NCBI GenBank assembly: GCA_964291675.2
Contig: OZ219865.1
Location: 480,001 to 544,000, forward strand
Reading direction: 5' to 3'
Length of the DNA: 64,000 nucleotides
DNA from: Alphaproteobacteria bacterium
GTDB lineage: Bacteria > Pseudomonadota > Alphaproteobacteria > MPNO01
The position numbers and the translations under genes are program-made. Positions 1 through 64,000 of this stretch are shown one piece after another (within the stretch, counting starts at the first letter, position 1; the number at the start of each line of letters is the position of its first letter). The notes under the pieces are model-generated. The model was not told the DNA's origin and ran no database searches. It worked only from the letters and a program-made list of their open reading frames with translations.

Positions 1-861
1 GTTCAGGTGTGCCGCCATTTCAGCTTGCAGGACGAGCCCGGACCCGATCTCACGCGCTGGAGCGAGATCGTCCAGCGGATCAGGAGCCCGGAGGGGGAGG
101 TGGCGATCGCGGTGGTCGGCAAGTACACCACGGTCCTCGATTCCTACAAGTCGCTCGCCGAGGCGCTGGAGCACGGCGGCATCGCCAATCGCGTGAAGGT
201 GCGGCTGGAGTGGCTCGATTCCGAGATCTTCGAATCCGAGGACGCGGTTCACCACCTGTCCGGGGTCGAGGGGATCCTGGTGCCCGGCGGGTTCGGCGAA
301 CGCGGCACCGAGGGCAAGATCGCGGCCGCCCGCTTCGCGCGGGAGCACAACGTTCCCTATCTCGGAATCTGTTTCGGCATGCAGATGGCGGTCATCGAAG
401 CGGCGCGCAACCTCGCCGGCATCGGCGGTGCCGGATCGACCGAGTTCGGGCCGGCGCCCGAGCCCGTCGTCGGCCTGCTCAGCGAGTGGATCAAGGGCGA
501 CCGGATCGAGCAGCGCGGGCTCGACGACGACCTCGGGGGCACGATGCGGCTGGGGGCGTATGACTGCGCGATCCAGGCCCGCTCGCTGGCGGAGGAGATC
601 TACCGCCGGAAGGTGATCAGCGAGCGCCACCGCCACCGCTACGAGGTCAACATCAACTATCGCGGCCGGCTCGAACAGGCGGGGCTGGTGTTCTCCGGCC
701 TGTCGCCCGACGGGATGCTGCCGGAGATCGTCGAGCTGCCGGCGCATCCCTGGTATCTCGGCGTGCAATTCCACCCGGAGCTCAAGTCGAAGCCGTTCGA
801 TCCGCACCCCGTCTTTCGATCCTTCATCCGCGCCGCGATAGAACGTTCCCGGCTGGTGTAG
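1..861 (+). CDS. pyrG: CTP synthase, C-terminal glutamine amidotransferase part (5' end outside window)
   Basis: [41 protein letters not shown] motifs; precedes kdsA-eno. Confidence 0.97.
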
Positions 862-864
862 ACG

Positions 865-1710
865 ATGGACGCTCCGCATCGGATTCGCATCGGCCCGGTC
901 GAGCTGGCCAACGACGCCCCGCTCGCGCTGATCTCCGGGCCGTGCCAGATCGAGAGCCGCGAACACGCGCTCGACTGCGCCGGGCGGCTGGTCGACATCG
1001 CCGGTCGAGCGGGGGTGGCGCTGATCTACAAGTCGTCCTTCGACAAGGCCAACCGGACGTCCCTCGCCGCCCGACGGGGGATCGGTATCGACGAGGGGCT
1101 GGATATTCTCGCCGAGATCCGCGACCGCTGCGGCTGCCCCGTGCTGACCGACGTCCACCTGCCCGAGCAATGCGCCATGGCGGCGGCGCGGGTCGATGTG
1201 CTGCAGATCCCCGCCTTCCTCTGCCGCCAGACCGATCTGGTGGTCGCCGCCGCGGAGACCGGGAAGCCGCTCAACATCAAGAAGGGTCAGTTCCTCGCTC
1301 CCTGGGACATGGTCAACGTGGTCGAGAAGGCGCGCGCCTCGGGCAATCGCGACGTGATGGTCTGCGAACGCGGCGCGAGCTTCGGCTACAACGCGCTGGT
1401 CAACGACATGCGCGCCCTGCCGCAGCTCGCCGAGACCGGGTGTCCGGTGGTCTTCGACGCGACCCATTCGGTGCAGCAGCCGGGCGGCCTCGGCGCGGCG
1501 AGCGGGGGACAGCGGGAGTTCGTTCCCGTGCTGGCGCGGGCGGCGGTCGCCATCGGCGTCGCGGCGGTGTTCATGGAATCCCATCCCGACCCGGACAACG
1601 CCCCCTCCGACGGTCCCGCTATGGTCCCGCTGGACGGGCTCGCGCCGCTGCTCGAACAGCTCGTCGCCGTCGACCGGTTGAGCAAGAGCCTGCCGCGGCT
1701 CGCGCTCTGA
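865..1710 (+). CDS. kdsA: KDO8P synthase (3-deoxy-8-phosphooctulonate synthase)
   Basis: [45 protein letters not shown] motifs. Confidence 0.97.
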
Positions 1711-3027
<1,317 letters not shown>

Positions 3028-3117
3028 ATTTTCCTCGCCGGTTGCCAATCATCGCTCGATTGCTGCTTGAATTTTCCGGCTTGACTTATTGAATCTCATT
3101 GTGATTGCCTCCGGGAT

Positions 3118-3480
3118 ATGACGATGAGGCTGGACAAGCGCCGAGCGATGCGCAATGTGGCCGGCCCCGTGCTCGGGGCCGCGCTCACCGCCTATTTCGC
3201 CTTCAGCGCCTTTGAGGGCGACCGCGGCGTGTTGCGAATCCTCCAGCTGGACCAGGAGATCGTGCGCGCCGAACGGACGCTCGCCAGGGTGACCGCCGAG
3301 CGCGAAGGCCTCAACCGGCATGTCGAGTCGCTGCGGGCGGATCGCCTGGACCGCGACTACCTCGACGAGCGAGCGCGGATGATGACCGGGCTCCTCGCCC
3401 CCGGCGATATCGTGATTTCGGGCACCCGCACGACCCGCCGCATCTCCGTGGTCGGCGGCCCTCCCACCGTCCACAGGTAA
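3118..3480 (+). CDS. ftsB: Septum formation initiator FtsB/DivIC family
   Basis: N-terminal TM ending YF..GDRG, coiled coil, DRDYLDERAR motif; position after eno. Confidence 0.85.
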   Translation: MTMRLDKRRAMRNVAGPVLGAALTAYFAFSAFEGDRGVLRILQLDQEIVRAERTLARVTAEREGLNRHVESLRADRLDRDYLDERARMMTGLLAPGDIVISGTRTTRRISVVGGPPTVHR

Positions 3481-3667
3481 GCCGCCGGCCCGTCGGGCGC
3501 GCTTGTCCGGCGGCGCATCTTCGTTGCGCAAAGCCGCAGCAAAACGACACAAACTTACCCATCCCTTTGTTGCGCCGCGTCGCGGTGGATTAGTATCCTC
3601 CCTCCAGCGGTAGCCGATCCATCCGAAGCGCTGCGCGATCGCTCGGAAACGCAGGGGAATATCGCTG

Positions 3668-4732
3668 ATGGCCGCGAGGCCGAACAAGTCTGCAACCGGA
3701 CAAACGGTGGAATCGGCGACGGGCGAGAGGTCCGGCAAGTCCGCCAATGGCGGCGCGCGCCCGGCCCGCGCCGACCCGGATGAGTTGATCGATTTCTACC
3801 GCCAGATGCTGCTTATCCGGCGCTTCGAGGAGCGCGCGGGACAGCTTTACGGCATGGGGCTGATCGGCGGGTTCTGCCACCTCTATATCGGCCAGGAAGC
3901 CGTGGTCGTCGGCATGCAGGCGTCGGCCGGACCCAGGGATGCGCTGATCACCAGCTACCGGGATCACGGCCACATGCTCGTCTGCGGCATGGATCCCAAG
4001 GGCGTGATGGCCGAGCTGACCGGGCGGCGCAGCGGCTATTCCAAGGGCAAGGGCGGCTCGATGCACATGTTCAGCCGCGACAAGAACTTTTTCGGCGGAC
4101 ACGGCATCGTCGGCGCCCAGGTGCCGATCGGCACCGGCGTCGCCTTCGCCCAGAAATACCGGGACGACGGCGGGGTGACGGCGGCCTATATGGGGGACGG
4201 GGCGCTCAACCAGGGTCAGGTGCACGAGGCGTTCAATCTCGCCGCGCTGTGGTCTCTGCCGATCGTGTTCGTGATCGAGAACAACCGCTACGGCATGGGC
4301 ACCTCGGTGGACCGGGCTTCTGCCCTGACGGACCTCTACCGGATCGCCGAGCCCTACGGCATCCCGTCGGCCCAGACGGACGGGATGGACGTGCTGGCCG
4401 TCAAGGAGTCCGGCGCGGCCGCGATGGCGCATTGCCGCGCCGGTGAGGGGCCGTACGTGCTCGAGGCCCTGACCTACCGCTACCGGGGGCATTCGATGTC
4501 CGACCCCGCCAAGTACCGCAGCAAGGAAGAGGTCGCGGAGATGCGGACCGAGCACGACCCGATCCAGAACCTCCGGGACCGGCTTGTTGCGATCGGGTCG
4601 GTCGACGAGGAGGCGCTCAAGGATATCGACCGCGATATCAGGACGATCGTCGCGGATGCCGCCGAGTTCGCGCAAAACAGTCCCGAGCCCGATCCCAGCG
4701 AGCTCCTGACCGACGTGCTGATCGAGGCCTGA
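3668..4732 (+). CDS. pdhA: Pyruvate dehydrogenase E1 alpha
   Basis: GFCHLYIGQEA, GKGGSMH, GDGA..QGQ TPP motif, YRYRGHSMSDP. Confidence 0.97.
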   Translation: MAARPNKSATGQTVESATGERSGKSANGGARPARADPDELIDFYRQMLLIRRFEERAGQLYGMGLIGGFCHLYIGQEAVVVGMQASAGPRDALITSYRDHGHMLVCGMDPKGVMAELTGRRSGYSKGKGGSMHMFSRDKNFFGGHGIVGAQVPIGTGVAFAQKYRDDGGVTAAYMGDGALNQGQVHEAFNLAALWSLPIVFVIENNRYGMGTSVDRASALTDLYRIAEPYGIPSAQTDGMDVLAVKESGAAAMAHCRAGEGPYVLEALTYRYRGHSMSDPAKYRSKEEVAEMRTEHDPIQNLRDRLVAIGSVDEEALKDIDRDIRTIVADAAEFAQNSPEPDPSELLTDVLIEA

Positions 4733-4750
4733 CCGGCGCGGGTGTCCGAG

Positions 4751-6082
4751 ATGCCGATCAACATCCTCATGCCGGCACTGTCACCGACGATGACCGAGGG
4801 CAATCTTGCCAAGTGGCGCAAGAACGAGGGCGATCCGGTGAGCTCCGGCGAGGTCATCGCCGAGATCGAGACCGACAAGGCGACGATGGAGGTCGAGGCG
4901 GTCGACGAGGGCGTGCTGGGCCGGATCGTCGTGCCGGAGGGCTCGGAAGGGGTGGCGGTCAATTCGATCATCGGCGTCCTGCTGGTGGACGGCGAAGACC
5001 CCTCGTCGCTCGCCAGGGCCGCGCCGTCGAACGGCAGCGCCGCCGCGCAAATTTCGGCCGCCGCGGCGCCGCCCGAGAAAGAGGCGCCGCAAGGCGAGAC
5101 CGTTCGCCAGACCGTGCGCGAAGCGCTGCGCGACGCGATGGCGGAGGAGATGCGTCGCGACGAAACGGTTTTCCTGATCGGCGAGGAGGTGGCCGAGTAC
5201 CAGGGCGCCTACAAGGTGAGCCAGGGCCTGCTGGAGGAGTTCGGGCCGCGCCGCGTGATCGACACCCCGATCACCGAGCACGGCTTCACCGGGCTCGGCG
5301 TCGGTGCGGCGTTCGCCGGGCTGCGGCCGATCGTCGAATTCATGACCTTCAACTTCGCCATGCAGGCGATGGATCAGATCATCAATTCGGCGGCCAAGAG
5401 CCTTTACATGTCGGGCGGCCAGATCTCCGCGCCGATGGTGTTTCGCGGGCCCAACGGCGCCGCCGCCCGGGTCGCCGCCCAGCATTCGCAGAACTACGCC
5501 AGCTGGTTCGCCCATGTCCCGGGACTCAAGGTGGTCTCGCCCTATAGCGCGGCGGACGCCAAGGGGTTGCTGAAATCGGCCATCCGCGATCCCAACCCGG
5601 TGATATTTTTGGAGAACGAGATCCTCTACGGCGCCTCTTTCGAGGTTCCGGCGGTCGACGATTTCATCGTGCCGATCGGCCGGGCGAATATCTGCCGCGC
5701 CGGGTCGGACGTCACCATCGCCGCGCTTTCGATCGCCGTCGGCCACGCGCTCGACGCCGCCGAGGCGCTGGCCGGGGAGGGGATAGAGGCCGAGGTGATC
5801 GACCTGCGGACGATCCGGCCGCTGGATACCGCGACGCTGGTCGAATCGGTGAAGAAGACCGGCCGCCTGGTCTCGGTCGAGGAGGGCTGGCCGTTCGCCG
5901 GTATCGGCGCCGAGCTCGCCGCGGTGACCATGGAGCAGGCCTTCGACTGGCTCGACGCGCCGGTAGCCCGGGTGACCGGAGCCGACGTTCCGCTGCCCTA
6001 CGCCGCCAATCTCGAACGACTCGCGCTCCCCCAGGTGGACGACGTCGTGCGCGCCGCCAAAGACGTGCTGTACCGAGACTGA
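4751..6082 (+). CDS. pdhB: Pyruvate dehydrogenase E1 beta with N-terminal lipoyl domain
   Basis: [14 protein letters not shown] lipoyl domain, [20 protein letters not shown]. Confidence 0.96.
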
Positions 6083-6113
6083 ACGCGCCCATTCTCCCAA
6101 GGCAGGATCCCCG

Positions 6114-7346
6114 ATGCCGATCAATATCCTGATGCCGGCACTGTCGCCCACCATGACGGAGGGAAACCTCGCCAGATGGCTCAAGGCGGAGGGCGATGCC
6201 GTCGAAGCCGGCGATGTGATCGCGGAGATCGAGACCGACAAGGCGACGATGGAGGTCGAGGCGGTCGACGAGGGGGTGCTCGGCAAGATCGTCGTGCCGG
6301 AGGGCTCGGAAGGGGTTGCGGTCAATGCGGTGATCGGCGTCCTGCTCGCCGAGGGCGAGGACGCGGCGGCGATCGGGGAGACGCCGGCGCCGGCCCAGGA
6401 GCCCGCCCCGGCGGCGGAACCGGAGCCGCAACCCACCGCCGCGCCGCCGCCGGCGGCGGCCCCTGCCGCGCCCGGGGAGCGCATCGCCGCGAGTCCGCTT
6501 GCCCGGCGCATGGCCGCGCAGGCCGGGCTCGACCTCGCCGCCTTAAGCGGCAGCGGAACCGGCGGGCGGATCGTCAAGGCGGATATCGATGCCGCGCTCG
6601 CCGCCGGACCGGCCCTCGCCGAGCCGGTGCGCGCGCCGCCCCGCCCCGCCGCCGCGCCGGCCCCGGGCGAGACCGTCAGGCTGTCGACCATGCGCCGCGT
6701 GATCGCCGAGCGGATGGCGGAGTCCAAGGCGACGGTGCCCCACTTCTACCTCACCGTCGACTGCGAGATCGACGAGCTGCTCAAGGTACGGAGCGAGATC
6801 AACAGGCGGATCGAGACGGCGCGGATATCGGTCAACGACATCGTCATCCGGGCCTCGGCGCTCGCGCTGCGGGAGGTTCCGGCCGCCAACGTGTCCTGGG
6901 CGGGCGAAGGCTCGATGACGCAGCACGGCACGGTCGACGTCTCGGTCGCGGTGGCGATCCCGGGCGGGCTGGTCACCCCGATCGTCAGGAACGCCGACGC
7001 CAAGGGCCTGGTCGAGATCGCGACCGAAATGAAGGCGCTCGCGGCGCGGGCGCGCGAAGGCAAGCTGATGCCGGAGGAGTACCAGGGCGGCAGCTTCTCG
7101 ATCTCCAATCTCGGGATGTACGGGGTCAAGAGCTTCGATGCGGTGATCAACCCGCCGCAGGCCTGCATTCTCGCGGTCGGCGCGGGAGAACCGCGGCCGG
7201 TGGTCCGGGACGGTGCGATCGTTCCCGCAACCGTCATGTCGTGCACGCTGTCGGTCGACCACCGCGTGGTCGACGGGGCCATCGGCGCCGAGCTGCTGGG
7301 CGCGATCAAGCGGAACATCGAATACCCGCCGGCGATGCTGGCCTGA
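6114..7346 (+). CDS. pdhC: Dihydrolipoamide acetyltransferase (E2)
   Basis: Lipoyl domain, Pro/Ala linker, ASPLARR E3-binding domain, DHRVVDG catalytic motif. Confidence 0.96.
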
Positions 7347-7361
7347 TCGGGGAATTCGTCC

Positions 7362-8759
7362 ATGGCCCGGCATTCCTTCGATATCGCGGTGATCGGCGGC
7401 GGACCCGGCGGCTACGTGGCGGCGATCCGCGCCGCCCAGCTCGGCATGAAGGCCTGCGTGGTCGAACGCGCGCATCTCGGCGGCATCTGCCTCAACTGGG
7501 GCTGCATCCCGACCAAGGCGCTGCTGCGGACCTCGGAAATCAACCACCTGCTCGGCCGGCTCGACGCCTTCGGCTTCGCCGCGGAGCGGGTCGCCTTCGA
7601 CCTCGGAAAGATCGTCAAGCGCTCGCGCGATGTCGCAGGGCGTCTGAGCGCCGGGATCGGCCACCTGATGAAGAAGAACGGGGTTGCCGTCATCGAAGGG
7701 CAGGGCAGGCTGGCGGGCGCCGGGCAGGTCGCGGTGGAGCGCGACGGCGCGCTCGCCGAGGAGATCGCCGCGCCCCGCATCGTGCTCGCCACCGGGGCGC
7801 GGGCGCGCACCCTGCCGGGGCTGGAGCCGGACGGCGAGCGGGTCTGGACCTATCGCGAGGCGATGGTCCCGGCCGCGATGCCGTCCTCGCTCCTGGTCAT
7901 CGGATCGGGGGCGATCGGAATCGAGTTCGCGAGCTTCTACCGCGATCTGGGCGCCGAGGTGACGGTGGTCGAGGTGCTCGACCGAGTGCTTCCGGTGGAA
8001 GATGAAGAAATATCGGCACTTGCCAGAAAAGCCTTTGAAAAACAGGGGATGGAGATCCTCACCGGGGCTGCCGTGACCGGGCTGGCTCACCAAGGCGGCG
8101 GTGTCCGGGCAACCATCGAATCGGGCGGGCAGACACGCGAGATCGATGTCGAGAGAGTGATCCTGGCGATCGGGATCGTCGGCAATGTGGAGGACATCGG
8201 GCTCGAAGGCACCGGCGTCGAGGTCGATCGCGGCCATGTCGTCGTCAACCGCTGGTGCGAGACCAGGGAGGCCGGCGTCTACGCGATCGGCGATCTGGTC
8301 GGGCCGCCCTGGCTCGCCCACAAGGCGAGCCACGAGGGGGTGATGTGCGTCGAGCGCAGCGCCGGCATGGAGGCCCATCCGCTCGACGTCTCGCGTATCC
8401 CGGGCTGCACCTATTGCCGGCCTCAGGTGGCGAGCGTCGGCCTCACCGAGGCGGCGGCGAAGGCGGAGGGCCGCGAGGTCAGGATCGGCCGTTTCCCCTA
8501 TCTCGCGAACGGCAAGGCCATCGCGCTCGGCGACGACGAGGGGCTGGTCAAGACGGTGTTCGACGCCGCGACCGGCGAGTTGCTGGGCGCGCACATGATC
8601 GGCGCCGAGGTGACCGAGCTGATCCAGGGTTTCGCCATCGCGCGGACGCTGGAGACCACCGAGGCGGAGCTCATGGAGACGGTGTTCCCGCACCCGACGC
8701 TGTCCGAGATGATGCACGAGTCGGTGCTTGACGCTTACGGGCGGGCTCTTCATTTCTAG
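7362..8759 (+). CDS. lpdA: Dihydrolipoyl dehydrogenase (E3)
   Basis: GGGPGGY, GGICLNWGCIPTK redox disulfide, HPTLSE. Confidence 0.97.
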   Translation: MARHSFDIAVIGGGPGGYVAAIRAAQLGMKACVVERAHLGGICLNWGCIPTKALLRTSEINHLLGRLDAFGFAAERVAFDLGKIVKRSRDVAGRLSAGIGHLMKKNGVAVIEGQGRLAGAGQVAVERDGALAEEIAAPRIVLATGARARTLPGLEPDGERVWTYREAMVPAAMPSSLLVIGSGAIGIEFASFYRDLGAEVTVVEVLDRVLPVEDEEISALARKAFEKQGMEILTGAAVTGLAHQGGGVRATIESGGQTREIDVERVILAIGIVGNVEDIGLEGTGVEVDRGHVVVNRWCETREAGVYAIGDLVGPPWLAHKASHEGVMCVERSAGMEAHPLDVSRIPGCTYCRPQVASVGLTEAAAKAEGREVRIGRFPYLANGKAIALGDDEGLVKTVFDAATGELLGAHMIGAEVTELIQGFAIARTLETTEAELMETVFPHPTLSEMMHESVLDAYGRALHF

Positions 8760-8786
8760 ATCGACGGCCATGCAGTCGCCCGTGCA

Positions 8787-9722
8787 ATGAACAGCGCAAG
8801 CCCAACGATCCGCCATCCGGAGAAGATCGGCCGCGCGGACAACCCGATCCCGCGCAAGCCGCCATGGATCCGCGTGCGCGCGCCGGTCTCGCCGGTCTTC
8901 GGCGAGACCCGCGGCGTGGTCCGCGAGTTCAGGCTGACGACGGTGTGCGAGGAAGCCGCCTGCCCCAATATCGGCGAGTGCTGGGCCCAGCGCCATGCGA
9001 CGATGATGATCCTGGGCGCGATCTGCACCCGCGCCTGTGCGTTCTGCAACGTCGCGACGGGACTGCCCGAGCGCGTGGATGCGGGCGAGCCCGGACGGGT
9101 CGCCGAGGCGGTCGCGCGGCTGGACCTCCGCCATGTCGTCATCACCTCGGTCGACCGCGACGACCTCGACGATGGCGGGGCGGGGCATTTCGCCCGGGTC
9201 ATCGGCGCCATCCGGGCGCAAAACCCGGCAACCACCGTCGAGGTGCTGACGCCCGATTTCCTGAGGAAGGACGGGGCCATCGAGCGGGTGGTCGAGGCCC
9301 GTCCGGACGTCTACAACCACAATCTGGAGACCGTGCCGAGGCTCTACCCCACGGTGCGGCCGGGGGCGCGGTATTTCCACTCCCTGAAGCTGCTCGACCG
9401 GGTCAAGCAGCTCGACCCCTCGATGTTCACCAAGTCCGGGCTGATGGTCGGGCTCGGCGAGAGCCGCGAGGAGGTGCACCAGGTTATGGACGATTTGCGC
9501 TCGGCCGATGTCGATTTCCTGACCGTCGGCCAGTACCTCCAGCCGACGCCCAAGCACCACCCGATCGACCGGTTCTGGGAGCCCGCGGCGTTCGAGGATT
9601 TGGCCAGCATGGCCAAGGGCAAGGGCTTCCTGATGGTGTCGGCGACGCCGCTCACCCGCTCGTCCTACCATGCCGACCGCGACTTCGAGGCGCTGCGGGC
9701 GGCGCGCCGGGCGTCCGGCTGA
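8787..9722 (+). CDS. lipA: Lipoyl synthase
   Basis: [12 protein letters not shown] and CTRACAFC cluster motifs, RSSYHA. Confidence 0.97.
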
Positions 9723-9726
9723 CCCG

Positions 9727-10209
9727 ATGCCGAGCCACGCCGAGCGCCGCTACGCCGCCTACGCGCCGGCCCAGATCTTCGAGCTGGTGGCCGATGTCGA
9801 GAGCTACCCGGACTTTTTGCCCTGGTGCACCGGTTGCCGGATATACAGCCGCGAGGACAACGTGCTGTACGCCAGGCTCGGAGTCGGCTTCAAGATGGTG
9901 AGCGAGAGCTTCAGGTCGCGGGTGACGCTGGACCCGATCGAACGCATCGACATCGCCTATCTCGACGGCCCGTTCCGCTATCTCGACAGTAGCTGGAAAT
10001 TCGGCCCGAAGGACGACGGCTGCCTGATCGACTTCTACATCGATTTCGAGTTCCGCTCGCTGCTGCTGCGCAAGATCATGGGACCGCTGTTCAACGAGGT
10101 GGTCCGGCGCAGCGTCGGCGCCTTCATCGCCCGCGCGGATGCGCTGTACGGCCCCGCGAGGGCAGGGGGCGCACTCGCTCGCCGGGCCGTCCGCGCAGCT
10201 CAGAAATAG
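9727..10209 (+). CDS. Coq10/RatA-like START-domain protein
   Basis: FELVADVESYPDFLPWC and GPFRYL..W motifs; usual position after lipA; ATG at 9727. Confidence 0.88.
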   Translation: MPSHAERRYAAYAPAQIFELVADVESYPDFLPWCTGCRIYSREDNVLYARLGVGFKMVSESFRSRVTLDPIERIDIAYLDGPFRYLDSSWKFGPKDDGCLIDFYIDFEFRSLLLRKIMGPLFNEVVRRSVGAFIARADALYGPARAGGALARRAVRAAQK

Positions 10210-11003
10210 ATCCGGCCCTCGATCCGTTCGACCGGATCGCGTGCCGCCAGGCGCAGCCGGGGCAGGTTGGCGGCCGCGATCGCCGCCAGCACCGCGTCGA
10301 GAGCGTCGCCGCCCCGGTCGTCGACAATGCGAATCCAAACCGATTTATCGGGCCCGTTCAATAAACCATTGTTTATCAAGGTATCCACGAGCTTTGCCCT
10401 GGAGTCTCGCAAGCCCTGGCCGGGTCCCTTGTAGGAGAAGTAGAGACCGAGCCGCTTGAGCAAAGAGGCCGGGCAGGTCTCGGCGAGCAGCACCTTGCCG
10501 GGCGCGGGGGCTTGCATCGGGACAACCCGTGCCGCGCCGGTCTCTACCAGCGGCAGGAGCACGCTCCCGATCCCGGCATGGGTCTGACGGAACAGCCTCA
10601 GATTGTAGGCGGAGAACGGTACCTTCGCCTCGACATCGGTGCATCGCTTGAACTCGCGCCCGCCGGCGGCGCGCCGGCACTCGGCCCGAAGCGATTGGGC
10701 ATCGGGGTAGCGGGCGGAGAAGCCGCGCAAAAAATCCTCCCAGACCGTCTCCTCGATCAGCGAGCGGGGCAGGCTGAAGGGGAAGTCGAGACCGGCCGCG
10801 GCGCGCCGTTCGCTCGCGAGAAAATCCCTCAGCGCCGCCAGCGCCGTTTCGCGGTCCGGCGCACCGCCGGGCAGCTCCCGCGCCGGCCGGCAGCCTTCCA
10901 GCGTCAGCCGGCCGGCTTGCTGCGTTCCCACCGCGATCCAGATGTGATCCCCGGCACGGCGGGCGCCGGAATAATCGACCCCGATAACGCGCCGACGCGT
11001 CAC
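10200..11003 (-). CDS. DUF429-like putative RNase H-fold nuclease
   Basis: IGVDYSGA, GLDFPFSLP, ETCPA, DALDAVLAA motifs. Confidence 0.7.
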   Translation of the reverse strand: MTRRRVIGVDYSGARRAGDHIWIAVGTQQAGRLTLEGCRPARELPGGAPDRETALAALRDFLASERRAAAGLDFPFSLPRSLIEETVWEDFLRGFSARYPDAQSLRAECRRAAGGREFKRCTDVEAKVPFSAYNLRLFRQTHAGIGSVLLPLVETGAARVVPMQAPAPGKVLLAETCPASLLKRLGLYFSYKGPGQGLRDSRAKLVDTLINNGLLNGPDKSVWIRIVDDRGGDALDAVLAAIAAANLPRLRLAARDPVERIEGRIYF

Positions 11004-11485
11004 CCAGCCAGGCGTCCGACCAGCGCCATCGCGGCCAGCACCGAGGAGTCCCGGACCGCCGCCCGGTCGCCGGCGAACCGGAAGCGCTCGTGCAGCGTCG
11101 CGCCTTCCCGCCGCGCGGCGGCGATGTGGACCAGGCCGACCGGCTTGGCCGGGCTGCCGCCGCCGGGGCCCGCGACCCCGGTGATGCCGACGGCGATGTC
11201 GGCGCGGCTGTTGGCGAGCCCGCCCTCGGCCATGGCGCGGGCGACCTCTTCGCTCACCGCGCCATGCGCCGCGATCAGCGCCGCCGGCACCGAGGCAAGC
11301 TCGGTCTTGGCCTCGTTGGTGTAGGTGACCAGGCCGCGCTCGACCACGTCGGACGAGCCGGCGATGGCGGTGAGCGCGCCGGCGAGCAGCCCGCCGGTGC
11401 AGGATTCCACCGTCGCCACCGTCAGCCCTTCGGAACGGCAGCGCCGAAGCAGCGCTTCCGATGCGCTTAAGATCTCCTCGTTCAA
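11000..11485 (-). CDS. CinA C-terminal domain protein (NMN deamidase, PncC-like)
   Basis: TVESCTGGL, HGAVSEEVARAMAEG, ITGVAGPGGG..KPVGLV; TTG start overlapping the pgpA stop, GGAGG RBS. Confidence 0.9.
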   Translation of the reverse strand: MNEEILSASEALLRRCRSEGLTVATVESCTGGLLAGALTAIAGSSDVVERGLVTYTNEAKTELASVPAALIAAHGAVSEEVARAMAEGGLANSRADIAVGITGVAGPGGGSPAKPVGLVHIAAARREGATLHERFRFAGDRAAVRDSSVLAAMALVGRLAG

Positions 11486-11970
11486 GCCAGGACCTCCCTT
11501 GCCAGCCATACCCCGGCGAGCGCGTAGACCCCGGCGAGCGCGTCGTCGGCCATGACCCCGAACCCGCCTTTCAGCCTGCGGTCGGCCCAGGAGGCGGGCC
11601 ACGGCTTGACGATGTCGGCGATGCGAAACAGGACGAAGCCGAGCGCGAACTGCCAGAGCTCCACGGCCGCGGGAAGCAGCGCCGCGAGCTGGCCGGCGAC
11701 CTCGTCGACGACTATGGGGCCGGGATCGTCGTCGCCGGTCCGCCGCGTCACCGAATCCGACGCCCACCAACCGAGCGCGAATACGCCCATCGCGGCCGCG
11801 CCGAGGCCCCAGGGTCCGAAATGCTCCAGGAGCAGCCAGGCCGCCGGCAGGGCCGCCAGCGAGCCCCAGCTCCCGGGCGCGCCGGGCAGCAGGCCGATGC
11901 CGCCCACGGTGGCGACGAAGGTCGGCGCATCGCGCCAGGCCGGGGAATACGCGCGACCGTCCACCGGCAT
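11482..11970 (-). CDS. pgpA: Phosphatidylglycerophosphatase A
   Basis: APGSWGSL, DPGPIVVDEVAG, FRIADIVKPWP, GVMADD. Confidence 0.93.
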   Translation of the reverse strand: MPVDGRAYSPAWRDAPTFVATVGGIGLLPGAPGSWGSLAALPAAWLLLEHFGPWGLGAAAMGVFALGWWASDSVTRRTGDDDPGPIVVDEVAGQLAALLPAAVELWQFALGFVLFRIADIVKPWPASWADRRLKGGFGVMADDALAGVYALAGVWLAREVLA

Positions 11971-11976
11971 CGCGGC

Positions 11977-13143
11977 TCAGGCGGGGAGGCGGATCGTGGC
12001 GACGGCCTGGGCGGCGATTCCCTCGCCGCGCCCGGTGAAGCCCAGACCCTCGGTCGTCGTCGCCTTGATGCCGATCCGGCCGGGCTCCAGTTCCAGCAGC
12101 CCGGCGACGCGCGCCGCCATCGCGTCCCGATGCGGCGCGATCCTGGGCGCCTCGCAGATCAGCGTGAGGTCGAGATTGACGATGGAGCCGCCGCGGCGGC
12201 GCACCAGGCGGGCGGCGTGGCGCAGGAAGGTGGCCGAGGGTTCGCCCCGCCAGCGCGGGTCGGTGGGCGGAAAATGCAGGCCGATATCGCCTTCGGAAAT
12301 CGCACCGAGCAGCGCATCGGTCAAAGCGTGCATCGCGACATCGGCGTCCGAGTGACCGGCGAGCGCCCGGTCGTGCGGAATCTCGACGCCGCACAGCGTG
12401 ACCGCCTTTCCCTCGCCGAACCTGTGGACATCGAATCCGGTGCCGGTCCTGAGCTCGAAGGGCGCGGCCCCGAGCCAACGCCGCGCACGCTCCAGGTCCT
12501 CCGGCGTCGTCACCTTGATGTTGGAATCGCTGCCCTGCACCAGCGCGACATCGAGGCCCGCGTGCTCCGCCACCGCGGCATCGTCGGTCAGCGCCAGACC
12601 GGCGGCGGCGCGGTGCGCGGCGAGGATCTCCGCGAAGCGGAAGCCCTGCGGCGTCTGCGCGCGCCACAGCCCGCGGCGCTCCACGGTCGCGCCGACGAGC
12701 GGCATATCCACCCCATCCCGTTCGCGCTTGAGGGTGTCGCTGACCGGCACCGCCGGGAGCGCGGCGGGAGAGGTTTCGAGCGCCGCGAGAACCCGCGAGA
12801 TCGTCGCCGCATCGGCGAACGGACGCGCGGCATCGTGGATCAACACCGTCCGCGGCTCGACGGGGGCGAGGCTCTCGAGGCCGAGACGCGCGGAGTCCTG
12901 GCGGGTTTCGCCGCCGGCGACCGGTTCCATGAGGTCGAGGCCGTCGAGCGCCCGGTCGCAGTCCCCGCGGTCGGCGGCGCCGATGACCACGCGCACGCGA
13001 TCGACGGCGGGGTGGTCGACGAAGCCGGAGACGGCATGGCGCAGAACGGCGGCATCGCCGAGCGCCAAATACTGCTTGGGAAGCGCCGCGCCGAGACGCG
13101 TGCCGCGCCCGCCGGCAAGGATCAGGGCGACACACCCCGTCAT
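11977..13143 (-). CDS. ispDF: Bifunctional IspD/IspF (MEP pathway)
   Basis: [46 protein letters not shown]. Confidence 0.96.
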
Positions 13144-13274
13144 ATCGCACCCGTGCGGTTGTCGTCAAAAGCCTAGTCGGCCGGGAATCGATTGCCAAGC
13201 GCCGCGCTCCGCTTCGCGCTGTTCGCATGCATCGAGGGTGTTATAGTCCTGCTCCCGCCGTGGATTGTGGTGCG

Positions 13275-14276
13275 ATGCCCTCCCTGGCTCCGCTAAAGAT
13301 CGGTCCTGTCGAAATCCGGGAGCCCGTGTTCCTGGCGCCGATGTCGGGGGTCAGCGACCTGCCGTTCCGTCGCCTGGTCAAGAGCTGGGGGGCGGGGATG
13401 GTGTTTTCCGAGATGATCGCGGACGGGGCGATGCTGCGGCAGGTACCCGGGTCGCTGAAGGTCGCGACCGACTGCGCCGAGGAGTTTCCCATGGCGGTCC
13501 AGCTCGTCGGCCACGATCCTGCCACCATGGCGGAGGCGGCGCGCATGGCCGCCGACCGCGGTGCGGCGGTGGTCGACATCAACATGGGCTGCCCGGTCAA
13601 GAAGGTTGTCAAGAAGATGTGCGGCTCGGCCCTGATGCGCGATGAGCCCCATGCCGCGCGAATCGTGCGCGCCGTCGCGGGCGCGGTGGACCTGCCGGTC
13701 ACGCTCAAGATGCGCATGGGCTGGGACGACGATCACCTCAACGCCCCGCGGCTCGCCGCCATCGCAGAGGATTGCGGCGCCAGGATGATCACCGTCCACG
13801 GCCGCACGCGGACCCAGCTCTATACCGGGCAGGCGAACTGGCGCTTCGTCGCCAGGGTGAAGGCCGCGGTCTCGATCCCGGTGGTGGTGAACGGCGACAT
13901 CACGACGCTCGATGAAGCCGCCGCCGCCCTCCGGGAATCGAATGCCGACGGCGTGATGATCGGCCGCGGCGCCTGCGGCAGGCCGTGGTTCCCGCGCCAG
14001 GTCATGGCCTATCTGCGCACCGGGTCGCGGGAACCCGATCCCGACCCGGCGCGGAAATGCGCCGCGATTCGCGTCCATTTCGACGCCATGATCCGGCATT
14101 ACGGCCCGGTCACCGGGGTACGGATGGCGCGCAAGCATCTCGGCTGGTACGCCAGGTCCGAGCGCGGCGGGGCGGCGTTCCGCGCGTCGGTCAACGCCAT
14201 CGCCGACCCGGACGAGGTCCGCTCGGCGATCGTGCGCTTCTTCGGGGAGGCCGGCGGCGGCGCCATCGCGGCATGA
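13275..14276 (+). CDS. dusB: tRNA-dihydrouridine synthase B (NifR3)
   Basis: [36 protein letters not shown]. Confidence 0.95.
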
Positions 14277-14875
14277 GCCCACCGGTCATCGTGCTGGCAA
14301 GCTCGGACGGCGAAGTCCTCCGGCTCTTCGACGAAGCCGGGTTTGCCCTTCTCTTCGCGCCCACCGCGGCGGCGTTCCGCCATGTCCTGGTCTCCGGCGC
14401 CGGCGACGCCGCGGCGGTCGATTCCGCCATGCTGTCGAGCGCCGGCGCGAACATGGCGGAAGCGATGGCGGCATCGCGGCCGGAAATGCCGCTTGTCGTG
14501 CTCGGCGGCGCCGCGCCGACGGGGCTTTCCGTTCGCACCAGCCATGTCGCGCGCCCGCGCAACCGGGAGAGCCTGCTGGCTACGGTCGAACGGGCGCTGG
14601 AAGGCGCGCAGGCCTCGCAGCCGAGCGAGCGGGACAGCTTGTCGCGTGCGGTGGAGACGCATCTGGTTCGGTATTTCGAGGCCCACGCCCCGGAACTCCC
14701 GGGCCCGGGCCTGCACCGCCGGGTATTGCGCGAGGTCGAGCGGTCGCTGATCGCGCTCGCCCTTGACGCGACACGGGGCAACCAGCTGCAGGCCGCGGCC
14801 TTGCTGGGGCTCAACCGCAACACGCTCAGGAAGAAAATCCGCGATCTCGACATCTCGGCTGAGCGGAGCATATGA
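14273..14875 (+). CDS. NtrC-derived protein: degenerate receiver fused directly to Fis-type HTH, no AAA+ domain
   Basis: ATGA overlap with dusB; RPEMPLVVL receiver remnant; C-terminus [29 protein letters not shown] typical of alphaproteobacterial NtrC; 200 aa. Confidence 0.8.
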
Positions 14876-14933
14876 TGGCCTTTCTCGCGGCAGGCTGAGC
14901 CCGCGCGCGAGCGGGTGACCGATTCGGCAAGAG

Positions 14934-17150
14934 ATGGCGAATAGAACGGCGGCACTGCGCACACCCGGGGCCGCCCGGCTCTCTTGGTGGGCACGCCGGC
15001 ACCGGCTGGGGCGCAAATCGGCGGTCGTGCTCGCGGTGATGTCGCTGGTCTCCGCCCTTGCGACCTACGCGGCGCTCTCCGGTTCGCTTCCTTTCGCCAG
15101 CGACCCGCGCGCCCTGCTTCTGCTGCTCAATGTCGATCTGGTGCTGTTCCTCGCGCTCGGCGCCATCGTCGCCCGGCGCCTCGTGCGGATCTGGATCGCT
15201 CGCCGACGCGGCTCCGTCGGCGCCAGGCTGCACGGCCGGCTGGTCCTCTGGTTCAGCGTGATCGCCGGGGTTCCGGCGATCGCGGTCTCCGTCTTCTCGG
15301 CATGGTTCTTCAGCCTCGGCGTCCAGGCCTGGTTCAGCGACCGCGTCCAGACCGCGCTCCAGGAGGCCTCGATCGTCGCGGAGTCCTATTTGCGCGAGCA
15401 TCAGAAGGTGATCCGGGGCGACATCCTCGCCATCGCGCGCGACATCAACCGGTCGGCGCCGCAGCTCTGGGTCGATCCGGCGCGGTTCAACCAGATGATG
15501 GCGGCGCAGGGCGTGCTGCGGAACCTGAGCGAGGCCTACGTGTTCGACAGCGGGGGGCGGGTGATCGCCCGCTGGAACCTCAGCTTCGTCCTCGACCGCG
15601 ACCCCATACCGGTCGCCGCGCTGGCGAAGGTGGAGCGGGGCGAGCTGGTGGTGCTCGCCAGCGGGTCGGAAGACCGGATGCGGGCAATCGTCAAGCTGGA
15701 CGGGGCGATAAACGCGTTTCTCTATATCAGCCGGTTCGTCGAGCCCCGCGTGCTCGACCACATCGCCCGCACCAGGCAGGCGGTGGCCGAGTACCAGTCC
15801 CTCGAAGGGCGGCGACAGACCTTCGAGATCACCTTCGCGACGATGTTCGTGCTGGGAGCGCTGCTGCTTCTGATGGCCGCGATCTGGGCCGGGGTGGTTT
15901 TCGCGTCCCGTCTGGCCGGTCCGGTGACCGCGCTTGCCGCGGCGGCCGAACGCGTGCGCGGCGGCGACCTGTCCACCCGGGTCCAGGAGACCGGGGAGGG
16001 CGACGAGATCGGCTCCCTGATCCGGGCGTTCAATCGGATGGCCGGCCAGCTTGAGACGCAGCGGGACGAGCTGCTGGAGGCGAACCGTCAGCTCGATACG
16101 CGGCGCCACTTCATCGAAACCGTGTTCTCCGGGGTATCCGCCGGCGTGGTGGGGCTGGATCGCGCGGGCAATGTCAACGTCTCGAACCGGCTGGCCTCCG
16201 AGCTGTTGTTCCACGATCTCGACCGATCGATGGGCCGGCCTCTGGCGCCGCTCGCGCCGGGAATGGGCGCGCTGCTCGCCGAGGCGCGAAGCCGCCCGGA
16301 CAGGGCGGCCGAAACGGAGATCGAGCTCAAGCACGGCGACGGAACCAGGACGCTGTTCGTGCGCGTCGTGGCCGATCTCCGGGACGAGGCGATCGTCGGC
16401 TTCGTGGTCACCTTCAACGACATCACCGAGCTGCTCGCCGCACAGCGCAAGGCCGCCTGGTCCGACGTTGCGCGGCGCATCGCCCACGAGATCAAGAACC
16501 CGCTGACGCCGATCCAGCTTTCCGCGGAACGGCTGCGGCGCAAATATCTCGGCGAGATAAGCAGCGACCCCAAATCCTTCGACGACTACACCGAGACCAT
16601 CATCCGGCATGTCGGGGATATCGGCCGGATGGTCGACGAGTTCTCCGATTTCGCGCGCATGCCGAACGCCGTCATCGCGCCCGTCGACATCGCCGATCTC
16701 TGCCGGGTCGAGCTTGCCCTGTACCGCGAAGCGCATCCGCAGATCGCGTTCGAGGCCGCGCTGCCGGACGAGCCGCTGGTCGTGGCGTGCGATGCCGGTC
16801 TGACGGCACGCGCGCTTTCCAACCTCCTCAAGAACGCCGTCGAGGCAATCCAGAGCCGCGGGCGCGACGCCGGGCCCGGCCGCATCGCGGTCGGCGTCGA
16901 GGACGGCGACGGATTCGCCGAGATTTCGGTGGAGGACAACGGCCGCGGGCTGCCGGATATGGCCGCGCATCGCCTCACCGAGCCCTATGTCACGACGCGG
17001 GACAAAGGCACCGGTCTCGGCCTGGCGATCGTCAGGAAAATCATGGAAGACCACAACGGCGAGGTGGCGCTGGAGGCGGCTCCCGACGGCGGCGCCCGGG
17101 TCCGTTTGGTCTTCCCAAAGAACGGGCAGGGTGTCACTGTGACGCGATGA
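14934..17150 (+). CDS. ntrY: Sensor histidine kinase NtrY
   Basis: TM segments, HAMP, PAS, AWSDVARRIAHEIKNPLTPIQLSAERL H-box, GTGLGL. Confidence 0.93.
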   Translation: MANRTAALRTPGAARLSWWARRHRLGRKSAVVLAVMSLVSALATYAALSGSLPFASDPRALLLLLNVDLVLFLALGAIVARRLVRIWIARRRGSVGARLHGRLVLWFSVIAGVPAIAVSVFSAWFFSLGVQAWFSDRVQTALQEASIVAESYLREHQKVIRGDILAIARDINRSAPQLWVDPARFNQMMAAQGVLRNLSEAYVFDSGGRVIARWNLSFVLDRDPIPVAALAKVERGELVVLASGSEDRMRAIVKLDGAINAFLYISRFVEPRVLDHIARTRQAVAEYQSLEGRRQTFEITFATMFVLGALLLLMAAIWAGVVFASRLAGPVTALAAAAERVRGGDLSTRVQETGEGDEIGSLIRAFNRMAGQLETQRDELLEANRQLDTRRHFIETVFSGVSAGVVGLDRAGNVNVSNRLASELLFHDLDRSMGRPLAPLAPGMGALLAEARSRPDRAAETEIELKHGDGTRTLFVRVVADLRDEAIVGFVVTFNDITELLAAQRKAAWSDVARRIAHEIKNPLTPIQLSAERLRRKYLGEISSDPKSFDDYTETIIRHVGDIGRMVDEFSDFARMPNAVIAPVDIADLCRVELALYREAHPQIAFEAALPDEPLVVACDAGLTARALSNLLKNAVEAIQSRGRDAGPGRIAVGVEDGDGFAEISVEDNGRGLPDMAAHRLTEPYVTTRDKGTGLGLAIVRKIMEDHNGEVALEAAPDGGARVRLVFPKNGQGVTVTR

Positions 17151-17157
17151 GAATGGC

Positions 17158-18558
17158 GTGGAGAGCGTAGCGTTGCAGGCCGAGGTGCTCATCGTCGACG
17201 ACGAGGCCGATATTCGTCGCATCACCGCCGATTTCCTCGAGGACGAGGGCTATCGCTGTCGTTCGGCCGCCGACACCGTCTCGGCGCTCGAAATGATCGA
17301 GGAACGGCGCCCCCATCTGGTGGTCCTCGACATCTGGCTGCGCGGCGACGACCGCGACGGACTCCAGTTTCTGAAGCTGCTGAACGAGCGGCATCCGCAT
17401 ATCCCGATCGTGATGATCAGCGGTCACGGCACCGTCGAGACAGCGGTGAAGGCGATCAAGCTCGGCGCGTACGACTTCGTGGAGAAGCCGTTCAAGTCCG
17501 ACCGGCTGGCGCTCACGGTCAGGCGGGCGATGGACGCCGCGCGGCTCCGCCAGGAGAACGCGGAGCTGCGGGAACGGGCGAACGCCGACTGGACCATGAT
17601 CGGCAACTCGCAGTCGATCTGCCAGCTCCGCAGCGCGATCGACCGGGTTGCGCCGACCGGCAGCCGGGTGATGATCAGCGGCCCGCCCGGCTCCGGCAAG
17701 GAGGTCGCGGCCCGCTCGCTGCATGGGCGTTCGCAACGCCGGGACCGCTCCTTCACGGTGCTCAACTGCGCGACGATGGCTCCCGAGCGCATGGAAGAGG
17801 AGCTGTTCGGCCTGGAAGCCGCGAACGGCGGCGCGCCCCATCTGGGTACTTTCGAGCAGGCGAATGGCGGGACCCTGCTGCTCGACGAGGTCGCCGACAT
17901 GCCGCTGGAGACCCAGGGCAAGATCGTCCGCGTTCTCCAGGAGCAGTCCTTTGCCCGCACCGGAGGCACCGCCAGGATCACCGTCGACGTCAGGGTCATC
18001 GCCACCACCAGCCGCAACCTTCACAGCGAGATGGCGGCCGGCCGGTTCCGTCAGGACCTCTACTACCGGCTGAACGTGGTGCCCATCGAGGTGCCCTCGC
18101 TGACCGCGCGCCGCGACGATATCCCGCTCCTGTTCAGCCATTTCGCCGAGCGCGCCGCGGCGGCGAGCGGCATGCCCTGCCGCGTTCTCGCCGAGGACGC
18201 CCTGGCGGCGCTGCAGGCCTATGACTGGCCCGGCAATGTGCGCCAGCTGCGCAATGTCGCCGAGTGGATCCTGATCATGGCGCCCGGAAACGGCCAGGAT
18301 CTGGTGCGCCCCGACATGCTGCCGCCGGATATCGTCGCCGACACGCCGGAGCCGCTGCGCTGGGACAGGAGCGGCGAGGCTCTGGGCCTGCCGCTGCGCG
18401 AGGCGCGCGAACGGTTCGAACGGGAGTATCTGATCGCCCAGGTCGACCGGTTCGGCGGCAACGTGTCGCGCACCGCCCAGTTCGTGGGGATGGAACGCTC
18501 CGCCCTGCATCGCAAGCTCAAGACGCTGGGCGTGGCGCCGGCGGGCAGGTCGGACTAG
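17158..18558 (+). CDS. ntrX: Response regulator NtrX (REC-AAA+-HTH)
   Basis: LDIWL receiver, GPPGSGKE, no GAFTGA, GMERSALHRKLK; follows ntrY. Confidence 0.93.
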   Translation: MESVALQAEVLIVDDEADIRRITADFLEDEGYRCRSAADTVSALEMIEERRPHLVVLDIWLRGDDRDGLQFLKLLNERHPHIPIVMISGHGTVETAVKAIKLGAYDFVEKPFKSDRLALTVRRAMDAARLRQENAELRERANADWTMIGNSQSICQLRSAIDRVAPTGSRVMISGPPGSGKEVAARSLHGRSQRRDRSFTVLNCATMAPERMEEELFGLEAANGGAPHLGTFEQANGGTLLLDEVADMPLETQGKIVRVLQEQSFARTGGTARITVDVRVIATTSRNLHSEMAAGRFRQDLYYRLNVVPIEVPSLTARRDDIPLLFSHFAERAAAASGMPCRVLAEDALAALQAYDWPGNVRQLRNVAEWILIMAPGNGQDLVRPDMLPPDIVADTPEPLRWDRSGEALGLPLREARERFEREYLIAQVDRFGGNVSRTAQFVGMERSALHRKLKTLGVAPAGRSD

Positions 18559-18604
18559 GCGCCCGCCCGGATCGCGCCGCGAGCGAAGTTCGGGACCCCG
18601 ATCC

Positions 18605-19981
18605 ATGAAGGTGATCGTCTGCGGCGCCGGTCAGGTCGGATACCACATCGCCCGCCAGCTCGCCTCCGAAGGCAACGACGTGACGGTGATCGATCGGTCC
18701 GACGACCTGTCGCGCGAGATCGGCAACGCGCTCGACGTGCGCACCGTGGTCGGCTTCGCTTCGCACCCCGACGTGCTGGAGCGGGCGGCGGCGGACGACA
18801 CCGACATGATCATCGCCGTCACCCAGGCCGACGAGGTCAACATGGTGGCGTGCCAGGTGGCTCACTCGCTGTTCGAGGTTCCCACCAAGATCGCCCGCAT
18901 CCGCTCCCAGTCCTATCTGCAGCAGATCTGGGCCGATCTGTTCAGCCGGGACCACATGCCCATCGACGTGATCATCTCCCCGGAAATGGAGGTCGCCCGG
19001 GCGATCTCGCGCCGCCTCTTCGTGCCCGGCGCGACCGACTCGATCTCGCTTGCCGACGACCGGGTGCGCGCGATCGCGGTGCGCTGCGACGGGGACTGCC
19101 CGGTCATCAACACCCCGCTTCGCCAGCTGACCGGTATCTTCCCGGAGCTGAACATCGTCGTCGTCGGCATCAATCGCGGCGACGCCACGCTGGTGCCGAC
19201 GGCGGACGACCAGATGCTGGCCGGCGACGAGGTCTATTTCATCGCCGACACCGACCACGTCAGCCGGGCGATGGCCGTGTTCGGGCACGAGGAGCCCGAA
19301 ATCCGCCGGATGGTGATCGCCGGGGCGGGTCACGTCGGACAGTGCCTCGCCCGGCTGATCCACGACGAGCACCCCGGGGTCAGCGCCAGGATCATCGAGG
19401 CCAACCGGGCCCAGGCCGAACGTGCCGCCGTCGACCTCGCCGGGGTGACGGTGCTGAACGGCGACGCGCTCGACCCGGAAATTCTCGACGAGGCCAACGT
19501 CTCGACCGCCGAGGCCATCGTGACGGTGACCAATGACGACGAGACCAACGTTCTCGCCTCGCTGCTCGCCAAGCGGCACGGCGCCGGGCGGGCGGTGACG
19601 CTGATCAACAACATGAACTACGCGCCGCTGATCAGCACGCTCGGCGTCGATGTCGTGGTCAGCCCGCACGCGATCACCGTCTCGACCATCCTGCAACATG
19701 TCCGGCGCGGCAGGATCCGGGCCGTGCATGCCCTGCCGCAGGGGATCGGCGAGATAATGGAGGCCGAGCTGCATGAATCGTCGGACCTGGCGAGCCACCC
19801 GATCGGCGAGGCGGGGCTGCCTTCCGGGGTGCTGATCGGCGCCATCGTGCGCGACGGCAAGGTGGTGATCCCGCGCGCATCGACGGTGCTGCGCATCGGC
19901 GACCGGCTGGTCATGTTCGTCGCCCGGAGCGCGATCAAGCGCGTCGAGCAGCTGTTCTCCGTCCGTCCGGACTATTTCTAG
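18605..19981 (+). CDS. trkA: Trk potassium uptake regulatory subunit
   Basis: Two RCK repeats with GAGQVG and GAGHVG; DEVNMVACQVAHSLF. Confidence 0.94.
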   Translation: MKVIVCGAGQVGYHIARQLASEGNDVTVIDRSDDLSREIGNALDVRTVVGFASHPDVLERAAADDTDMIIAVTQADEVNMVACQVAHSLFEVPTKIARIRSQSYLQQIWADLFSRDHMPIDVIISPEMEVARAISRRLFVPGATDSISLADDRVRAIAVRCDGDCPVINTPLRQLTGIFPELNIVVVGINRGDATLVPTADDQMLAGDEVYFIADTDHVSRAMAVFGHEEPEIRRMVIAGAGHVGQCLARLIHDEHPGVSARIIEANRAQAERAAVDLAGVTVLNGDALDPEILDEANVSTAEAIVTVTNDDETNVLASLLAKRHGAGRAVTLINNMNYAPLISTLGVDVVVSPHAITVSTILQHVRRGRIRAVHALPQGIGEIMEAELHESSDLASHPIGEAGLPSGVLIGAIVRDGKVVIPRASTVLRIGDRLVMFVARSAIKRVEQLFSVRPDYF

Positions 19982-19990
19982 GACCGGCGG

Positions 19991-20650
19991 GTGAACGCGG
20001 TCGACCGCTTGCCGCGCGCCGTGGTCTTCGACTGGGACAACACCCTGGTCGATACCTGGCCGGTGATCCACGAATCGATGAACGCCGCTCTCGCGGCGAT
20101 GGGCCACCCGGCCTGGTCGGTCGAGGACACCCGCGAGAGGGTGCGGCGGTCGCTGCGCGAGGCCTTTCCGCCGCTGTTCGGCGAGCGCTGGCAGGAGGCG
20201 CGCGACATCTTCTATCGCCGCTTCGACGCGATCCACCTCGAACGGCTCGCGATCTGCGATGGCGCCGAGGCGCTGATCGCGGCGCTCGCCGGGCGCGGCA
20301 TCCCGCTCTGCGTGGTCAGCAACAAGGTGGGCGGGACTCTGCGCCGCGAAGCCGGGCATCTCGGCTGGGAACGGTATTTTTCCCGCCTGGTCGGAGCGAG
20401 CGACGCGGAGCGCGACAAGCCGGCAACCGAGCCGGTCGACCTTGCGCTGTCCGACGCCGGGGTTCGACGCGACGCCGATGTCTGGTTCGTCGGCGATACC
20501 TGGGTCGACATGGAGTGCGCCCACAACGCCGGGTGCACCGCGATCCTGGTGCGCAAGACGCCGCCCCGGGAGGGCGAGTTCGCGGCGTTCCCGCCGCAGG
20601 CCCATTTCGCCGACTGCGCCGGCCTCCAAAGGCATGTCGAGAGCCTGTGA
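19991..20650 (+). CDS. HAD-family hydrolase (phosphoglycolate phosphatase-like)
   Basis: FDWDNTLVD, VSNK, DKP, VGDTWVD motifs. Confidence 0.9.
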   Translation: MNAVDRLPRAVVFDWDNTLVDTWPVIHESMNAALAAMGHPAWSVEDTRERVRRSLREAFPPLFGERWQEARDIFYRRFDAIHLERLAICDGAEALIAALAGRGIPLCVVSNKVGGTLRREAGHLGWERYFSRLVGASDAERDKPATEPVDLALSDAGVRRDADVWFVGDTWVDMECAHNAGCTAILVRKTPPREGEFAAFPPQAHFADCAGLQRHVESL

Positions 20651-20778
20651 CGAGCCTTGTTCCCTCGCCGCAGGTTTTGCGGTAATCATCGCCCCGCTTG
20701 TGTGTGTTGGCGCGGCCCGCTCGCCGGACCGCGCCGTCAACGGTTCGAATTCAAGACTCGAAGAGAGCGGGACCCAAA

Positions 20779-21036
20779 ATGTCAGCAGAAAAAGCCCAAA
20801 ACCTTCAGGACACATTCCTCAACCACATCAGGAAGAACAAGACGCCCGTCACCGTCTTCCTGGTCAACGGAGTCAAGCTGCAGGGCGTGGTAACCTGGTT
20901 CGACAACTTCTGCATCCTGCTGCGGCGGGACGGCCATTCCCAGCTGGTCTACAAGCACGCCATTTCGACGGTGATGCCGGTCGCGCCGGTGCAGCTCTAT
21001 GACGAGAAGCGTGAGGTCGAGTACGCCGGCGAATAG
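20779..21036 (+). CDS. hfq: RNA chaperone Hfq
   Basis: [32 protein letters not shown]. Confidence 0.98.
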
Positions 21037-21064
21037 GCCGGACCGCCCGGAGAACGGGGCGGCG

Positions 21065-22336
21065 ATGGAACGCGCCGCCGTCCTCCACCCCTACGCGAAG
21101 ACCGCAGGGCGCGACTCGCGCAGCCCCGAAGCGCGGCTCGACGAGGCCGTGGGCCTCGCCGGCGCGATCGGGCTCGAAATCGTCCAGGCGGACCTCGTCG
21201 CGCTGCCGCGGCGCCGGCCCTCGACCTATTTCGGGGCGGGAACCGTGGATTCCGTCGCCGGGTCGGTCGAGGCCTCGGAGATCGACCTGGTTTGCGTGGA
21301 TGCCGCGCTCACCCCCGTCCAGCAGCGCAATCTGGAGCGCGCCTGGCGCTGCAAGGTGATCGATCGCACCGGCCTGATCCTCGAGATCTTCGGTGCGCGG
21401 GCGAGCACAAGCGAAGGGACCCTCCAGGTCGAGCTCGCGCATCTGACCTACCAGCGCAGCCGCCTGGTGCGGAGCTGGACCCATCTCGAGCGCCAGCGCG
21501 GCGGCCGCGGCTTCATGGGCGGGCCGGGCGAAACCCAGATCGAGGCCGACCGGCGCCAGATCGACGAGCGGATCACGCGGATCCGGCGCGAGCTCGACAC
21601 GGTGAAGCGGACCCGGGGGCTGCATCGCGCGGCGCGTCGCAAGGTGCCGTACCCGGTCGCCGCGCTGGTCGGCTACACCAATGCCGGGAAATCGACGCTG
21701 TTCAACCGGCTGACGGGCTCGCGGGTGGTCGCCGAGGACCTTCTGTTCGCCACGCTCGACCCGACCATGCGGGGCGTCGACCTGCCTTCCGGCCGCCGGG
21801 TGATCCTGTCGGACACGGTGGGCTTCGTCTCGCAGCTGCCGACGATGCTGGTCGCCGCCTTTCGCGCCACCCTGGAGGAGGTGCGGGACGCCGACCTGAT
21901 CGTCCACGTCCGGGACGTGGCTCACCCGGACAGCGAGGCGCAGTGCCGCGACGTGGACGACGTGCTCGGCCAGCTCGGCATCGATACCGGCGACGGGATA
22001 CTCGTCGAGGTCCACAACAAGATCGACAAGCTCGAACCGGACGAGCGCGCCATGGCGTCCGGGCTCGCCGGGCGGCGCAACGATGCCATCGCGATCTCGG
22101 CGCTGACGGGGGAGGGGACCGACGCGCTGCTCGAACGGCTCGACGTCGCCTTCGGATCGCGGCGGCGGATCGTGGAGTTCGAGGTCGACCTTGCCGACGG
22201 GGCGCGCCTCGCCTGGCTCTACCGCTACGGCGAGGTGCTGAGCCGGAAGGACGACGGTCTCAGGACGCTGCTCCGCGTGGGTCTCGACCCCGCCGATCTC
22301 GGACGCCTGGAGCGCCTCGGCCGCAGCGGGGGCTGA
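21065..22336 (+). CDS. hflX: GTPase HflX
   Basis: GPGETQIE, VGYTNAGKST, LFATLDPT, DTVGF, NKID; start codon approximate. Confidence 0.96.
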   Translation: MERAAVLHPYAKTAGRDSRSPEARLDEAVGLAGAIGLEIVQADLVALPRRRPSTYFGAGTVDSVAGSVEASEIDLVCVDAALTPVQQRNLERAWRCKVIDRTGLILEIFGARASTSEGTLQVELAHLTYQRSRLVRSWTHLERQRGGRGFMGGPGETQIEADRRQIDERITRIRRELDTVKRTRGLHRAARRKVPYPVAALVGYTNAGKSTLFNRLTGSRVVAEDLLFATLDPTMRGVDLPSGRRVILSDTVGFVSQLPTMLVAAFRATLEEVRDADLIVHVRDVAHPDSEAQCRDVDDVLGQLGIDTGDGILVEVHNKIDKLEPDERAMASGLAGRRNDAIAISALTGEGTDALLERLDVAFGSRRRIVEFEVDLADGARLAWLYRYGEVLSRKDDGLRTLLRVGLDPADLGRLERLGRSGG

Positions 22337-22363
22337 TCCAAAAAAAAATTTCTGCCGCGACCG

Positions 22364-22392
22364 TTGACAAGCGCCGGCGGAATACGTAGCTT
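22364..22392 (+). promoter_or_regulatory. Sigma70-type promoter of groESL
   Basis: TTGACA (22364-22369), 17 nt, TAGCTT (22387-22392); A-tract just upstream. Confidence 0.7.
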
Positions 22393-22393
22393 G

Positions 22394-22420
22394 TTAGCAC
22401 TCGAAAGAGGGGAGTGCTAA
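22394..22420. promoter_or_regulatory. CIRCE element (HrcA operator)
   Basis: Perfect TTAGCACTC-N9-GAGTGCTAA upstream of groES. Confidence 0.97.
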
Positions 22421-22495
22421 CAATGTTGGCGCTCCCCTCTGTCCATCCGGCGTTCCCCGAAACGCCGGAAACCTCGACCAGTCAGGAGGCAATTG

Positions 22496-22783
22496 ATGAA
22501 TCTCAGGCCGTTGCACGATCGCGTGCTTGTCGAGCCGCTGGAGGCCGAAGAGAAGACGGCGGGCGGCATCATCATTCCGGACACGGCCAAGGAAAAGCCG
22601 ATGGAAGGAAAGATCGTCGCCGTCGGGAACGGAGCGCGCTCCGAGGACGGCAAGGTCACCGCGCTCGACGTCAAGAAGGGCGACCGGATCCTTTACGGCA
22701 AGTGGTCCGGGACAGAAGTCAAGATCGATGGTCAGGACCTCCTCATCATGAAGGAGTCCGACATCATGGGCATCATCGAATAA
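22496..22783 (+). CDS. groES: Co-chaperonin GroES
   Basis: [31 protein letters not shown]; AGGAGG RBS. Confidence 0.98.
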
Positions 22784-24436
<1,653 letters not shown>

Positions 24437-24483
24437 CTGCCGCTTTCAGCCGGCCGGGAGTACCGGCCGGGCACAGGGTAGGG

Positions 24484-24513
24484 AAGGGCCGCCTCGCGCG
24501 GCCCTTTCTTTAT
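24484..24513 (+). terminator. Intrinsic terminator after groEL
   Basis: Stem AAGGGCCGC / GCGGCCCTT with 5-nt loop and T-rich tail. Confidence 0.8.
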
Positions 24514-24556
24514 TCGTTTGCCTTCGGGCGGTCATGCCACTAACCCTTGCAGCGTG

Positions 24557-25351
24557 ATGAAGGTCGATTTTGACGCCGTCACCGACCTCCTGCGCGCCGT
24601 GGCCTCGGCCGAGATTCTGCCCCGCTTCCGCCGTCTCCAGGACGGGGACTCATGGGAAAAGCGCTCCGGCGCGGTGGTGACGGTAGCCGACGAGCGGGTG
24701 GAGGCGGCGCTCTCGGCCGGGCTCGCGGCGATGCTTCCGGGCTCGGCGGTGGTCGCCGAGGAGGCGGCCGAGGCGGCGCCCGAGACGCTGGACGCGCTCG
24801 ACCGGCCGGGCGCGGTCTGGGTGGTCGACCCCATCGACGGGACCGCCAACTACTCCGAAGGCAAGCCCTGCTTTGCGGTGATCGTGGCGCTTGCGGTCGA
24901 CGGCGAGACCGTGGCCGGATGGATCTACGATCCGGTGACCGATTCCGCCGCCGTGGCCGAGCGCGGGGCCGGCGCCTGGCGCGACGGCGCGCGGCTTCGC
25001 GTCGCCGGGCCGGCGCCCGAGGCGGAGATGACCGGCGCGTTCGGCTGGCGGCTCAACAAGGACCGAGGCTTCAGCGCCCGGTTCGCGGGGCGTACCTACA
25101 ACAAGTGCTGCGGCTTCGACTATCTCGCCCTGGCCGAGGGGCGCACGCATTTCGCCTTCTACCGCAGCCTGAAGCCGTGGGACCATGCGGCCGGCCAGCT
25201 CATGCACGCCGAAGCCGGCGGCTACAACGCCTGCGTCGACGGCAGCCCCTACCGGCCCGGCCGCAAGGACCAGGAAGGGCTGCTGCTCGCCCCCGATTCC
25301 GAGATCTGGGCCGGTCTCGCAGAGCGGATTCGCCGCTCGCTCGGCATGTGA
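24557..25351 (+). CDS. Inositol monophosphatase family protein
   Basis: VTVAD, AEE, WVVDPIDGTANY, PWDHAAG motifs. Confidence 0.92.
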   Translation: MKVDFDAVTDLLRAVASAEILPRFRRLQDGDSWEKRSGAVVTVADERVEAALSAGLAAMLPGSAVVAEEAAEAAPETLDALDRPGAVWVVDPIDGTANYSEGKPCFAVIVALAVDGETVAGWIYDPVTDSAAVAERGAGAWRDGARLRVAGPAPEAEMTGAFGWRLNKDRGFSARFAGRTYNKCCGFDYLALAEGRTHFAFYRSLKPWDHAAGQLMHAEAGGYNACVDGSPYRPGRKDQEGLLLAPDSEIWAGLAERIRRSLGM

Positions 25352-25418
25352 GGCGCGCATTGCCGGGCTTCCGGGCGCCCCCTATGATCCGCCGCACCGC
25401 AAGAGAAAGGGGCATCCG

Positions 25419-26291
25419 ATGACCTCGTCCGTGGCATTCCTGGGGCTTGGCGTGATGGGCTTTCCGATGGCCGGGCATCTCGCGGCCAAGGGCCACGCCG
25501 TGACGGTCTACAACCGGACCGGCGCGAAGGCGGCCGACTGGCTGGACCGGCACGCGGGGAGAAGCGCCGGAACCCCGGCGGAGGCGGCGCGGGGCGCCGA
25601 TTTCGTGTTCGCCTGCGTCGGCAACGACGACGATTTGCGCTCGGTGGTGTTCGGCCCCGACGGCGCGCTTGCCGGCATGTCCGAAGGCGCGGTGCTGGTC
25701 GACCACACCACGACATCGGCGGTCGTCGCCCGCGAGGTCGCCGCGGCGGCGGCGGAATCGGGCATCGGGTTTCTCGACGCGCCGGTCTCCGGCGGGCAGG
25801 CCGGGGCGGAGAACGGCGTGCTCACCGTCATGGTCGGCGGCGACGACGCGACCTTCGCCCGCGCCGAGAAGGTGATGGGCGCCTACGGGCGGACCATCGT
25901 CCATATGGGTGCGGCCGGGAACGGCCAGCTCACCAAGATGGTCAACCAGATCTGCATCGCCGGCATCGTCCAGGGGCTGTCGGAGGGGCTCAACTTCGCG
26001 GTCCGGGCCGGGCTGGATGCGGAGCGTGCGGTCGAAGTCATCTCGGGCGGCGCCGCGCAGTCCTGGCAGATGGAGAACCGCGCCGCGACCATGCTGGCCG
26101 GCAAGTACGATTACGGCTTCGCGGTCGACTGGATGCGCAAGGACCTCGGCATCGCCATGGAGGAGGGGGACCGCAACGGCGCCCGCCTGCCGCTCACCGC
26201 GCTGGTCGACCAGTTCTACAAGCACGTCCAGGCGCGCGGCGGCAAGCGCTACGACACCTCCAGCCTGATGCTGCTGCTCACCGAAGATTGA
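25419..26291 (+). CDS. NAD(P)-dependent 3-hydroxyisobutyrate/beta-hydroxyacid dehydrogenase family
   Basis: FLGLGVMGFPMAGHL, DAPVSGG, KMVNQ, WMRKDL. Confidence 0.92.
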   Translation: MTSSVAFLGLGVMGFPMAGHLAAKGHAVTVYNRTGAKAADWLDRHAGRSAGTPAEAARGADFVFACVGNDDDLRSVVFGPDGALAGMSEGAVLVDHTTTSAVVAREVAAAAAESGIGFLDAPVSGGQAGAENGVLTVMVGGDDATFARAEKVMGAYGRTIVHMGAAGNGQLTKMVNQICIAGIVQGLSEGLNFAVRAGLDAERAVEVISGGAAQSWQMENRAATMLAGKYDYGFAVDWMRKDLGIAMEEGDRNGARLPLTALVDQFYKHVQARGGKRYDTSSLMLLLTED

Positions 26292-26327
26292 ACTCGCTGA
26301 CCTTCGAATCCCGGCTACCTTGTGGTC

Positions 26328-26741
26328 ATGGAGGACAAGCCGGAACACAGGGTCGAACACCTGAAAATGGTCCAGGCCGTGATCGCGCGTCTGTCCAACC
26401 TCGGCGCGCGGGTCAAGACGTGGACCATCACGCTTGTCGGAGCGGTGTTCGTCTACGCTGCGGCGACGGGCACACAAGATATAGTGATAGTCGCGGCCGG
26501 ACTTGTCCTCGTCGTGCTGCTTGGGCTGCTGGATGCCAGGTATTTGTTCGTCGAAACGTGTTACAGGGAGCTCCACAAGGCGATCGCCTCCGGGAAGCCC
26601 GTCAAGCCTTTCGATATGGATTATCGTCCCTACGTGCGTTCGGCCCGTAGCATCGGGTGGGTCGCCCAGTCTCGGACCGTTCTCGGCTTCTATGTACCGG
26701 TCTTTGCTATGGTCGTCATCTTGGGGACGCTCGAAGTCTAG
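26328..26741 (+). CDS. Small multi-pass membrane protein of unknown function
   Basis: HLKMVQAVIARL..KTWTITL, LDARYL..E..YR pattern, three hydrophobic segments, lower GC than its neighbours. Confidence 0.65.
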   Translation: MEDKPEHRVEHLKMVQAVIARLSNLGARVKTWTITLVGAVFVYAAATGTQDIVIVAAGLVLVVLLGLLDARYLFVETCYRELHKAIASGKPVKPFDMDYRPYVRSARSIGWVAQSRTVLGFYVPVFAMVVILGTLEV

Positions 26742-27550
26742 GAGTCTGGGTCTTTCGACCCCGGGCGGGCTTCGCGCTCCCGCCGCTTTGCGGCCTCCCA
26801 GAGCGCGTCCATCTCCTCCAGCGTCGAGTCCTCGGGCGCCTTGCCGGCTTTCGCAAGACCGTCCTCTACGGCATTGAAACGGCGGACGAACTTGTCGTTG
26901 CAGTCGCGCAGCGCCTGTTCCGGGTCGATGCCGAGGCGGCGGGCGACGTTGACGCAGGCGAACAACAGGTCGCCGACCTCTTCGGCCTGCGCGGCGCCGT
27001 CGCCGCCGTCCTCGATGGCCTCCTTGAGCTCGCCGAGCTCCTCGTCGACCTTGGCGAGCGTCGCCGCCATGTCGGGCCAGTCGAAGCCGACCCGGGCCGC
27101 GCGCTCCTGGAGTTTTCGCGCGCGCAGGAGCGCGGGGAGGGCGAGGGCGACCCCGTCGAGTGCGGAGGCGCGCTCCGCCTTGGCCCGGCGCTCGCGCGCC
27201 TTGATCGCCTCCCAGCCGTCGCTCCCGTCCTTGGCGTCGCCGAAGACATGCGGATGGCGCCGGTACATCTTCCCGGTTATGCCGCGCGCCACGGAGTGGA
27301 AATCGAACGCGCCGGCCTCGCGCGCCATCTCGGCGTGGAACACGACCTGGAGCAGGAGGTCGCCGAGCTCTTCCTCCAGCGCCGCCAGATCGTTCCGCGC
27401 GATCGCGTCCGCCACCTCGTAGGCTTCCTCGATCGTATAGGGCGCGATCGTCGCAAAAGTCTGGACCGCGTCCCACGGACAGCCGCTCTCGCGGTCCCTG
27501 AGCCGCGTCATCAGGCGCAGCAGCGCCTCGATAGGGGGAACATCGTCCAT
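26738..27550 (-). CDS. mazG: Nucleoside triphosphate pyrophosphohydrolase MazG
   Basis: GCPWD..QT, IEEAYEV, EELGDLLLQVVFH, GFDWP, EEVGDLLF. Confidence 0.96.
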   Translation of the reverse strand: MDDVPPIEALLRLMTRLRDRESGCPWDAVQTFATIAPYTIEEAYEVADAIARNDLAALEEELGDLLLQVVFHAEMAREAGAFDFHSVARGITGKMYRRHPHVFGDAKDGSDGWEAIKARERRAKAERASALDGVALALPALLRARKLQERAARVGFDWPDMAATLAKVDEELGELKEAIEDGGDGAAQAEEVGDLLFACVNVARRLGIDPEQALRDCNDKFVRRFNAVEDGLAKAGKAPEDSTLEEMDALWEAAKRREREARPGSKDPDS

Positions 27551-27579
27551 CGGCCGCGCCCGCTCGATCATGCCCCGAC

Positions 27580-27607
27580 ATGTCGCATAATATATCTTAT
27601 GGAGACT
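27580..27607. other. Candidate chromosomal dif site (XerCD recombination site)
   Basis: ATGTCGCATAA-TATATC-TTATGGAGACT, 11-6-11 layout with CGCATAA/TTATG core; KOPS polarity reverses around it. Confidence 0.8.
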
Positions 27608-27779
27608 CATGAACCACGCTGGCCAAATATGTCGATTGAGCGCGGGATGTCCACGCAGAATTCGACAGTTGCCAAAGAAGATGCGAACGGGCGGAGAAAT
27701 CGCCCTGACGAAGATTCGTATTTCGACGTTGCGGATCGAGTCGCGCCGCCTGTCAAGACCGGTAATTTCGCCGCCGGCG

Positions 27780-28340
27780 CGTACAAGACAGAGCAAGGGA
27801 CGCGTGAAGGCTGGGGTTCCGGTTGGGATCGCAGCGGCGGGTCCGTCCGCGTCCTCGGGCGGATCGGCAGTCCCGGGCAGGCGATGTTCGTCGCCCTCAC
27901 CCACCTTCTCGATGCCGACCATGCGAGTTGCAAGCGGCATTTTCACCGATTCCGGCAACGTCTCGCGCGGCGCGTGGAAACTGGACGACCAAGCGCGCCA
28001 CGCCTCGTTTCCATGTGGTGTCGTGGGGCCGCGGCGGGCTGCTGGCGGACAAGGAATGGCTGTCCCGGGCGTGGTACGAGCGCGTCGGCTCGGGCAACCC
28101 GAATTACCTGCTGCCCGGCACCGGGGTCGAAGCTGGGGCGTACTCGGCAAGCGGGGATTGGCGATTTTCAGGGTGCGCCGGGTGTGGCTGACGCGCGACG
28201 GCATGGACCTGGTGCTCGAAGGACTATCCGAATCGGATCGGCGGCTTATGCGGGTGCCGCCTGAGCGGTGGGTGTCGTGGCGCGCGAGGCGCTGGAAGCT
28301 CGTCCGGAATCCGGAGGGGCCGGTATCCGGACGATGGGAT
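27780..28340 (+). pseudogene. Frameshifted rolling-circle replication (HUH) initiator remnant
   Basis: Collinear fragments in three frames: MFVALT, CKRHFHRFRQRL, AWKLD, KRATPRFHVVSWG, WLSRAWYERVGSGNP..GTGVE, GRSWGVLGK; boundaries approximate. Confidence 0.6.
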
Positions 28341-28406
28341 TCGAAATGTCGTTGCGTTTTCGCCGAGACTCGGGGAGCATCGCGGCGTTTGAAGTCATGG
28401 AGACTG

Positions 28407-28458
28407 GAATCTTAAGGATTGAGCGGGCTCGCCAGAGCCTGGTCAATCCTTAAGATTC
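28407..28458. repeat. Long hairpin (16-bp perfect inverted repeat with inner stem)
   Basis: GAATCTTAAGGATTGA (28407-28422) and TCAATCCTTAAGATTC (28443-28458) enclosing GGCTC-GCCA-GAGCC. Confidence 0.85.
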
Positions 28459-28532
28459 TCGGACTTGTACGGAAGTGGCGGATTCGGCCTCGAAATGCCG
28501 CCAGGTCCTGCCGGGAGATTGAAGGAAAGCCC

Positions 28533-28745
28533 ATGGCAACCGAGTTCGACACGCTGGAAGCAGCGAAGGACCTTGAGAAGGCGGGGTTCGAGCGGGACCA
28601 GGCGGAAGCGCTGGCGAACGCGATGCGCCGGTCGGGAAGGGCCAGGATCGGGCATTTGGCGAGCAAGGCCGATCTTTACCAGGTGGCGATCGGCATCGTG
28701 GTCGCCAACGTGGGGCTGACAACGGCCTTGGTGAAGCTCCTGTAG
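28533..28745 (+). CDS. DUF1640/CCDC90-like small membrane protein
   Basis: FDTL...L.KAGF..DQAEAL head, LASKADL motif, C-terminal TM; GAAGGA RBS; 70 aa. Confidence 0.75.
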   Translation: MATEFDTLEAAKDLEKAGFERDQAEALANAMRRSGRARIGHLASKADLYQVAIGIVVANVGLTTALVKLL

Positions 28746-28915
28746 GGGTGAGGTGTCATTTCGCCTTCGAGGGCCCCGGTTCGAGTTTCTTCGTCCGAAT
28801 TTTCAGCGGGAGCAACGGCGTCGGCCCGGCCATGCCTTGAGAGTCGGGCCGGGCCGACGCCGGGCTTGTCATCAGTGAACATATTGTATTCTCAATGAGT
28901 TATCGCCAAACGATC

Positions 28916-29686
28916 CTATGGCGTTTCAAGCCGCATGCCGTCATAGGCCGGCTCCACGTCGTCCGGCGTTGCCGCCTGCATCGCCGCGTAATCCGCGTGG
29001 TGGTTCATATGGGTCAGGATCGCGCGGCGCGGCGCGACGCGGTCGAGCCAGGCGCGGGTGACCGGCCAGTGCGCGTGCGTCGGGTGCGCGCGTTCCAGCC
29101 GCAGGCAGTCGACGATCCAGGTGTCGACGCCGGCGAGGCGGTCGAAGCTCGCCTCCGGGATACGCACCACGTCGGTCGAATAGGCCAGGCCGGCGAAGCG
29201 AAAGCCGGTCGAGGCGCAGATGCCGTGGTCCTGGTCGAACGGCACCACCGGACGGCCCTCGACCTCGAACGGCCCGTCGACGACATGGCGGCGCAGGAAC
29301 GGCGGATAGTTGCGCGCGGGACCGCTCGCGCCGTGGAAGAGATAGGGAAACCGGCTCACGATCTCGTCGAGCACCGCGGGCTCGGCATAGACCGCGATAT
29401 CGCGGCCCATCTCGCGGGCGATGCCGCGCAGGTCGTCGATGCCGTGCACGTGGTCCGCGTGGGCGTGGGTGAACAGCACGGCATCGACCCGGTCGATCCC
29501 GGCGTCGATCGCCTGGTCGCGAAGATCCGGCGCGGTGTCGACCAGGATGTTGACGCCGTCCCATTCGACGAAGATGGATGGCCGGCGGCGCCTGTTGCGC
29601 GGGTCGTTCGGGTCGCAATCGCCCCATCTTCCGCCGATCATCGGCACGCCCTGGGAGCTGCCGCAGCCGAGAACGGTAACCTTCAT
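28916..29686 (-). CDS. MBL-fold metallo-hydrolase (PhnP/YycJ-like)
   Basis: LGCGSSQGVP, THAHADHVHGIDD, LTHMNH; follows tatD. Confidence 0.93.
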   Translation of the reverse strand: MKVTVLGCGSSQGVPMIGGRWGDCDPNDPRNRRRRPSIFVEWDGVNILVDTAPDLRDQAIDAGIDRVDAVLFTHAHADHVHGIDDLRGIAREMGRDIAVYAEPAVLDEIVSRFPYLFHGASGPARNYPPFLRRHVVDGPFEVEGRPVVPFDQDHGICASTGFRFAGLAYSTDVVRIPEASFDRLAGVDTWIVDCLRLERAHPTHAHWPVTRAWLDRVAPRRAILTHMNHHADYAAMQAATPDDVEPAYDGMRLETP

Positions 29687-30471
29687 CGGCCGGCGCGGGC
29701 GGCGGATTTCCTGAACAATCGGAAGAAGTTGTCCGTTGTTTGTTGAGCTATCGCCTCAGGATCGACGCCCTTCACGGCGGCGATCGCCGCGGCGGTGTGG
29801 GCGACGAAGGCGGGCTCGTTGCGCTTGCCCCGCCTGGGCACCGGCGCCAGATAGGGCGCGTCGGTCTCGACCAGGATGCGCTCCAGCGGAACCCGGGCCG
29901 CGATCCCGCGCAGCTCGTCCGACTTCCTGAAGGTCACGATGCCGGAAAACGAGATGTAGAGCCCGAGACCGACCGCCGCCTCGGCGAGCGCGGGGCCGGC
30001 GCTAAAACAGTGGATCACCCCGGTATAGGACCCCTGCCCCATCTCCTCGCGCAAGATCGCCGCGGTCTCGTCGTCCGCGTCGCGGGTATGGACGATCAGC
30101 GGCAGCCCGGTCTCGCGCGCCGCCGCGATGTGGTTGCGGAAGCTCGCCCGCTGGGCTTCGCGCGGGCTGTGGTCGTAGTAATAGTCGAGACCGGTCTCGC
30201 CGATGCCGACGACTTCGGGCCCGGCGGCGAGCGCCGCCAGGCGCGCGGGCTCGGCGATCCCCTCTTCGGCGACATTGTGCGGGTGCACCCCCACCGAGCA
30301 GTCGACCGCATCGTGGTCGCGCGCCAGCGCCCGCACCCGCTCGAAGGCGGTCAGCCTTGTGCAGATCGTCACCACCCGGCCGACGCCGGCGGCGGCGGCG
30401 CGCTCCAGCGTCTGGGCGCGGTCCTCGTCGAAGGCGTCGAAATCGAGATGGCAGTGGCTGTCGACCAGCAT
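29683..30471 (-). CDS. tatD: TatD family nuclease
   Basis: DSHCHLD, GVHPH, IGETGLDY, HCF, ETDAPYLAP. Confidence 0.95.
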   Translation of the reverse strand: MLVDSHCHLDFDAFDEDRAQTLERAAAAGVGRVVTICTRLTAFERVRALARDHDAVDCSVGVHPHNVAEEGIAEPARLAALAAGPEVVGIGETGLDYYYDHSPREAQRASFRNHIAAARETGLPLIVHTRDADDETAAILREEMGQGSYTGVIHCFSAGPALAEAAVGLGLYISFSGIVTFRKSDELRGIAARVPLERILVETDAPYLAPVPRRGKRNEPAFVAHTAAAIAAVKGVDPEAIAQQTTDNFFRLFRKSAARAGR

Positions 30472-32033
30472 CAGGCCGCCCCTTCCGCTTCCTCATGGAG
30501 CCTCGGAAATACCGGGCTCGGCCTGGGCAGCGCGGTGCCGGGCGGCACAGAATCGGCGCGGCCGAGATTGGCGAATGCCCGCCGCTCGCCATCCACGCCG
30601 ATCTGGTCGAGCATGCGCCCGGCCGATTCGGGCATGAAGGGCTGCAGCAGGATGGCGATCCGGCGGATGGTCTGGATCAGGGTGGCGAGGATCGCGCCGG
30701 TGCGAAGCCTGTCCTCCTTGATCCGCGCCCACGGCGCCTCGCGGTCGACATAGGCGTTGGCCTGGCGGATCACCGCCCAGACCGCGTCCAGCGCCTCGTG
30801 GAACGCCTGCTCGCGCATGCGGTCGCGGCAGGTCTCCAAGAGCCCCTCCGCCGCGTCCAGGAGCTCGCGGTCGGAGTCCCGGTGGCCCGCCGAGTGCTCC
30901 GGTATCGTGCCGTCGAAATAGCGGTGCAGCATCGAGACCACGCGCTGCACCAGATTGCCGAGATCGTTGGCGAGGTCGCCGTTGATGCGGTTCACCATCG
31001 CGCGGTGCGAGAAATCCCCGTCATTGCCGAACGGCACCTCGCGCAGCAGGAAGTAGCGCACCTGGTCGAGCCCGTAGCGCTCGACGACCTCCAGCGGGTC
31101 GATGATGTTGCCGATCGATTTGGAGATTTTCTGGCCCTCGTTGGTCCACCAGCCATGGGCGAAGACCCGCTTCGGCGGGGCGATGCCGGCGCCCATCAGA
31201 AAGGCCGGCCAGTAGACCGCGTGAAAGCGCAGGATGTCCTTGCCCACCATGTGAAGATCGCATGGCCAATAATCTGAAAAGGCTTGCGATTCGGTGTCCG
31301 GGTAATCGACCGCGGTGGCATAGTTGGTGAGCGCGTCGAGCCACACATACATGATGTGTCCGGGGTCGTCCGGCACCGGCACGCCCCAGTTGAAGCTGGT
31401 GCGCGAGATCGACAGGTCCTTGAGCCCGCCCTTGACGAAGCTCACCACCTCGTTGCGCCGCGAGGGCGGCGCGATGAAGTCGGGGTTGGCGTCGTAGAAG
31501 GCGAGCAGCCGGTCCTGCCATTTGGAGAGATCGAAGAAATAGCTCGGCTCCTCGACCCATTCGACCTCGGCCCCCGACGGCGCCCGCTTGACCCCGTCGG
31601 CGTCGTCGGCGAGCTCGCTCTCGTCGTAAAACGCCTCGTCGCGCACCGCGTACCAGCCGGAGTAGAGGCCGAGATAGATATGGCCGTTGTCCATCAGGGC
31701 CTGCCAGATCGCCTGCGAGGCGCGGGCGTGGCGCGGCTCGGTGGTGCGGATGAAGGCGTCGTTGGAAAAATTCATCGCGCTCGCGAGGTCGCGGAAATTC
31801 TCCGACACCCGGTCGGTGAAGGATTGCGGGTCCAGCCCCGCGGCCTGCGCCGATTTCTCGACCTTCTGTCCGTGCTCGTCGGTTCCCGTCAGGAAGAACA
31901 CGTCATAGCCGTCGAGCCGCATGAAACGCGCCAGCGCGTCGCAGGCCAGCGTGGTGTAGGCGTGGCCGATATGCGGCGCGTCGTTGACGTAGTAGATCGG
32001 GGTGGTGAGGTAGAAGCGCTTTTCGTCGGACAT
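30471..32033 (-). CDS. metG: Methionine--tRNA ligase
   Basis: TTPIYYVN..PHIGH, GTDEHGQK, YVWLDAL, KISKS. Confidence 0.97.
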   Translation of the reverse strand: MSDEKRFYLTTPIYYVNDAPHIGHAYTTLACDALARFMRLDGYDVFFLTGTDEHGQKVEKSAQAAGLDPQSFTDRVSENFRDLASAMNFSNDAFIRTTEPRHARASQAIWQALMDNGHIYLGLYSGWYAVRDEAFYDESELADDADGVKRAPSGAEVEWVEEPSYFFDLSKWQDRLLAFYDANPDFIAPPSRRNEVVSFVKGGLKDLSISRTSFNWGVPVPDDPGHIMYVWLDALTNYATAVDYPDTESQAFSDYWPCDLHMVGKDILRFHAVYWPAFLMGAGIAPPKRVFAHGWWTNEGQKISKSIGNIIDPLEVVERYGLDQVRYFLLREVPFGNDGDFSHRAMVNRINGDLANDLGNLVQRVVSMLHRYFDGTIPEHSAGHRDSDRELLDAAEGLLETCRDRMREQAFHEALDAVWAVIRQANAYVDREAPWARIKEDRLRTGAILATLIQTIRRIAILLQPFMPESAGRMLDQIGVDGERRAFANLGRADSVPPGTALPRPSPVFPRLHEEAEGAA

Positions 32034-32058
32034 CTCGCCCTTCCGAGTTGGGGCGCGG

Positions 32059-33096
32059 TCAGACGCGCATCGCGGATTGGAGTTGCCGGAACGCGCCGAG
32101 CACGACCTGCTTGCGGTCGAGGTTGACGCTGTCCGCCTGGTCGATGAGCCGCGCACACTTCTCCCATAGCTCGGCGAGGCGATCAAGCCCGGCACGGGAC
32201 GCGATTCGCCGGGCCGCCTCCCCTTCCCCGCCGACGACCCCGGGCTCGGGGAGCCCGCCATCGGCGGCCGCGCGCGCGACGCGGGCGATCCACCACAGCA
32301 GGATCCGCATCGCAATCCGGTAGGCCGCCTCGGCGTCGCGCCGGGCGAGACGGTCGGCGAACTCGTGCAGCGCCGGCAGGTCGATATCGGGCAGGGCGGC
32401 GGCGAACCCGACCAGGGATTCGAGCAGCGCGACCCCGTCCGCCTCCATGAGGGCGAAGGCGCGCCCCGGGCTGCCGTCGGCGATCGCCGACAGCGTCGCG
32501 AGACCGCCCGCCTCCACCCCGGCGCGCCGCATGACGTCCTCCATCGCACGGTCCGGAAGCCGCCGGAGCGGCAGCCGGCAGCAGCGCGAGCGAAGCGTCG
32601 GCAACAGGCGGTTGGGAGAATGGGAAACCAGCAATATCAGCGTTCTGTCGGAGGGTTCTTCGAGTATTTTGAGAAGCGCGTTGGCCGCGTTCGCGTTGAG
32701 CTCGTCGGCGGTATCGACGACCAGCACCCGCCACGCCCCCTCCCCCGCCGTCAGGTGAACGAAGGCGCCGGCCGCCCGCACCGCGTCCACCCCGATCACC
32801 GTGCTCGGCCCCTGCCCCTCTGGGTCGCGGGCGAGCGTGAGCAGATCGGCGTGCCCGCCCGACGCCACCCGGCGAAACACCGGATGGTCTTGCGCCAGGC
32901 CGAGCGAGTCCCCCTCCCCGCCGGCGAGCACGAAGCGCGCGATCCGGTAGGCGAGCGTCGCCTTGCCGATGCCCTGCGGCCCGGCGATCAGCCAGGCATG
33001 CGGGAGCCGTCCGCCGCGCCAGGCGGACAGGAAGATCGCTTCCGCGGCCTCATGGCCGATCAATGCGGGGTTCTCGCGCGGCCGGGGGTGGGTCAC
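32059..33096 (-). CDS. holB: DNA polymerase III delta-prime subunit
   Basis: HAWLIAGPQGIGKATLA, AANALLKILEEP, PTLRSRC; GTG start overlapping the tmk stop. Confidence 0.93.
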   Translation of the reverse strand: MTHPRPRENPALIGHEAAEAIFLSAWRGGRLPHAWLIAGPQGIGKATLAYRIARFVLAGGEGDSLGLAQDHPVFRRVASGGHADLLTLARDPEGQGPSTVIGVDAVRAAGAFVHLTAGEGAWRVLVVDTADELNANAANALLKILEEPSDRTLILLVSHSPNRLLPTLRSRCCRLPLRRLPDRAMEDVMRRAGVEAGGLATLSAIADGSPGRAFALMEADGVALLESLVGFAAALPDIDLPALHEFADRLARRDAEAAYRIAMRILLWWIARVARAAADGGLPEPGVVGGEGEAARRIASRAGLDRLAELWEKCARLIDQADSVNLDRKQVVLGAFRQLQSAMRV

Positions 33097-33746
33097 GTCG
33101 ATGCCGCCCCGCCGGCCAGCTCCGCGAACCGCGCCGTCGCCGCCGCGAGCACCGCATCCGCCACCCGGTCCGCCGCCTGTGCGGCATCGACGACGACGCA
33201 GCGCGCCGGCGCGTCCGCGGCGATCTTGAGAAAGCCGTCCCTCACCCGCCGATGATAGTCGAGCGGGCGGCTCTCGTAGGGGTCGCTCGCGGCCGAGCGC
33301 GACCTTGTGCGGGCGAGGCCGAGCTCCGGGTCGATGTCGAGGATCAGGGTCAGATCGGGGCGGAAGCCGCCGAGCGCGGCATCGGCGATCGCCCGGATCG
33401 ACGCGAGCGGCACGCCCGTCCCAAAACCCTGATAGGCCAGCGTCGAGTCGGCGAAGCGGTCGCAGATGACGATGCGGCCCCCGGCGAGCGCGGGCTCCAC
33501 CGTTTTCGCCACGTTCTCCACCCTTCCCGCGAAATGGAGCAGGACCTCGGTCGAGCCCTCCCACCCGGCCTCGCCCGGATCGAGCAGCAGCGCGCGAATC
33601 CGCTCCGCCTCCGGCGTGCCGCCCGGCTCCCGCGTGACCAGGGTCGCGATGCCGCGCCGTTCGAGGGTCTCGGCGAGCCGGGCCGCCTGGGTGGTCTTGC
33701 CGGCCCCCTCCCCGCCCTCGACGGTGATGAAACGCCCTCGTCTCAC
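33093..33746 (-). CDS. tmk: Thymidylate kinase
   Basis: EGGEGAGKTT, TREPGGT, DRFADSTLAYQG. Confidence 0.96.
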   Translation of the reverse strand: MRRGRFITVEGGEGAGKTTQAARLAETLERRGIATLVTREPGGTPEAERIRALLLDPGEAGWEGSTEVLLHFAGRVENVAKTVEPALAGGRIVICDRFADSTLAYQGFGTGVPLASIRAIADAALGGFRPDLTLILDIDPELGLARTRSRSAASDPYESRPLDYHRRVRDGFLKIAADAPARCVVVDAAQAADRVADAVLAAATARFAELAGGAAST

Positions 33747-33768
33747 GCGGTTTGGCCGGGCATGGAGA

Positions 33769-34614
33769 TCAATCCGACACGATCTTGGCGTCGCTCCGGC
33801 TGCGTGCCGTCACGGCGGGCAGGAGGCTGCGCGCCCGGGCGATGTCGGCGAAGGGGCCGAGCAGGACGCGGTAGAGCAGCGGTGCGCCGCGCGGCGCGAC
33901 CACAGCCCGGCCGAGCGGCGCGAGCGACTCCTTCAGCCTGTCCGCGTTCTCCGGGTCGAGGAAGGCGCCGGCCTGGATATACACCCGACCGCCCGGCGCG
34001 CCGGGCGCCGGCAGGGCGGCCGTCTCGACGGGGCCGATGCGCCCCGGAAGCGGCTCGAACACCACCCCGTCCGCCGGCACCGCCGCGGCGGCGGCGGGCG
34101 GCGTCCGCTTGGCGATCTCCACGGCCCGGCGGCTCTCTTCGCGCATGATCTTCACCCGGACGTTGGCCGTGCCCTTGTAGCGGAAGCCGAGGAGCTGCGC
34201 GCCGCGGCGCGACATGTCGATGATGCGCCCGCGCACGAACGGGCCGCGGTCGTTGACCCGGACGGCGAGCGAACGCCCGTTCTCCAGGTTGACGACGCGC
34301 ACCATCGAGGGCATCGGCAGCGTCCGATGCGCGGCCGAGACGGCGTTCATGTCGAAGAACTCACCGTTGGCGGTGCGCTGGCCGTGGAATTTCGGCCCGT
34401 ACCAGGACGCGATGCCGATCTCGTCGTAGTCCTCGTCGACCGCCGGGCGATAGACGATCCCGTCGATGTCGTAGGGCTCGCCGACCTTGTAGGTGCCTTC
34501 CTGCGGCGGCGGCGGCGCGACGTCGACCGTCTTGCGCTCGCCGCTGCCGCAGGCGGATACGGCAAGGGCCGCCGCCACGACCGGCACGGAGATCCGCAGG
34601 CCGGCAGGGTCCAT
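33769..34614 (-). CDS. rlpA: Septal ring lytic transglycosylase RlpA (lipoprotein, SPOR domain)
   Basis: Lipobox VSAC, YKVGEPY, ASWYG, AAHRTLP, VNDRGPF, C-terminal SPOR (IQAGAF). Confidence 0.93.
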   Translation of the reverse strand: MDPAGLRISVPVVAAALAVSACGSGERKTVDVAPPPPQEGTYKVGEPYDIDGIVYRPAVDEDYDEIGIASWYGPKFHGQRTANGEFFDMNAVSAAHRTLPMPSMVRVVNLENGRSLAVRVNDRGPFVRGRIIDMSRRGAQLLGFRYKGTANVRVKIMREESRRAVEIAKRTPPAAAAAVPADGVVFEPLPGRIGPVETAALPAPGAPGGRVYIQAGAFLDPENADRLKESLAPLGRAVVAPRGAPLLYRVLLGPFADIARARSLLPAVTARSRSDAKIVSD

Positions 34615-34620
34615 CGCCCG

Positions 34621-35607
34621 TCAGCCGCCCGCGATGCGGTCGGCCAGGGTGCCAACCGCGGTCGCGAACAGGTTGGAACGGTTCCACCTGAGGATCGCGC
34701 GGAAATTGTCGTAGACCACGTAGGGCGGCCCGTTCGCCCCGCCCGGCAGCAGGATCGAGGAGCGCAGATTGCGCCGCGGCAGGTCGCTGCCGTCCGGCCG
34801 GCGCACGCCGAGCCGCTGCCAGTCGTTGAGCCCCTTGCGGGTCTTGAGCCCGGCCAGCGACCGGTCGAAGCCTTCCGGCAGCCGCACCCGGCGGCCCCAG
34901 GTCTGGTCGCCGCGCCAGCCCACCTTGCTGAGATAGTTGGCGCTCGAGGCGAAGATGTCGGCATGGGTGCCCCAGATGTCGCGCCGGCCGTCGCCGTCGT
35001 AATCCACCGCGTAGCGCAGGAAAGACGACGGCATGAACTGGTTCTGCCCCATCGCGCCGGCCCAGGAGCCCATCATCGCCCGGGCCGCGATATGGCCCTG
35101 GTCGACGATGGTGAGCGCGTTGAACAGCTCCTTGCGGAAATAGGCCGAACGCCGCCCGTCGAAGGCCAGCGAGGCGAGCGCCTGGATGACCGGGAAGCCG
35201 CCGAGATGGCGCCCGAAATCGGTCTCGATCCCCCACAGCGCGACCAGGAAGCGGGGCTGCACCCTGTACCTCGCCGAGACCTCGCGCAGCAGGTCCCGGT
35301 GCCGGGCGAGCCGCGCCCTGCCCTTGTCGACCCGCGCCTTCGACACCACCCGCGCGAGGTACCGGTCGAGCGTGAGCTTGAACTCCGGCTGCCTGCGGTC
35401 GAGCTCGACCACCCGCGCGATCGGGCGGATGTCCGACAGCGCGGAGACGATCGTCGCCTCCTTGAGGCCGCGCTCGCGCGCCTCCTTGCGAACGCCTTCG
35501 AGCCAGGCGTCGAAACCGCTCGCGGCGGCGGGCGCGCCGGCGAGCGCGAAGGCGGCGACAAGAACGCCGCAGGCGAGCTTCGGCCGCCGGTGGGGTCGAT
35601 CTGTCAT
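34621..35607 (-). CDS. mltB: Lytic murein transglycosylase B family
   Basis: Signal peptide, LDRRQPEF, WGIETDFG, GSWAGAMGQ.QFMP, DYDGDGRRDIW. Confidence 0.92.
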   Translation of the reverse strand: MTDRPHRRPKLACGVLVAAFALAGAPAAASGFDAWLEGVRKEARERGLKEATIVSALSDIRPIARVVELDRRQPEFKLTLDRYLARVVSKARVDKGRARLARHRDLLREVSARYRVQPRFLVALWGIETDFGRHLGGFPVIQALASLAFDGRRSAYFRKELFNALTIVDQGHIAARAMMGSWAGAMGQNQFMPSSFLRYAVDYDGDGRRDIWGTHADIFASSANYLSKVGWRGDQTWGRRVRLPEGFDRSLAGLKTRKGLNDWQRLGVRRPDGSDLPRRNLRSSILLPGGANGPPYVVYDNFRAILRWNRSNLFATAVGTLADRIAGG

Positions 35608-35745
35608 CGGCTCCTCTCCGCATCCTCGACCGGGCCGGGAGCTCGTTAGTGCCACAGCTTCGGACGACTCGGCAACGAAGATCGCCCGGCTCAGGCCCAG
35701 AGCCAGTCCAGCTCGGAGAAGGCGAGCTTGCGGTCGACATTCGCG

Positions 35746-35783
35746 GATCGTGTCCCGCCGCGCGGTGCAAGGGCCCGGCGCCG
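35746..35783 (-). mobile_element. Isolated IS256 right-end scar
   Basis: Reverse complement closely matches 51741-51778, the right end of the intact IS256. Confidence 0.7.
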
Positions 35784-35790
35784 CTCGCGC

Positions 35791-37122
35791 TCAGGACGAC
35801 CTCGCCGAGCTCTTCCTTCGACCTGAGTTCGGCCGCGGCTCGCCGCCCGGGCCGGGAACGAATTGCCGTTCCTGCAGACGGGACAACAGGCGCTCGCGAA
35901 GCCGAACGCTGTGCTCGGCATCGCCCGATTCCTCCCCGCGCGGCAGCGCGTCCGGATGCCGGGCGGGATCGTCCGCCGTTGCGAGTTCGTGCAGGTTCTC
36001 GGCGATCATGCCCGCCGCCGCGTCGATCAGCTCGTCGTTGTACCGCCCCGGCAGCAGGTTCCGGCGGTCTTCGTCGGTCTTCCACGGCGCGTTCAGGATG
36101 CCGGCGACCGGGCTCGCGGTCCCGGTCGGGAAGAACGCCCAGAACCGTCCGGGCTCGTCCAGACGGTCCAGCGGGACGGCCCAGCGGATCGGCACCTCGC
36201 CGCCCTCGTCGTGCGGCGGCCGGTCGCTGCGCGCTTCGGCGGAAAGGCGATGGGCGGTGTCGAACCGCCGCCAGCGGGAGAACCCTTCCCCGGTATCGAG
36301 ACGAAGCTCACCCCGCCACTTCTCCAGAACGAACTCGCGGGCGGCCTCCACCTTGTCGAGGGTAAGGTAACGGACGCCGTCGACCAGCAGGAGGAACTCC
36401 GGCGGGAAGCTCGCAATCTGCGCTTCGAGGCTCTTGTGGGCGCCGGGCTTCAGAGGCAGGCGGACGATGTTCGTCGCCCAGCTCATGAATTCGCGCAACT
36501 CCTCGTCCGTGTCCCTCGCCTCGTGGGGGTCGATGGGCTCGGGCAAACTCAGCACCGGGTAGCGCTCGGCGGGCGCGATTTCCGCTATGCGCTCGGCCGA
36601 GCGGGCTCCGTCGCAACGGAACGAGACCGGGCGGCTGTAAAACTCGGGCGCATCGCTCACGCGCAGGACGGACTTGAAACCGGGGCCGAACCTGCCGATC
36701 GCGCCGGTGTTTCGCTTGCTCGACATGCGGGAGAACATGAGCCCGTCGATACCACGCTCGTCGATTGGGTTTCCGTTGTCGGCGCAGTAGAGGAAGCCTT
36801 CCGTCAAGCGAATCAGGATGCTCTTGCCCTTCGGCGCCCCGCGCAAGGCGTCCGCGCTGTTCTGCGCGAGCTCGAACAGCTGGCGATGGGCATACCCGCC
36901 ATGGGCCGTGTCGTGCTCTTCGTTTGCGTCCCGGGCGATGAGCTCGGGCTGCGCGCGGTATGCGTCGAGGGTCTTTTCGGCTGCTTCGGCAACGAACCTG
37001 GCGAGCGGACCCCCGGAGCCACTCCAGTCGGGTTGCCCGCCGGAAGTCGGAAAGCGTGACTTGGCATTCGCGCGGAAGAACTTGCCGCGCTCGCTATTCG
37101 AGAAATCGTATTCTTGCTTCAT
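35791..37122 (-). CDS. Antitoxin-like N-terminal peptide fused to sacsin-type GHKL ATPase domain; probably 3'-truncated
   Basis: MKQEYDFSNSERGKFFR N-terminus; LFELAQNSADA, ADNGNP, IGRFGPGFKSV GHKL boxes; FFPT..LNAPWKTDEDRR; ends beside an IS256 end. Confidence 0.72.
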   Translation of the reverse strand: MKQEYDFSNSERGKFFRANAKSRFPTSGGQPDWSGSGGPLARFVAEAAEKTLDAYRAQPELIARDANEEHDTAHGGYAHRQLFELAQNSADALRGAPKGKSILIRLTEGFLYCADNGNPIDERGIDGLMFSRMSSKRNTGAIGRFGPGFKSVLRVSDAPEFYSRPVSFRCDGARSAERIAEIAPAERYPVLSLPEPIDPHEARDTDEELREFMSWATNIVRLPLKPGAHKSLEAQIASFPPEFLLLVDGVRYLTLDKVEAAREFVLEKWRGELRLDTGEGFSRWRRFDTAHRLSAEARSDRPPHDEGGEVPIRWAVPLDRLDEPGRFWAFFPTGTASPVAGILNAPWKTDEDRRNLLPGRYNDELIDAAAGMIAENLHELATADDPARHPDALPRGEESGDAEHSVRLRERLLSRLQERQFVPGPGGEPRPNSGRRKSSARSS

Positions 37123-37418
37123 TCTCCAGACTCGTAGTGGCGCCGCTCCTCAGGGGTTGCGGAACGGGCCGAAATGAGCCGCACCGAGTCCTCGCCCTCG
37201 TCGGTCACCCGATCCGTATGGCATACGACCAGCAGCCTGCCGTCCGGGGTGCAGCCCATGGTTATCCAGCGCTGTTCGAACTGGCTGTGTTCTTCATCGG
37301 CGATCGTCCGCCTGAACGGATCCCAAAAGACTGTCCGCGCATCCTCGAATTCGATCCCGTGCTTGCGGCGGTTGTCCGCCGCCTTGGCGGGGTCCCACTC
37401 GAACTCGAACTCGAACAT
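37119..37418 (-). CDS. brnT: BrnT family ribonuclease toxin
   Basis: FEWDPAKA..N..KHGIEFEDA, HS..E.RW..MG, RLISARSAT..ERRHY. Confidence 0.92.
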   Translation of the reverse strand: MFEFEFEWDPAKAADNRRKHGIEFEDARTVFWDPFRRTIADEEHSQFEQRWITMGCTPDGRLLVVCHTDRVTDEGEDSVRLISARSATPEERRHYESGE

Positions 37419-37635
37419 GCGACGCCGCTCCTGCCCCGCCCGGATCGGCCCATGAGTCCGTGGCCGGGGCGATCAACCGGGCTGAATACACGCGGACTCG
37501 AAGGAAACCCCGGTATCGGCATTGCGGGATGTGGCGTTCGGTGGCCCCTGTCGCATATCCGAGCCTAGCACAGTTCCATGTGACTTTGATATGACGTCGC
37601 CCCCGGCGCTGGCCAGCGCCATCGTCCGGCTCTAT

Positions 37636-39516
37636 ATGAGCGCGCATGCGCAACATGCAATCCGACCGGACGTGACGGAGGCGGCGCGCAGCGGGGCGGG
37701 CCGCAAGCTGGAGGACGGGTTCGAGTGGCGCGCGCTGGCCGCGCTGCTGCCCTATCTCTGGCCGCGCGGCGAGCTCGAGATCAAGCTGCGGGTGGCGGCG
37801 GCGCTTGCTTTGCTGGCGCTCGCCAAGCTCGCCACGGTCTACATACCGGTGCTCTACAAGCAGGCCGTCGACATTCTCGGCGGCGAGGCCGGGGCGGCGG
37901 TGGCGGTGCCGGTCGGCGTGATCGTCGGCTACGGGATCGCCCGGCTGCTGGCGACCGCCTTCGGCGAGCTGCGCGACGCGGTGTTCGCCAAGGTCGGCCA
38001 GCGCGCGATCCGCCGGGTCGCGCTCGCCACCTTCCGCCATCTGCACGGGCTCGCGCTCCGCTTCCATCTGGAGCGCCAGACCGGCGGGCTGTCGCGCGCC
38101 ATCGAGCGCGGCACCAAGGCGATCGACTTCCTGCTGCGCTTCGCCCTGTTCCACATCATCCCGACCCTGCTCGAGCTCGCCATGGTCTGCGGCATATTGT
38201 GGACCCTGTTCAATGTCTGGTTCGCGCTGGTGACCCTGGTCACCATCGTCGGCTTCGTCGCCTACACGATGGTCGTCACCGAGTGGCGCCTGAAGTACCG
38301 AAGGCGCATGAACGAGACCGACCAGGAGGCGAACACGCGGGCGATCGACAGCCTGCTCAACTACGAGACCGTCAAGTATTTCGGCAACGAGGCCTACGAG
38401 GCGCGCCGCTTCGATGCCGCGCTCAGGCGCTACGAGCGGGCGGCGGTGACCAGCAACGCCTCGCTGTCGCTGCTCAATATCGGCCAGGCGGTGATCGTCG
38501 GCTCCGGGCTCGCCGCGATCATGCTCATGGCGGGCTACGGCGTCGCCGGCGGCACCATGACCGTGGGCGATTTCGTCATGGTCAACACCTATTTGATCCA
38601 GCTCTATCTGCCGCTCAACTATCTCGGCTTCGTCTACCGCGAGATCAAGCAGTCGCTGACCGACATGGAGGCGATGTTCTACCTGCTCGGCGTCGCGCCC
38701 GAGGTCGAGGACGCGCCCGGCGCGAAGCCGCTCGCCGACGGCCCGGGCGAGATCGTCTTCGCCGGGGTCTCGTTCGCCTACGACCCCCGGCGCCGCATCC
38801 TGCACGACGTGAGCTTCGCCGTGCCGGCCGGGCGCCGCACGGCGATCGTCGGCCCGACCGGCGCCGGCAAGTCGACGCTGTCGCGCCTGCTCTACCGGTT
38901 CTACGACGCGACCGAGGGCGCGATCGCCATCGACGGCCAGGACATCCGCAGCGTCACCCAGGCCAGCGTCCGCGCGGCGATCGGGATCGTCCCGCAGGAC
39001 ACCGTGCTGTTCAACGACACCGTCTACTACAACATCGCCTACGGGCGGCCGGACGCGACGCCGACGGACGTCGAGGCGGCGGCGCGGAGCGCGGCGATCC
39101 ACGACCAGATCATGGCGATGCCGGACGGCTACCAGACCGTGGTCGGCGAGCGCGGCCTAAAACTGTCGGGCGGCGAGAAGCAGCGCGTGGCGATCGCGCG
39201 GACCATCCTCAAGCGGCCCCGCATCCTGATGTTCGACGAGGCCACCTCGGCGCTCGATACCCGCACCGAGCGCGAGATCCAGGTCGCGCTGAAGGAGATC
39301 TCGCGCAACCGCACGACGCTGGTGATCGCGCACCGGCTGTCCACCGTGGTCGACGCCGACGAGATCCTGGTGCTGGAGCACGGCCGTATCGTCGAGCGCG
39401 GCACCCACGCGGCATTGCTGGCGCAACACGGCACCTACGCGCAGATGTGGGCGCGCCAGCAGGAGGCGGGCGAGGCCGCGCCCGCGCCGGACGGCGGGGC
39501 GCGGCTGCCGGCGTGA
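37636..39516 (+). CDS. Atm1/HMT1-family ABC exporter (fused TMD-NBD)
   Basis: FHLERQTGGLSRAIERG, DSLLNYETVKYF, GPTGAGKST, LSGGEKQR, DEATSALD; start uncertain. Confidence 0.93.
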   Translation: MSAHAQHAIRPDVTEAARSGAGRKLEDGFEWRALAALLPYLWPRGELEIKLRVAAALALLALAKLATVYIPVLYKQAVDILGGEAGAAVAVPVGVIVGYGIARLLATAFGELRDAVFAKVGQRAIRRVALATFRHLHGLALRFHLERQTGGLSRAIERGTKAIDFLLRFALFHIIPTLLELAMVCGILWTLFNVWFALVTLVTIVGFVAYTMVVTEWRLKYRRRMNETDQEANTRAIDSLLNYETVKYFGNEAYEARRFDAALRRYERAAVTSNASLSLLNIGQAVIVGSGLAAIMLMAGYGVAGGTMTVGDFVMVNTYLIQLYLPLNYLGFVYREIKQSLTDMEAMFYLLGVAPEVEDAPGAKPLADGPGEIVFAGVSFAYDPRRRILHDVSFAVPAGRRTAIVGPTGAGKSTLSRLLYRFYDATEGAIAIDGQDIRSVTQASVRAAIGIVPQDTVLFNDTVYYNIAYGRPDATPTDVEAAARSAAIHDQIMAMPDGYQTVVGERGLKLSGGEKQRVAIARTILKRPRILMFDEATSALDTRTEREIQVALKEISRNRTTLVIAHRLSTVVDADEILVLEHGRIVERGTHAALLAQHGTYAQMWARQQEAGEAAPAPDGGARLPA

Positions 39517-39673
39517 TCGGCGGCCGGGCCGTTCCGGATGCAACCGACGGGGAGCGGCGTCCCTCGATACGCCTCCGCGCCCCCACCGTCATGCCCGGCC
39601 TCCGCCTCGACCGTCGAACGGCATCGAAGCTCGGCCCGCGACCGGAGTGGGCCGGACTTCCGTCGCGCCGCGC

Positions 39674-39997
39674 CTAAAACTGCGATACGTAACGCAGCGG
39701 GTCGCAGGCGTTGACGGCCTCTCGCCGCTTGTAGAACTCGACGAGGGTGGCGATCTCGGCCAGCGACAGCGACATCAGGTAGAGCCGGTGTGCTTCGATC
39801 GGCATGTCGCCGCCGAAATCGTCTTCCAGATAGGCGAGGATGTCGTCGATCCGCCGTATCATCGCATCGTAAAAGGCACGGATTTCGTCCATCGAGGCCG
39901 CCGCCCTCTTCTCGGTCCGGGCGCGCTCCGGCTCCAGCGCCCAGTCCGCAAACGGTGCCAGCTCCCCGAATGCCTCGGGCAATGGCGGCTCATTCAT
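39674..39997 (-). CDS. Small hypothetical protein downstream of the Rieske oxygenase
   Basis: 107-aa ORF with protein-like composition (LP..F..L.PF.DWAL, SMDEIRAFYDAM), AGCGCAGG upstream, co-oriented with the oxygenase. Confidence 0.7.
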   Translation of the reverse strand: MNEPPLPEAFGELAPFADWALEPERARTEKRAAASMDEIRAFYDAMIRRIDDILAYLEDDFGGDMPIEAHRLYLMSLSLAEIATLVEFYKRREAVNACDPLRYVSQF

Positions 39998-40030
39998 CGC
40001 CTGCGCTCCGCCGCCTCCCGGCCGGACCGT

Positions 40031-41209
40031 TCATGCGCATCGACCGTACCCGGCATAATCGGCCAGGACCTTGTGGAAATGACGGATCGGCAGCTCGTCG
40101 TCCTGAAGGATGAGGTGGCTCCGCACACGGGAGGCAATGCCCGCCTGGATGCTCTCGTGTGCCAGCGTATCCTCCTGAAGCGTATCCCGAATAAAACACT
40201 TGAAGAATTCCTGCTGGAGCCGTTCGCGCCGGGTTGCCGGCGCGCTGAAATGCATCCGAATCTCCCAGACCGTGCGGTCGACCGCGACCGGCCACAACAT
40301 GTATGTGATGCACCCCATCCAGCGACCGACCTTGAACAGCGAAAGAATGCCGTTGGGGAAAAGCAGATAGTGGTCAAGGTCGCCAATCATGTCCGGAACC
40401 TGGAAATCCCCGGCGGCATCGCCGCCGTGAAAGAGGGCGATTTTCAGCGGTGTCAGCTTTTGGAAGGACCGGTAATCGCACGACCAGAAGCTGTGATAGT
40501 CGAAAAGAACGAGCTCCTTGAAGTAGCAGTTCCCGGTATCGTCCTTCGCGAACGACTCGCCGAGCGTCCAGCGATGCTGATAGGGCAAGTGGTACACTTC
40601 GTTCTGGGCATCGAGCACGACCTTCCAGTTGGCGCGCTCCTCCACCCTGTAGACTTGGGACAGCTTCATTTCGTGGAACGGGCAGCCGTCGAGCCGGTCG
40701 GCGACGCCGCCGAGATAGTCCCGCAGCGTCTCGGCGGGGTCGGGGGCCAGATGAACGAAGATGAAGCCTTCCCAGAAGTCGGTATCGACCGGCGTCAAAC
40801 CGTGATCCCGCCGGTCCAGGCCGACGAAATTCTCTTCGTTCGGGACGCCGAACAGCTCGCCCGTGTCGCTGTACGCCCAGTTGTGGAGGCGGCAGAAGAG
40901 CGGGCCGCGGCAGGAGCCCCGTTCGTCCGCCACCAGCCGGTTGCTGCGATGGGAGCAGACATTGTGAAAGCCGCGCACGACGCCGTCCGAACCCCGGATG
41001 ACCAGTATCGAGGCGTGGCAAATGGCGATATCCCGGACGAAATAGTCGCCCGCATGGGGAATTTCCTCGACACGGCCGACCTGGAGCCATGACCTGCGGA
41101 AGACCCGCTCGCGCTCGAGGACGAAATGCTCTTCGGAAAGGTAGGGCTCGGTGGGCAGCGGATCGGTGCCCAGGTCCGGATATTTGTCGGACCACAGCTC
41201 CTGGCGCAT
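40031..41209 (-). CDS. Rieske non-heme iron oxygenase alpha subunit
   Basis: NVCSHR..CRLHNW Rieske ligands; ANWK..E.YH...H mononuclear-iron motif. Confidence 0.92.
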   Translation of the reverse strand: MRQELWSDKYPDLGTDPLPTEPYLSEEHFVLERERVFRRSWLQVGRVEEIPHAGDYFVRDIAICHASILVIRGSDGVVRGFHNVCSHRSNRLVADERGSCRGPLFCRLHNWAYSDTGELFGVPNEENFVGLDRRDHGLTPVDTDFWEGFIFVHLAPDPAETLRDYLGGVADRLDGCPFHEMKLSQVYRVEERANWKVVLDAQNEVYHLPYQHRWTLGESFAKDDTGNCYFKELVLFDYHSFWSCDYRSFQKLTPLKIALFHGGDAAGDFQVPDMIGDLDHYLLFPNGILSLFKVGRWMGCITYMLWPVAVDRTVWEIRMHFSAPATRRERLQQEFFKCFIRDTLQEDTLAHESIQAGIASRVRSHLILQDDELPIRHFHKVLADYAGYGRCA

Positions 41210-41371
41210 ACCTGTCTCCCTTGCCTGTTCTTCCGACAGTCGCGACGCTTCGTCCGCCCGGTCGACCGTCAGCCCGGCCACCTCTCCGGGACGAGCCGGT
41301 TCCCTGTCGCAGCCGTGGCTGCGCCGGCCCACCCGACGCATTCGATGCGCACCGTCAACTTGAGACCTCGT

Positions 41372-41610
41372 TCAATGGCCGCAGGCACAAGAGGATAGAC
41401 GCTGTCCTTGCCGAGGCGCCTCCCCAAGATCGGGGAGATTCGTGAACAATTTCCGGCGGTGTTCAGGGAAGCCGGCGATGCAGATGGGCGAGGAAGAGCG
41501 ACGCCCGAGGCGGTGGCCGGCCGAGCGGAACGCCCGCGGCGAATTGCCTTTGCCGAAACCGTAGACCGCGAAACCGCCTTCCCGGAACCGCTGCGCAAGC
41601 CGGTTGGTGT
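41372..41610 (-). pseudogene. NYN/LabA-domain gene fragment
   Basis: LAQRFREGGFAVYGFGKGNSPRAFRSA resembles the NYN C-terminal motif; no 5' part, IS256 end nearby. Confidence 0.45.
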
Positions 41611-41731
41611 CCCGTGGTCTCTTCGGTCCGGTCATGGCCGGACCATGGCCATTGCCGTCCGGTTCGGATGGGCCGGGCGGGGAGCAAGCCCTCGGTACGG
41701 GCGGGACATCGGCGCATCCGCCGGGATCGGG

Positions 41732-41825
41732 CGTTGTGTCCCCAGACGTGGTGCAGGAGTTCTGGCCTTGGTTCGTAGCTGTGGGCAAGCAGCGCGCCGC
41801 CGCGACCGGCGCGAGTCCGGCGGCA
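41732..41825 (+). mobile_element. IS256 left-end remnant
   Basis: About 90 bp closely similar to 50329-50420 (GTGTCCCCAGACGTGGTG...CAGCGCGCCGCCGCGACC); no transposase. Confidence 0.85.
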
Positions 41826-41984
41826 TCGTCGCGCGGGCGATGAAAGCTTGATTCGCCGGCAAACGCACTGTTAGCTGCTGCGGCACCATAGGTGCGTGGA
41901 ATCCGGCCGAACGCGGCACTTCTTCCAGACAGTCGCCGCCTCGGTCGGTCCACCCTGTCGAACAGGCCGGTTACGGAGAATCCG

Positions 41985-42980
41985 ATGCTACCGAACCTCA
42001 AGGCAGCGGCGGCCCTTGCCGCTCTGGCGTTGATCGCGTTGACCGGCGGGGCTGCCGGAGCCCAGACGACCGCCGCCCAGGTCAGGGACGATGAAACCCT
42101 CAAGGCCTTCGTCGAAGGGGCGAAGGCGCGGATCGAGGCGATCACGGACATGAACGAAGGCGCGAAGCTCAGGGAGAGGCTGAGAACGGAGGGCGACTGG
42201 AAGTCGGGATCGATGTTCCTCGTCATCTTCCTCAAGAGCGGGGAGCCGTTCATCCACGGGAACGATCGCACGGCGGAAAGCAAGAACCTGCTCGGCGTCG
42301 AGGACGAACGCGGAGCCAAGGTGGTCGAGGAGCTCTTCGCGGCCGCCGCCCGGGGTGGCGGCTTCGTCAAGTACCAGGACGGCGGGTCGAAGACGGCATA
42401 CGCCGTCGAATACACGTCGGGGATCACCGCGAGACGATTCGTGCTGGTCGGCGGCTACGCGCAGGACGTCTCGCATGTCCCGGTCCGGATGGCGGATCTG
42501 CCGAAGCCGGCCGTCACCGCCTCGCAGGTCGTGGACCGCGAGACACTCATCGGCTTCGTTGAGCAAGCGACCGAGGCATACCGCAAAGCGGTCATGTCCG
42601 AAGGCTACCGCGCCCTCACCGGGGTCAGGAATGCCTTCCGGGCGGAAGGAGGGGACTGGAAATCGGGCTCCGTCTACCTGTGGGTCGTGAGTGGCGGGGG
42701 CATCATCCTGTTTCACGGATCGGAGCCGTTTCGCGAAGGCAGGCGCACGAATATGGAGAGGACGGACATCAACGGGGTGAAGTTCGCCGAGGAGCTGATC
42801 GGGGGTGCGCGGCGCGAAGGCCGAAAGTTCCTTCGCTATCACTACGACGACCCGACCGTCGAGGGAGACGAGGACACCGGCTCCCCGAAGCTCGGCTACG
42901 CGGTGAGCTTCCCGGCGCCCAACTCGGACCAGAGGGCCGTCATCGGCTCCGGCATATACCTCGGCAGGGACGACCGATGA
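41985..42980 (+). CDS. Secreted protein with two tandem Cache-like domains
   Basis: Signal peptide (AGA-Q); internal duplication TAAQVRDDETLKAFVE..GDWKSGS / TASQVVDRETLIGFVE..GDWKSGS; no further TM or output domain. Confidence 0.75.
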   Translation: MLPNLKAAAALAALALIALTGGAAGAQTTAAQVRDDETLKAFVEGAKARIEAITDMNEGAKLRERLRTEGDWKSGSMFLVIFLKSGEPFIHGNDRTAESKNLLGVEDERGAKVVEELFAAAARGGGFVKYQDGGSKTAYAVEYTSGITARRFVLVGGYAQDVSHVPVRMADLPKPAVTASQVVDRETLIGFVEQATEAYRKAVMSEGYRALTGVRNAFRAEGGDWKSGSVYLWVVSGGGIILFHGSEPFREGRRTNMERTDINGVKFAEELIGGARREGRKFLRYHYDDPTVEGDEDTGSPKLGYAVSFPAPNSDQRAVIGSGIYLGRDDR

Positions 42981-43411
42981 CCCCTGGCTTCGATTGCATG
43001 CATGTGCGGGGCCGGGGCGCGAGCGCCGGACTCTCGCGGGCTCGGTGCCGTTCGGTGCTGCCGTCCATGGCATGGACCTGAATCGCTCGAAGAACCCCAA
43101 CATGGCGTCAAGGGCGAAGGCGGCTCCAGCGGCTCGACGACGAAAAACGAACTCGCTTCGCCGACGATACAGCGGACTGTGCGAGCGACCCTCCCCTTCG
43201 GCGCCTCCACCTGCATCGAATTGTCACCTCGTGTCCCCATAGCGCCGCCCGGACGCCGCGCGCCGGTTCGGGGACTGTCTCCGCAAGTGCGCGGCGGGCG
43301 CTGCCGCTCAAGCGCCGCTCGGGCTGACTGCCGGTTGCACTTCGGCTTTCATCGCCCGACGGGTTGAGCGGTCAGGAAGCGGGTTGACGACGCCCTTCGG
43401 CGGTTTGCGTG

Positions 43412-44110
43412 TCACACCCCACGCACTCCCCGTCATGGCCGGACTTGATCCGGGGGCCGGGCATGACGATGGGGGGAGGCATGGTGATGGGGCGGGAAAC
43501 GCCGGGCGCGACGCGCGTCGAAGGCTAAACCGGACAGCAGTGGGGCAAGTCCACTGCTGTCCGGTTTATGTGAGCTGGACCGGGCGCAAAGCCTTGTTCC
43601 GGGCGGGATATCGGCGCGTCCGCCGGATCGGGACACGGATCGCCGCACGCCCGCACTTGCCGTCCCTGCCCCTCCGTTGTCACACCGGCCTCGTTCCGGG
43701 CACCCACGGGCGGGGCGGGCCGCACCCGGCTCCCGTACTCCTCCACCGCCACCACCACCCCGTCATGGCCGGACTTGATCCGGCCACCCATGCGCGGACT
43801 TGATCCGCGCAACCACTGGCGCCACCGCTACAACGCCCCGTCGGGAGAGGCGGCGGCGCCAGTGGATGCCCGGATCAAGTCCGGGCATGACGACGGGTGG
43901 GGGACGCCGGGGGAAGGACCCGCGGGCCGCCGTCCCCACACCCCACGCACTCCCCGTCATGCCCGGACTTGCCCCGGATCACAGTCCGGGGCTTGATCCG
44001 GGCATCCATGGGCGCCGCCACCGCTCCCGCCCCGCTGCCATGCGCGCGGAGGCCGCGTGGATGGCCGGATCGCCCCCGGACTTGATCCGGGGGCCAGCCA
44101 TGACGGGAGG
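43412..44110. repeat. Cluster of nested REP-like palindromic elements
   Basis: Multiple CGTCATG(G/C)CCGGACTTGATCCGG and inverse GGATCAAGTCCGGGCATGACG units; 18-bp perfect inverted repeat at 43526-43568. Confidence 0.85.
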
Positions 44111-44194
44111 GGGACGGCGGCCGATGACGACTTGCCCCCCTTCCCCCGCCCGATCCCGTTGCGAGCCCGCGCGGCCGGCGGCACTATGTGCGCC

Positions 44195-45022
44195 ATGAAC
44201 CGGCCGGCCGAGACCACCGTCGAGGACATCGCCCGGGCGATCGGCGACGGGGCGCTGCTCGCTTTGCCCAAGCCCGAGGCGGGGGCGGCGATGGCGGCGG
44301 TGCGCGCGCTGGTCCGCCGTGGCGCGAAGGGGCTGCGGCTCTGGTGCCTGCCGGCGTCGGGGCTGCCGGTCGATTTGCTGGTCGGCGCCGGCTGCGTCTC
44401 CTCGGTCGAGTGCAGCGGCGTCTCGCTCGGCGAGCTGGGCGCCGCGCCCCGCTTCCGCCTTGCGGCGGAGTCGGGCGCCGTCCGGGTCGTCGATTCCACC
44501 TGCCAGGCGATGTACGCCGCCGCGCAGGCGGGCGAGAAGGGGATGCCGTTCGTCGCGCTGCGCGGCATCGTCGGCTCCGACATTCTCACCCACCGCGACG
44601 ACTGGCGGGTGATGCAGAACCCGTTCGCCTCCGGCGAGGACCCGGTGGTCGTGCTGCCGGCAATTCGGCCCGACATGGCGCTGATCCACGCAAGGCTCCG
44701 CGATTCCTGCGGCAATCTCTGGGTCGGCAACGCGCGCGAGGCGATCGTGCTCGCCCATGCGGCGAGGCGCACCGTCGCCACCTTCGAGGCGCATCACGAG
44801 GGCAATCTGCTCGACGACGACCGCATGGCGGCCGGCACCATCGCGCCGGTCTATGTCGAGGCCGCGGCGCACGCGCCGCGCGGCGCCTGGCCGCTGGCGC
44901 TTCCCGGCGCGTATGCGGCCGACCGGGACTGCCTCGCCGAGTACGCCGCCGCCGCCGCGAGCGAGGACGGGTTCGCCGCCTGGCTGGCGCGCCACCTGCC
45001 GGGCGCCGGCGCGGCGGCGTGA
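44195..45022 (+). CDS. CoA-transferase alpha subunit (glutaconate CoA-transferase-like)
   Basis: DLLVGAGCV, LGELGAAPRF, GMPFVALRGIVGSD, PAIRPDMALIHA, GAWP. Confidence 0.88.
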   Translation: MNRPAETTVEDIARAIGDGALLALPKPEAGAAMAAVRALVRRGAKGLRLWCLPASGLPVDLLVGAGCVSSVECSGVSLGELGAAPRFRLAAESGAVRVVDSTCQAMYAAAQAGEKGMPFVALRGIVGSDILTHRDDWRVMQNPFASGEDPVVVLPAIRPDMALIHARLRDSCGNLWVGNAREAIVLAHAARRTVATFEAHHEGNLLDDDRMAAGTIAPVYVEAAAHAPRGAWPLALPGAYAADRDCLAEYAAAAASEDGFAAWLARHLPGAGAAA

Positions 45023-45753
45023 GCGCGCCGCCGACGCGGGACGAGTTCTTGGCCTGCGTGCTGGCGCGCGAGATCGAGGGGCTCGACAACGTCGCCGTCG
45101 GCACCGCCTCCCCGGTCGCGGCGACCGCGGCGCTGCTGGTCGAGGCCGAGAGCGGCGGGCGGACCCGGGCCAGCATTCTGGGCAGCCGGCGCCACAACCC
45201 GTTCAACGACGGCGGCAGCGAGCTGCACGACCGCGCCGCGCAGGGCCGCATCGACGCGTTCTTCCTGGGCGGCGGGCAGATCGACGGGGCGGGCAATATC
45301 AACCTCGTCGGCACCGGGCCTTATCCCGACACAAAAGTCCGGTTTCCAGGGAGTTACGGGTCGGCCTTCCTCTATTTTCTTATCCCGCGCGTGATCCTGT
45401 TCCGCGCCGAGCACAGCCGCCGGGTGCTGGTGCCGAAGGTCGACTTCGTGAGCGCGCCCGGCACCGGCCCGCCCTCCGTCCACCGCACCGGCGGCCCGCA
45501 CGCCCTGGTCACCCGGCTGTGCGCGATGGCGTTCGACCGCAAGCAAGGCGGGTTCCGCCTGCAAAGCCTGCATCCGGGGGTGCGGCTGGAGGAGGTGCGC
45601 GACGCGACGGGGTTCGCCTTCGACATCCCCGCCGAGGTGCCGGAGACGCCGCCGCCCGAGCCCGGGCGGCTCGCGCTGATCCGCGGCGCCGTGCGCGAGC
45701 GCGTGGCCGAGACCTACCCCGAGTTCGCGGCGACGCGGATCGCCGCCTTCTAG
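45019..45753 (+). CDS. CoA-transferase beta subunit
   Basis: GTGA overlap with the alpha gene; IDAFFLGGGQIDGAGNINL, FPGSYG, HPGV...V..ATGF. Confidence 0.88.
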   Translation: MSAPPTRDEFLACVLAREIEGLDNVAVGTASPVAATAALLVEAESGGRTRASILGSRRHNPFNDGGSELHDRAAQGRIDAFFLGGGQIDGAGNINLVGTGPYPDTKVRFPGSYGSAFLYFLIPRVILFRAEHSRRVLVPKVDFVSAPGTGPPSVHRTGGPHALVTRLCAMAFDRKQGGFRLQSLHPGVRLEEVRDATGFAFDIPAEVPETPPPEPGRLALIRGAVRERVAETYPEFAATRIAAF

Positions 45754-46145
45754 CCCCCGCCGACCGGCCCGGCGACGGCGGCGAGCGCCGAATCGAATGT
45801 CTTGATGTCCCCGACGCCGCGCCGGCGGCAGCTCGCGAGATGGCAGAGGTCGCGGGCGCCCAGCGTCGGAAAGCGGTCGTGCAGCCGGCGGGCGAGCGTC
45901 ACGTCTTCCCGGGTCAACGGCCAGATCTCGATTTCGCAGCTCTCGATCAGCCGGAGCGCCGCATCGAGCGTCGCCACCCTGCCGACCCGCAGATAGGCAT
46001 GCATCAGCTCCTGCACCGCCTCCGCGGAAGTGACGAGGGGGGTGCGGTCGCGGTTGCAGGCGACGAAGAAGGTCCGCGCCGGCTCGCGCAGCGGATGCGG
46101 ACGGCCGACCGCGTAGATGAAGACGTCGGTGTCGACGAAGATCAT
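45750..46145 (-). CDS. vapC: VapC (PIN-domain) toxin
   Basis: MIFVDTDVFIYA, TSAEAVQE, ARDLCHLA, TFD acidic PIN residues. Confidence 0.9.
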   Translation of the reverse strand: MIFVDTDVFIYAVGRPHPLREPARTFFVACNRDRTPLVTSAEAVQELMHAYLRVGRVATLDAALRLIESCEIEIWPLTREDVTLARRLHDRFPTLGARDLCHLASCRRRGVGDIKTFDSALAAVAGPVGGG

Positions 46146-46417
46146 GTATCGGCCGCGCCGCGGCGCCGGGATTCGTCGATCGCGGCCAGGTGCTCGTCCC
46201 AGCCCGGCTCGGTGGCCGGCCCGTCCAGCGCGTCGCATTGCCGAAAGAACGCTTCCACGTCGGCCGGCGAGCGGAACGGGCGGCCTTGTTCCCGCCTGAG
46301 CAGCCGTTCCCGGGCGGCGGCCCGGAGCCACGCGCTGAGCGACAGGCCTTCTCGCCGCGCCTGGTGGGCGTAGCGTTCCCGATCTTCGTCGGGAATGACG
46401 AGTTGAACGCGGGCCAT
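46142..46417 (-). CDS. vapB: VapB-type ribbon-helix-helix antitoxin
   Basis: RVQLVI...ARREGLSLSAWLRAAA RHH pattern; ATGA overlap with vapC. Confidence 0.82.
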   Translation of the reverse strand: MARVQLVIPDEDRERYAHQARREGLSLSAWLRAAARERLLRREQGRPFRSPADVEAFFRQCDALDGPATEPGWDEHLAAIDESRRRGAADT

Positions 46418-46440
46418 TGGATGTGCACAACGGGTATGTA

Positions 46441-46459
46441 TGTGTAAGTATCTTACACA
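46441..46459. promoter_or_regulatory. Palindromic operator upstream of vapBC
   Basis: TGTGTAAG-TAT-CTTACACA, about 24 bp before the vapB start in an AT-rich patch. Confidence 0.65.
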
Positions 46460-46593
46460 ACTTTCTCGAACGATCAATCCGCGTCGCCGCGCGCCCAACG
46501 GCCGCGTTTACACGGGCCGGCCGTTGGGCGAAAATCCGGCGGCCGCGCGGCGTTCGCCGGGCCGGTCGGATGATCAACGAGGAGACTGTCACC

Positions 46594-47619
46594 ATGGGGA
46601 CCAGACGTCTGGGAGCCTGCGCGCTCGCGCTCGCCCTCCCCGCCCTCGCCCTTCTCGCCGGCGCCGCGCCGGCGGCGGCGCAGGGCAAGCATGTGATGAA
46701 GCTCGCGATCGTGGTCGCGAACGATCCGCTGCACGAGTTCATCAGGGAGTACAAGCGCCAGATCGAGATCAAGTCGGGCGGCAAGATCGCCGCCGAGCTC
46801 TACCCGTCCGCCCAGCTCGGCAAGATTCCGCGCCTCATCGAGGGGCTCCAGCTCGGCACGGTCGAGCTGTTCGGCACCCCGGCCGGCTTCCTCAAGGGCG
46901 TCGATCCGCGCTTCCAGGTGCTCGAGGTGCCGGGCGTGTTCAACTCGAACGCGCACGCCCACAAGACGATCACCGACCCGAGGTTCCGCGACAGGTTCTT
47001 GAACGTCGCGGTCAAGAAGGGCGTCAAGGGCGTCAGCATCTGGATGTACGGCCCGACGTCGTATGCCTCGCTCACCCCGGTGCGCAAGCTCGGCGACTTC
47101 AAGGGCATGAAGTTCCGCGTGCTCGCCACCAAGGTGGAGACCGAGGTGATGGCGCGCCTCGGCGCGACCGGCGTGCCGATGCCCTATTCCGAGACCCTGC
47201 CGGCGCTGCAGCGCAAGCTGATCGACGGCATCCGTTCAAACATCACAGTCATGGCCGCCACCAAGCACTTCACCGAGGCCAAATTCATAACTGTCGTAAA
47301 TGACACGTATATCCCCTGCATCGGCTTTGTCTCGATGGCGTTCTACAACAAGCTGCCGCGCGAGCTGCAGCAGGCGGTGGAGGATGCCGGGAAGGCGGTC
47401 GAGAGCTTCATGTTCAAGACCGCGCAGGATTACGGCTCGCGCGCCGAGCAGAAATGGCGCGACGGCGGGGCCGAGGTTATCCGCCTGTCGGCGGCGGACC
47501 AGAAGAAGTTCATGCAGACCGTGGCGCCGATCGGCGACGACGTGCTGGGCCAGCGCAAGGACACCAAGGAGATGTTCGAGCTGATGAAGGCCGTCGCCAA
47601 GTCGCACGCCGGCGCCTGA
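46594..47619 (+). CDS. dctP: TRAP transporter solute-binding protein (DctP family)
   Basis: Signal peptide, LYPSAQLG, DFKGMKFRV, LGATGVPMPYSE..ALQ..IDG. Confidence 0.9.
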   Translation: MGTRRLGACALALALPALALLAGAAPAAAQGKHVMKLAIVVANDPLHEFIREYKRQIEIKSGGKIAAELYPSAQLGKIPRLIEGLQLGTVELFGTPAGFLKGVDPRFQVLEVPGVFNSNAHAHKTITDPRFRDRFLNVAVKKGVKGVSIWMYGPTSYASLTPVRKLGDFKGMKFRVLATKVETEVMARLGATGVPMPYSETLPALQRKLIDGIRSNITVMAATKHFTEAKFITVVNDTYIPCIGFVSMAFYNKLPRELQQAVEDAGKAVESFMFKTAQDYGSRAEQKWRDGGAEVIRLSAADQKKFMQTVAPIGDDVLGQRKDTKEMFELMKAVAKSHAGA

Positions 47620-47679
47620 CAGCGCAGCGCGGGGCCGCCGTCGCCGGCGGCGGCCCCGCTTCCGGGGGAGAGCGAGGCG

Positions 47680-48789
47680 ATGGCGGAGAAGGCCGACGCG
47701 GCGGTGCTCACCGCGCCGCGCAGCTTCGAGTTCCGCGACTTCGCCCTGCCCGATATCGGGCCGGACGAGGGCGTGCTCAGGGTCGAGGCGGCGGGGCTGT
47801 GCGGCACCGATTACGAGCAATATACCGGCCACCTCGCGGGCACGCCGTGGGACGTCACCCCGATCGTCCCGGGGCACGAGATCGCAGGCTGGCTCGACCG
47901 GGTGGGGCGCGAGGCCGCCCGGCGCTGGAACGCCAAAGAGGGCGACCGGGTGGTGGTCGAATCGATCATCCCCTGCGGCCACTGCTTCCAGTGCGCGATC
48001 GGCAAGACGACGCTCTGCGAGAGCAACATGGGCTACGGGCTCTACGCCTCGACCGAGCAGGCGCCCGGCCTCTGGGGCGGCTATGCGAGCCACATGTATC
48101 TCCACCCCAAGACCCAGGTGCACAAGGTCTCCGACGACATCCCGCGCGATATTCTGTCGCTGTTCAACCCGCTCGCCAACGGGGTGCGCTGGGCCTACGA
48201 GGCGCCCAACACGCGGATCGGCGAGACCGTGGTCGTCGAGGGTCCGGGCCAGCGCGGGCTGCTCTCGGTGGTCGCCGCGCGGGAGGCCGGCGCCGGCACG
48301 ATCATCGTCACCGGCACGTCCAACGACGCCCACCGGCTCGACCTCGCGCAGCGGCTCGGCGCCGACATCGCGATCGACGTGGACGCCGAGAACGCGGTCG
48401 AGCGGGTGCGCGAGGCGACCGGCGGCCGCGGCGCCGATGTCGTGGTCGAGGTCTCGGCCGGCGCCACCCAGCCGATCGTCGATGCGGTCGACATGGTCAG
48501 GCGCGGCGGGCGCATCGTGCTCGCCGGTCTCAAGAGTTTCAGGCCGGTCGGCAACCTGGTCACCGACAAGATCGTGATCAACGAGATCCAGCTCATCGGC
48601 CTCTTGTCCGCCGGCTGGGTGTCGATCGAGCGCTCGCTCGACATCCTCAGGCGGCGCGGCGAGGAGCTCCGCCCGCTGTGCTCGCACATGTTCCCGCTGG
48701 CGGACGCGGACACGGCGGTACGCGCGCTCGGCCGCGAGGTCGACGACGGCAAGGAGGTCGTCCACATCGCGCTCGACGTCGCGGGCTAG
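47680..48789 (+). CDS. Zinc-dependent medium-chain dehydrogenase
   Basis: GLCGTD, GHEIAG, CGHCFQC..C structural Zn site, GPGQRG. Confidence 0.92.
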   Translation: MAEKADAAVLTAPRSFEFRDFALPDIGPDEGVLRVEAAGLCGTDYEQYTGHLAGTPWDVTPIVPGHEIAGWLDRVGREAARRWNAKEGDRVVVESIIPCGHCFQCAIGKTTLCESNMGYGLYASTEQAPGLWGGYASHMYLHPKTQVHKVSDDIPRDILSLFNPLANGVRWAYEAPNTRIGETVVVEGPGQRGLLSVVAAREAGAGTIIVTGTSNDAHRLDLAQRLGADIAIDVDAENAVERVREATGGRGADVVVEVSAGATQPIVDAVDMVRRGGRIVLAGLKSFRPVGNLVTDKIVINEIQLIGLLSAGWVSIERSLDILRRRGEELRPLCSHMFPLADADTAVRALGREVDDGKEVVHIALDVAG

Positions 48790-48959
48790 AGCATTATCCG
48801 ATCTAATTGAATCTCTAGTATGTTCAACGGATTAGACCTCCCTCGACCGCTGCGGACGCGTCTCTGGCAGGTTTGGCGGCTGACGCGTTGCCCGTGTCAG
48901 CCAAGTTTGGCCACCATTCGGAACAGGCTGCGATCCAACTTGATCGGATAGTGCTCTAG
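48786..48959. mobile_element. 174-bp MITE with CTAG-ended inverted repeats
   Basis: CTAGAGCATTATCCGATC / GATCGGATAGTGCTCTAG (17/18 match); overlaps the TAG stop of the dehydrogenase. Confidence 0.8.
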
Positions 48960-49800
48960 ACTTTTTCCGATCGTTTGTAGTCGTAACCTGCCGCAGCGAA
49001 GTAGTTTCGGCACTCGCCGGGGGTGTAGCTGTCGATGGCTTGGGCGATGGCCTCGTCGATTGGGGAGACGGTGCGGGCGGCGCGGCGCTTGAGAAAGGCC
49101 TTGAACTTGGAGTAGGCCATCTCGATCGGGTCGCGGTCGGGCGGGCCGGGCGGCAGGAGGCGGAGTTCGGCACCGGTGCTCTGGATGGCCTGGCGCACGG
49201 CGGCGCCGCGGTGGGCGGAGAGGTTGTCCACGGCCACGATGTCGCCGGGCTTGAGCGCGGGCGCCAGCACTTGCTCGACACAGGCCCGGAAGGCGGCCCC
49301 GTGCATGGCGCCGTCGAGCGTCATCGGGGCGGTCATGCCGCTGCGCCGCAAGGCGCCGACGAAGGCGGTGGTTTTCCAGTGCCCGTGCGGCACCGGGGCG
49401 CGGCAGCGCTGGCCGCGTCGCCTGGACATCTCGGTGGATGCCCCGTTCGGCGGCTTACGCGGCCTTCGGCCACGGTCCGCCTCACCATCGACGAAGACCA
49501 GCCTGTCGGGGTCGAGGTCGGGCTGGGCCTCGAACCAGGCCTGCCGGCGGCGCATCACGTCCGGGCGTTGCCGCTCGCCGGCATGCGCGGTTTTCTTCAA
49601 CGTGATGCCGCGGCGGTGGAAGAGGCGCCACACCGTGCTCTGCGAGACCCGCAGCCCGTGCGCGTCCTCCAGATGCGCCGCGACCTCCGCCAGCGTCAAG
49701 TCCGGCGTCTCCCGACCAGCGCGAGGAGCACCGCCGCATGCGCCTCGATCCGCCCCGAGCGCCGGTCGCCACCCTGTCGCCCGGGCGGCCGGCTGCGCGG
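48956..49800 (-). pseudogene. Degenerate IS630-family transposase
   Basis: TLKKTAHA.E..RPDV, LVFVD, PHGHWKT, VDNLSAH, PIE; N-terminus frameshifted and PYSPD motif eroded to PGPPD. Confidence 0.85.
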
Positions 49801-49887
49801 AGCCGCGTCGCCCCGCGCGCGGGGCCCTCTCGTGGACTACGGGGACAAGCTACCGCCGCGCCACTGGTAGATTTTTGCTCCGCCGCC

Positions 49888-50060
49888 TGGCGTGGACCCC
49901 TGGGGCCGGACAGTTTCATGGCGCAGCCTTGACCGGCCTGCGGGACTGTCCCGCCTCGAAACGGTTGGGGCTCAGGTAACGGAGAGCCGAGTGCAGGCGT
50001 CTCTCGTCGTCGCTGTCGATGAAGCGGGGCGGGTGTGAGGATCGCCGGAGGAGGCGCCGC
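49888..50060 (-). mobile_element. IS3-family right-end remnant
   Basis: RRLHSALRYLSPNRFE integrase C-terminal motif followed by an end-like ...GGGGTCCACGCCA. Confidence 0.65.
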
Positions 50061-50328
50061 GCACTCGATCGAGAGGGTCCGAATCGGTATTGATCGACTT
50101 TTCGGCCACGATTGTGCAGAACAGATGGCAGATCCGGTTCGGGCGTCCTCCGCTGTCGGGCAGGCCTGCGGGTCCACCACACGGCCGCACGGAGAGGCGA
50201 TGTTCCCATGAGCAACGGCACGCACGACGGAGCTGCACCGGGGACGCCAGTGTCCGCCCCGCCCGAGCCGTTCCAGCGGCTGAAGAGCCTCTTGCGGGAG
50301 ATGTTCCAGCTCGACCGCGGCGATCTCG

Positions 50329-51778
50329 GGTCGTGTCCCCAGACGTGGTGTAGGAGCTCTGGCCTTGGTTTGTAGCTGTGGGTAAGCAGCGCGCCGCCGC
50401 GACCGCCGCGAGTCTGGCGGCGGCGGGCTGCTTATCCACAGCGGAGGCCATCGCGGTTCCGGTTTAGGGTTGGGTCGTGCAACGCCAACCCGAACCTGAG
50501 GAGGAACCGCGATGACCGACGACATGATGGCCCTGCGCGGGCTTTTGGAGAAGAGTTCCGACGCCGATCTGCTGCGCGAGATGATCGGCTTCTCGGCCGA
50601 GCGTCTGATGGCGCTGGAGGTGGAAGGGCTGACCGGCGCCGCCCATGGCGAGCGCACGCCGGAGCGGATCACGCAGCGCAACGGCTACCGCGAGCGGGCC
50701 TGGGAGACCCGCGCCGGCACGGTGGCGCTGAGGATCCCGAAGCTCAGGACGGGGAGCTACTTCCCCGGCTTCCTGGAACCGCGCCGGATGGCGGAGAAGG
50801 CACTCACGGCGGTGATCCAGGAGGCCTACATCCAGGGCGTGTCGACGCGCTCGGTCGACGACCTGGTGCAGGCGATGGGCATGTCGGGCATCTCCAAGAG
50901 CCAGGTGTCCAGGCTGTGCGCCGAGATCGACGACAAGATCGAGAGCTTCCTCGACCGGCCGCTGGAGGGCGAGTGGCCCTATCTGTGGCTGGATGCGACC
51001 TATATCAAGATGCGCGAGATCGGGCGCATCGTCCCGGTCGCGGTGACCGTCGCGGTGGCGGTCAACGACCAGGGCCGGCGCGAGGTGCTCGGCATGGCGA
51101 TCGGCCACTCCGAGGCCGAGACCTTCTGGACCGCCTTCCTGCGCGCGCTGACCGGCCGCGGGCTCAAGGGCGTCAAGCTGGTGATCTCCGACGACCACAA
51201 GGGGTTGAAGGCCGCCGCGACCCGCATCCTCGGCGCCACCTGGCAGCGCTGCCGCATCCACTTCATGCGCAACCTGCTGGCCCATGCCGGCCGTCAGGGA
51301 AGGCGCGTCGTGTCTGCCTTCGTCGCCACCGCCTTCGCCCAGGACGACGCCCAGGCCGCGAGCGCCCAGTGGCGCCTGGTCGCCGACCAGCTCAGGCCCA
51401 AGGCGCCCAAGCTCGCCACCCTCATGGACGACGCCGAGCACGACGTCCTCGCCTACATGACCTTCCCCAGGGAGCACCGAACCAAGCTCCACTCGACCAA
51501 CCCCATCGAGCGGGTCCATGCCGAGATCAAGCGCCGAACCAACGTCGTCGGCATCTTCCCCAACGAAGACGCCGTCACCCGCCTGGTCGGCGCCATCCTG
51601 CTCGAGCAGAACGACGAGTGGGCCGTCGCAAGGAGATACATGACACTGGAATCCATCGCTCAGACCAGCGACAATCTCACCGTCAAGCCGCCCGCCGTGG
51701 CAGCCTGACCCTACCGGCCCAACACGCCGGATACCGCGATCGGCGCCGGGCTCTTACACCACGTGGCGGGACACGATC
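50329..51778 (+). mobile_element. IS256-family insertion sequence (1450 bp)
   Basis: 24-bp imperfect IRs (20/24) GGTCGTGTCCCCAGACGTGGTGTA / GATCGTGTCCCGCCACGTGGTGTA; 8-bp target duplication CGATCTCG at 50321-50328 and 51779-51786. Confidence 0.96.
50512..51708 (+). CDS. IS256-family DDE transposase
   Basis: [40 protein letters not shown]. Confidence 0.96.
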
Positions 51779-52619
51779 CGATCTCGATTTCGGCCTCTAC
51801 CGGATCATGGCCATGAAGGCGGGCGAGATCGAGGCGTTTCTCGATCGCGACCTGCTGCCCCAGGTGAAGGAGGTCCTGGCGGGAGTCGCGGACGAGGATC
51901 GGATCGCGCTGGAAGAAGCGCTCGCGGAAGCGCGGCAGCGGGCGCGGCAGTTGGGAGTCGACCCCGAGGAGACACCGAAGGTCCGGAAGCTTCGAGCCAA
52001 ATTGGCGGCGCCGAAGGCCGACGCGGACGCCGAGGCCGCCGTCTACGGCCATCTCGCCACCTTCTTCGCCCGCTACTACCGCGAGGGCGACTTCATGTCG
52101 CTGCGGCGCTATGCGGGCGGCGGGCGGACGACCTATCTGATCCCCTACGACGGCGAGGAAGTGAAGCTGCACTGGGCCAACGCCGACCAGTACTACATCA
52201 AGACGACCGAGAGCTACGCTTCCTACGCCTTCGCCGCCGGCGAGGGCGAGGCCGCGCGGCGCGTCCGATTGGAGATCGCGGCCGCCGACAACGAGAAGGA
52301 CAACGTCAAGGCGGCCGAAGGCAAGCAGCGCCGCTTCGTGCTCGCGCAAGGCGGCGACGCCATCGCCCACGACGGTGCCGATCTGGTCGTCCGCTTCGAG
52401 CACAGGCCGCTCACGGACGCCGAGAAGAAGACGTGGCCCGGCAACGGCGCGCGGCAGCAGGAACGGATCGACGAGGCGTCTGCGGCGCGGGTGCTCGGTA
52501 CGCTCGATGGGGACTGGCGGGCGCTGCTGGCCGCACCGGCGCCGACCGAGACCGATCCCGAACGCACGCTGCTGGCAAAGCACATCGCGCGCTACACGGC
52601 GAAGAACAGCTTCGACTAC

Positions 52620-52651
<32 letters not shown>

Positions 52652-54910
52652 CCGCGAGTTCGATCTCTACCTGAAGACCGAGGTCCTGAACCTCGACGAC
52701 CTCGCGGCGGGCGACGCCGACCGGCTGCGCCGCGCGCTGGCGCGGATGCGCGCCGTCCGCCACGTGGCGGAGAAGATCGTCGCCTTCCTCGCGCAGTTGG
52801 AGGATTTTCAGAAGCGCCTCTGGCTCAAGAAGAAGTTCGTGCTGGAGACGCAGTGGTGCGTGACGCTGGACCGCGTGCCCGAGGCGCTCTGGCCCGAGAT
52901 CGCCGCCAACGAGGCGCAGCGCCGGGAATGGGTGGAGCTGTTCGCCATCGACGAGGTCGCGGGCGATCCTGACGGCCGCGGTTCGGGCGATGGGCCGTTT
53001 CTGTTCGAGGACGCGTCCGCGCGCTACGGCGACGAGATTGGCGACGGCGAGCCGCTGAGCGCGGCGTTCCTGAAGGGCAACACACATCTGGTGTTGGACA
53101 CGCGCCATTTCGACACGGGCTTCCGCGACCGGCTGCTGGCGGCGCTTTCCGATGCCGGGCCGCTCGACGAGCAGACCGATGGGCTGCTGATCCACGGAGA
53201 GAACTTCCAGGCGCTGAACCTGTTGCAGGCGCGGTATGCGGGGCAGGTGAAGTGCGTGTATGTCGATCCGCCGTACAATACAGATTCGTCACCCATAATG
53301 TACAAGAACGATCTAAAGGATTCATCCTATTTGTCATTGATGGAAGATCGCTTACGCCTTGCAAAATCGATTCTTATGAACAATGGGATTCTGTGCTGTG
53401 CGATAGATGATGAAGAGGTAAATAATCTACGTATCCTGTTGAGTCAGGTATTCGATAAGGAGATCGGCATTGCTCCTGTTCGTTCCACACCAATTGGTCG
53501 GACTTCCCGTGGCAAGTTATCACCAACGCATGAGTACGCATTATTTTATGGAAGCAACGGTGCTGTTCCTGGATCGCTAGAGAAAACAGAAAAACAAAAG
53601 GACCGCTATCCTTATTCCGATCGGCAAGGAAGATATGCTTGGCGTAATCTTATTCGTACCGGGACAAATGATCTTCGGGTTGACAGGCCGAAACAGTACT
53701 ATCCGATCTATGTCGGTGCTGACAACAAGCTACGTATTCCCAAAATGAAGTGGCGCGAAGATGAATTAAAATATGAAATCCTGGAGCATGCTGCCGAGAA
53801 TGAGACCGTGGTTTGGCCTATTGGCGGCAACGGTGGAGAGAAAATAGAAAAGCGCTGGGAGCGCGGTTGGGAACGAGTAGCGAAAGAAATAGAGATTCCA
53901 AATGAGTATCGCGTACGAAGAGAGGTGGACGACACTGGAGAGGAGAGGGTGCACATTGACTTCGTTCAACGCATGGATCCATCTTCAGCACCCAAGACCT
54001 GGTGGGGGGATGCAAAATACGCGTCATCCAACTACGGTGCCATGGTCCTAAAGGACCTTTTTGGGGCGAGCTCATTCGACTTCGCCAAGTCGGTATCCTT
54101 AGTGAAGGATTGCATTCTCGCATCTGGAGGCGGTGAAGAGAGGACTCAAGTAGTCGACTTTTTTGCCGGCTCCGGCACCACCGGCCAAGCGGTCATAGAC
54201 TTGAATCGGGAGAACGGCGGTGAACGCAAGTACATCCTAGTGGAGATGGGCAACCATTTCGACACTGTAATGCTTCCGCGTCTCAAGAAGGTCGCCTATT
54301 CCCCTGACTGGAACGCAGGCAAGCCCGTCGCGCGCGACAAGGGCGTGTCGCACCTCGTCCGCTATGTCCGCCTCGAATCCTACGAGGACACGCTGGACGG
54401 GCTGGTCCTGGCGCCGCCGGAGGGCGACCTGCTGGCCGGGAGCGCTCCCGCGTTGGCAGAGGACTATCGACTGCGCTACGCGCTGGGCGCGGAAACTGCT
54501 GCCAGCCCCTGCCTGCTGGGCGGCGCCTTCGCCGATCCCTTTGCCTACACCCTCTCCGTAGTGCGCGACGGCGCGCGCCGCGAGACGCCGGCCGACCTCC
54601 CCGAGACCTTCAACCTCCTGCTCGGCCTGCGCGTCGAGTCCCGCCGCCGCATCGACGGCGTGCTCGCCATCGCCGGCCGGGATTCCCAGGGGCAACGCTG
54701 CCTCATCCTCTGGCGCAACCTGAAGACCATGGACAACGACGCGCTGGAGGGGTGGTTCGCCGGGCACAGGGCGTACCTCCCCGACGCGCTCGATCTTGTC
54801 TACGTCAACGGCGACCACACCCTGAACGCCATCCGCCAAGAGGACGAAACCTGGACCGCCGAGACCATCGAACCGCTGTTTCGCGAACTGATGTTCGAGG
54901 CCAACGAGCG

Positions 54911-55798
54911 ATGACGGCAGACAAGAATGGGGATTTCTACAAGCTGACCTTCTCCCAGCGTGAAGGAAAAGCGCCGTTACCCGAGGCTATGAAACTGGAA
55001 TATATCCCACGAAAATTCAGGCAACTCGTTTGGCTTTGTGTTGATAGATGTATAGGCGATGCAACTGATCTATTTACGTCGTCCTACAGAACAAACGAGA
55101 GTATAGCTGGGATACTATGGCGGTTTAGGTTTGAATTACAAGAGATTCCTCATGATGAGATTCCTGGTCCAAACCCAAAGAGTGACAGGAAATTTTGTCG
55201 AGATATAATTTTGCACGGAGATTATCACGGACTTCTGACATTTGTGGAGTACATTCTTCGCCAGGATGATTGTCCCGAGAAACTGCGGGAGTCACTGGTG
55301 AGCGAATTCGAGCGGACTCCGATTGCTTACTATGTGGATGCTGACGGTATGTCAACGATCATGCCGCGGATCAGTCGCGAGGCCGGTGAGGCAACACGAA
55401 AAGCCGTCGAGACAATCCGCGGAGGCGGCATGGACGGTGCGGCAGCGCATCTGCGTGATGCAGCAGAACACATTAGCGCCGGACAACATGCCGATTCGAT
55501 TACCGACAGCATTCACGCGGTCGAATCCGTCGCTCGCACGATCGACCCGAAGTCCAGCAAGACCTTGGGACCGGCGCTGGACTCCCTGGAGAAGGCGGGA
55601 GTCCTGAAACATCCGGCGCTCAAGCAAGCATTCGACAGGTTGTACGGCTACACGAACACCGAACAAGGCATCCGCCACGCCTTGCTCGACAAGGGCGCTG
55701 CCGATGTCGGCCTCAACGAGGCCATCTTCATGTTCGGAGCCTGCGCGTCCTTTGCAGCTTATCTCACCGAGAAGCACCGGCAGGCCGGTGGCGCATGA
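54911..55798 (+). CDS. AbiJ-like protein (NTD4-type N-terminus, HEPN-like C-terminus)
   Basis: FSQREG..P.P N-terminus; SIHAVES, HPALKQAF..LYGYT...GIRHA C-terminus; ATGA overlaps with both mod and res. Confidence 0.65.
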   Translation: MTADKNGDFYKLTFSQREGKAPLPEAMKLEYIPRKFRQLVWLCVDRCIGDATDLFTSSYRTNESIAGILWRFRFELQEIPHDEIPGPNPKSDRKFCRDIILHGDYHGLLTFVEYILRQDDCPEKLRESLVSEFERTPIAYYVDADGMSTIMPRISREAGEATRKAVETIRGGGMDGAAAHLRDAAEHISAGQHADSITDSIHAVESVARTIDPKSSKTLGPALDSLEKAGVLKHPALKQAFDRLYGYTNTEQGIRHALLDKGAADVGLNEAIFMFGACASFAAYLTEKHRQAGGA

Positions 55799-58700
55799 CG
55801 CCCCTCGAAAACCGCCTTGTCCTGCACAGCTTCCTCTGCCGCGAGTTCGGCCACGGCGACCTGGACGCCATGCTCGACCGACTGCGGGACGTACCGGCCG
55901 GGTTCGCCACGGGCGGAGAGAGCGAGTATGCGAAAGCACTCTACCTGAACCCGGAACGGGCCGAGGTCGCTCCTGACCGCTTCGCCGATTACGACGCGGA
56001 GATCGCAACGCTGAGCCAGCGGCTGCGCATGACCGCCGAGCACGGACGGGGTTGGAAGCCGCACCAGTGGCTCGCCCTGCTGTTCGCCGAGCACTACCTG
56101 CGCCGCTACTTCGACGACCCGGAGGCGCTGCGCGACGCGCTGAACGACGCGAAGCGGCAAGACCCGCTTACCCGGCCAATGCCGGACTACACGGTGGCGG
56201 ATCTGCGCACTGTCGCCGTGCAGTCCGCCACCGGCTCGGGCAAGACGCTGGTCATGCACGCGCACATCCTGCAATACCGCCGTCTCGCACGCGCGGCGGG
56301 ACGCCCGCCCAACAACGTCATCCTCGTGACGCCGAACGAGCAGCTTTCGGCACAGCACGAACGCGAGCTGCTGGCGAGCAACCTGCCCGCCCGGCTGTTC
56401 TCCAGCGAGGTCGGCGCCGACCTGCTGGCACCCATCGAGATCATCGACCTCAACAAGCTCGCGGAGAAGAAGGGCGTGAAGCGCGTCGCCGTGAGCGACT
56501 TCGGGGACAATAACCTCGTGCTGGTGGACGAAGGGCACCTCGGCGCCTCGGGCAAGGTCTGGCGCCAGCGCCGGGCGGAGCTCGCGCGCGGCGGCTTCGC
56601 GTTCGAGTACTCCGCCACCTTCAACCAGATCGTCAGCAGCGACGAGAGCCTGCGCGACGCCTACGGCAAGTGCCTGCTGTTCGACTACCCCTACCGCGCC
56701 TTCCACCGGGACGGCTACGGCAAGGACTACGCCATCTCCAACCTGCCGCAGGGGGCGGAGGACGAGAACAGCGACATGTACCTGCTGGGCTGTCTGCTGA
56801 GCTTCTATCGCCAATGCCGGATATGGCGCGAGGGGCACGCCGGCTGGACGGACTTCAACGTGACCCGACCGCTCTGGGTGTTCCTCGGCAAGACGGTGAC
56901 CGGCAGCGCCAAGGCGGATCGGGAGACCAGATCGGACGTCGTGCGGATTCTCGGCTTTCTCGGCTGGATGCTGGCCCGCAGCAACGCGGTGCAGCCGATG
57001 ATCGCACGGCTTCTGGCCGGCGAATCGGGCTTGGCCGACGACGCGGGCAGCGACTTCTTTGCGGGCCGCTTCGACGACCTGAAGGGCGACGGCACGGCGT
57101 CCCTCTACGACGACATCTGCGAGACCCTGTTCCACGGTCCAGGGCGGCTGCATGTCCGCTATTTGACCCAAGGCGAGGGCGAGCTCCACCTGCGCACCGC
57201 CGACAACGCGCCCTTCGGCGTGGTCAATGTCGGGGACTCGGCGGCGCTCTACAGGTTGCTGGCGGAGGGAAACCACCCCGATCTCGACCTCGAACGCGAG
57301 GTCGGGTTCGCCCGGCGGCTGTTCGCCGACGTGGACCGGACCGATTCGACCGTTAACGTGGTGATCGGTGCGCGGCGCTTCATCGCCGGCTGGAACTCCT
57401 GGCGCGTGAGCACCATGGGGCTGATGCATGTCGGCGTCGGCGAGGGGCCGGAAATCATCCAGATGTTCGGCCGCGGGGTGCGCCTGAAAGGCCGGGACAT
57501 GAGCCTGAAGCGCCACCGCGAGAGCGGCGTCGAGCCGCCCGCCGACGGCGACCGGCTGGCGGAGTTGGAGACGCTGCGTATCTTCGGCCTGCGCGCCACC
57601 TACATGCAGACCTTCCGCGAGCTGTTGCAAAAGGACGGAATCGGCGTGGAGCGGGAGACCGTCGTCCTGCCCGTGACCTGGAACTTCGCGCGGAAGGACC
57701 TGAAGATCATCCGGCTCAGGGAGGGCGCGAAGTACGACTGTTCCGACGACCGGGCCGTCCTGCCGGAACCCGGCGGCAGGGACAGCCCGACCGCCGAGCT
57801 GGACCTTTATTCGCGGTTGCAAGCCGTCGAGTCCGGCGTCGGGCCGGCCGCCGAGCGAGCGGAGAAGGCGCCGGTCACGCTCGCACGGCATCATGTCGCC
57901 CTGTTCGACCGGACGCGCGTCTACGACGCCCTGCTGGCGCGCAAGCGGCGGATGGGCTGGCACAACCTGGCCATCGACCGCGCGACTGTGGATGCGCTGC
58001 TGGACCGGGACGACTGGTACACGCTCTATCTGCCGCCGGAGCGATGCGCGCCGAAGAGCTACGCGGACCTGCGGAAGCTGGAGGAGGTCGCGGTCGATCT
58101 GATCGCCGAGTACGCTGCCCGATTCTGGACGGGCCGGCGCCGACGCTGGGAGCACGAGAACATCGAGGTCGTGACGCTCGACGAGGACGACCCCAACAAC
58201 ATCCGGGAATACCGGCTCTCGGTGGACGCGGCGGACGAGCGGTTGGTCGACGACGTCCGCTCCCTCGCCGCCAACCTGCGGGAGGGAGAGGACCGCAAGC
58301 TGAAGCTCGGCGTCGTCATGGCCGACAACCACGCGTACAAGCCCCTCCTGTACGCGACCGGGAAAGGCGAGGTCACCGTGCAGCCCGTGCCGCTGGACTG
58401 CAACGAGCGGAAGGTCGTCGACGGGCTGGTCGCGCTGGCGCGGGCGGCGGACCCCTGCCTGCGTGGGCGGGAGCTCTTCCTGATCCGCAACCTCACGCGA
58501 GGCCGGGGCGTGTCGTTCTTCGACGACTATGCCTACTACCCCGACTTCATCGTCTGGCTGAAGGACGACGCGTGCCAGCACGTCGCCTTCCTCGACCCGA
58601 AGGGCCTGGCCCGCTACGGCCCGGCGGAGCGCGGCAAGGTCGCATTGCACACCACCATCAAGGAGACCGAGGCGCGGGTGCGCATGACCGACCCGGACTT

Positions 58701-58848
58701 GCGCTTGCACGCCTTCGTCCTCTCCGTCACGGCGCCCGGCGAAATCGGCGACGAACCGCGTACAGTGAGCGAGTGGCAGGATCGGGGCGTCCATTTCCTG
58801 GAGCGTCCGGATTGGGCGCAACGGTTGATCGGGTGCATGCTCGATTGA
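55795..58848 (+). CDS. res: Type III restriction subunit (Res): SF2 helicase plus PD-(D/E)xK nuclease
   Basis: ATGSGKT, LVDEGH, YSATF, IQMFGRGVRL, YYPDFIVW..FLDPKG. Confidence 0.9.
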   Translation: MTPLENRLVLHSFLCREFGHGDLDAMLDRLRDVPAGFATGGESEYAKALYLNPERAEVAPDRFADYDAEIATLSQRLRMTAEHGRGWKPHQWLALLFAEHYLRRYFDDPEALRDALNDAKRQDPLTRPMPDYTVADLRTVAVQSATGSGKTLVMHAHILQYRRLARAAGRPPNNVILVTPNEQLSAQHERELLASNLPARLFSSEVGADLLAPIEIIDLNKLAEKKGVKRVAVSDFGDNNLVLVDEGHLGASGKVWRQRRAELARGGFAFEYSATFNQIVSSDESLRDAYGKCLLFDYPYRAFHRDGYGKDYAISNLPQGAEDENSDMYLLGCLLSFYRQCRIWREGHAGWTDFNVTRPLWVFLGKTVTGSAKADRETRSDVVRILGFLGWMLARSNAVQPMIARLLAGESGLADDAGSDFFAGRFDDLKGDGTASLYDDICETLFHGPGRLHVRYLTQGEGELHLRTADNAPFGVVNVGDSAALYRLLAEGNHPDLDLEREVGFARRLFADVDRTDSTVNVVIGARRFIAGWNSWRVSTMGLMHVGVGEGPEIIQMFGRGVRLKGRDMSLKRHRESGVEPPADGDRLAELETLRIFGLRATYMQTFRELLQKDGIGVERETVVLPVTWNFARKDLKIIRLREGAKYDCSDDRAVLPEPGGRDSPTAELDLYSRLQAVESGVGPAAERAEKAPVTLARHHVALFDRTRVYDALLARKRRMGWHNLAIDRATVDALLDRDDWYTLYLPPERCAPKSYADLRKLEEVAVDLIAEYAARFWTGRRRRWEHENIEVVTLDEDDPNNIREYRLSVDAADERLVDDVRSLAANLREGEDRKLKLGVVMADNHAYKPLLYATGKGEVTVQPVPLDCNERKVVDGLVALARAADPCLRGRELFLIRNLTRGRGVSFFDDYAYYPDFIVWLKDDACQHVAFLDPKGLARYGPAERGKVALHTTIKETEARVRMTDPDLRLHAFVLSVTAPGEIGDEPRTVSEWQDRGVHFLERPDWAQRLIGCMLD

Positions 58849-59003
58849 ATCGGCAGTTGCCGCGGCATCGTGTTCCGCATTGTCAGCAATCGGGAAGATG
58901 CGCGACGTCCGGTAAGGGAAGAGCGACATAAACAGACAATCGACCGCGATCGTCGAACGACAGGAAGACGGATACGTCGCGCTTTTCCCGGAAGTGGATT
59001 TCG

Positions 59004-59109
59004 CTAGAGCATTACAGGCTGGCCTCCTTCACCGGCCCGCAGTTTGGACCACGAATCGCAAATTCTTGCGAATTCACAATTGATTCAACTGGATACGATA
59101 ATGCTCTAG
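59004..59109. mobile_element. 106-bp MITE related to the 48786 element
   Basis: Perfect 11-bp IR CTAGAGCATTA / TAATGCTCTAG; AT-rich interior. Confidence 0.7.
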
Positions 59110-59149
59110 ACTGCCAACCGAACGATCGAACACCGATGGAGACGACCGA

Positions 59150-59992
59150 ATGAGCGCCGATCTGAGCGGCACATCGATCCTGGTCACCGGCGCCGGCCGC
59201 GGCCTGGGGCGCGAGATGGCGAATGCGCTCGCCGAGGCCGGGGCCAGCGTCGCCCTGATGGAGCGCGACCGGCCCGAGCTCGACGCGGCGGCGGCCGGGA
59301 TCGGCGGGGCGACGGATGCGGCCCGCGTGCTCGCCGTCCAGGGCGACGTGACCGACGCGGACGACGCGGCGCGGGCGGTCGCCGAGGTGAACGGCGCCTT
59401 CGGCAAGCTCGACATGCTGGTCAACAACGCCGCGCTCGGCCCGCAGGAGCACTCGCCCACCAACACCGCGCCGCGCCGGCCGATCTGGGAGGCCGATCTC
59501 GATCTCTGGCTGGCGACGCTCTCGGTCAACGCGTCGGGCCCCTACATCATGACCCGCGCCGCCTTGCCCGGCATGCTGGAACGCAATTGGGGGCGGATCG
59601 TCAACGTGACCACCAGCCTGGACACGATGATCAACCCGGGGCTCGGCCCCTACGGCCCGGCCAAGGCGGCGACCGAGGCGCTCACCTCCATCCTCGCCTT
59701 CGAGCTCGAGGAGACCGGGGTGACGGCCAACGTGCTGGTCCCCGGCGGGCGGGCCAATACGCGGATGATTCCGGCCGACGGCAAGTACACCGACCGCAGC
59801 TACCTGATCCAGCCCGAGGTGATGCGCGCCCCCATCGTCTGGCTCGCCTCGCGGGCGACCGACGAGGTCAACGGAAGGCGCTTCCGCGCGGCGCTGTTCG
59901 ACCCCGACATCCCGCCCGCGGACGCGGCCGAGAAGGCGGGCGCGCCGGTCGCCTGGCGCGACCTGATGGGCCAGACCATCCACTACATCTGA
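59150..59992 (+). CDS. Short-chain dehydrogenase/reductase
   Basis: TGAGRGLG, LVNNAA, YGPAK. Confidence 0.93.
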   Translation: MSADLSGTSILVTGAGRGLGREMANALAEAGASVALMERDRPELDAAAAGIGGATDAARVLAVQGDVTDADDAARAVAEVNGAFGKLDMLVNNAALGPQEHSPTNTAPRRPIWEADLDLWLATLSVNASGPYIMTRAALPGMLERNWGRIVNVTTSLDTMINPGLGPYGPAKAATEALTSILAFELEETGVTANVLVPGGRANTRMIPADGKYTDRSYLIQPEVMRAPIVWLASRATDEVNGRRFRAALFDPDIPPADAAEKAGAPVAWRDLMGQTIHYI

Positions 59993-59996
59993 TTCC

Positions 59997-61139
59997 GTGC
60001 CGGGCGGCGGGCGCATCCTCACCACCCATGTCGGCAGCCTGCCGCGCCCCGACGCCCTGGCCTCGCTCCTGCTCAGGAAGGAGCGCGGCGAGGATTACGA
60101 CCCCGGGGAGCTCGACCGGCTGACCGACGCGGCGGTGCGCGAGGCGGTCGCCGGACAGCGCGCCATCGGCCTCGACATCGTCAATGACGGCGAGGTCGGG
60201 CGCACCGGCTACGCCACCTATGTGCAGGACCGGCTCACCGGGTTCTCGGGCGAGAGCCCGTCGCTCCGCTTCGACGATTTGAGCGACTTCCCCGCCTGGC
60301 GCCGCCGCATGGGCGAGGCGGCCGGCACGCGGCGGCTGCACCGCCCGCGCTGCACCGGCCCGGTCGCGCTCGCGGACGCAGCGCCGCTCGCCCGCGAGAT
60401 CGGGCGGCTGAGCGCGGCGCTCGCCGATGCCGGCGCCGCGGCGGGCTTCATGAACGCCGCCTCGCCCGGGGTGATCGCCATCTTCCAGGCGAACGATTTC
60501 TATCCCGACACGGACTCCTATCTCGCCGCGCTCGCCCGGGCGATGAAGCCCGAATACGAGGCCATCGCCGATGCCGGGCTGATCCTGCAGATCGACTGCC
60601 CCGACCTCGCCATGGGACGGCACGTGGTCTACAGCGCGGACGACGACGCAACCTTCCTGCGCCGCGCGGCGATGCAGGTCGAGGTGCTCAACGCGGCGCT
60701 GGAGAACGTGCCCGCCGAGCGCGCCCGGCTGCATGTCTGCTGGGGCAATTACGAGGGGCCGCATCACCGCGACATCCCGCTCGCGGCCATCGCCGACGTG
60801 CTCAAGTCCGCCAGGCCGCAGGGCCTGCTGTTCGAGGCGGCCAACCCGCGCCACGCCCATGAGTGGACCGTGTTCCGCGACCGCCGCGGCTGGGAAGACA
60901 AGGTCCTGATCCCGGGCGTCATCGATTCGACCACCAACTATGTCGAGCACCCCGAGCTGGTCGCCGAGCGAATCGGGCGCTTCGTCGACCTCGCCGGCGC
61001 CGAGCGGGTCGTCGCCGGCACCGATTGCGGCTTCGCCACCTTCGCCGGCATCGGCAAGGTCGACCCGGCGATCGCCCGGCTCAAGCTCGCCGCCCTGGTC
61101 GAGGGCGCGGAGATCGCGAGCCGCCGGCTCAACCGCTGA
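59997..61139 (+). CDS. Cobalamin-independent methionine synthase II family (single-barrel MetE-like)
   Basis: TTHVGSLPRP, NDGE, QIDCP, HVCWGNYEGPH, TDCGF Zn ligands. Confidence 0.9.
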   Translation: MPGGGRILTTHVGSLPRPDALASLLLRKERGEDYDPGELDRLTDAAVREAVAGQRAIGLDIVNDGEVGRTGYATYVQDRLTGFSGESPSLRFDDLSDFPAWRRRMGEAAGTRRLHRPRCTGPVALADAAPLAREIGRLSAALADAGAAAGFMNAASPGVIAIFQANDFYPDTDSYLAALARAMKPEYEAIADAGLILQIDCPDLAMGRHVVYSADDDATFLRRAAMQVEVLNAALENVPAERARLHVCWGNYEGPHHRDIPLAAIADVLKSARPQGLLFEAANPRHAHEWTVFRDRRGWEDKVLIPGVIDSTTNYVEHPELVAERIGRFVDLAGAERVVAGTDCGFATFAGIGKVDPAIARLKLAALVEGAEIASRRLNR

Positions 61140-61228
61140 TCGCGCGGCGTGGACGACTCTCGCGCGGTTTGCTATCGTGCCCCGGCCATAACGCAGAGAC
61201 ATGGCATGCGCGTGCAGGAGTTCGCGTA

Positions 61229-61555
61229 ATGGACCCGGTGCAGATCACGATGCTGGGCGTGGGCGTGGCGCTGGCCGCGCTGACCGTCACGCTGATCGGA
61301 TCGCTGCGCCGGGACATCGACAAGCGTTTCGACGCCAACGAGAAGCGTTTCGAGGAACGTTTCGACGGCATCGACAAGCGCCTCGACGGCATCGACAAGC
61401 GCCTCGACGGCATCGACAGGCGCATCGACGGCATCGATGCGCGCCTGCGTGCGGTCGAACAGGTCCTGTCCGAGATGAAAGGCAGGTTCGCGTTCGTGGA
61501 GAGCTACATCCTCCGTCGTACCGAGACGGTTGCCGGCGAAGCCCCGGTCGAGTAG
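61229..61555 (+). CDS. Membrane-anchored coiled-coil repeat protein, copy 1 (108 aa)
   Basis: AGGAG RBS, N-terminal TM, GIDKRLD-type heptads. Confidence 0.8.
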   Translation: MDPVQITMLGVGVALAALTVTLIGSLRRDIDKRFDANEKRFEERFDGIDKRLDGIDKRLDGIDRRIDGIDARLRAVEQVLSEMKGRFAFVESYILRRTETVAGEAPVE

Positions 61556-61747
61556 CGGCGGCGTGAAGCCCGCCGCGCACGCCGCCCTCCCTTCCGGCTG
61601 AAGCTCGCCGCCTTGGTCGAGGGCGCGGAGATCGCGAGCCGCCGGCTCAACCCCCGATCGCCGCGGCGTGGACGACTCTCGCGCGGTTTGCTATCGTGCC
61701 CCGTCCATGACGAAAAGACATGGCATGCGCGTGCAGGAGTTCGCGTA

Positions 61748-62161
61748 ATGGACCCGGTGCAGATCACGATGCTGGGCGTGGGCGTGGCGCTGGCCGCGCT
61801 GATCGTCACGATGATCGGATCGTTGCGCCGGGATATCGACAGACGGTTCGAAGGCGTCGACAAGCGTTTCGACGCCAACGAGAAGCGCTTCGACGATCGC
61901 TTCGACGCCAACGAGAAGCGCTTCGACGATCGCATCGACGGTATCGAGAAGCGCTTCGAGGAACGTTTCGACGGCATCGACAAGCGCCTCGACGGCATCG
62001 ACAAGCGCATCGACGGCATCGACAAGCGTATCGACGGCATCGATGCGCGCCTGCATTCGGTCGAACAGGTCCTGTCCGAGATGAAAGGCAGGTTCGCGTT
62101 CGTGGAGAGCTACATCCTCCGTCGTACCGAGACGGTCGCCGGCGAAGCCCCGGTCGAGTAG
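61748..62161 (+). CDS. Membrane-anchored coiled-coil repeat protein, copy 2 (137 aa)
   Basis: Same leader and TM, with extra 7- and 11-residue modules. Confidence 0.8.
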   Translation: MDPVQITMLGVGVALAALIVTMIGSLRRDIDRRFEGVDKRFDANEKRFDDRFDANEKRFDDRIDGIEKRFEERFDGIDKRLDGIDKRIDGIDKRIDGIDARLHSVEQVLSEMKGRFAFVESYILRRTETVAGEAPVE

Positions 62162-62353
62162 CGGCGGCGTGAAGCCCGCCGCGCACGCCGCCCTCCCTTC
62201 CGGCTGAAGCTCGCCGCCCCGGTCGAGGGCGCGGAGATCGCGAGCCGCCGGCTCAACCCCCGATCGCCGCGGCGTGGACGACTCTCGCGCGGTTTGCTAT
62301 CGTGCCCCGTCCATGACGAAAAGACATGGCATGCGCGTGCAGGAGTTCGCGTA

Positions 62354-62671
62354 ATGGACCCGGTGCAGATCACGATGCTGGGCGTGGGCGTGGCGCTGGC
62401 CGCGCTGACCGTCACGCTGATCGGATCGCTGCGCCGGGACATCGACAAGCGTTTCGACGCCCTCGACAAGCGCTTCGACGATCGCCTCGACCGGTTCGAG
62501 AAGCGTCTTGAGGAACGTTTCGACGGCATGGAGAAGCGCCTCGACGGCATCGATGCGCGCCTGCGCCTGGTCGAACAGGGTCTGGCCGAGATGCTGGGCA
62601 GGCTTGCCTTCGTGCAGAGCTACATCCTCGACCGCGCCGAAACGGCCGCCGGAGAAGCGCCGGCGGGATAG
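62354..62671 (+). CDS. Membrane-anchored coiled-coil repeat protein, copy 3 (105 aa)
   Basis: Same leader and TM, diverged C-terminus. Confidence 0.8.
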   Translation: MDPVQITMLGVGVALAALTVTLIGSLRRDIDKRFDALDKRFDDRLDRFEKRLEERFDGMEKRLDGIDARLRLVEQGLAEMLGRLAFVQSYILDRAETAAGEAPAG

Positions 62672-62855
62672 CGGCGGTGTGACGCCCGCGGCGCTCACCG
62701 ACCGCCCGTTCAGCCCCTCGGCGCGTCCGGCTCGATCCGGCAATCGCGGCGCACCCCGCCTTCCGTCGCACTGCCCTCGGCGAGGTCGCCCGCGATGCGT
62801 TCGGGCGCCCGCCGTGCCGAACCGTCGTAGCCCCCCGCCGGCGCCCCGCATCGCT

Positions 62856-63596
62856 TCAGCTCAGCGCGTCGGGCGGCAGGTCCAGCGCCTTCGCGATGGC
62901 GCTCCGCGTCTTGGGCGCGCCGCGATGCCGGCCCGTCTCGATATGCGACAAATAGGCGTGACTAATTCCGGCGGCGTCGGCAAGCTCTCTTATGGTCATG
63001 CCGCGGCGCCGCCGGCAGGCCCTGATCGGGCTCTCGTCGGATGCCGGGCGGGAAATGGCGTGCGGAAGAAGCAGCGCCGCGCCGGCCCCGGAGATCCGCT
63101 CGGCCACAGCCTCGTCGGCGGGGGCGGCCGGGACGTCGGGTCCGGCGACGAGGGTGAAATCGGGCGCCAGGGGAGAGCCGGCGATCTGCCACAACCGCAT
63201 CTCGACGGCGAAACAGCGAAGCGCGCCGTCGCCGAGCCGGTTCAGGTCCCTGACCACCTCGCGGTGTTCCTCGTGGAACCGGGTGGCGAGCCAGACCGCG
63301 CAGGCCGGCAGCCTGAGGGCATAGGTCAGGACCTGGCCGAGATGGGAGTGGTCGCTGAGCCCGAGCTGGGCCTCGATCACCACCGCTTCGCCGGTGGGGC
63401 GGTCGCGGCACAGGAGGTCGGCGCGGAACCGCCCGACATGGGTCTCCCGGGCCAGCGGCTCCAGATCGAAGCGCAGGGCGAGGCCGAGGCGCCGCAGGTT
63501 CTCCTCCTCCGTGAGCCAGGGGACGAATTCGCCCGGCTCGCTCTGCCAGACGGTTGCCGGCACGACGTGTTCGAGTTGTCCGAAAGACCTGTCCAT
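62856..63596 (-). CDS. PD-(D/E)xK-like nuclease domain (DUF4268-associated/NucS-like) fused to C-terminal XRE HTH
   Basis: VW..E..EF.PWL, VGRFRADLL, VIEAQL..SDHSHLGQVLTYA; RGMTIRELADAAGISHAYLSHIETG. Confidence 0.78.
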   Translation of the reverse strand: MDRSFGQLEHVVPATVWQSEPGEFVPWLTEEENLRRLGLALRFDLEPLARETHVGRFRADLLCRDRPTGEAVVIEAQLGLSDHSHLGQVLTYALRLPACAVWLATRFHEEHREVVRDLNRLGDGALRCFAVEMRLWQIAGSPLAPDFTLVAGPDVPAAPADEAVAERISGAGAALLLPHAISRPASDESPIRACRRRRGMTIRELADAAGISHAYLSHIETGRHRGAPKTRSAIAKALDLPPDALS

Positions 63597-63632
63597 CGGG
63601 GCGGTGCTCCGTTGTTCGGGGTTGCGGGCACG

Positions 63633-63661
63633 AAAAAGGGCGCCGGCAGCTCCGGCGCCCT
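63633..63661 (-). terminator. Intrinsic terminator in the leader of the nuclease-XRE gene
   Basis: 10-bp stem AGGGCGCCGG / CCGGCGCCCT with a T5 run on the minus strand. Confidence 0.7.
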
Positions 63662-63678
63662 ATTTCTCGACTGTGGTA

Positions 63679-63707
63679 AATCTACACCAAAACGCGTCCC
63701 ATGTCAA
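63679..63707 (-). promoter_or_regulatory. Sigma70-type promoter
   Basis: Minus strand TTGACA, 17 nt, TAGATT, with an A-tract upstream. Confidence 0.7.
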
Positions 63708-63725
63708 GTAGTTTTTTTCTTATTA

Positions 63726-63812
63726 CGTCATGACCGGGCTCGTTCCGGCCATCCATGCCGCCAGCGAGGCGACGCCCATGGATGCCCGGATCAAGTCCAC
63801 TGCTGTCCGGTT
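63726..63812. repeat. REP-like element of the 43.4-44.1 kb family
   Basis: CGTCATGACCGG...ATGGATGCCCGGATCAAGTCCACTGCTGTCCGGTT. Confidence 0.75.
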
Positions 63813-64000
63813 GCCGTGAAACAGTTTCGGTGGGGGCGCGCGAGGGCCCCATCCAACGCCGGGAGGGAGTTGGCTGAGATCGCCGGAAGGGGGCGGCGAG
63901 ACGAGCGGTGGACTTCCCCGATGTGGCCCGAAGCGGTCCCGCGCGGCGGTCCGGCGTTATGCGGGCCGGTCAGGTGGCCTTGGGTTCGGCGCGCCGGGGT

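Follow-up and report, generated by a model that had tools for sequence, protein, structure and literature searches.

A decayed rolling-circle initiator gene within DNA inserted at the terminus dif in a Defluviicoccus-like alphaproteobacterium

The window analyzed here is a 64,000-nt stretch of contig OZ219865.1 from a Defluviicoccus-like alphaproteobacterium, and all coordinates refer to it. Around its dif site it contains the following features:

26738..27553, minus strand: mazG (nucleoside triphosphate pyrophosphohydrolase), chromosomal, next to dif on its XerC side
27580..27607, plus strand: attL, the present dif, ATGTCGCATAA / TATATC / TTATGGAGACT (XerC arm / spacer / XerD arm)
27608..28915, no strand: insert of 1308 bp, missing from 10 of the 10 closest relatives
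27629..28415, plus strand: pseudogene of a PF23343-type HUH rolling-circle initiator (rep), spread over three reading phases
28395..28405, plus strand: second, internal XerD arm of the element type, TCATGGAGACT, matching attL at 10/11 positions within the last rep codons
28407..28458, no strand: relatively AT-rich palindrome (24-nt arms, 4-nt loop, 92% complementary) that starts in the region of the rep stop codon
28533..28745, plus strand: intact 70-aa ORF with a DUF1640/CCDC90-like N-terminus and a C-terminal hydrophobic helix
28816..28862, no strand: GC-rich perfect hairpin (16-nt arms, 15-nt loop, 100% complementary) downstream of the 70-aa ORF
28899..28926, plus strand: attR, GTTATCGCCAA / ACGATC / CTATGGCGTTT, with the ancestral XerD arm at 28916-28926
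28916..29686, minus strand: MBL-fold metallohydrolase gene (NCBIfam matches), stop codon at 28916-28918

The identity of mazG is secure (NCBIfam NF007113, E 1.7e-99, 332.5 bits against a cut-off of 208), and its adjacency to dif is kept in the ten closest relatives (L001-L010, MazG 65-95% identical) and in six further loci. In all ten of these relatives an intact dif abuts the 3' end of the MBL-hydrolase gene, which overlaps the dif core, and blastn joins the equivalent of window position ~27603 directly to that of 28913, whereas in the window 1308 bp lie in between. The insertion splits a tight MBL-hydrolase/mazG gene pair. The stop codon and last two codons of the MBL gene lie inside the ancestral XerD arm, which in this clade doubles as the end of a housekeeping gene.

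The empty sites of the ten relatives allow both junctions, and the attP deduced from them, to be read at base-pair resolution. The empty site of the nearest relative, L001, reads ATGTCGCATAA TATATC TTATGGCGTTT caaaccgcatgcc, and in the window its left part is found at attL and its right part at attR. The XerC arm and spacer of attL are identical to those of L001 and also match L002 (position 1 of the XerC arm differs in L003-L009, and L007 differs in the spacer too), and the XerD arm of attL is unlike that of every relative. At the other end, the XerD arm CTATGGCGTTT agrees with TTATGGCGTTT of L001 at 10/11 positions, and the flank beyond it is shared as well; compared with the host arm, the XerC-side arm of attR agrees at 3/11 positions in register and at 7/11 once shifted by 1 nt. 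In attL, the XerC arm and spacer are therefore chromosomal and the XerD arm was brought by the element; in attR, the XerC-side arm and half of the spacer are element-derived and degenerate, and the XerD arm is ancestral and chromosomal. The insert is accordingly flanked by a dif and a dif-like site in direct orientation, complete at attL and with a degenerate XerC arm at attR, and both junctions carry the repeat ATC[T/C]TATGG (27594-27602 and 28913-28921). The GC content of the insert is 0.629, compared with 0.684 and 0.696 in the 10-kb flanks. Searches with blastn of the rest of the window and of 80 mazG loci returned only short chance matches to the insert, and scattered, non-collinear tblastx matches were treated as GC-rich noise.

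Because copies of GGGNAGGG converge on it, the site occupied by the insert is the true terminus dif: to its left the motif occurs nine times on the plus strand and never on the minus strand, and to its right once on the plus and 14 times on the minus strand, so that 23 of the 24 copies outside the insert point toward the site, with the switch in polarity at attL. The attL sequence is also the only full dif-like site in the window. Among the 80 mazG loci, 22 carry a dif-like site (at most 6 mismatches to the 25-nt core), which in 16 of these 22 lies within 250 nt of mazG. At one locus (L019) it lies 5 kb away, and the interval holds ectoine and cytochrome genes and no mobile element.

The left part of the insert consists of the remains of rep, which at least three frame changes divide into pieces at 27629-27976, 27972-27992, 27985-28137 and 28119-28415. 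The start codon, the stop codon and a short deletion near 27975 are placed tentatively from the alignment to homologues. The recognizable peptides are:

27887-27901, plus strand: FVALT, remnant of Rep motif I (FVTLTYP in the family; profile alignment)
27932-27973, plus strand: KRHFHRFRQRLARR
27972-27992, plus strand: AWKLDDQ
27991-28029, plus strand: KRATPRFHVVSWG
28006..28020, plus strand: RFHVV, eroded HUH motif (HFHLL in the family; profile alignment), the first His changed to Arg
28057-28095, plus strand: WLSRAWYERVGSG
28117-28134, plus strand: GTGVEA
28125-28160, plus strand: GRSWGVLGKRGL

The resemblance of these fragments to Rep exceeds chance. A phmmer search of 1.84e9 representative proteins with the ORF at 27823-28188 gave 18 matches (E 8.4e-6 to 7.8e-4), all covering query residues 47-111 or thereabouts, and 17 of the 18 carry PF23343 REP_ORF2-G2P at 39.7-60.2 bits (gathering cut-off 27.8); the eighteenth (P0016), a protein of FG-GAP repeats, is a false match. 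A profile built from 133 family members was searched against all 1221 pieces from six-frame translation of the window, and those from this region took the first three ranks, with E values of 3.4e-11, 0.0047 and 0.18; the latter two belong to the N- and C-terminal fragments, each of which is weak if taken alone. The fragments are collinear at profile positions 112-157, 161-172, 169-216 and 242-272, the middle one is matched by 131 of the 133 family members (domain E<0.01), and a profile of 17 sequences gave the same order. All six Rep homologues that were scanned match PHROG 3419, 'rolling circle DNA replication initiation'. Direct searches with Pfam, PHROG and NCBIfam models matched none of the rep fragments, even at E up to 10, and the assignment to the PF23343 family is transitive through the homologues.

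Several changes mark rep as a pseudogene that derives from this family and no longer works. At motif I the aligned residues are FVALTH, in which T, Y and P, invariant in the 17 homologues, are changed. The HUH motif HFH is replaced by RFH, the Arg standing for a His that is invariant in 17/17 homologues (H252 and H254 are both invariant across the 17). Nothing in the window corresponds to the Y..KY..K block at profile positions 217-241, and the matches on either side of it share DNA (28117-28134 and 28125-28160); the catalytic Tyr block has therefore been deleted, by loss of about 90 nt at 28119-28134. The sequence-only reading of this DNA had described collinear fragments of an HUH Rep across frameshifts, with an eroded HUH motif and an apparently missing catalytic tyrosine segment, and on each of these counts the profile searches bear it out: all of its fragments lie on the plus strand in profile order.

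No other trace of the family was found by the profiles over the six-frame pieces of the window, and in the 80 mazG loci the Rep profile had no match and no relative of the DUF1640-like protein turned up, so that these loci revealed no other occupied site. Searches of phage and plasmid collections with 27560-28470 (blastn, distant mode) and with the 122-aa ORF (tblastn) had no match, so that an intact copy of the element was found neither there nor in the 80 loci. A search for longer homologues of the 122-aa ORF gave 0 of 602 candidates at E<=0.001, which is weak evidence. Among PDB sequences the 17-Rep profile retrieved only two de novo designed proteins, both spurious, and no solved relative by sequence.

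The remainder of the insert is compact, with 74, 70 and 36 nt between features. Pfam, PHROG and NCBIfam models, applied to all of its ORFs on both strands, matched only the DUF1640-like ORF, and no integrase, transposase or resolvase was matched in any ORF of the 1308 bp on either strand, although such a gene could have been lost if the insert is incomplete. The 70-aa ORF matches positions 1-40 of the 175 of Pfam PF07798 (E 3.8e-6, 27.3 bits, under the cut-off of 33.5) and PHROG 17872 (E 4.4e-8), and its third-position GC is 0.82-0.88. It has seven relatives, the best being 67% identical and 71 aa long, and five of the eight listed proteins, its own product included, have PF07798 as a precomputed domain; five Bordetella phage records match it at 41.5%. 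We regard it as a cargo or accessory gene of the insert. The palindrome at 28407..28458, unique in the window, is a candidate replication origin, packaging signal or terminator hairpin: the 141-nt single strand around it (28340-28480) folds at -37.2 kcal/mol (z -6.2), and 0 of 200 shuffled sequences were as stable. No Rfam family reaches its gathering score for the palindrome, and only four sub-threshold chance matches appear at E<=1 over 26500-29500. A terminator scan of 27400-29000 called no site, passing over the second hairpin (28816..28862) because it has no T-run. At the left end of the relic, a promoter-like site at 27653-27626 might now drive mazG.

The XerD-arm pattern with at most one mismatch has two matches in the 64 kb on both strands, where 0.12 are expected, and one of them is the copy at 28395-28405. 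The earlier reading had noted this direct 10/11 copy, which is indeed there, and had seen the XerC arm in a TCGC upstream of it; that resemblance amounts to 4 nt, one base out of register (its distance to the XerD arm being 16 instead of 15 nt), and the agreement in register is 0/11. Nor does the insert end at 28405 as then proposed: it runs to 28915, and the true right junction is attR, where the ancestral XerD arm and flank resume. The internal copy may mark the former junction of an integration in two steps, may be an accessory site for XerD, or may have arisen by chance; it is unexplained if the insert is a single element.

The reading that we favor, at a probability of roughly 85%, is that a small circular rolling-circle replicon entered dif through the host XerC and XerD, became trapped and decayed, making it an IMEX. 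In this scheme a phage, satellite or plasmid with a dif-like attP just upstream of rep would have been integrated by XerC/XerD into the chromosomal dif, with the exchange point within the 9 nt ATC/YTATGG that form the 3' half of the spacer and the inner XerD arm. The attL site would have kept the chromosomal XerC arm and spacer, gained the XerD arm of the element and gone on to serve as the dif of the cell, and attR would have kept the ancestral XerD arm and the MBL-hydrolase stop codon and lacked a usable XerC arm. Because only one competent site was left, the element could presumably no longer excise. After trapping, rep would have decayed through at least three frame changes, the change of HUH to RFH and the loss of the Tyr block, and what is left is probably inert as a mobile element, with the 70-aa DUF1640-like gene intact and two hairpins remaining.

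Integration probably depended on Xer, and the degenerate attR probably trapped the element. The attP reconstructed from the left part of attR and the XerD arm of attL would be a poor substrate for XerC unless it decayed after integration. Parsimony favors one gain over ten losses; precise excision by Xer could in principle have emptied the sites of the relatives. We also take the insert to be probably one element and not two.

An array of two elements integrated in turn at dif, as in TLC-RS1-CTX arrays, seems rather unlikely. It would consist of an older element at 28406-28915 (hairpin and DUF1640 gene) that brought the XerD arm TCATGGAGACT, and a later rep-bearing element at 27608-28394 that entered the renewed dif, making 28378-28405 a true junction site. 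Chance is an improbable source of a direct 10/11 XerD-arm copy in 1.3 kb (about 0.001-0.002 expected on that strand, an estimate scaled from 0.12 per 64 kb), and IMEX arrays in which newcomers enter at the working dif are described in PMC4246890. However, the left element would be a rep gene alone, with no origin, and its rep frame once circularized would have no stop codon, the phase-0 frame being open from 27609 to 28415. From GRxWG, rep runs 96 codons to a stop at 28413, which fits its homologues (about 70-100) only if the frame crosses the site at 28378-28405 into the palindrome. That site, moreover, lacks an in-register XerC arm (0/11), and the DNA to its left is dissimilar to that left of attR.

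A remnant of a full ssDNA prophage, either an inovirus or a microvirus like the dif-integrated gokushoviruses, whose structural genes were lost by internal deletion, is possible at somewhat under even odds. In tblastn searches of phage records the Rep homologues match 'Inoviridae sp.' records, at 35-39% identity in the best cases, and numerous microvirus genes for VP4 or a replication initiator. They also match an 8,460-nt Ralstonia phage record, in a gene whose annotation reads rolling circle DNA replication initiation protein. Of 120 listed family members, 15 lie on contigs of 4.4-4.6 kb, which would correspond to microvirus genome size. Nine Rep relatives, among them P0037 (64 kb), P0088 (137 kb) and P0124 (883 kb), are on long contigs. 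The dif motif of E. coli gokushoviruses can, in the account of PMC7062461, sit at the N-terminus of VP4, much as the deduced attP lies 22 nt before rep. Yet in no frame of the insert do Pfam and PHROG find a gene for capsid, coat, scaffolding or Zot/pI, and it has no room for a Microviridae VP1/F capsid gene of 400-500 aa; it is compact and has no obvious deletion scar; identity to classified phages is low (26-39%); and the Rep superfamily also occurs in small plasmids (the Thermotoga 846-bp plasmid, Rhodococcus, Streptomyces). The best relative of the Rep homologues in the phage collection, a 3,063-nt 'Inoviridae sp.' circle, had Pfam matches in 0 of its 6 CDS and a dif-like site no better than chance. 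Of the original proposal of an IMEX or filamentous-phage relic at dif, what stands is a decayed rolling-circle element that lacks its own recombinase, at a site found empty, with dif intact, in ten of ten relatives as that proposal had suggested checking; its right border does not hold, and a specifically filamentous origin is not shown, the Rep relatives occurring in records labelled Inoviridae and in microviruses and rolling-circle plasmids as well. We consider it very improbable that the Rep similarity and the dif position are unrelated and that strain-specific DNA arrived by illegitimate recombination or another mechanism. Terminus regions are variable in general, and no library HMM matches the fragments directly; against this, both junctions lie inside the 28-bp dif and share the 9-nt core ATC[T/C]TATGG at the border of spacer and XerD arm, leaving dif whole at one end and the ancestral XerD arm at the other, which is the signature of site-specific exchange and not of random insertion, and the Rep match reaches E 8e-6 in 1.84e9 proteins with 17 of 18 matches in one family.

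The favored reading, capture of a rolling-circle replicon by host Xer recombination, has precedents (PMC4246890, PMC7062461, PMC11980548). The Escherichia enterogokushovirus prophages (Microviridae; Kirchberger and Ochman 2020, PMC7062461) are likewise described as small rolling-circle elements without an integrase at the chromosomal dif, with a conserved dif motif at one end, a degenerate one at the other and an att site near or within the 5' end of rep (VP4), and tblastn matches to VP4 place the two Reps in the same broad superfamily. The host here, by contrast, is an alphaproteobacterium, and those prophages are reported as complete (4.3-4.7 kb, with capsid genes) and able to excise, whereas the present element has no virion gene and a dead rep; their variable motif is said to differ mainly in the spacer and XerD arm, whereas here the XerC arm is degenerate. 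CTXphi, VGJphi and the satellite TLCphi of Vibrio cholerae, as presented in PMC4246890, also replicate as rolling circles, enter through host XerCD and regenerate a working dif at one end. The attP of CTXphi is there described as folded ssDNA of two inverted sites; no such structure was seen in the insert, where inverted or extra XerC or XerD arms gave only 3-mismatch matches at chance level (~1.7 expected per pattern). Compared with the V. cholerae IMEXs, the element is small (~1.3 kb) and has no virion or toxin genes. The microvirus Ebor of Rhodobacter capsulatus is also an ssDNA rolling-circle element from an alphaproteobacterium, with dif motifs on either side of its integration site; according to PMC11980548 it is complete and active and lies in the cbbII operon between XerCD-binding dif motifs, and the present element is a fossil at the terminus dif. 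Xer-flanked ssDNA prophages being already reported from Alphaproteobacteria in that work, the novelty of the taxon is less than had been assumed.

Minimal replicons built around one HUH Rep are exemplified by the 846-bp Thermotoga plasmids NC_006528 and NC_023152, to which the Rep homologues are distantly related (tblastn, 32% identity, E 1e-4); such tiny rolling-circle plasmids show that about 1-1.5 kb can suffice for a complete replicon. We know of no report that these plasmids integrate. It is conceivable, though doubtful, that the 1.3 kb (~1.4 kb before the deletion) represents a nearly complete minimal IMEX made up of attP, rep, an origin hairpin and a small membrane-protein gene. Its attP would then mirror that of TLCphi, which is summarized in PMC4246890 as a small satellite that has a replication module of its own and an asymmetric attP with one good arm: there the XerD arm is degenerate, and here it is the XerC-side arm, the XerD arm being good. 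The spacer remained joined to its own XerC-side arm at either junction, a pattern that fits an XerD-side exchange or a full two-step reaction and would not fit a XerC-only exchange of the CTX or VGJ type. If true, this reading would make the insert a replicon of plasmid-like or satellite type, record-small in size and parked in dif. Only confirmation by an intact relative would give interest to the unusual asymmetry of the arms and to the very small size.

Current understanding of IMEXs is left unchanged by this locus, which is a clear but ordinary example. It provides a clean, base-pair-resolved case of the probable capture, through Xer, of a rolling-circle element by the terminus dif in a little-studied, mostly uncultured clade (Defluviicoccus and relatives), and one in which the working dif of the strain carries a foreign XerD arm.

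Between mazG and the gene for an MBL-fold hydrolase lies a 28-bp site that is the only one within the window (GC 0.68) with a dif-type layout of two 11-bp arms and a 6-bp spacer between them, as described for E. coli dif in passages of PMC7062461. The features of the region are as follows.

Features in and around the insertion (window positions)
metG and tatD: minus strand
26738-27553, minus strand: mazG
27580-27607: dif-like site, ATGTCGCATAA TATATC TTATGGAGACT (attL)
27629-28415, plus strand: rep, as read across frames (start ATG 27629, stop TAA 28413-28415)
28395-28405: internal copy of the XerD arm
28407-28458: palindrome with 24-nt arms, directly after the internal arm copy
28533-28745: 70-aa ORF with an upstream Shine-Dalgarno-like GGAAAG and a third-position GC of 0.82-0.88
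28816-28862: GC-rich hairpin with perfect 16-nt arms; attR starts 36 nt further on
28899-28926: attR
28916-29686, minus strand: MBL-fold hydrolase gene

The motif GGGNAGGG, known in E. coli as the FtsK-orienting KOPS motif, occurs nine times on the plus strand and never on the minus strand of the window to the left of the dif site, and 14 times on the minus strand and once on the plus strand to the right of the insert. This switch in polarity at 27580-27607 is as expected for the dif of a terminus.

A MazG scan of species-representative genomes yielded 80 loci, the nearest of which (L001) belongs to a Defluviicoccus sp. MAG with 95% MazG identity and 91.5% DNA identity in the flanks; the next nine are from Defluviicoccus or alphaproteobacterial MAGs (MazG 65-84%). 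The sequence-only reading had proposed a fossil rolling-circle element at 27608-28405 and a check of the dif neighbourhood in sister genomes, and in 10/10 of these closest relatives the site is empty: DNA matching the window to ~27603 runs straight into DNA matching from 28913.

Empty site and junctions
L001 empty site: ...ccgctcgatcatgcccc... ATGTCGCATAA TATATC TTATGGCGTTT caaaccgcatgccgtcatagg...
Window attL: ATGTCGCATAA TATATC TTATGGAGACT, then foreign DNA
Window attR: foreign GTTATCGCCAA ACGATC, then CTATGGCGTTT caagccgcatgccgtcatagg...

This direct joining in the relatives, together with the junction sequences, shows that 1308 bp (27608-28915) are inserted inside dif. Judged by the same empty-site junctions, the right border once placed at 28405 is internal and the element is 510 bp longer. 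Both junctions carry ATC[T/C]TATGG, in which ATC closes the spacer and the other six bases open the XerD arm. The insert has a GC content of 0.629, versus 0.684 and 0.696 in its flanks, and resembles neither the remainder of the window nor any of the 80 loci. In L001-L010 and in the window (28916-28926), the 3' end of the MBL-fold hydrolase gene reaches into the XerD arm of dif: the first three bases of the arm are the complement of the stop codon (TAG in the window versus TAA in 10/10 relatives), and the next six are the codons for the last two residues. Because of this overlap, whose extent within the dif core is 7 nt at 9/10 loci and 1 nt in L002, the outer arm varies among the relatives and tracks the last two codons of the gene.

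The left part of the insert holds the remains of rep, a gene for an HUH rolling-circle initiator, and all of the collinear peptide fragments quoted in the sequence-only reading are present. A phmmer search of 1.84 billion representative proteins with the 122-aa ORF at 27823-28188 returned 18 proteins (E 8.4e-6 to 7.8e-4), all matched over PRFHVVSWG...WLSRAWYERVGSG...GTGVE. Pfam PF23343 (Replication-associated protein ORF2/G2P) was found in 17 of them at 39.7-60.2 bits (cut-off 27.8); the 18th, an FG-GAP repeat protein, is a false match. All six homologues scanned against PHROGs matched PHROG 3419, "rolling circle DNA replication initiation", and the homologues follow the pattern FVTLTYP...WK.dL.aF.kRL.R...WKLEpQkRGAPHFHLl.WG...WLSraWYEVVGSGD.rHLrAGT.VE...Y.sKYl.K...GRfWG. 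Two profiles, built from the 17 homologues and then from 133 family members gathered using the first profile, were searched over all 1221 stop-to-stop six-frame pieces of the whole window. With either profile, the top three pieces were the three overlapping frames of the rep region (E 3.4e-11, 0.0047 and 0.18 with the 133-member profile), and the fragments are collinear along the larger profile.

Rep fragments along the 133-member profile
Positions 112-157: ...MFVALTH...KRHFHRFRQRLARR
Positions 161-172: AWKLDDQ
Positions 169-216: KRATPRFHVVSWG...GTGVEA
Positions 242-272: GRSWGVLGKRGL...

The score of the middle fragment is partly circular, since the profile proteins were collected with it; the N- and C-terminal fragments were not used for that collection. 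No Pfam, PHROG or NCBIfam model matched any rep fragment directly, so the family assignment is transitive.

Judged from its sequence, rep is a pseudogene. It has at least three phase changes, a short deletion near 27975 (homologues are ~8 residues longer between KRL.R and WKLE) and an arginine in place of the first histidine of HUH. The suggested deletion of the catalytic segment is borne out by profile positions 217-241, the tyrosine block, which are unmatched; the neighbouring fragments on either side overlap in the DNA (28117-28134 and 28125-28160), and therefore ~90 nt including the catalytic tyrosines were lost. The 70-aa ORF, by comparison of sequences, looks intact; it has seven relatives (the best 67% identical, 71 aa), a match to PHROG 17872 and a sub-threshold match to PF07798 (DUF1640/CCDC90-like). 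It contains the only GGGNAGGG of the insert (28634, plus strand), which faces away from attL, contrary to the polarity around it, and is consistent with a foreign origin, though it is one occurrence only. The palindrome at 28407-28458 has no second copy in the window, and the 141-nt single strand around it (28340-28480) folds at -37.2 kcal/mol (z -6.2, 0/200 shuffles as stable). No insert ORF on either strand matched a recombinase, capsid, coat or assembly protein.

As the sequence-only reading had noticed, TTATGGAGACT (27597-27607) is repeated as TCATGGAGACT at 28395-28405, and these are the only two matches to such an arm in the window with at most one mismatch (0.12 expected). Its XerC-like TCGC upstream did not hold up, being one base off register; the in-register left arm matches the dif arm at 0/11 positions. 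The internal copy could be the place where two successive integrations meet, but the left unit would then consist of rep alone with no origin, and when circularised it would have no stop codon, the phase-0 frame being open over 27609-28415. Moreover, the 96 codons from GRxWG to the stop (28413) agree with the homologues only for a frame that continues through 28395-28405. For these reasons we favor a single element, at odds of about 60:40.

Among the records matched by the Rep homologues, some bear the label Inoviridae sp. (at best 35-39% identity; one of them is a 3,063-nt circle), and one is an 8,460-nt Ralstonia phage record whose matched gene carries the annotation rolling circle DNA replication initiation protein. 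The homologues also match many VP4 genes of microviruses and small rolling-circle (RCR) plasmids, among them 846-bp Thermotoga plasmids. A set of 5.8 billion proteins held 181 family members at E<=1e-10; among the best 120 of these 181, 119 carry PF23343, and 111 lie on contigs of <=7.1 kb and nine on contigs >10 kb. What remains of the insert is compatible with an inovirus, a microvirus or an RCR plasmid as parent.

As a kind, Xer-integrated RCR elements are already well described: passages of the respective papers report CTX, VGJ and TLC in Vibrio (PMC4246890), gokushovirus prophages in E. coli (PMC7062461) and the alphaproteobacterial microvirus Ebor, which has XerCD dif motifs on either side (PMC11980548), and passages on Occultatumvirinae prophages of Alphaproteobacteria state that no dif motifs were found. 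Titles, abstracts and passages of the literature on IMEX (integrative mobile elements exploiting Xer), dif, Xer, rolling circle or Defluviicoccus prophages held no earlier description of this insert. Its less usual traits are its small size, the overlap of the dif XerD arm with a stop codon and a degenerate arm on the XerC side, which mirrors the TLCphi arrangement.

The anatomy of the insert most likely reflects the Xer-mediated entry into dif, through host XerC/XerD, known for integrase-less rolling-circle elements (passages of PMC4246890 and PMC7062461). The attP would have consisted of the left part of attR and the XerD arm of attL (GTTATCGCCAA ACGATC TTATGGAGACT) and would have lain upstream of rep at a distance of 22 nt; a similar arrangement is seen in gokushovirus prophages of E. 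coli, whose dif motif is sometimes in the VP4 N-terminus, according to passages of PMC7062461. At both junctions, the spacer remained beside its own XerC-side arm. XerC cleaves one strand where its arm meets the spacer, and XerD cleaves the opposite strand at the far edge of the spacer. The retained spacers would therefore fit either an XerD-side exchange, which would be followed by replication, or a complete two-step exchange, after which the heteroduplex spacer would segregate; a CTX/VGJ-type XerC-only exchange would misfit, unless three adjacent attR spacer bases mutated later.

The working dif is presumably attL: its XerC arm and spacer are typical of the clade, its XerD arm is plausible, and KOPS-type motifs are directed to it. 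Since attR lacks an XerC arm, the element would be unable to excise, and its rep, once trapped, would have decayed; the insert is now inert as a mobile element. In L001-L010 the MBL-fold hydrolase gene is co-directional with mazG and ends in dif ~30-250 bp upstream of it, and a possible side effect of the insertion is the parting of mazG from this gene. The sole sigma-70-like match in 27400-29000 (minus strand 27653-27626, TGGACA-16-CATATT, 9/12; one versus 0.3 expected) is located within the insert, at its left end; it is directed towards mazG and might replace transcription lost when the pair was split.

A second variable spot beside the terminus, as judged by sequence comparison, is 26291-26773, between a hydroxyacid dehydrogenase-like gene and mazG. 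It has no counterpart in L002-L009, and its 139-aa ORF (26322-26741, plus strand), which matches no NCBIfam family, is only 56% protein-identical to that of L001, versus ~91% DNA identity in the flanks. The 4-kb bin 52001-56000 (GC 0.601 versus 0.66-0.72 elsewhere in the window) may be another foreign segment. In a more distant MAG (L019, segment 3922-6435), a dif-like match with five mismatches lies 5 kb from mazG, flanked by genes for ectoine synthase and a class-III aminotransferase; either the surroundings of the terminus are different in this MAG or the site matched is no true dif.

The order MBL hydrolase - dif - mazG recurs in 16/80 mazG loci (L001-L010, L025, L028, L030, L035, L038 and L051), including MAGs labelled Rhizobiaceae, Magnetovibrio, Rhodospirillaceae and Devosia, and is a useful landmark for locating dif in Alphaproteobacteria.

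Follow-up and report, generated by a model that had tools for sequence, protein, structure and literature searches.

We identify a brnT toxin gene that is coupled to a gene for a Tiamat-like ATPase whose product starts with an antitoxin-type peptide, and sequence comparison across genomes indicates that this brnT-peptide-ATPase layout is a conserved natural architecture and no chance join of two genes. The locus lies in a 64,000-nucleotide stretch of alphaproteobacterial DNA (the window; contig OZ219865.1, positions 480,001 to 544,000). We favor, with a probability of about 0.6, the reading that it is a decayed two-gene mobile cassette in which a Tiamat-like protein bearing a BrnA module would hold BrnT inactive until infection frees the RNase, and which was later hit by an IS256-family insertion and a deletion of ~3.2 kb.

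A brnT Gene Coupled to a Tiamat-Like ATPase Gene

Both genes are on the reverse strand. The toxin gene (positions 37119 to 37418) is apparently intact and encodes a 99-aa protein of the BrnT family (RelE/BECR fold), predicted to be an RNase, that matches PF04365 over profile positions 1 to 77 of 77 (E = 2.2e-26; 92.4 bits, cut-off 34.5) and PDB chain 7vd7_A (94 aa, labelled "toxin"; E = 2.4e-18) and keeps 9/9 invariant columns of a 25-sequence BrnT alignment. Its stop codon (TGA, 37119 to 37121) overlaps the start codon (ATG, 37120 to 37122) of a 443-aa ORF (35791 to 37122) in an ATGA, giving a toxin-first operon with a coupled downstream gene; T/A is also the order listed for PF_BrnT in the available part of a recent review (PMC11980606). 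The ORF is the 5′ remnant of a Tiamat-like gene, and its product begins with MKQEYDFSNSERGKFFRANAK. A GGAG stands only 1 nt 5′ of the start codon, so the ORF is probably translated by way of the ATGA coupling. Rereading the positions confirmed the coordinates, strand, ORFs, and overlap on which the original prediction was built. The adjoining upstream DNA (37419 to 37601, reverse strand), still within the island described below, is the presumed promoter region of brnT, and a sigma-70 consensus scan upstream of the gene returned zero sites. A single 167-nt RNA contig from one metatranscriptomic run (36156 to 36322, 2 differences) falls in the locus, which does not prove transcription.

After residue ~30, the sequence of the ORF is Tiamat-like. 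Residues 41 to 423 (35854 to 37002, reverse strand) match the PADLOC TmtA profile PDLC03964 on profile positions 10 to 400 of 1538 (E = 7.6e-48), as well as eight further TmtA profiles. The ORF also matches NF047352, a sacsin N-terminal ATP-binding-like domain, above its cut-off (E = 1.7e-17), and the core of this GHL/sacsin-type domain (residues 80 to 162; 36637 to 36885, reverse strand) carries conserved ELxQNxxDA, DxG, and GxFGxGFKS stretches, which we take to be the Bergerat-fold ATP-binding boxes, with invariant columns at E84, Q87, N88, D91, D115, G117, G143, G146, and G148. For this part, Tiamat-like (GHL/sacsin-type) is a better description than the generic "sacsin-type GHKL ATPase" of the original prediction. 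Tiamat-like proteins mostly begin near residue 30, without the peptide that precedes it here.

The N-Terminal Peptide Is a BrnA-Type Module

Codons 1 to 25 (37048 to 37122, reverse strand) encode a BrnA-type N-terminal module, MKxEYDFSxxERGKFFRxxAxxxxP, which we propose as a BrnT-binding leash. Positions 1 to 25 of a profile made from 54 small BrnT-linked antitoxins align to residues 1 to 25 of the ORF with 36 bits, in agreement with the earlier suggestion that the ORF starts like such antitoxins, and the peptide is the only significant match of this profile when the whole genome is searched in six-frame translation (82,031 segments; E = 3.2e-8). The ORFs in the profile were picked by a pattern that came from the peptide, so positions 1 to 16 match by construction and only positions 17 to 26 are independent. 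These positions, outside the search pattern, match too, with 4e-5 of 177,010 null windows scoring equal or higher; aligned without gaps, they score poorly in 6/13 fused proteins. Y5, F7, S8, G13, F15, and P25, which are the best conserved residues of the small antitoxins, do not vary across the 12 aligned fused proteins. The profile and residue comparisons establish homology between the peptide and the N-terminal module of antitoxins sitting behind brnT.

This module is found joined to at least three different C-terminal domains, each behind brnT, and one type of small antitoxin that bears it passes Pfam BrnA_antitoxin. The pattern scan of metagenomes retrieved at least 119 stretches, 80 of them with DNA, in which all 73 complete ORFs are short (22 to 98 aa, mostly 66), the other seven run off the contig, and Tiamat-like ORFs are absent. 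In 61 of these 80 loci, a BrnT profile matches in the 500 nt upstream (52/69 where at least 300 nt of upstream sequence is present), and several loci without such a match display a degraded brnT. The same pattern gave three matches in viral contigs, on small ORFs without BrnT, and tblastn of residues 1 to 31 against plasmids gave zero; a word-index search with residues 1 to 40, aimed at shorter proteins, returned one candidate and no scored match. Neither the ORF nor its first 40 to 50 residues match a ribbon-helix-helix, BrnA_antitoxin, or CopG_antitoxin family, and Pfam assigns no family at E ≤ 10 to those first residues.

Co-folding of BrnT (25-row alignment) with residues 1 to 45 of the ORF (12-row alignment), run without controls, scored 0.13 and 0.19 against a mark of 0.32, values that weigh neither way on binding. 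Our structure search yielded a toxin chain only and no solved BrnT-BrnA complex, so the case for toxin binding by the module is its modularity.

In a tree of BrnT proteins, the three BrnTs of the fused type cluster together (support 0.96) inside a group with 17 BrnTs of EYDFS-type pairs (0.82), and none of the alphaproteobacterial BrnTs in the tree falls within it. By this phylogeny, the Tiamat-linked BrnT derives from the same BrnT lineage as the EYDFS-type antitoxin pairs.

Full-Length Relatives End in a Helicase

In two genomes of the same family (G015 and G016), brnT again runs into the next gene through an ATGA, and the same peptide heads full-length proteins of 1520 and 1503 aa, which have 66% and 62% identity to residues 1 to 430 of the window ORF, respectively. 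As the original prediction had allowed in expecting intact versions to reach helicase or nuclease domains, these proteins end in an SF2 helicase (ResIII/DEAD plus Helicase_C; ResIII E = 9e-27 and 1.7e-24, Helicase_C E = 8.5e-14 and 7.7e-12), and it is the helicase, instead of a PD-(D/E)xK nuclease, that occupies the C terminus. TmtA profiles match them only up to profile positions ~415 to 633, and Pfam reports no DUF3684 match; the window copy does not extend into the central region where Tiamat has DUF3684. The G015 cassette sits between dnaK and dnaJ, and the G016 cassette in a different context; the ORFs listed at ≥300 aa for the G015 locus (L019) are the DnaJ-like gene, the 1520-aa gene, brnT, and the DnaK-like gene only, with no separate brnA among them. 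A second truncated copy, in G040, has its brnT split over two frames.

Altogether, the cassette is present in 4/78 genomes of the order, in four different neighborhoods that have only the two genes in common. These are the four fused loci with genomic context, all from one order, and brnT is upstream in each. Beyond three genomic proteins, the peptide occurs in 10 of the 150 best representative homologue clusters, and the remaining 140 give zero antitoxin-profile matches at E ≤ 10. Confinement of the fusion to this assembly, set beforehand as grounds for rejecting it, is thus not what we find: it recurs full-length in G015 and G016, truncated in G040, and in the 10 clusters, and the fused proteins are overall 47 to 68% identical to the window protein. 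A class-level sample of 400 other genomes contains two Tiamat-like homologues (G350 and G088), both without the peptide, and no BrnT was detected in the 4.2-kb loci around the 5′ part of these genes (~1.5 kb upstream). A BrnT search of genome contigs found one locus, in a Terriglobia MAG, whose antitoxin is of an unrelated CopG type.

Deletion, a Solo IS256 End, and an Island

In the window copy, an internal deletion has removed ~3.2 kb. The last ~17 codons of the Tiamat-like gene (..NVDRKLAFSELDWLWA) and its stop survive at 35691 to 35744 (reverse strand), in a frame other than that of the 443-aa ORF. By blastn, this 3′ remnant matches the G015 and G016 genes at their 3′ ends (75 to 81% over 62 to 64 nt), and its C-terminal motif is found also in the proteins of G015, G016, and P0003. 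Next to it lies a lone 45-nt terminus of an IS256-family element (right end, inverted; 35745 to 35789, reverse strand; 40/45 identity), whose outer tip (35745) abuts the remnant. The reference element is 1452 nt long (window 50328 to 51779; transposase PF00872, E = 8.7e-120); elsewhere in the genome there are seven other full-length, near-identical copies (99.7 to 99.9%) and one at 87%. The break itself has neither a transposase gene nor a second IS end, the 45 nt being all that matches, with nothing more in 35790 to 35900. The IS256 end that had been called from the letters of the window is therefore real, but the gene is not simply cut short at it: the deletion is internal, and the final codons persist in another frame. 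A plain internal deletion without an IS (the nearest transposase is 13 kb off) was considered and rejected, a short-word blast having revealed the solo end. The deletion junction shows 0 differences on an independently assembled contig; contigs from a DNA run cover the stretch.

The remnant lies in a 1.9-kb island (35698 to 37601) that is absent from congeners: its flanks are adjacent in 5/5 congeners, where they overlap by as much as 13 nt or lie up to 117 nt apart, and none of the 11 congeners searched has the Tiamat-like gene. The island is bordered by a lytic-transglycosylase-like gene (ORF 34621 to 35655, our reading) and an ABC-transporter-like gene (37522 to 39516), and imperfect 13-nt repeats mark its edges (35685 to 35697 and 37602 to 37614). 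The cassette is a bare two-gene unit without mobility genes. The GC content of the island is 63 to 70%, slightly below that of the flanks.

Proposed Mechanism and Alternatives

In our preferred reading, a Tiamat-like protein (GHL/sacsin-type ATPase, central region, and C-terminal SF2 helicase) would have swapped its own N terminus for the first 25 residues of a BrnA. Because the N-terminal module is constant and the DNA-binding C terminus varies, we infer that the module is the BrnT-binding part of BrnA; if so, the large protein would keep BrnT inactive and act as its antitoxin, and probably as a sensor too. When the system is intact, the ATPase-helicase would sense infection, or be inactivated or degraded, and so free the RNase, and BrnT would stop translation, leading to abortive infection or dormancy. 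The original prediction likewise supposed a guard layout in which phage attack on the ATPase would release the RNase. In the window, an IS256-family element may have inserted near the 3′ end, followed by the ~3.2-kb deletion that would have destroyed the sensor/helicase part, leaving a product predicted to retain the leash and the ATPase domain beside a brnT that still appears intact. Toxin addiction would fit this outcome, since the 5′ end could not be lost while the toxin works. A wider, tentative proposal, to which we give somewhat less than even odds, is that antitoxin N-terminal modules are portable leashes, and that a Tiamat-like sensor ATPase-helicase captured the 25-residue BrnT-binding module of BrnA to hold a free-standing, releasable RNase, making a type II toxin-antitoxin pair the output arm of an immune sensor that consists of one large protein.

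It is conceivable, if unlikely, that addiction is the whole story: the BrnA module would neutralize BrnT without any signaling, the toxin would make a costly defense cassette hard to lose, and the Tiamat-like defense would work via its own helicase and partners. Both decayed copies (window and G040) retain the 5′ end beside brnT, the G040 brnT is divided between two frames, which is what a loss of selection on the pair would produce, and the cassette travels as two genes alone. However, a small separate brnA would stabilize the cassette equally well, and only two decayed copies are known. Exchanging the DNA-binding domain for a 1500-aa protein moreover removes the autoregulation described for BrnA in the available part of the review (PMC11980606) and makes the freeing of the toxin depend on the condition of the large protein.

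We think it improbable that the peptide is a relic, left when a Tiamat-like gene landed in brnA, with the 25 codons serving as a start or translational-coupling signal and BrnT either inactive or held by another BrnA in trans. The genome does have three other brnT loci, each with an ordinary BrnA gene, so neutralization in trans is possible, and the GGAG placed 1 nt before the ATG makes coupled translation probable. But these other BrnAs are without the EYDFS-type N terminus, their BrnTs fall outside the fused-type clade, and the window BrnT has kept all its invariant residues. Furthermore, M1, Y5, F7, S8, G13, F15, and P25 are invariant in fused proteins as diverged as 47 to 68% identity, and the same residues are conserved in the small antitoxins, which indicates constraint at the amino-acid level and not a nucleotide signal. 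Finally, a chance deletion or misassembly, private to this assembly, that fused brnA with an unrelated ATPase gene can be dismissed almost entirely. The locus did undergo a deletion with an IS end, but that event affected the opposite (3′) end of the gene. The junction of brnT, peptide, and ATPase recurs in three other genomes and 10 representative clusters, and separately assembled DNA-run contigs differ nowhere over the stretch.

Implications

Plant NO VEIN and human sacsin are counted among the relatives of Tiamat in the available part of an October 2026 preprint (10.64898/2026.09.30.754977). Tiamat is a poorly understood defense protein, and a natural variant carrying an antitoxin peptide together with the cognate toxin offers a simple read-out, which asks whether the large protein holds BrnT or not and what triggers letting go. 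If the leash reading is true, this would be a first handle on signaling by helicase-type Tiamat-like proteins. The putative toxin-binding part of a type II antitoxin may be as short as 25 residues and movable onto an unrelated protein, which matters for understanding how immune systems take up toxin-antitoxin pairs. The locus in this genome is a dead remnant, and its worth is as a pointer to the intact cassettes of G015 and G016.

Comparison with Known Systems

The prototype BrnT/BrnA type II toxin-antitoxin pair was reportedly described from Brucella abortus by Heaton and colleagues in 2012. The present cassette shares with BrnT/BrnA the toxin-first order, the tight coupling, and a downstream product that begins with the N-terminal module of small BrnT-partnered antitoxins, but the ribbon-helix-helix domain that defines BrnA is replaced by an ATPase-helicase of ~1500 aa (443 aa in the remnant). 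BrnA autoregulates, as stated in the part of the review available to us (mBio 2025, PMC11980606); with the ribbon-helix-helix domain missing, autoregulation by the fused antitoxin is not expected. Single-gene BrnT-BrnA fusions, covered in Table 2 and the fused brnTA section of that review (PMC11980606), likewise rearrange a brnTA module by gene fusion, but in those the toxin is joined to the antitoxin and an RHH or HTH is kept, whereas here the two chains are separate and the module sits on a defense-type ATPase.

In the strict sense used in the available text of the preprint (bioRxiv 10.64898/2026.09.30.754977), Tiamat combines an Hsp90-like ATPase, a DUF3684 core, and a PD-(D/E)xK nuclease. 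The window protein shares with TmtA the N-terminal GHL/sacsin-type ATPase (nine PADLOC TmtA profiles), and its full-length relatives resemble the preprint's "Tiamat-like Type III-A" in that an SF2 helicase stands instead of the nuclease; the window copy has lost this part. As neighbors, the preprint's main text names helicases, methyltransferases, RelE-fused helicases, and PIN-helicases, and it reports S1/LOTUS N-terminal fusions; it contains "brnt" 0 times and no antitoxin-derived N terminus, and the phage assays in its available passages cover only the B. cereus nuclease-type Tiamat, not helicase-type Tiamat-like proteins. We found no description in the literature of brnT with a peptide-bearing Tiamat-like ATPase.

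In PARIS, the AriA ATPase holds the AriB toxin, and PrrC is held by the EcoprrI restriction enzyme. The likeness to our cassette is one of proposed logic only, namely that a large defense ATPase or enzyme holds a latent nuclease that a phage factor frees; the proteins are non-homologous, the release step here is hypothetical, and it is a short type II antitoxin peptide that would hold the toxin.

The brnT Gene and Its Tiamat-Like Neighbor

The window carries, on the minus strand, a brnT gene (37418–37119; 99 aa; PF04365, E 2.2e-26) whose TGA overlaps the ATG of a 443-aa open reading frame (ORF; 37122–35791, also minus). By our reading of the sequence, a GGAG lies only 1 base upstream of this ATG, so translation of the ORF is probably coupled to that of brnT. 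Residues 80–162 correspond to NF047352, a sacsin N-terminal ATP-binding-like domain (E 1.7e-17, over the cut-off), and residues 41–423 align with positions 10–400 of 1,538 in PADLOC profile PDLC03964 for TmtA, the defense protein Tiamat (E 7.6e-48); eight further TmtA profiles also match the ORF, and no Tiamat profile reaches its first ∼30 residues. The observation behind the original prediction, a brnT coupled to an ORF with an antitoxin-like start and a sacsin-like ATPase, is confirmed. The same genome holds a second sacsin/Tiamat-like gene outside the window (G000:C2:150766-157323; L004, L005, L007), where a 1,847-aa open frame matches TmtA profile positions 40–358 and an adjoining 2,289-aa open frame matches the profile's C-terminal part twice.

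Conservation of the Fusion

Among 40 relatives, close homologs aligning from residue 1 occur in three genomes: G015 (66% identity; 1,520-aa ORF), G016 (62%; 1,503-aa ORF), and G040 (67%; alignment only to residue 279). The BrnT genes of G015 and G016 likewise end in an ATGA overlap with the next gene, which starts MKQEYDFSAGERGRFF... or MKAEYNFSQGERGKFL..., and the full-length proteins contain the sacsin-type ATPase followed by ResIII/DEAD and Helicase_C domains at residues ∼1090–1470 (E 9e-27 to 7.7e-12). Both the proposed combination of peptide and sacsin-type ATPase behind brnT and the expected extension of intact versions into helicase or nuclease domains are therefore found in these two genomes, the latter as a helicase. 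Across the whole order (78 genomes), no further case adds to these four, the window included. Two Tiamat-like homologs turned up among 400 further genomes sampled from the class, both aligned only from residue 32–37, and BrnT is absent from their 4.2-kb loci, which cover ∼1.5 kb upstream. Searching 1.84 billion representative proteins gave 2,443 matches at E ≤ 0.001; among the best 150 of these, 10 have the same N terminus (P0001–P0004, P0010, P0018, P0023, P0063, P0093, and P0105), and most of the remainder begin with DWxGPxG near query residue 30. In many Tiamat-like representatives a lysine/arginine-rich extension of 30–60 residues precedes DWxGPxG (P0008, P0013, P0014, P0021, P0024, P0031, P0040, P0076, and P0135), and others have N-terminal additions of ∼105–290 residues (P0050, P0068, and P0071; also P0120 and P0026).

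Going by gene names read from the ORFs, the G015 pair is flanked by DnaK-like and DnaJ-like genes and the window pair lies between lytic-transglycosylase-like and ABC-transporter-like genes; the G016 pair has neighbors other than those in G015. Across these differing neighborhoods, brnT and the Tiamat-like gene are the sole co-travelling genes. The intact G015 cassette (L019, G015:C1:1279500-1288500) interrupts a chaperone gene pair that is normally tight, an unusual place for an insertion. The fusion is natural and conserved.

The N-Terminal 25 Residues

Pfam recognized no family in the first 40–50 residues of the ORF. We scanned metagenome contigs with the back-translated pattern M-[K/R-like]-x-E-Y-D-F-S-x3-R-G-[K/R-like]-F and found at least 119 stretches, with DNA for 80 loci: 73 of the ORFs starting at the pattern are complete and short (22–98 aa, typically 66), seven leave the contig, and none of the 80 is Tiamat-like. 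A profile built from seven BrnTs detected BrnT within 500 nt upstream at 61 of the 80 loci (52/69 with at least 300 nt of upstream DNA and 9/11 with less), and among the 17 loci that had sufficient DNA upstream yet gave no BrnT match, at least 5 contain degraded brnT fragments. Of four pattern ORFs passed through Pfam, one exceeded the BrnA_antitoxin threshold (E 1.2e-10) and two matched CopG_antitoxin under the cut-off (E 4.7e-4 and 3.7e-5); weak ribbon-helix-helix family matches fall at residues ∼26–57 of the scanned ORFs.

A profile of 54 small BrnT-linked antitoxins, tested on 153 Tiamat-like proteins, matches exactly the 13 that bear the peptide, with profile positions 1–25 on residues 1–25 (20–43 bits), and when run over the entire genome translated in six frames (82,031 segments) it has a single significant match, the window ORF (E 3.2e-8). 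Part of the match at positions 1–16 is built in, as the antitoxins were chosen with a peptide-derived pattern. Positions 17–26 are independent of that pattern; there, 7 of the 13 fused proteins, including the window's, have scores that no more than 8 of 177,010 null windows reach, and in this test, which allows no gaps, the remaining six have poor scores. Three or more kinds of C-terminal domain occur with the N-terminal module, always behind brnT, which marks the module as BrnT's constant partner; by these sequence comparisons, the first 25 residues are a BrnA-type module. At the alphaproteobacterial brnT loci L175, L176, and L158, a related motif, ..DWSGAKRGLFYRP.. or ..DFTKLDRGKFY.., lies within longer BrnA-type antitoxins, directly before the ribbon-helix-helix strand, suggesting that BrnA proteins commonly contain the module. 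Two viral-contig ORFs of 72 and 116 aa (L028 and L029) start with MxxEYDFSxGxRGxF with no BrnT nearby; the module may also pair with other proteins or serve other purposes.

Origin of the Fusion

In a FastTree phylogeny of 43 BrnT sequences (97 columns; the locus of one unpublished genome and sequences with E > 1e-14 or internal stops were left out), the three Tiamat-like-linked BrnTs form one clade (support 0.96) nested in 17 BrnTs partnered with an EYDFS-type small antitoxin (0.82). This group excludes every BrnT taken from alphaproteobacterial genomes with other types of antitoxin, and the window genome's three other brnT loci have ordinary BrnA genes without the EYDFS-type N terminus. The simplest history is that an EYDFS-type brnA had its ribbon-helix-helix part replaced by a Tiamat-like gene. 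The tally of BrnT matches reaches 20 in the 2.1-Mb alphaproteobacterial genome G177, a marked family expansion.

Decay of the Window Copy

DNA homology to the G015 and G016 genes runs from 37413 to 35853 and again from 35757 to 35694 (the gene's last 62–64 nt); ∼3.2 kb, roughly codons 424–1487 of the G015 gene, is absent. As originally predicted, there is an IS256 end here: between the two blocks, 35745–35789 matches the last 45 nt at one end of an IS256-family element of this genome (40/45 positions identical), the stop of the 443-aa ORF lies one base past the inner edge of this remnant, and its outer tip adjoins the 3′ remnant of the Tiamat-like gene. The element is intact at 50328–51779 in the window (1,452 nt; transposase PF00872, E 8.7e-120) and present elsewhere in the genome as seven near-identical copies of full length, a further copy at 87%, and several fragments. 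An insertion near the 3′ end, followed by a deletion from inside the element into the gene, is the likely course. A separately assembled contig from a DNA run, possibly of the genome's source sample, covers 35708–36093 with 0 differences.

The island (∼35698–37601) is absent at the same site in all five congeners compared, where its flanks are adjacent, and this Tiamat-like gene is missing from all 11 congeners searched. The island is bounded by imperfect 13-nt direct repeats (11/13; 35685–35697 and 37602–37614), where congener G010 has just one corresponding 13-nt stretch at its empty site; the stop codon of the Tiamat-like gene comes from the left repeat. G040 holds a second decayed copy, with the Tiamat-like gene cut at ∼residue 279 and brnT split over two frames; ORFs that read as transposase fragments lie just upstream (L010/L021, G040:C1:4612000-4624000). 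The window copy is a remnant, nonfunctional as a defense gene, and its interest lies in the intact cassettes to which it points.

A Model for the Intact Cassette

Upon the observed anatomy, conservation, and homology of the brnT/Tiamat-like fusion we place a model. If the 25-residue module binds BrnT, as we infer, the large Tiamat-like protein would act as BrnT's antitoxin, and in an intact cassette an ATPase-helicase that senses infection, or is damaged, would free the BrnT RNase. The leading alternative holds that the toxin only makes the cassette hard to lose; retention of the 5′ end beside brnT in both decayed copies (the window and G040, two cases only) fits either explanation. That the peptide is a relic is unlikely, because M1, Y5, F7, S8, G13, F15, and P25 are invariant in proteins only 47–68% identical overall to the window's. 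The earlier interpretation is supported in part: the fusion is natural and conserved at full length in G015 and G016, and release of the RNase stays with the model.

Comparison with Known Systems

Our literature search found no report of Tiamat together with BrnT, and the literature on sacsin and antitoxins, as listed, concerns HEPN systems and other topics. A 2025 mBio survey of RelE/ParE toxins describes, in the parts available, BrnT–BrnA fusions and the C-terminal ribbon-helix-helix domain of BrnA, with no Tiamat, sacsin, or GHKL there (PMC11980606); the NO VEIN preprint mentions neither toxin nor BrnT. In its main text, the Tiamat preprint (10.64898/2026.09.30.754977, October 2026) gives as neighbors a helicase, a methyltransferase, a RelE-fused helicase, and a PIN-helicase, and as N-terminal fusions S1 or LOTUS; BrnT is absent from that text, and its supplements may list more. 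TmtA profiles cover the G015 and G016 proteins only to profile positions ∼415–633, and these proteins have an SF2 helicase where strict-sense Tiamat has a PD-(D/E)xK nuclease. Such helicase-ended proteins are named Tiamat-like Type III-A in the preprint, so we do not file those of G015 and G016 as strict-sense Tiamat: the finding pairs a BrnTA module with a Tiamat-like Type III-A protein.
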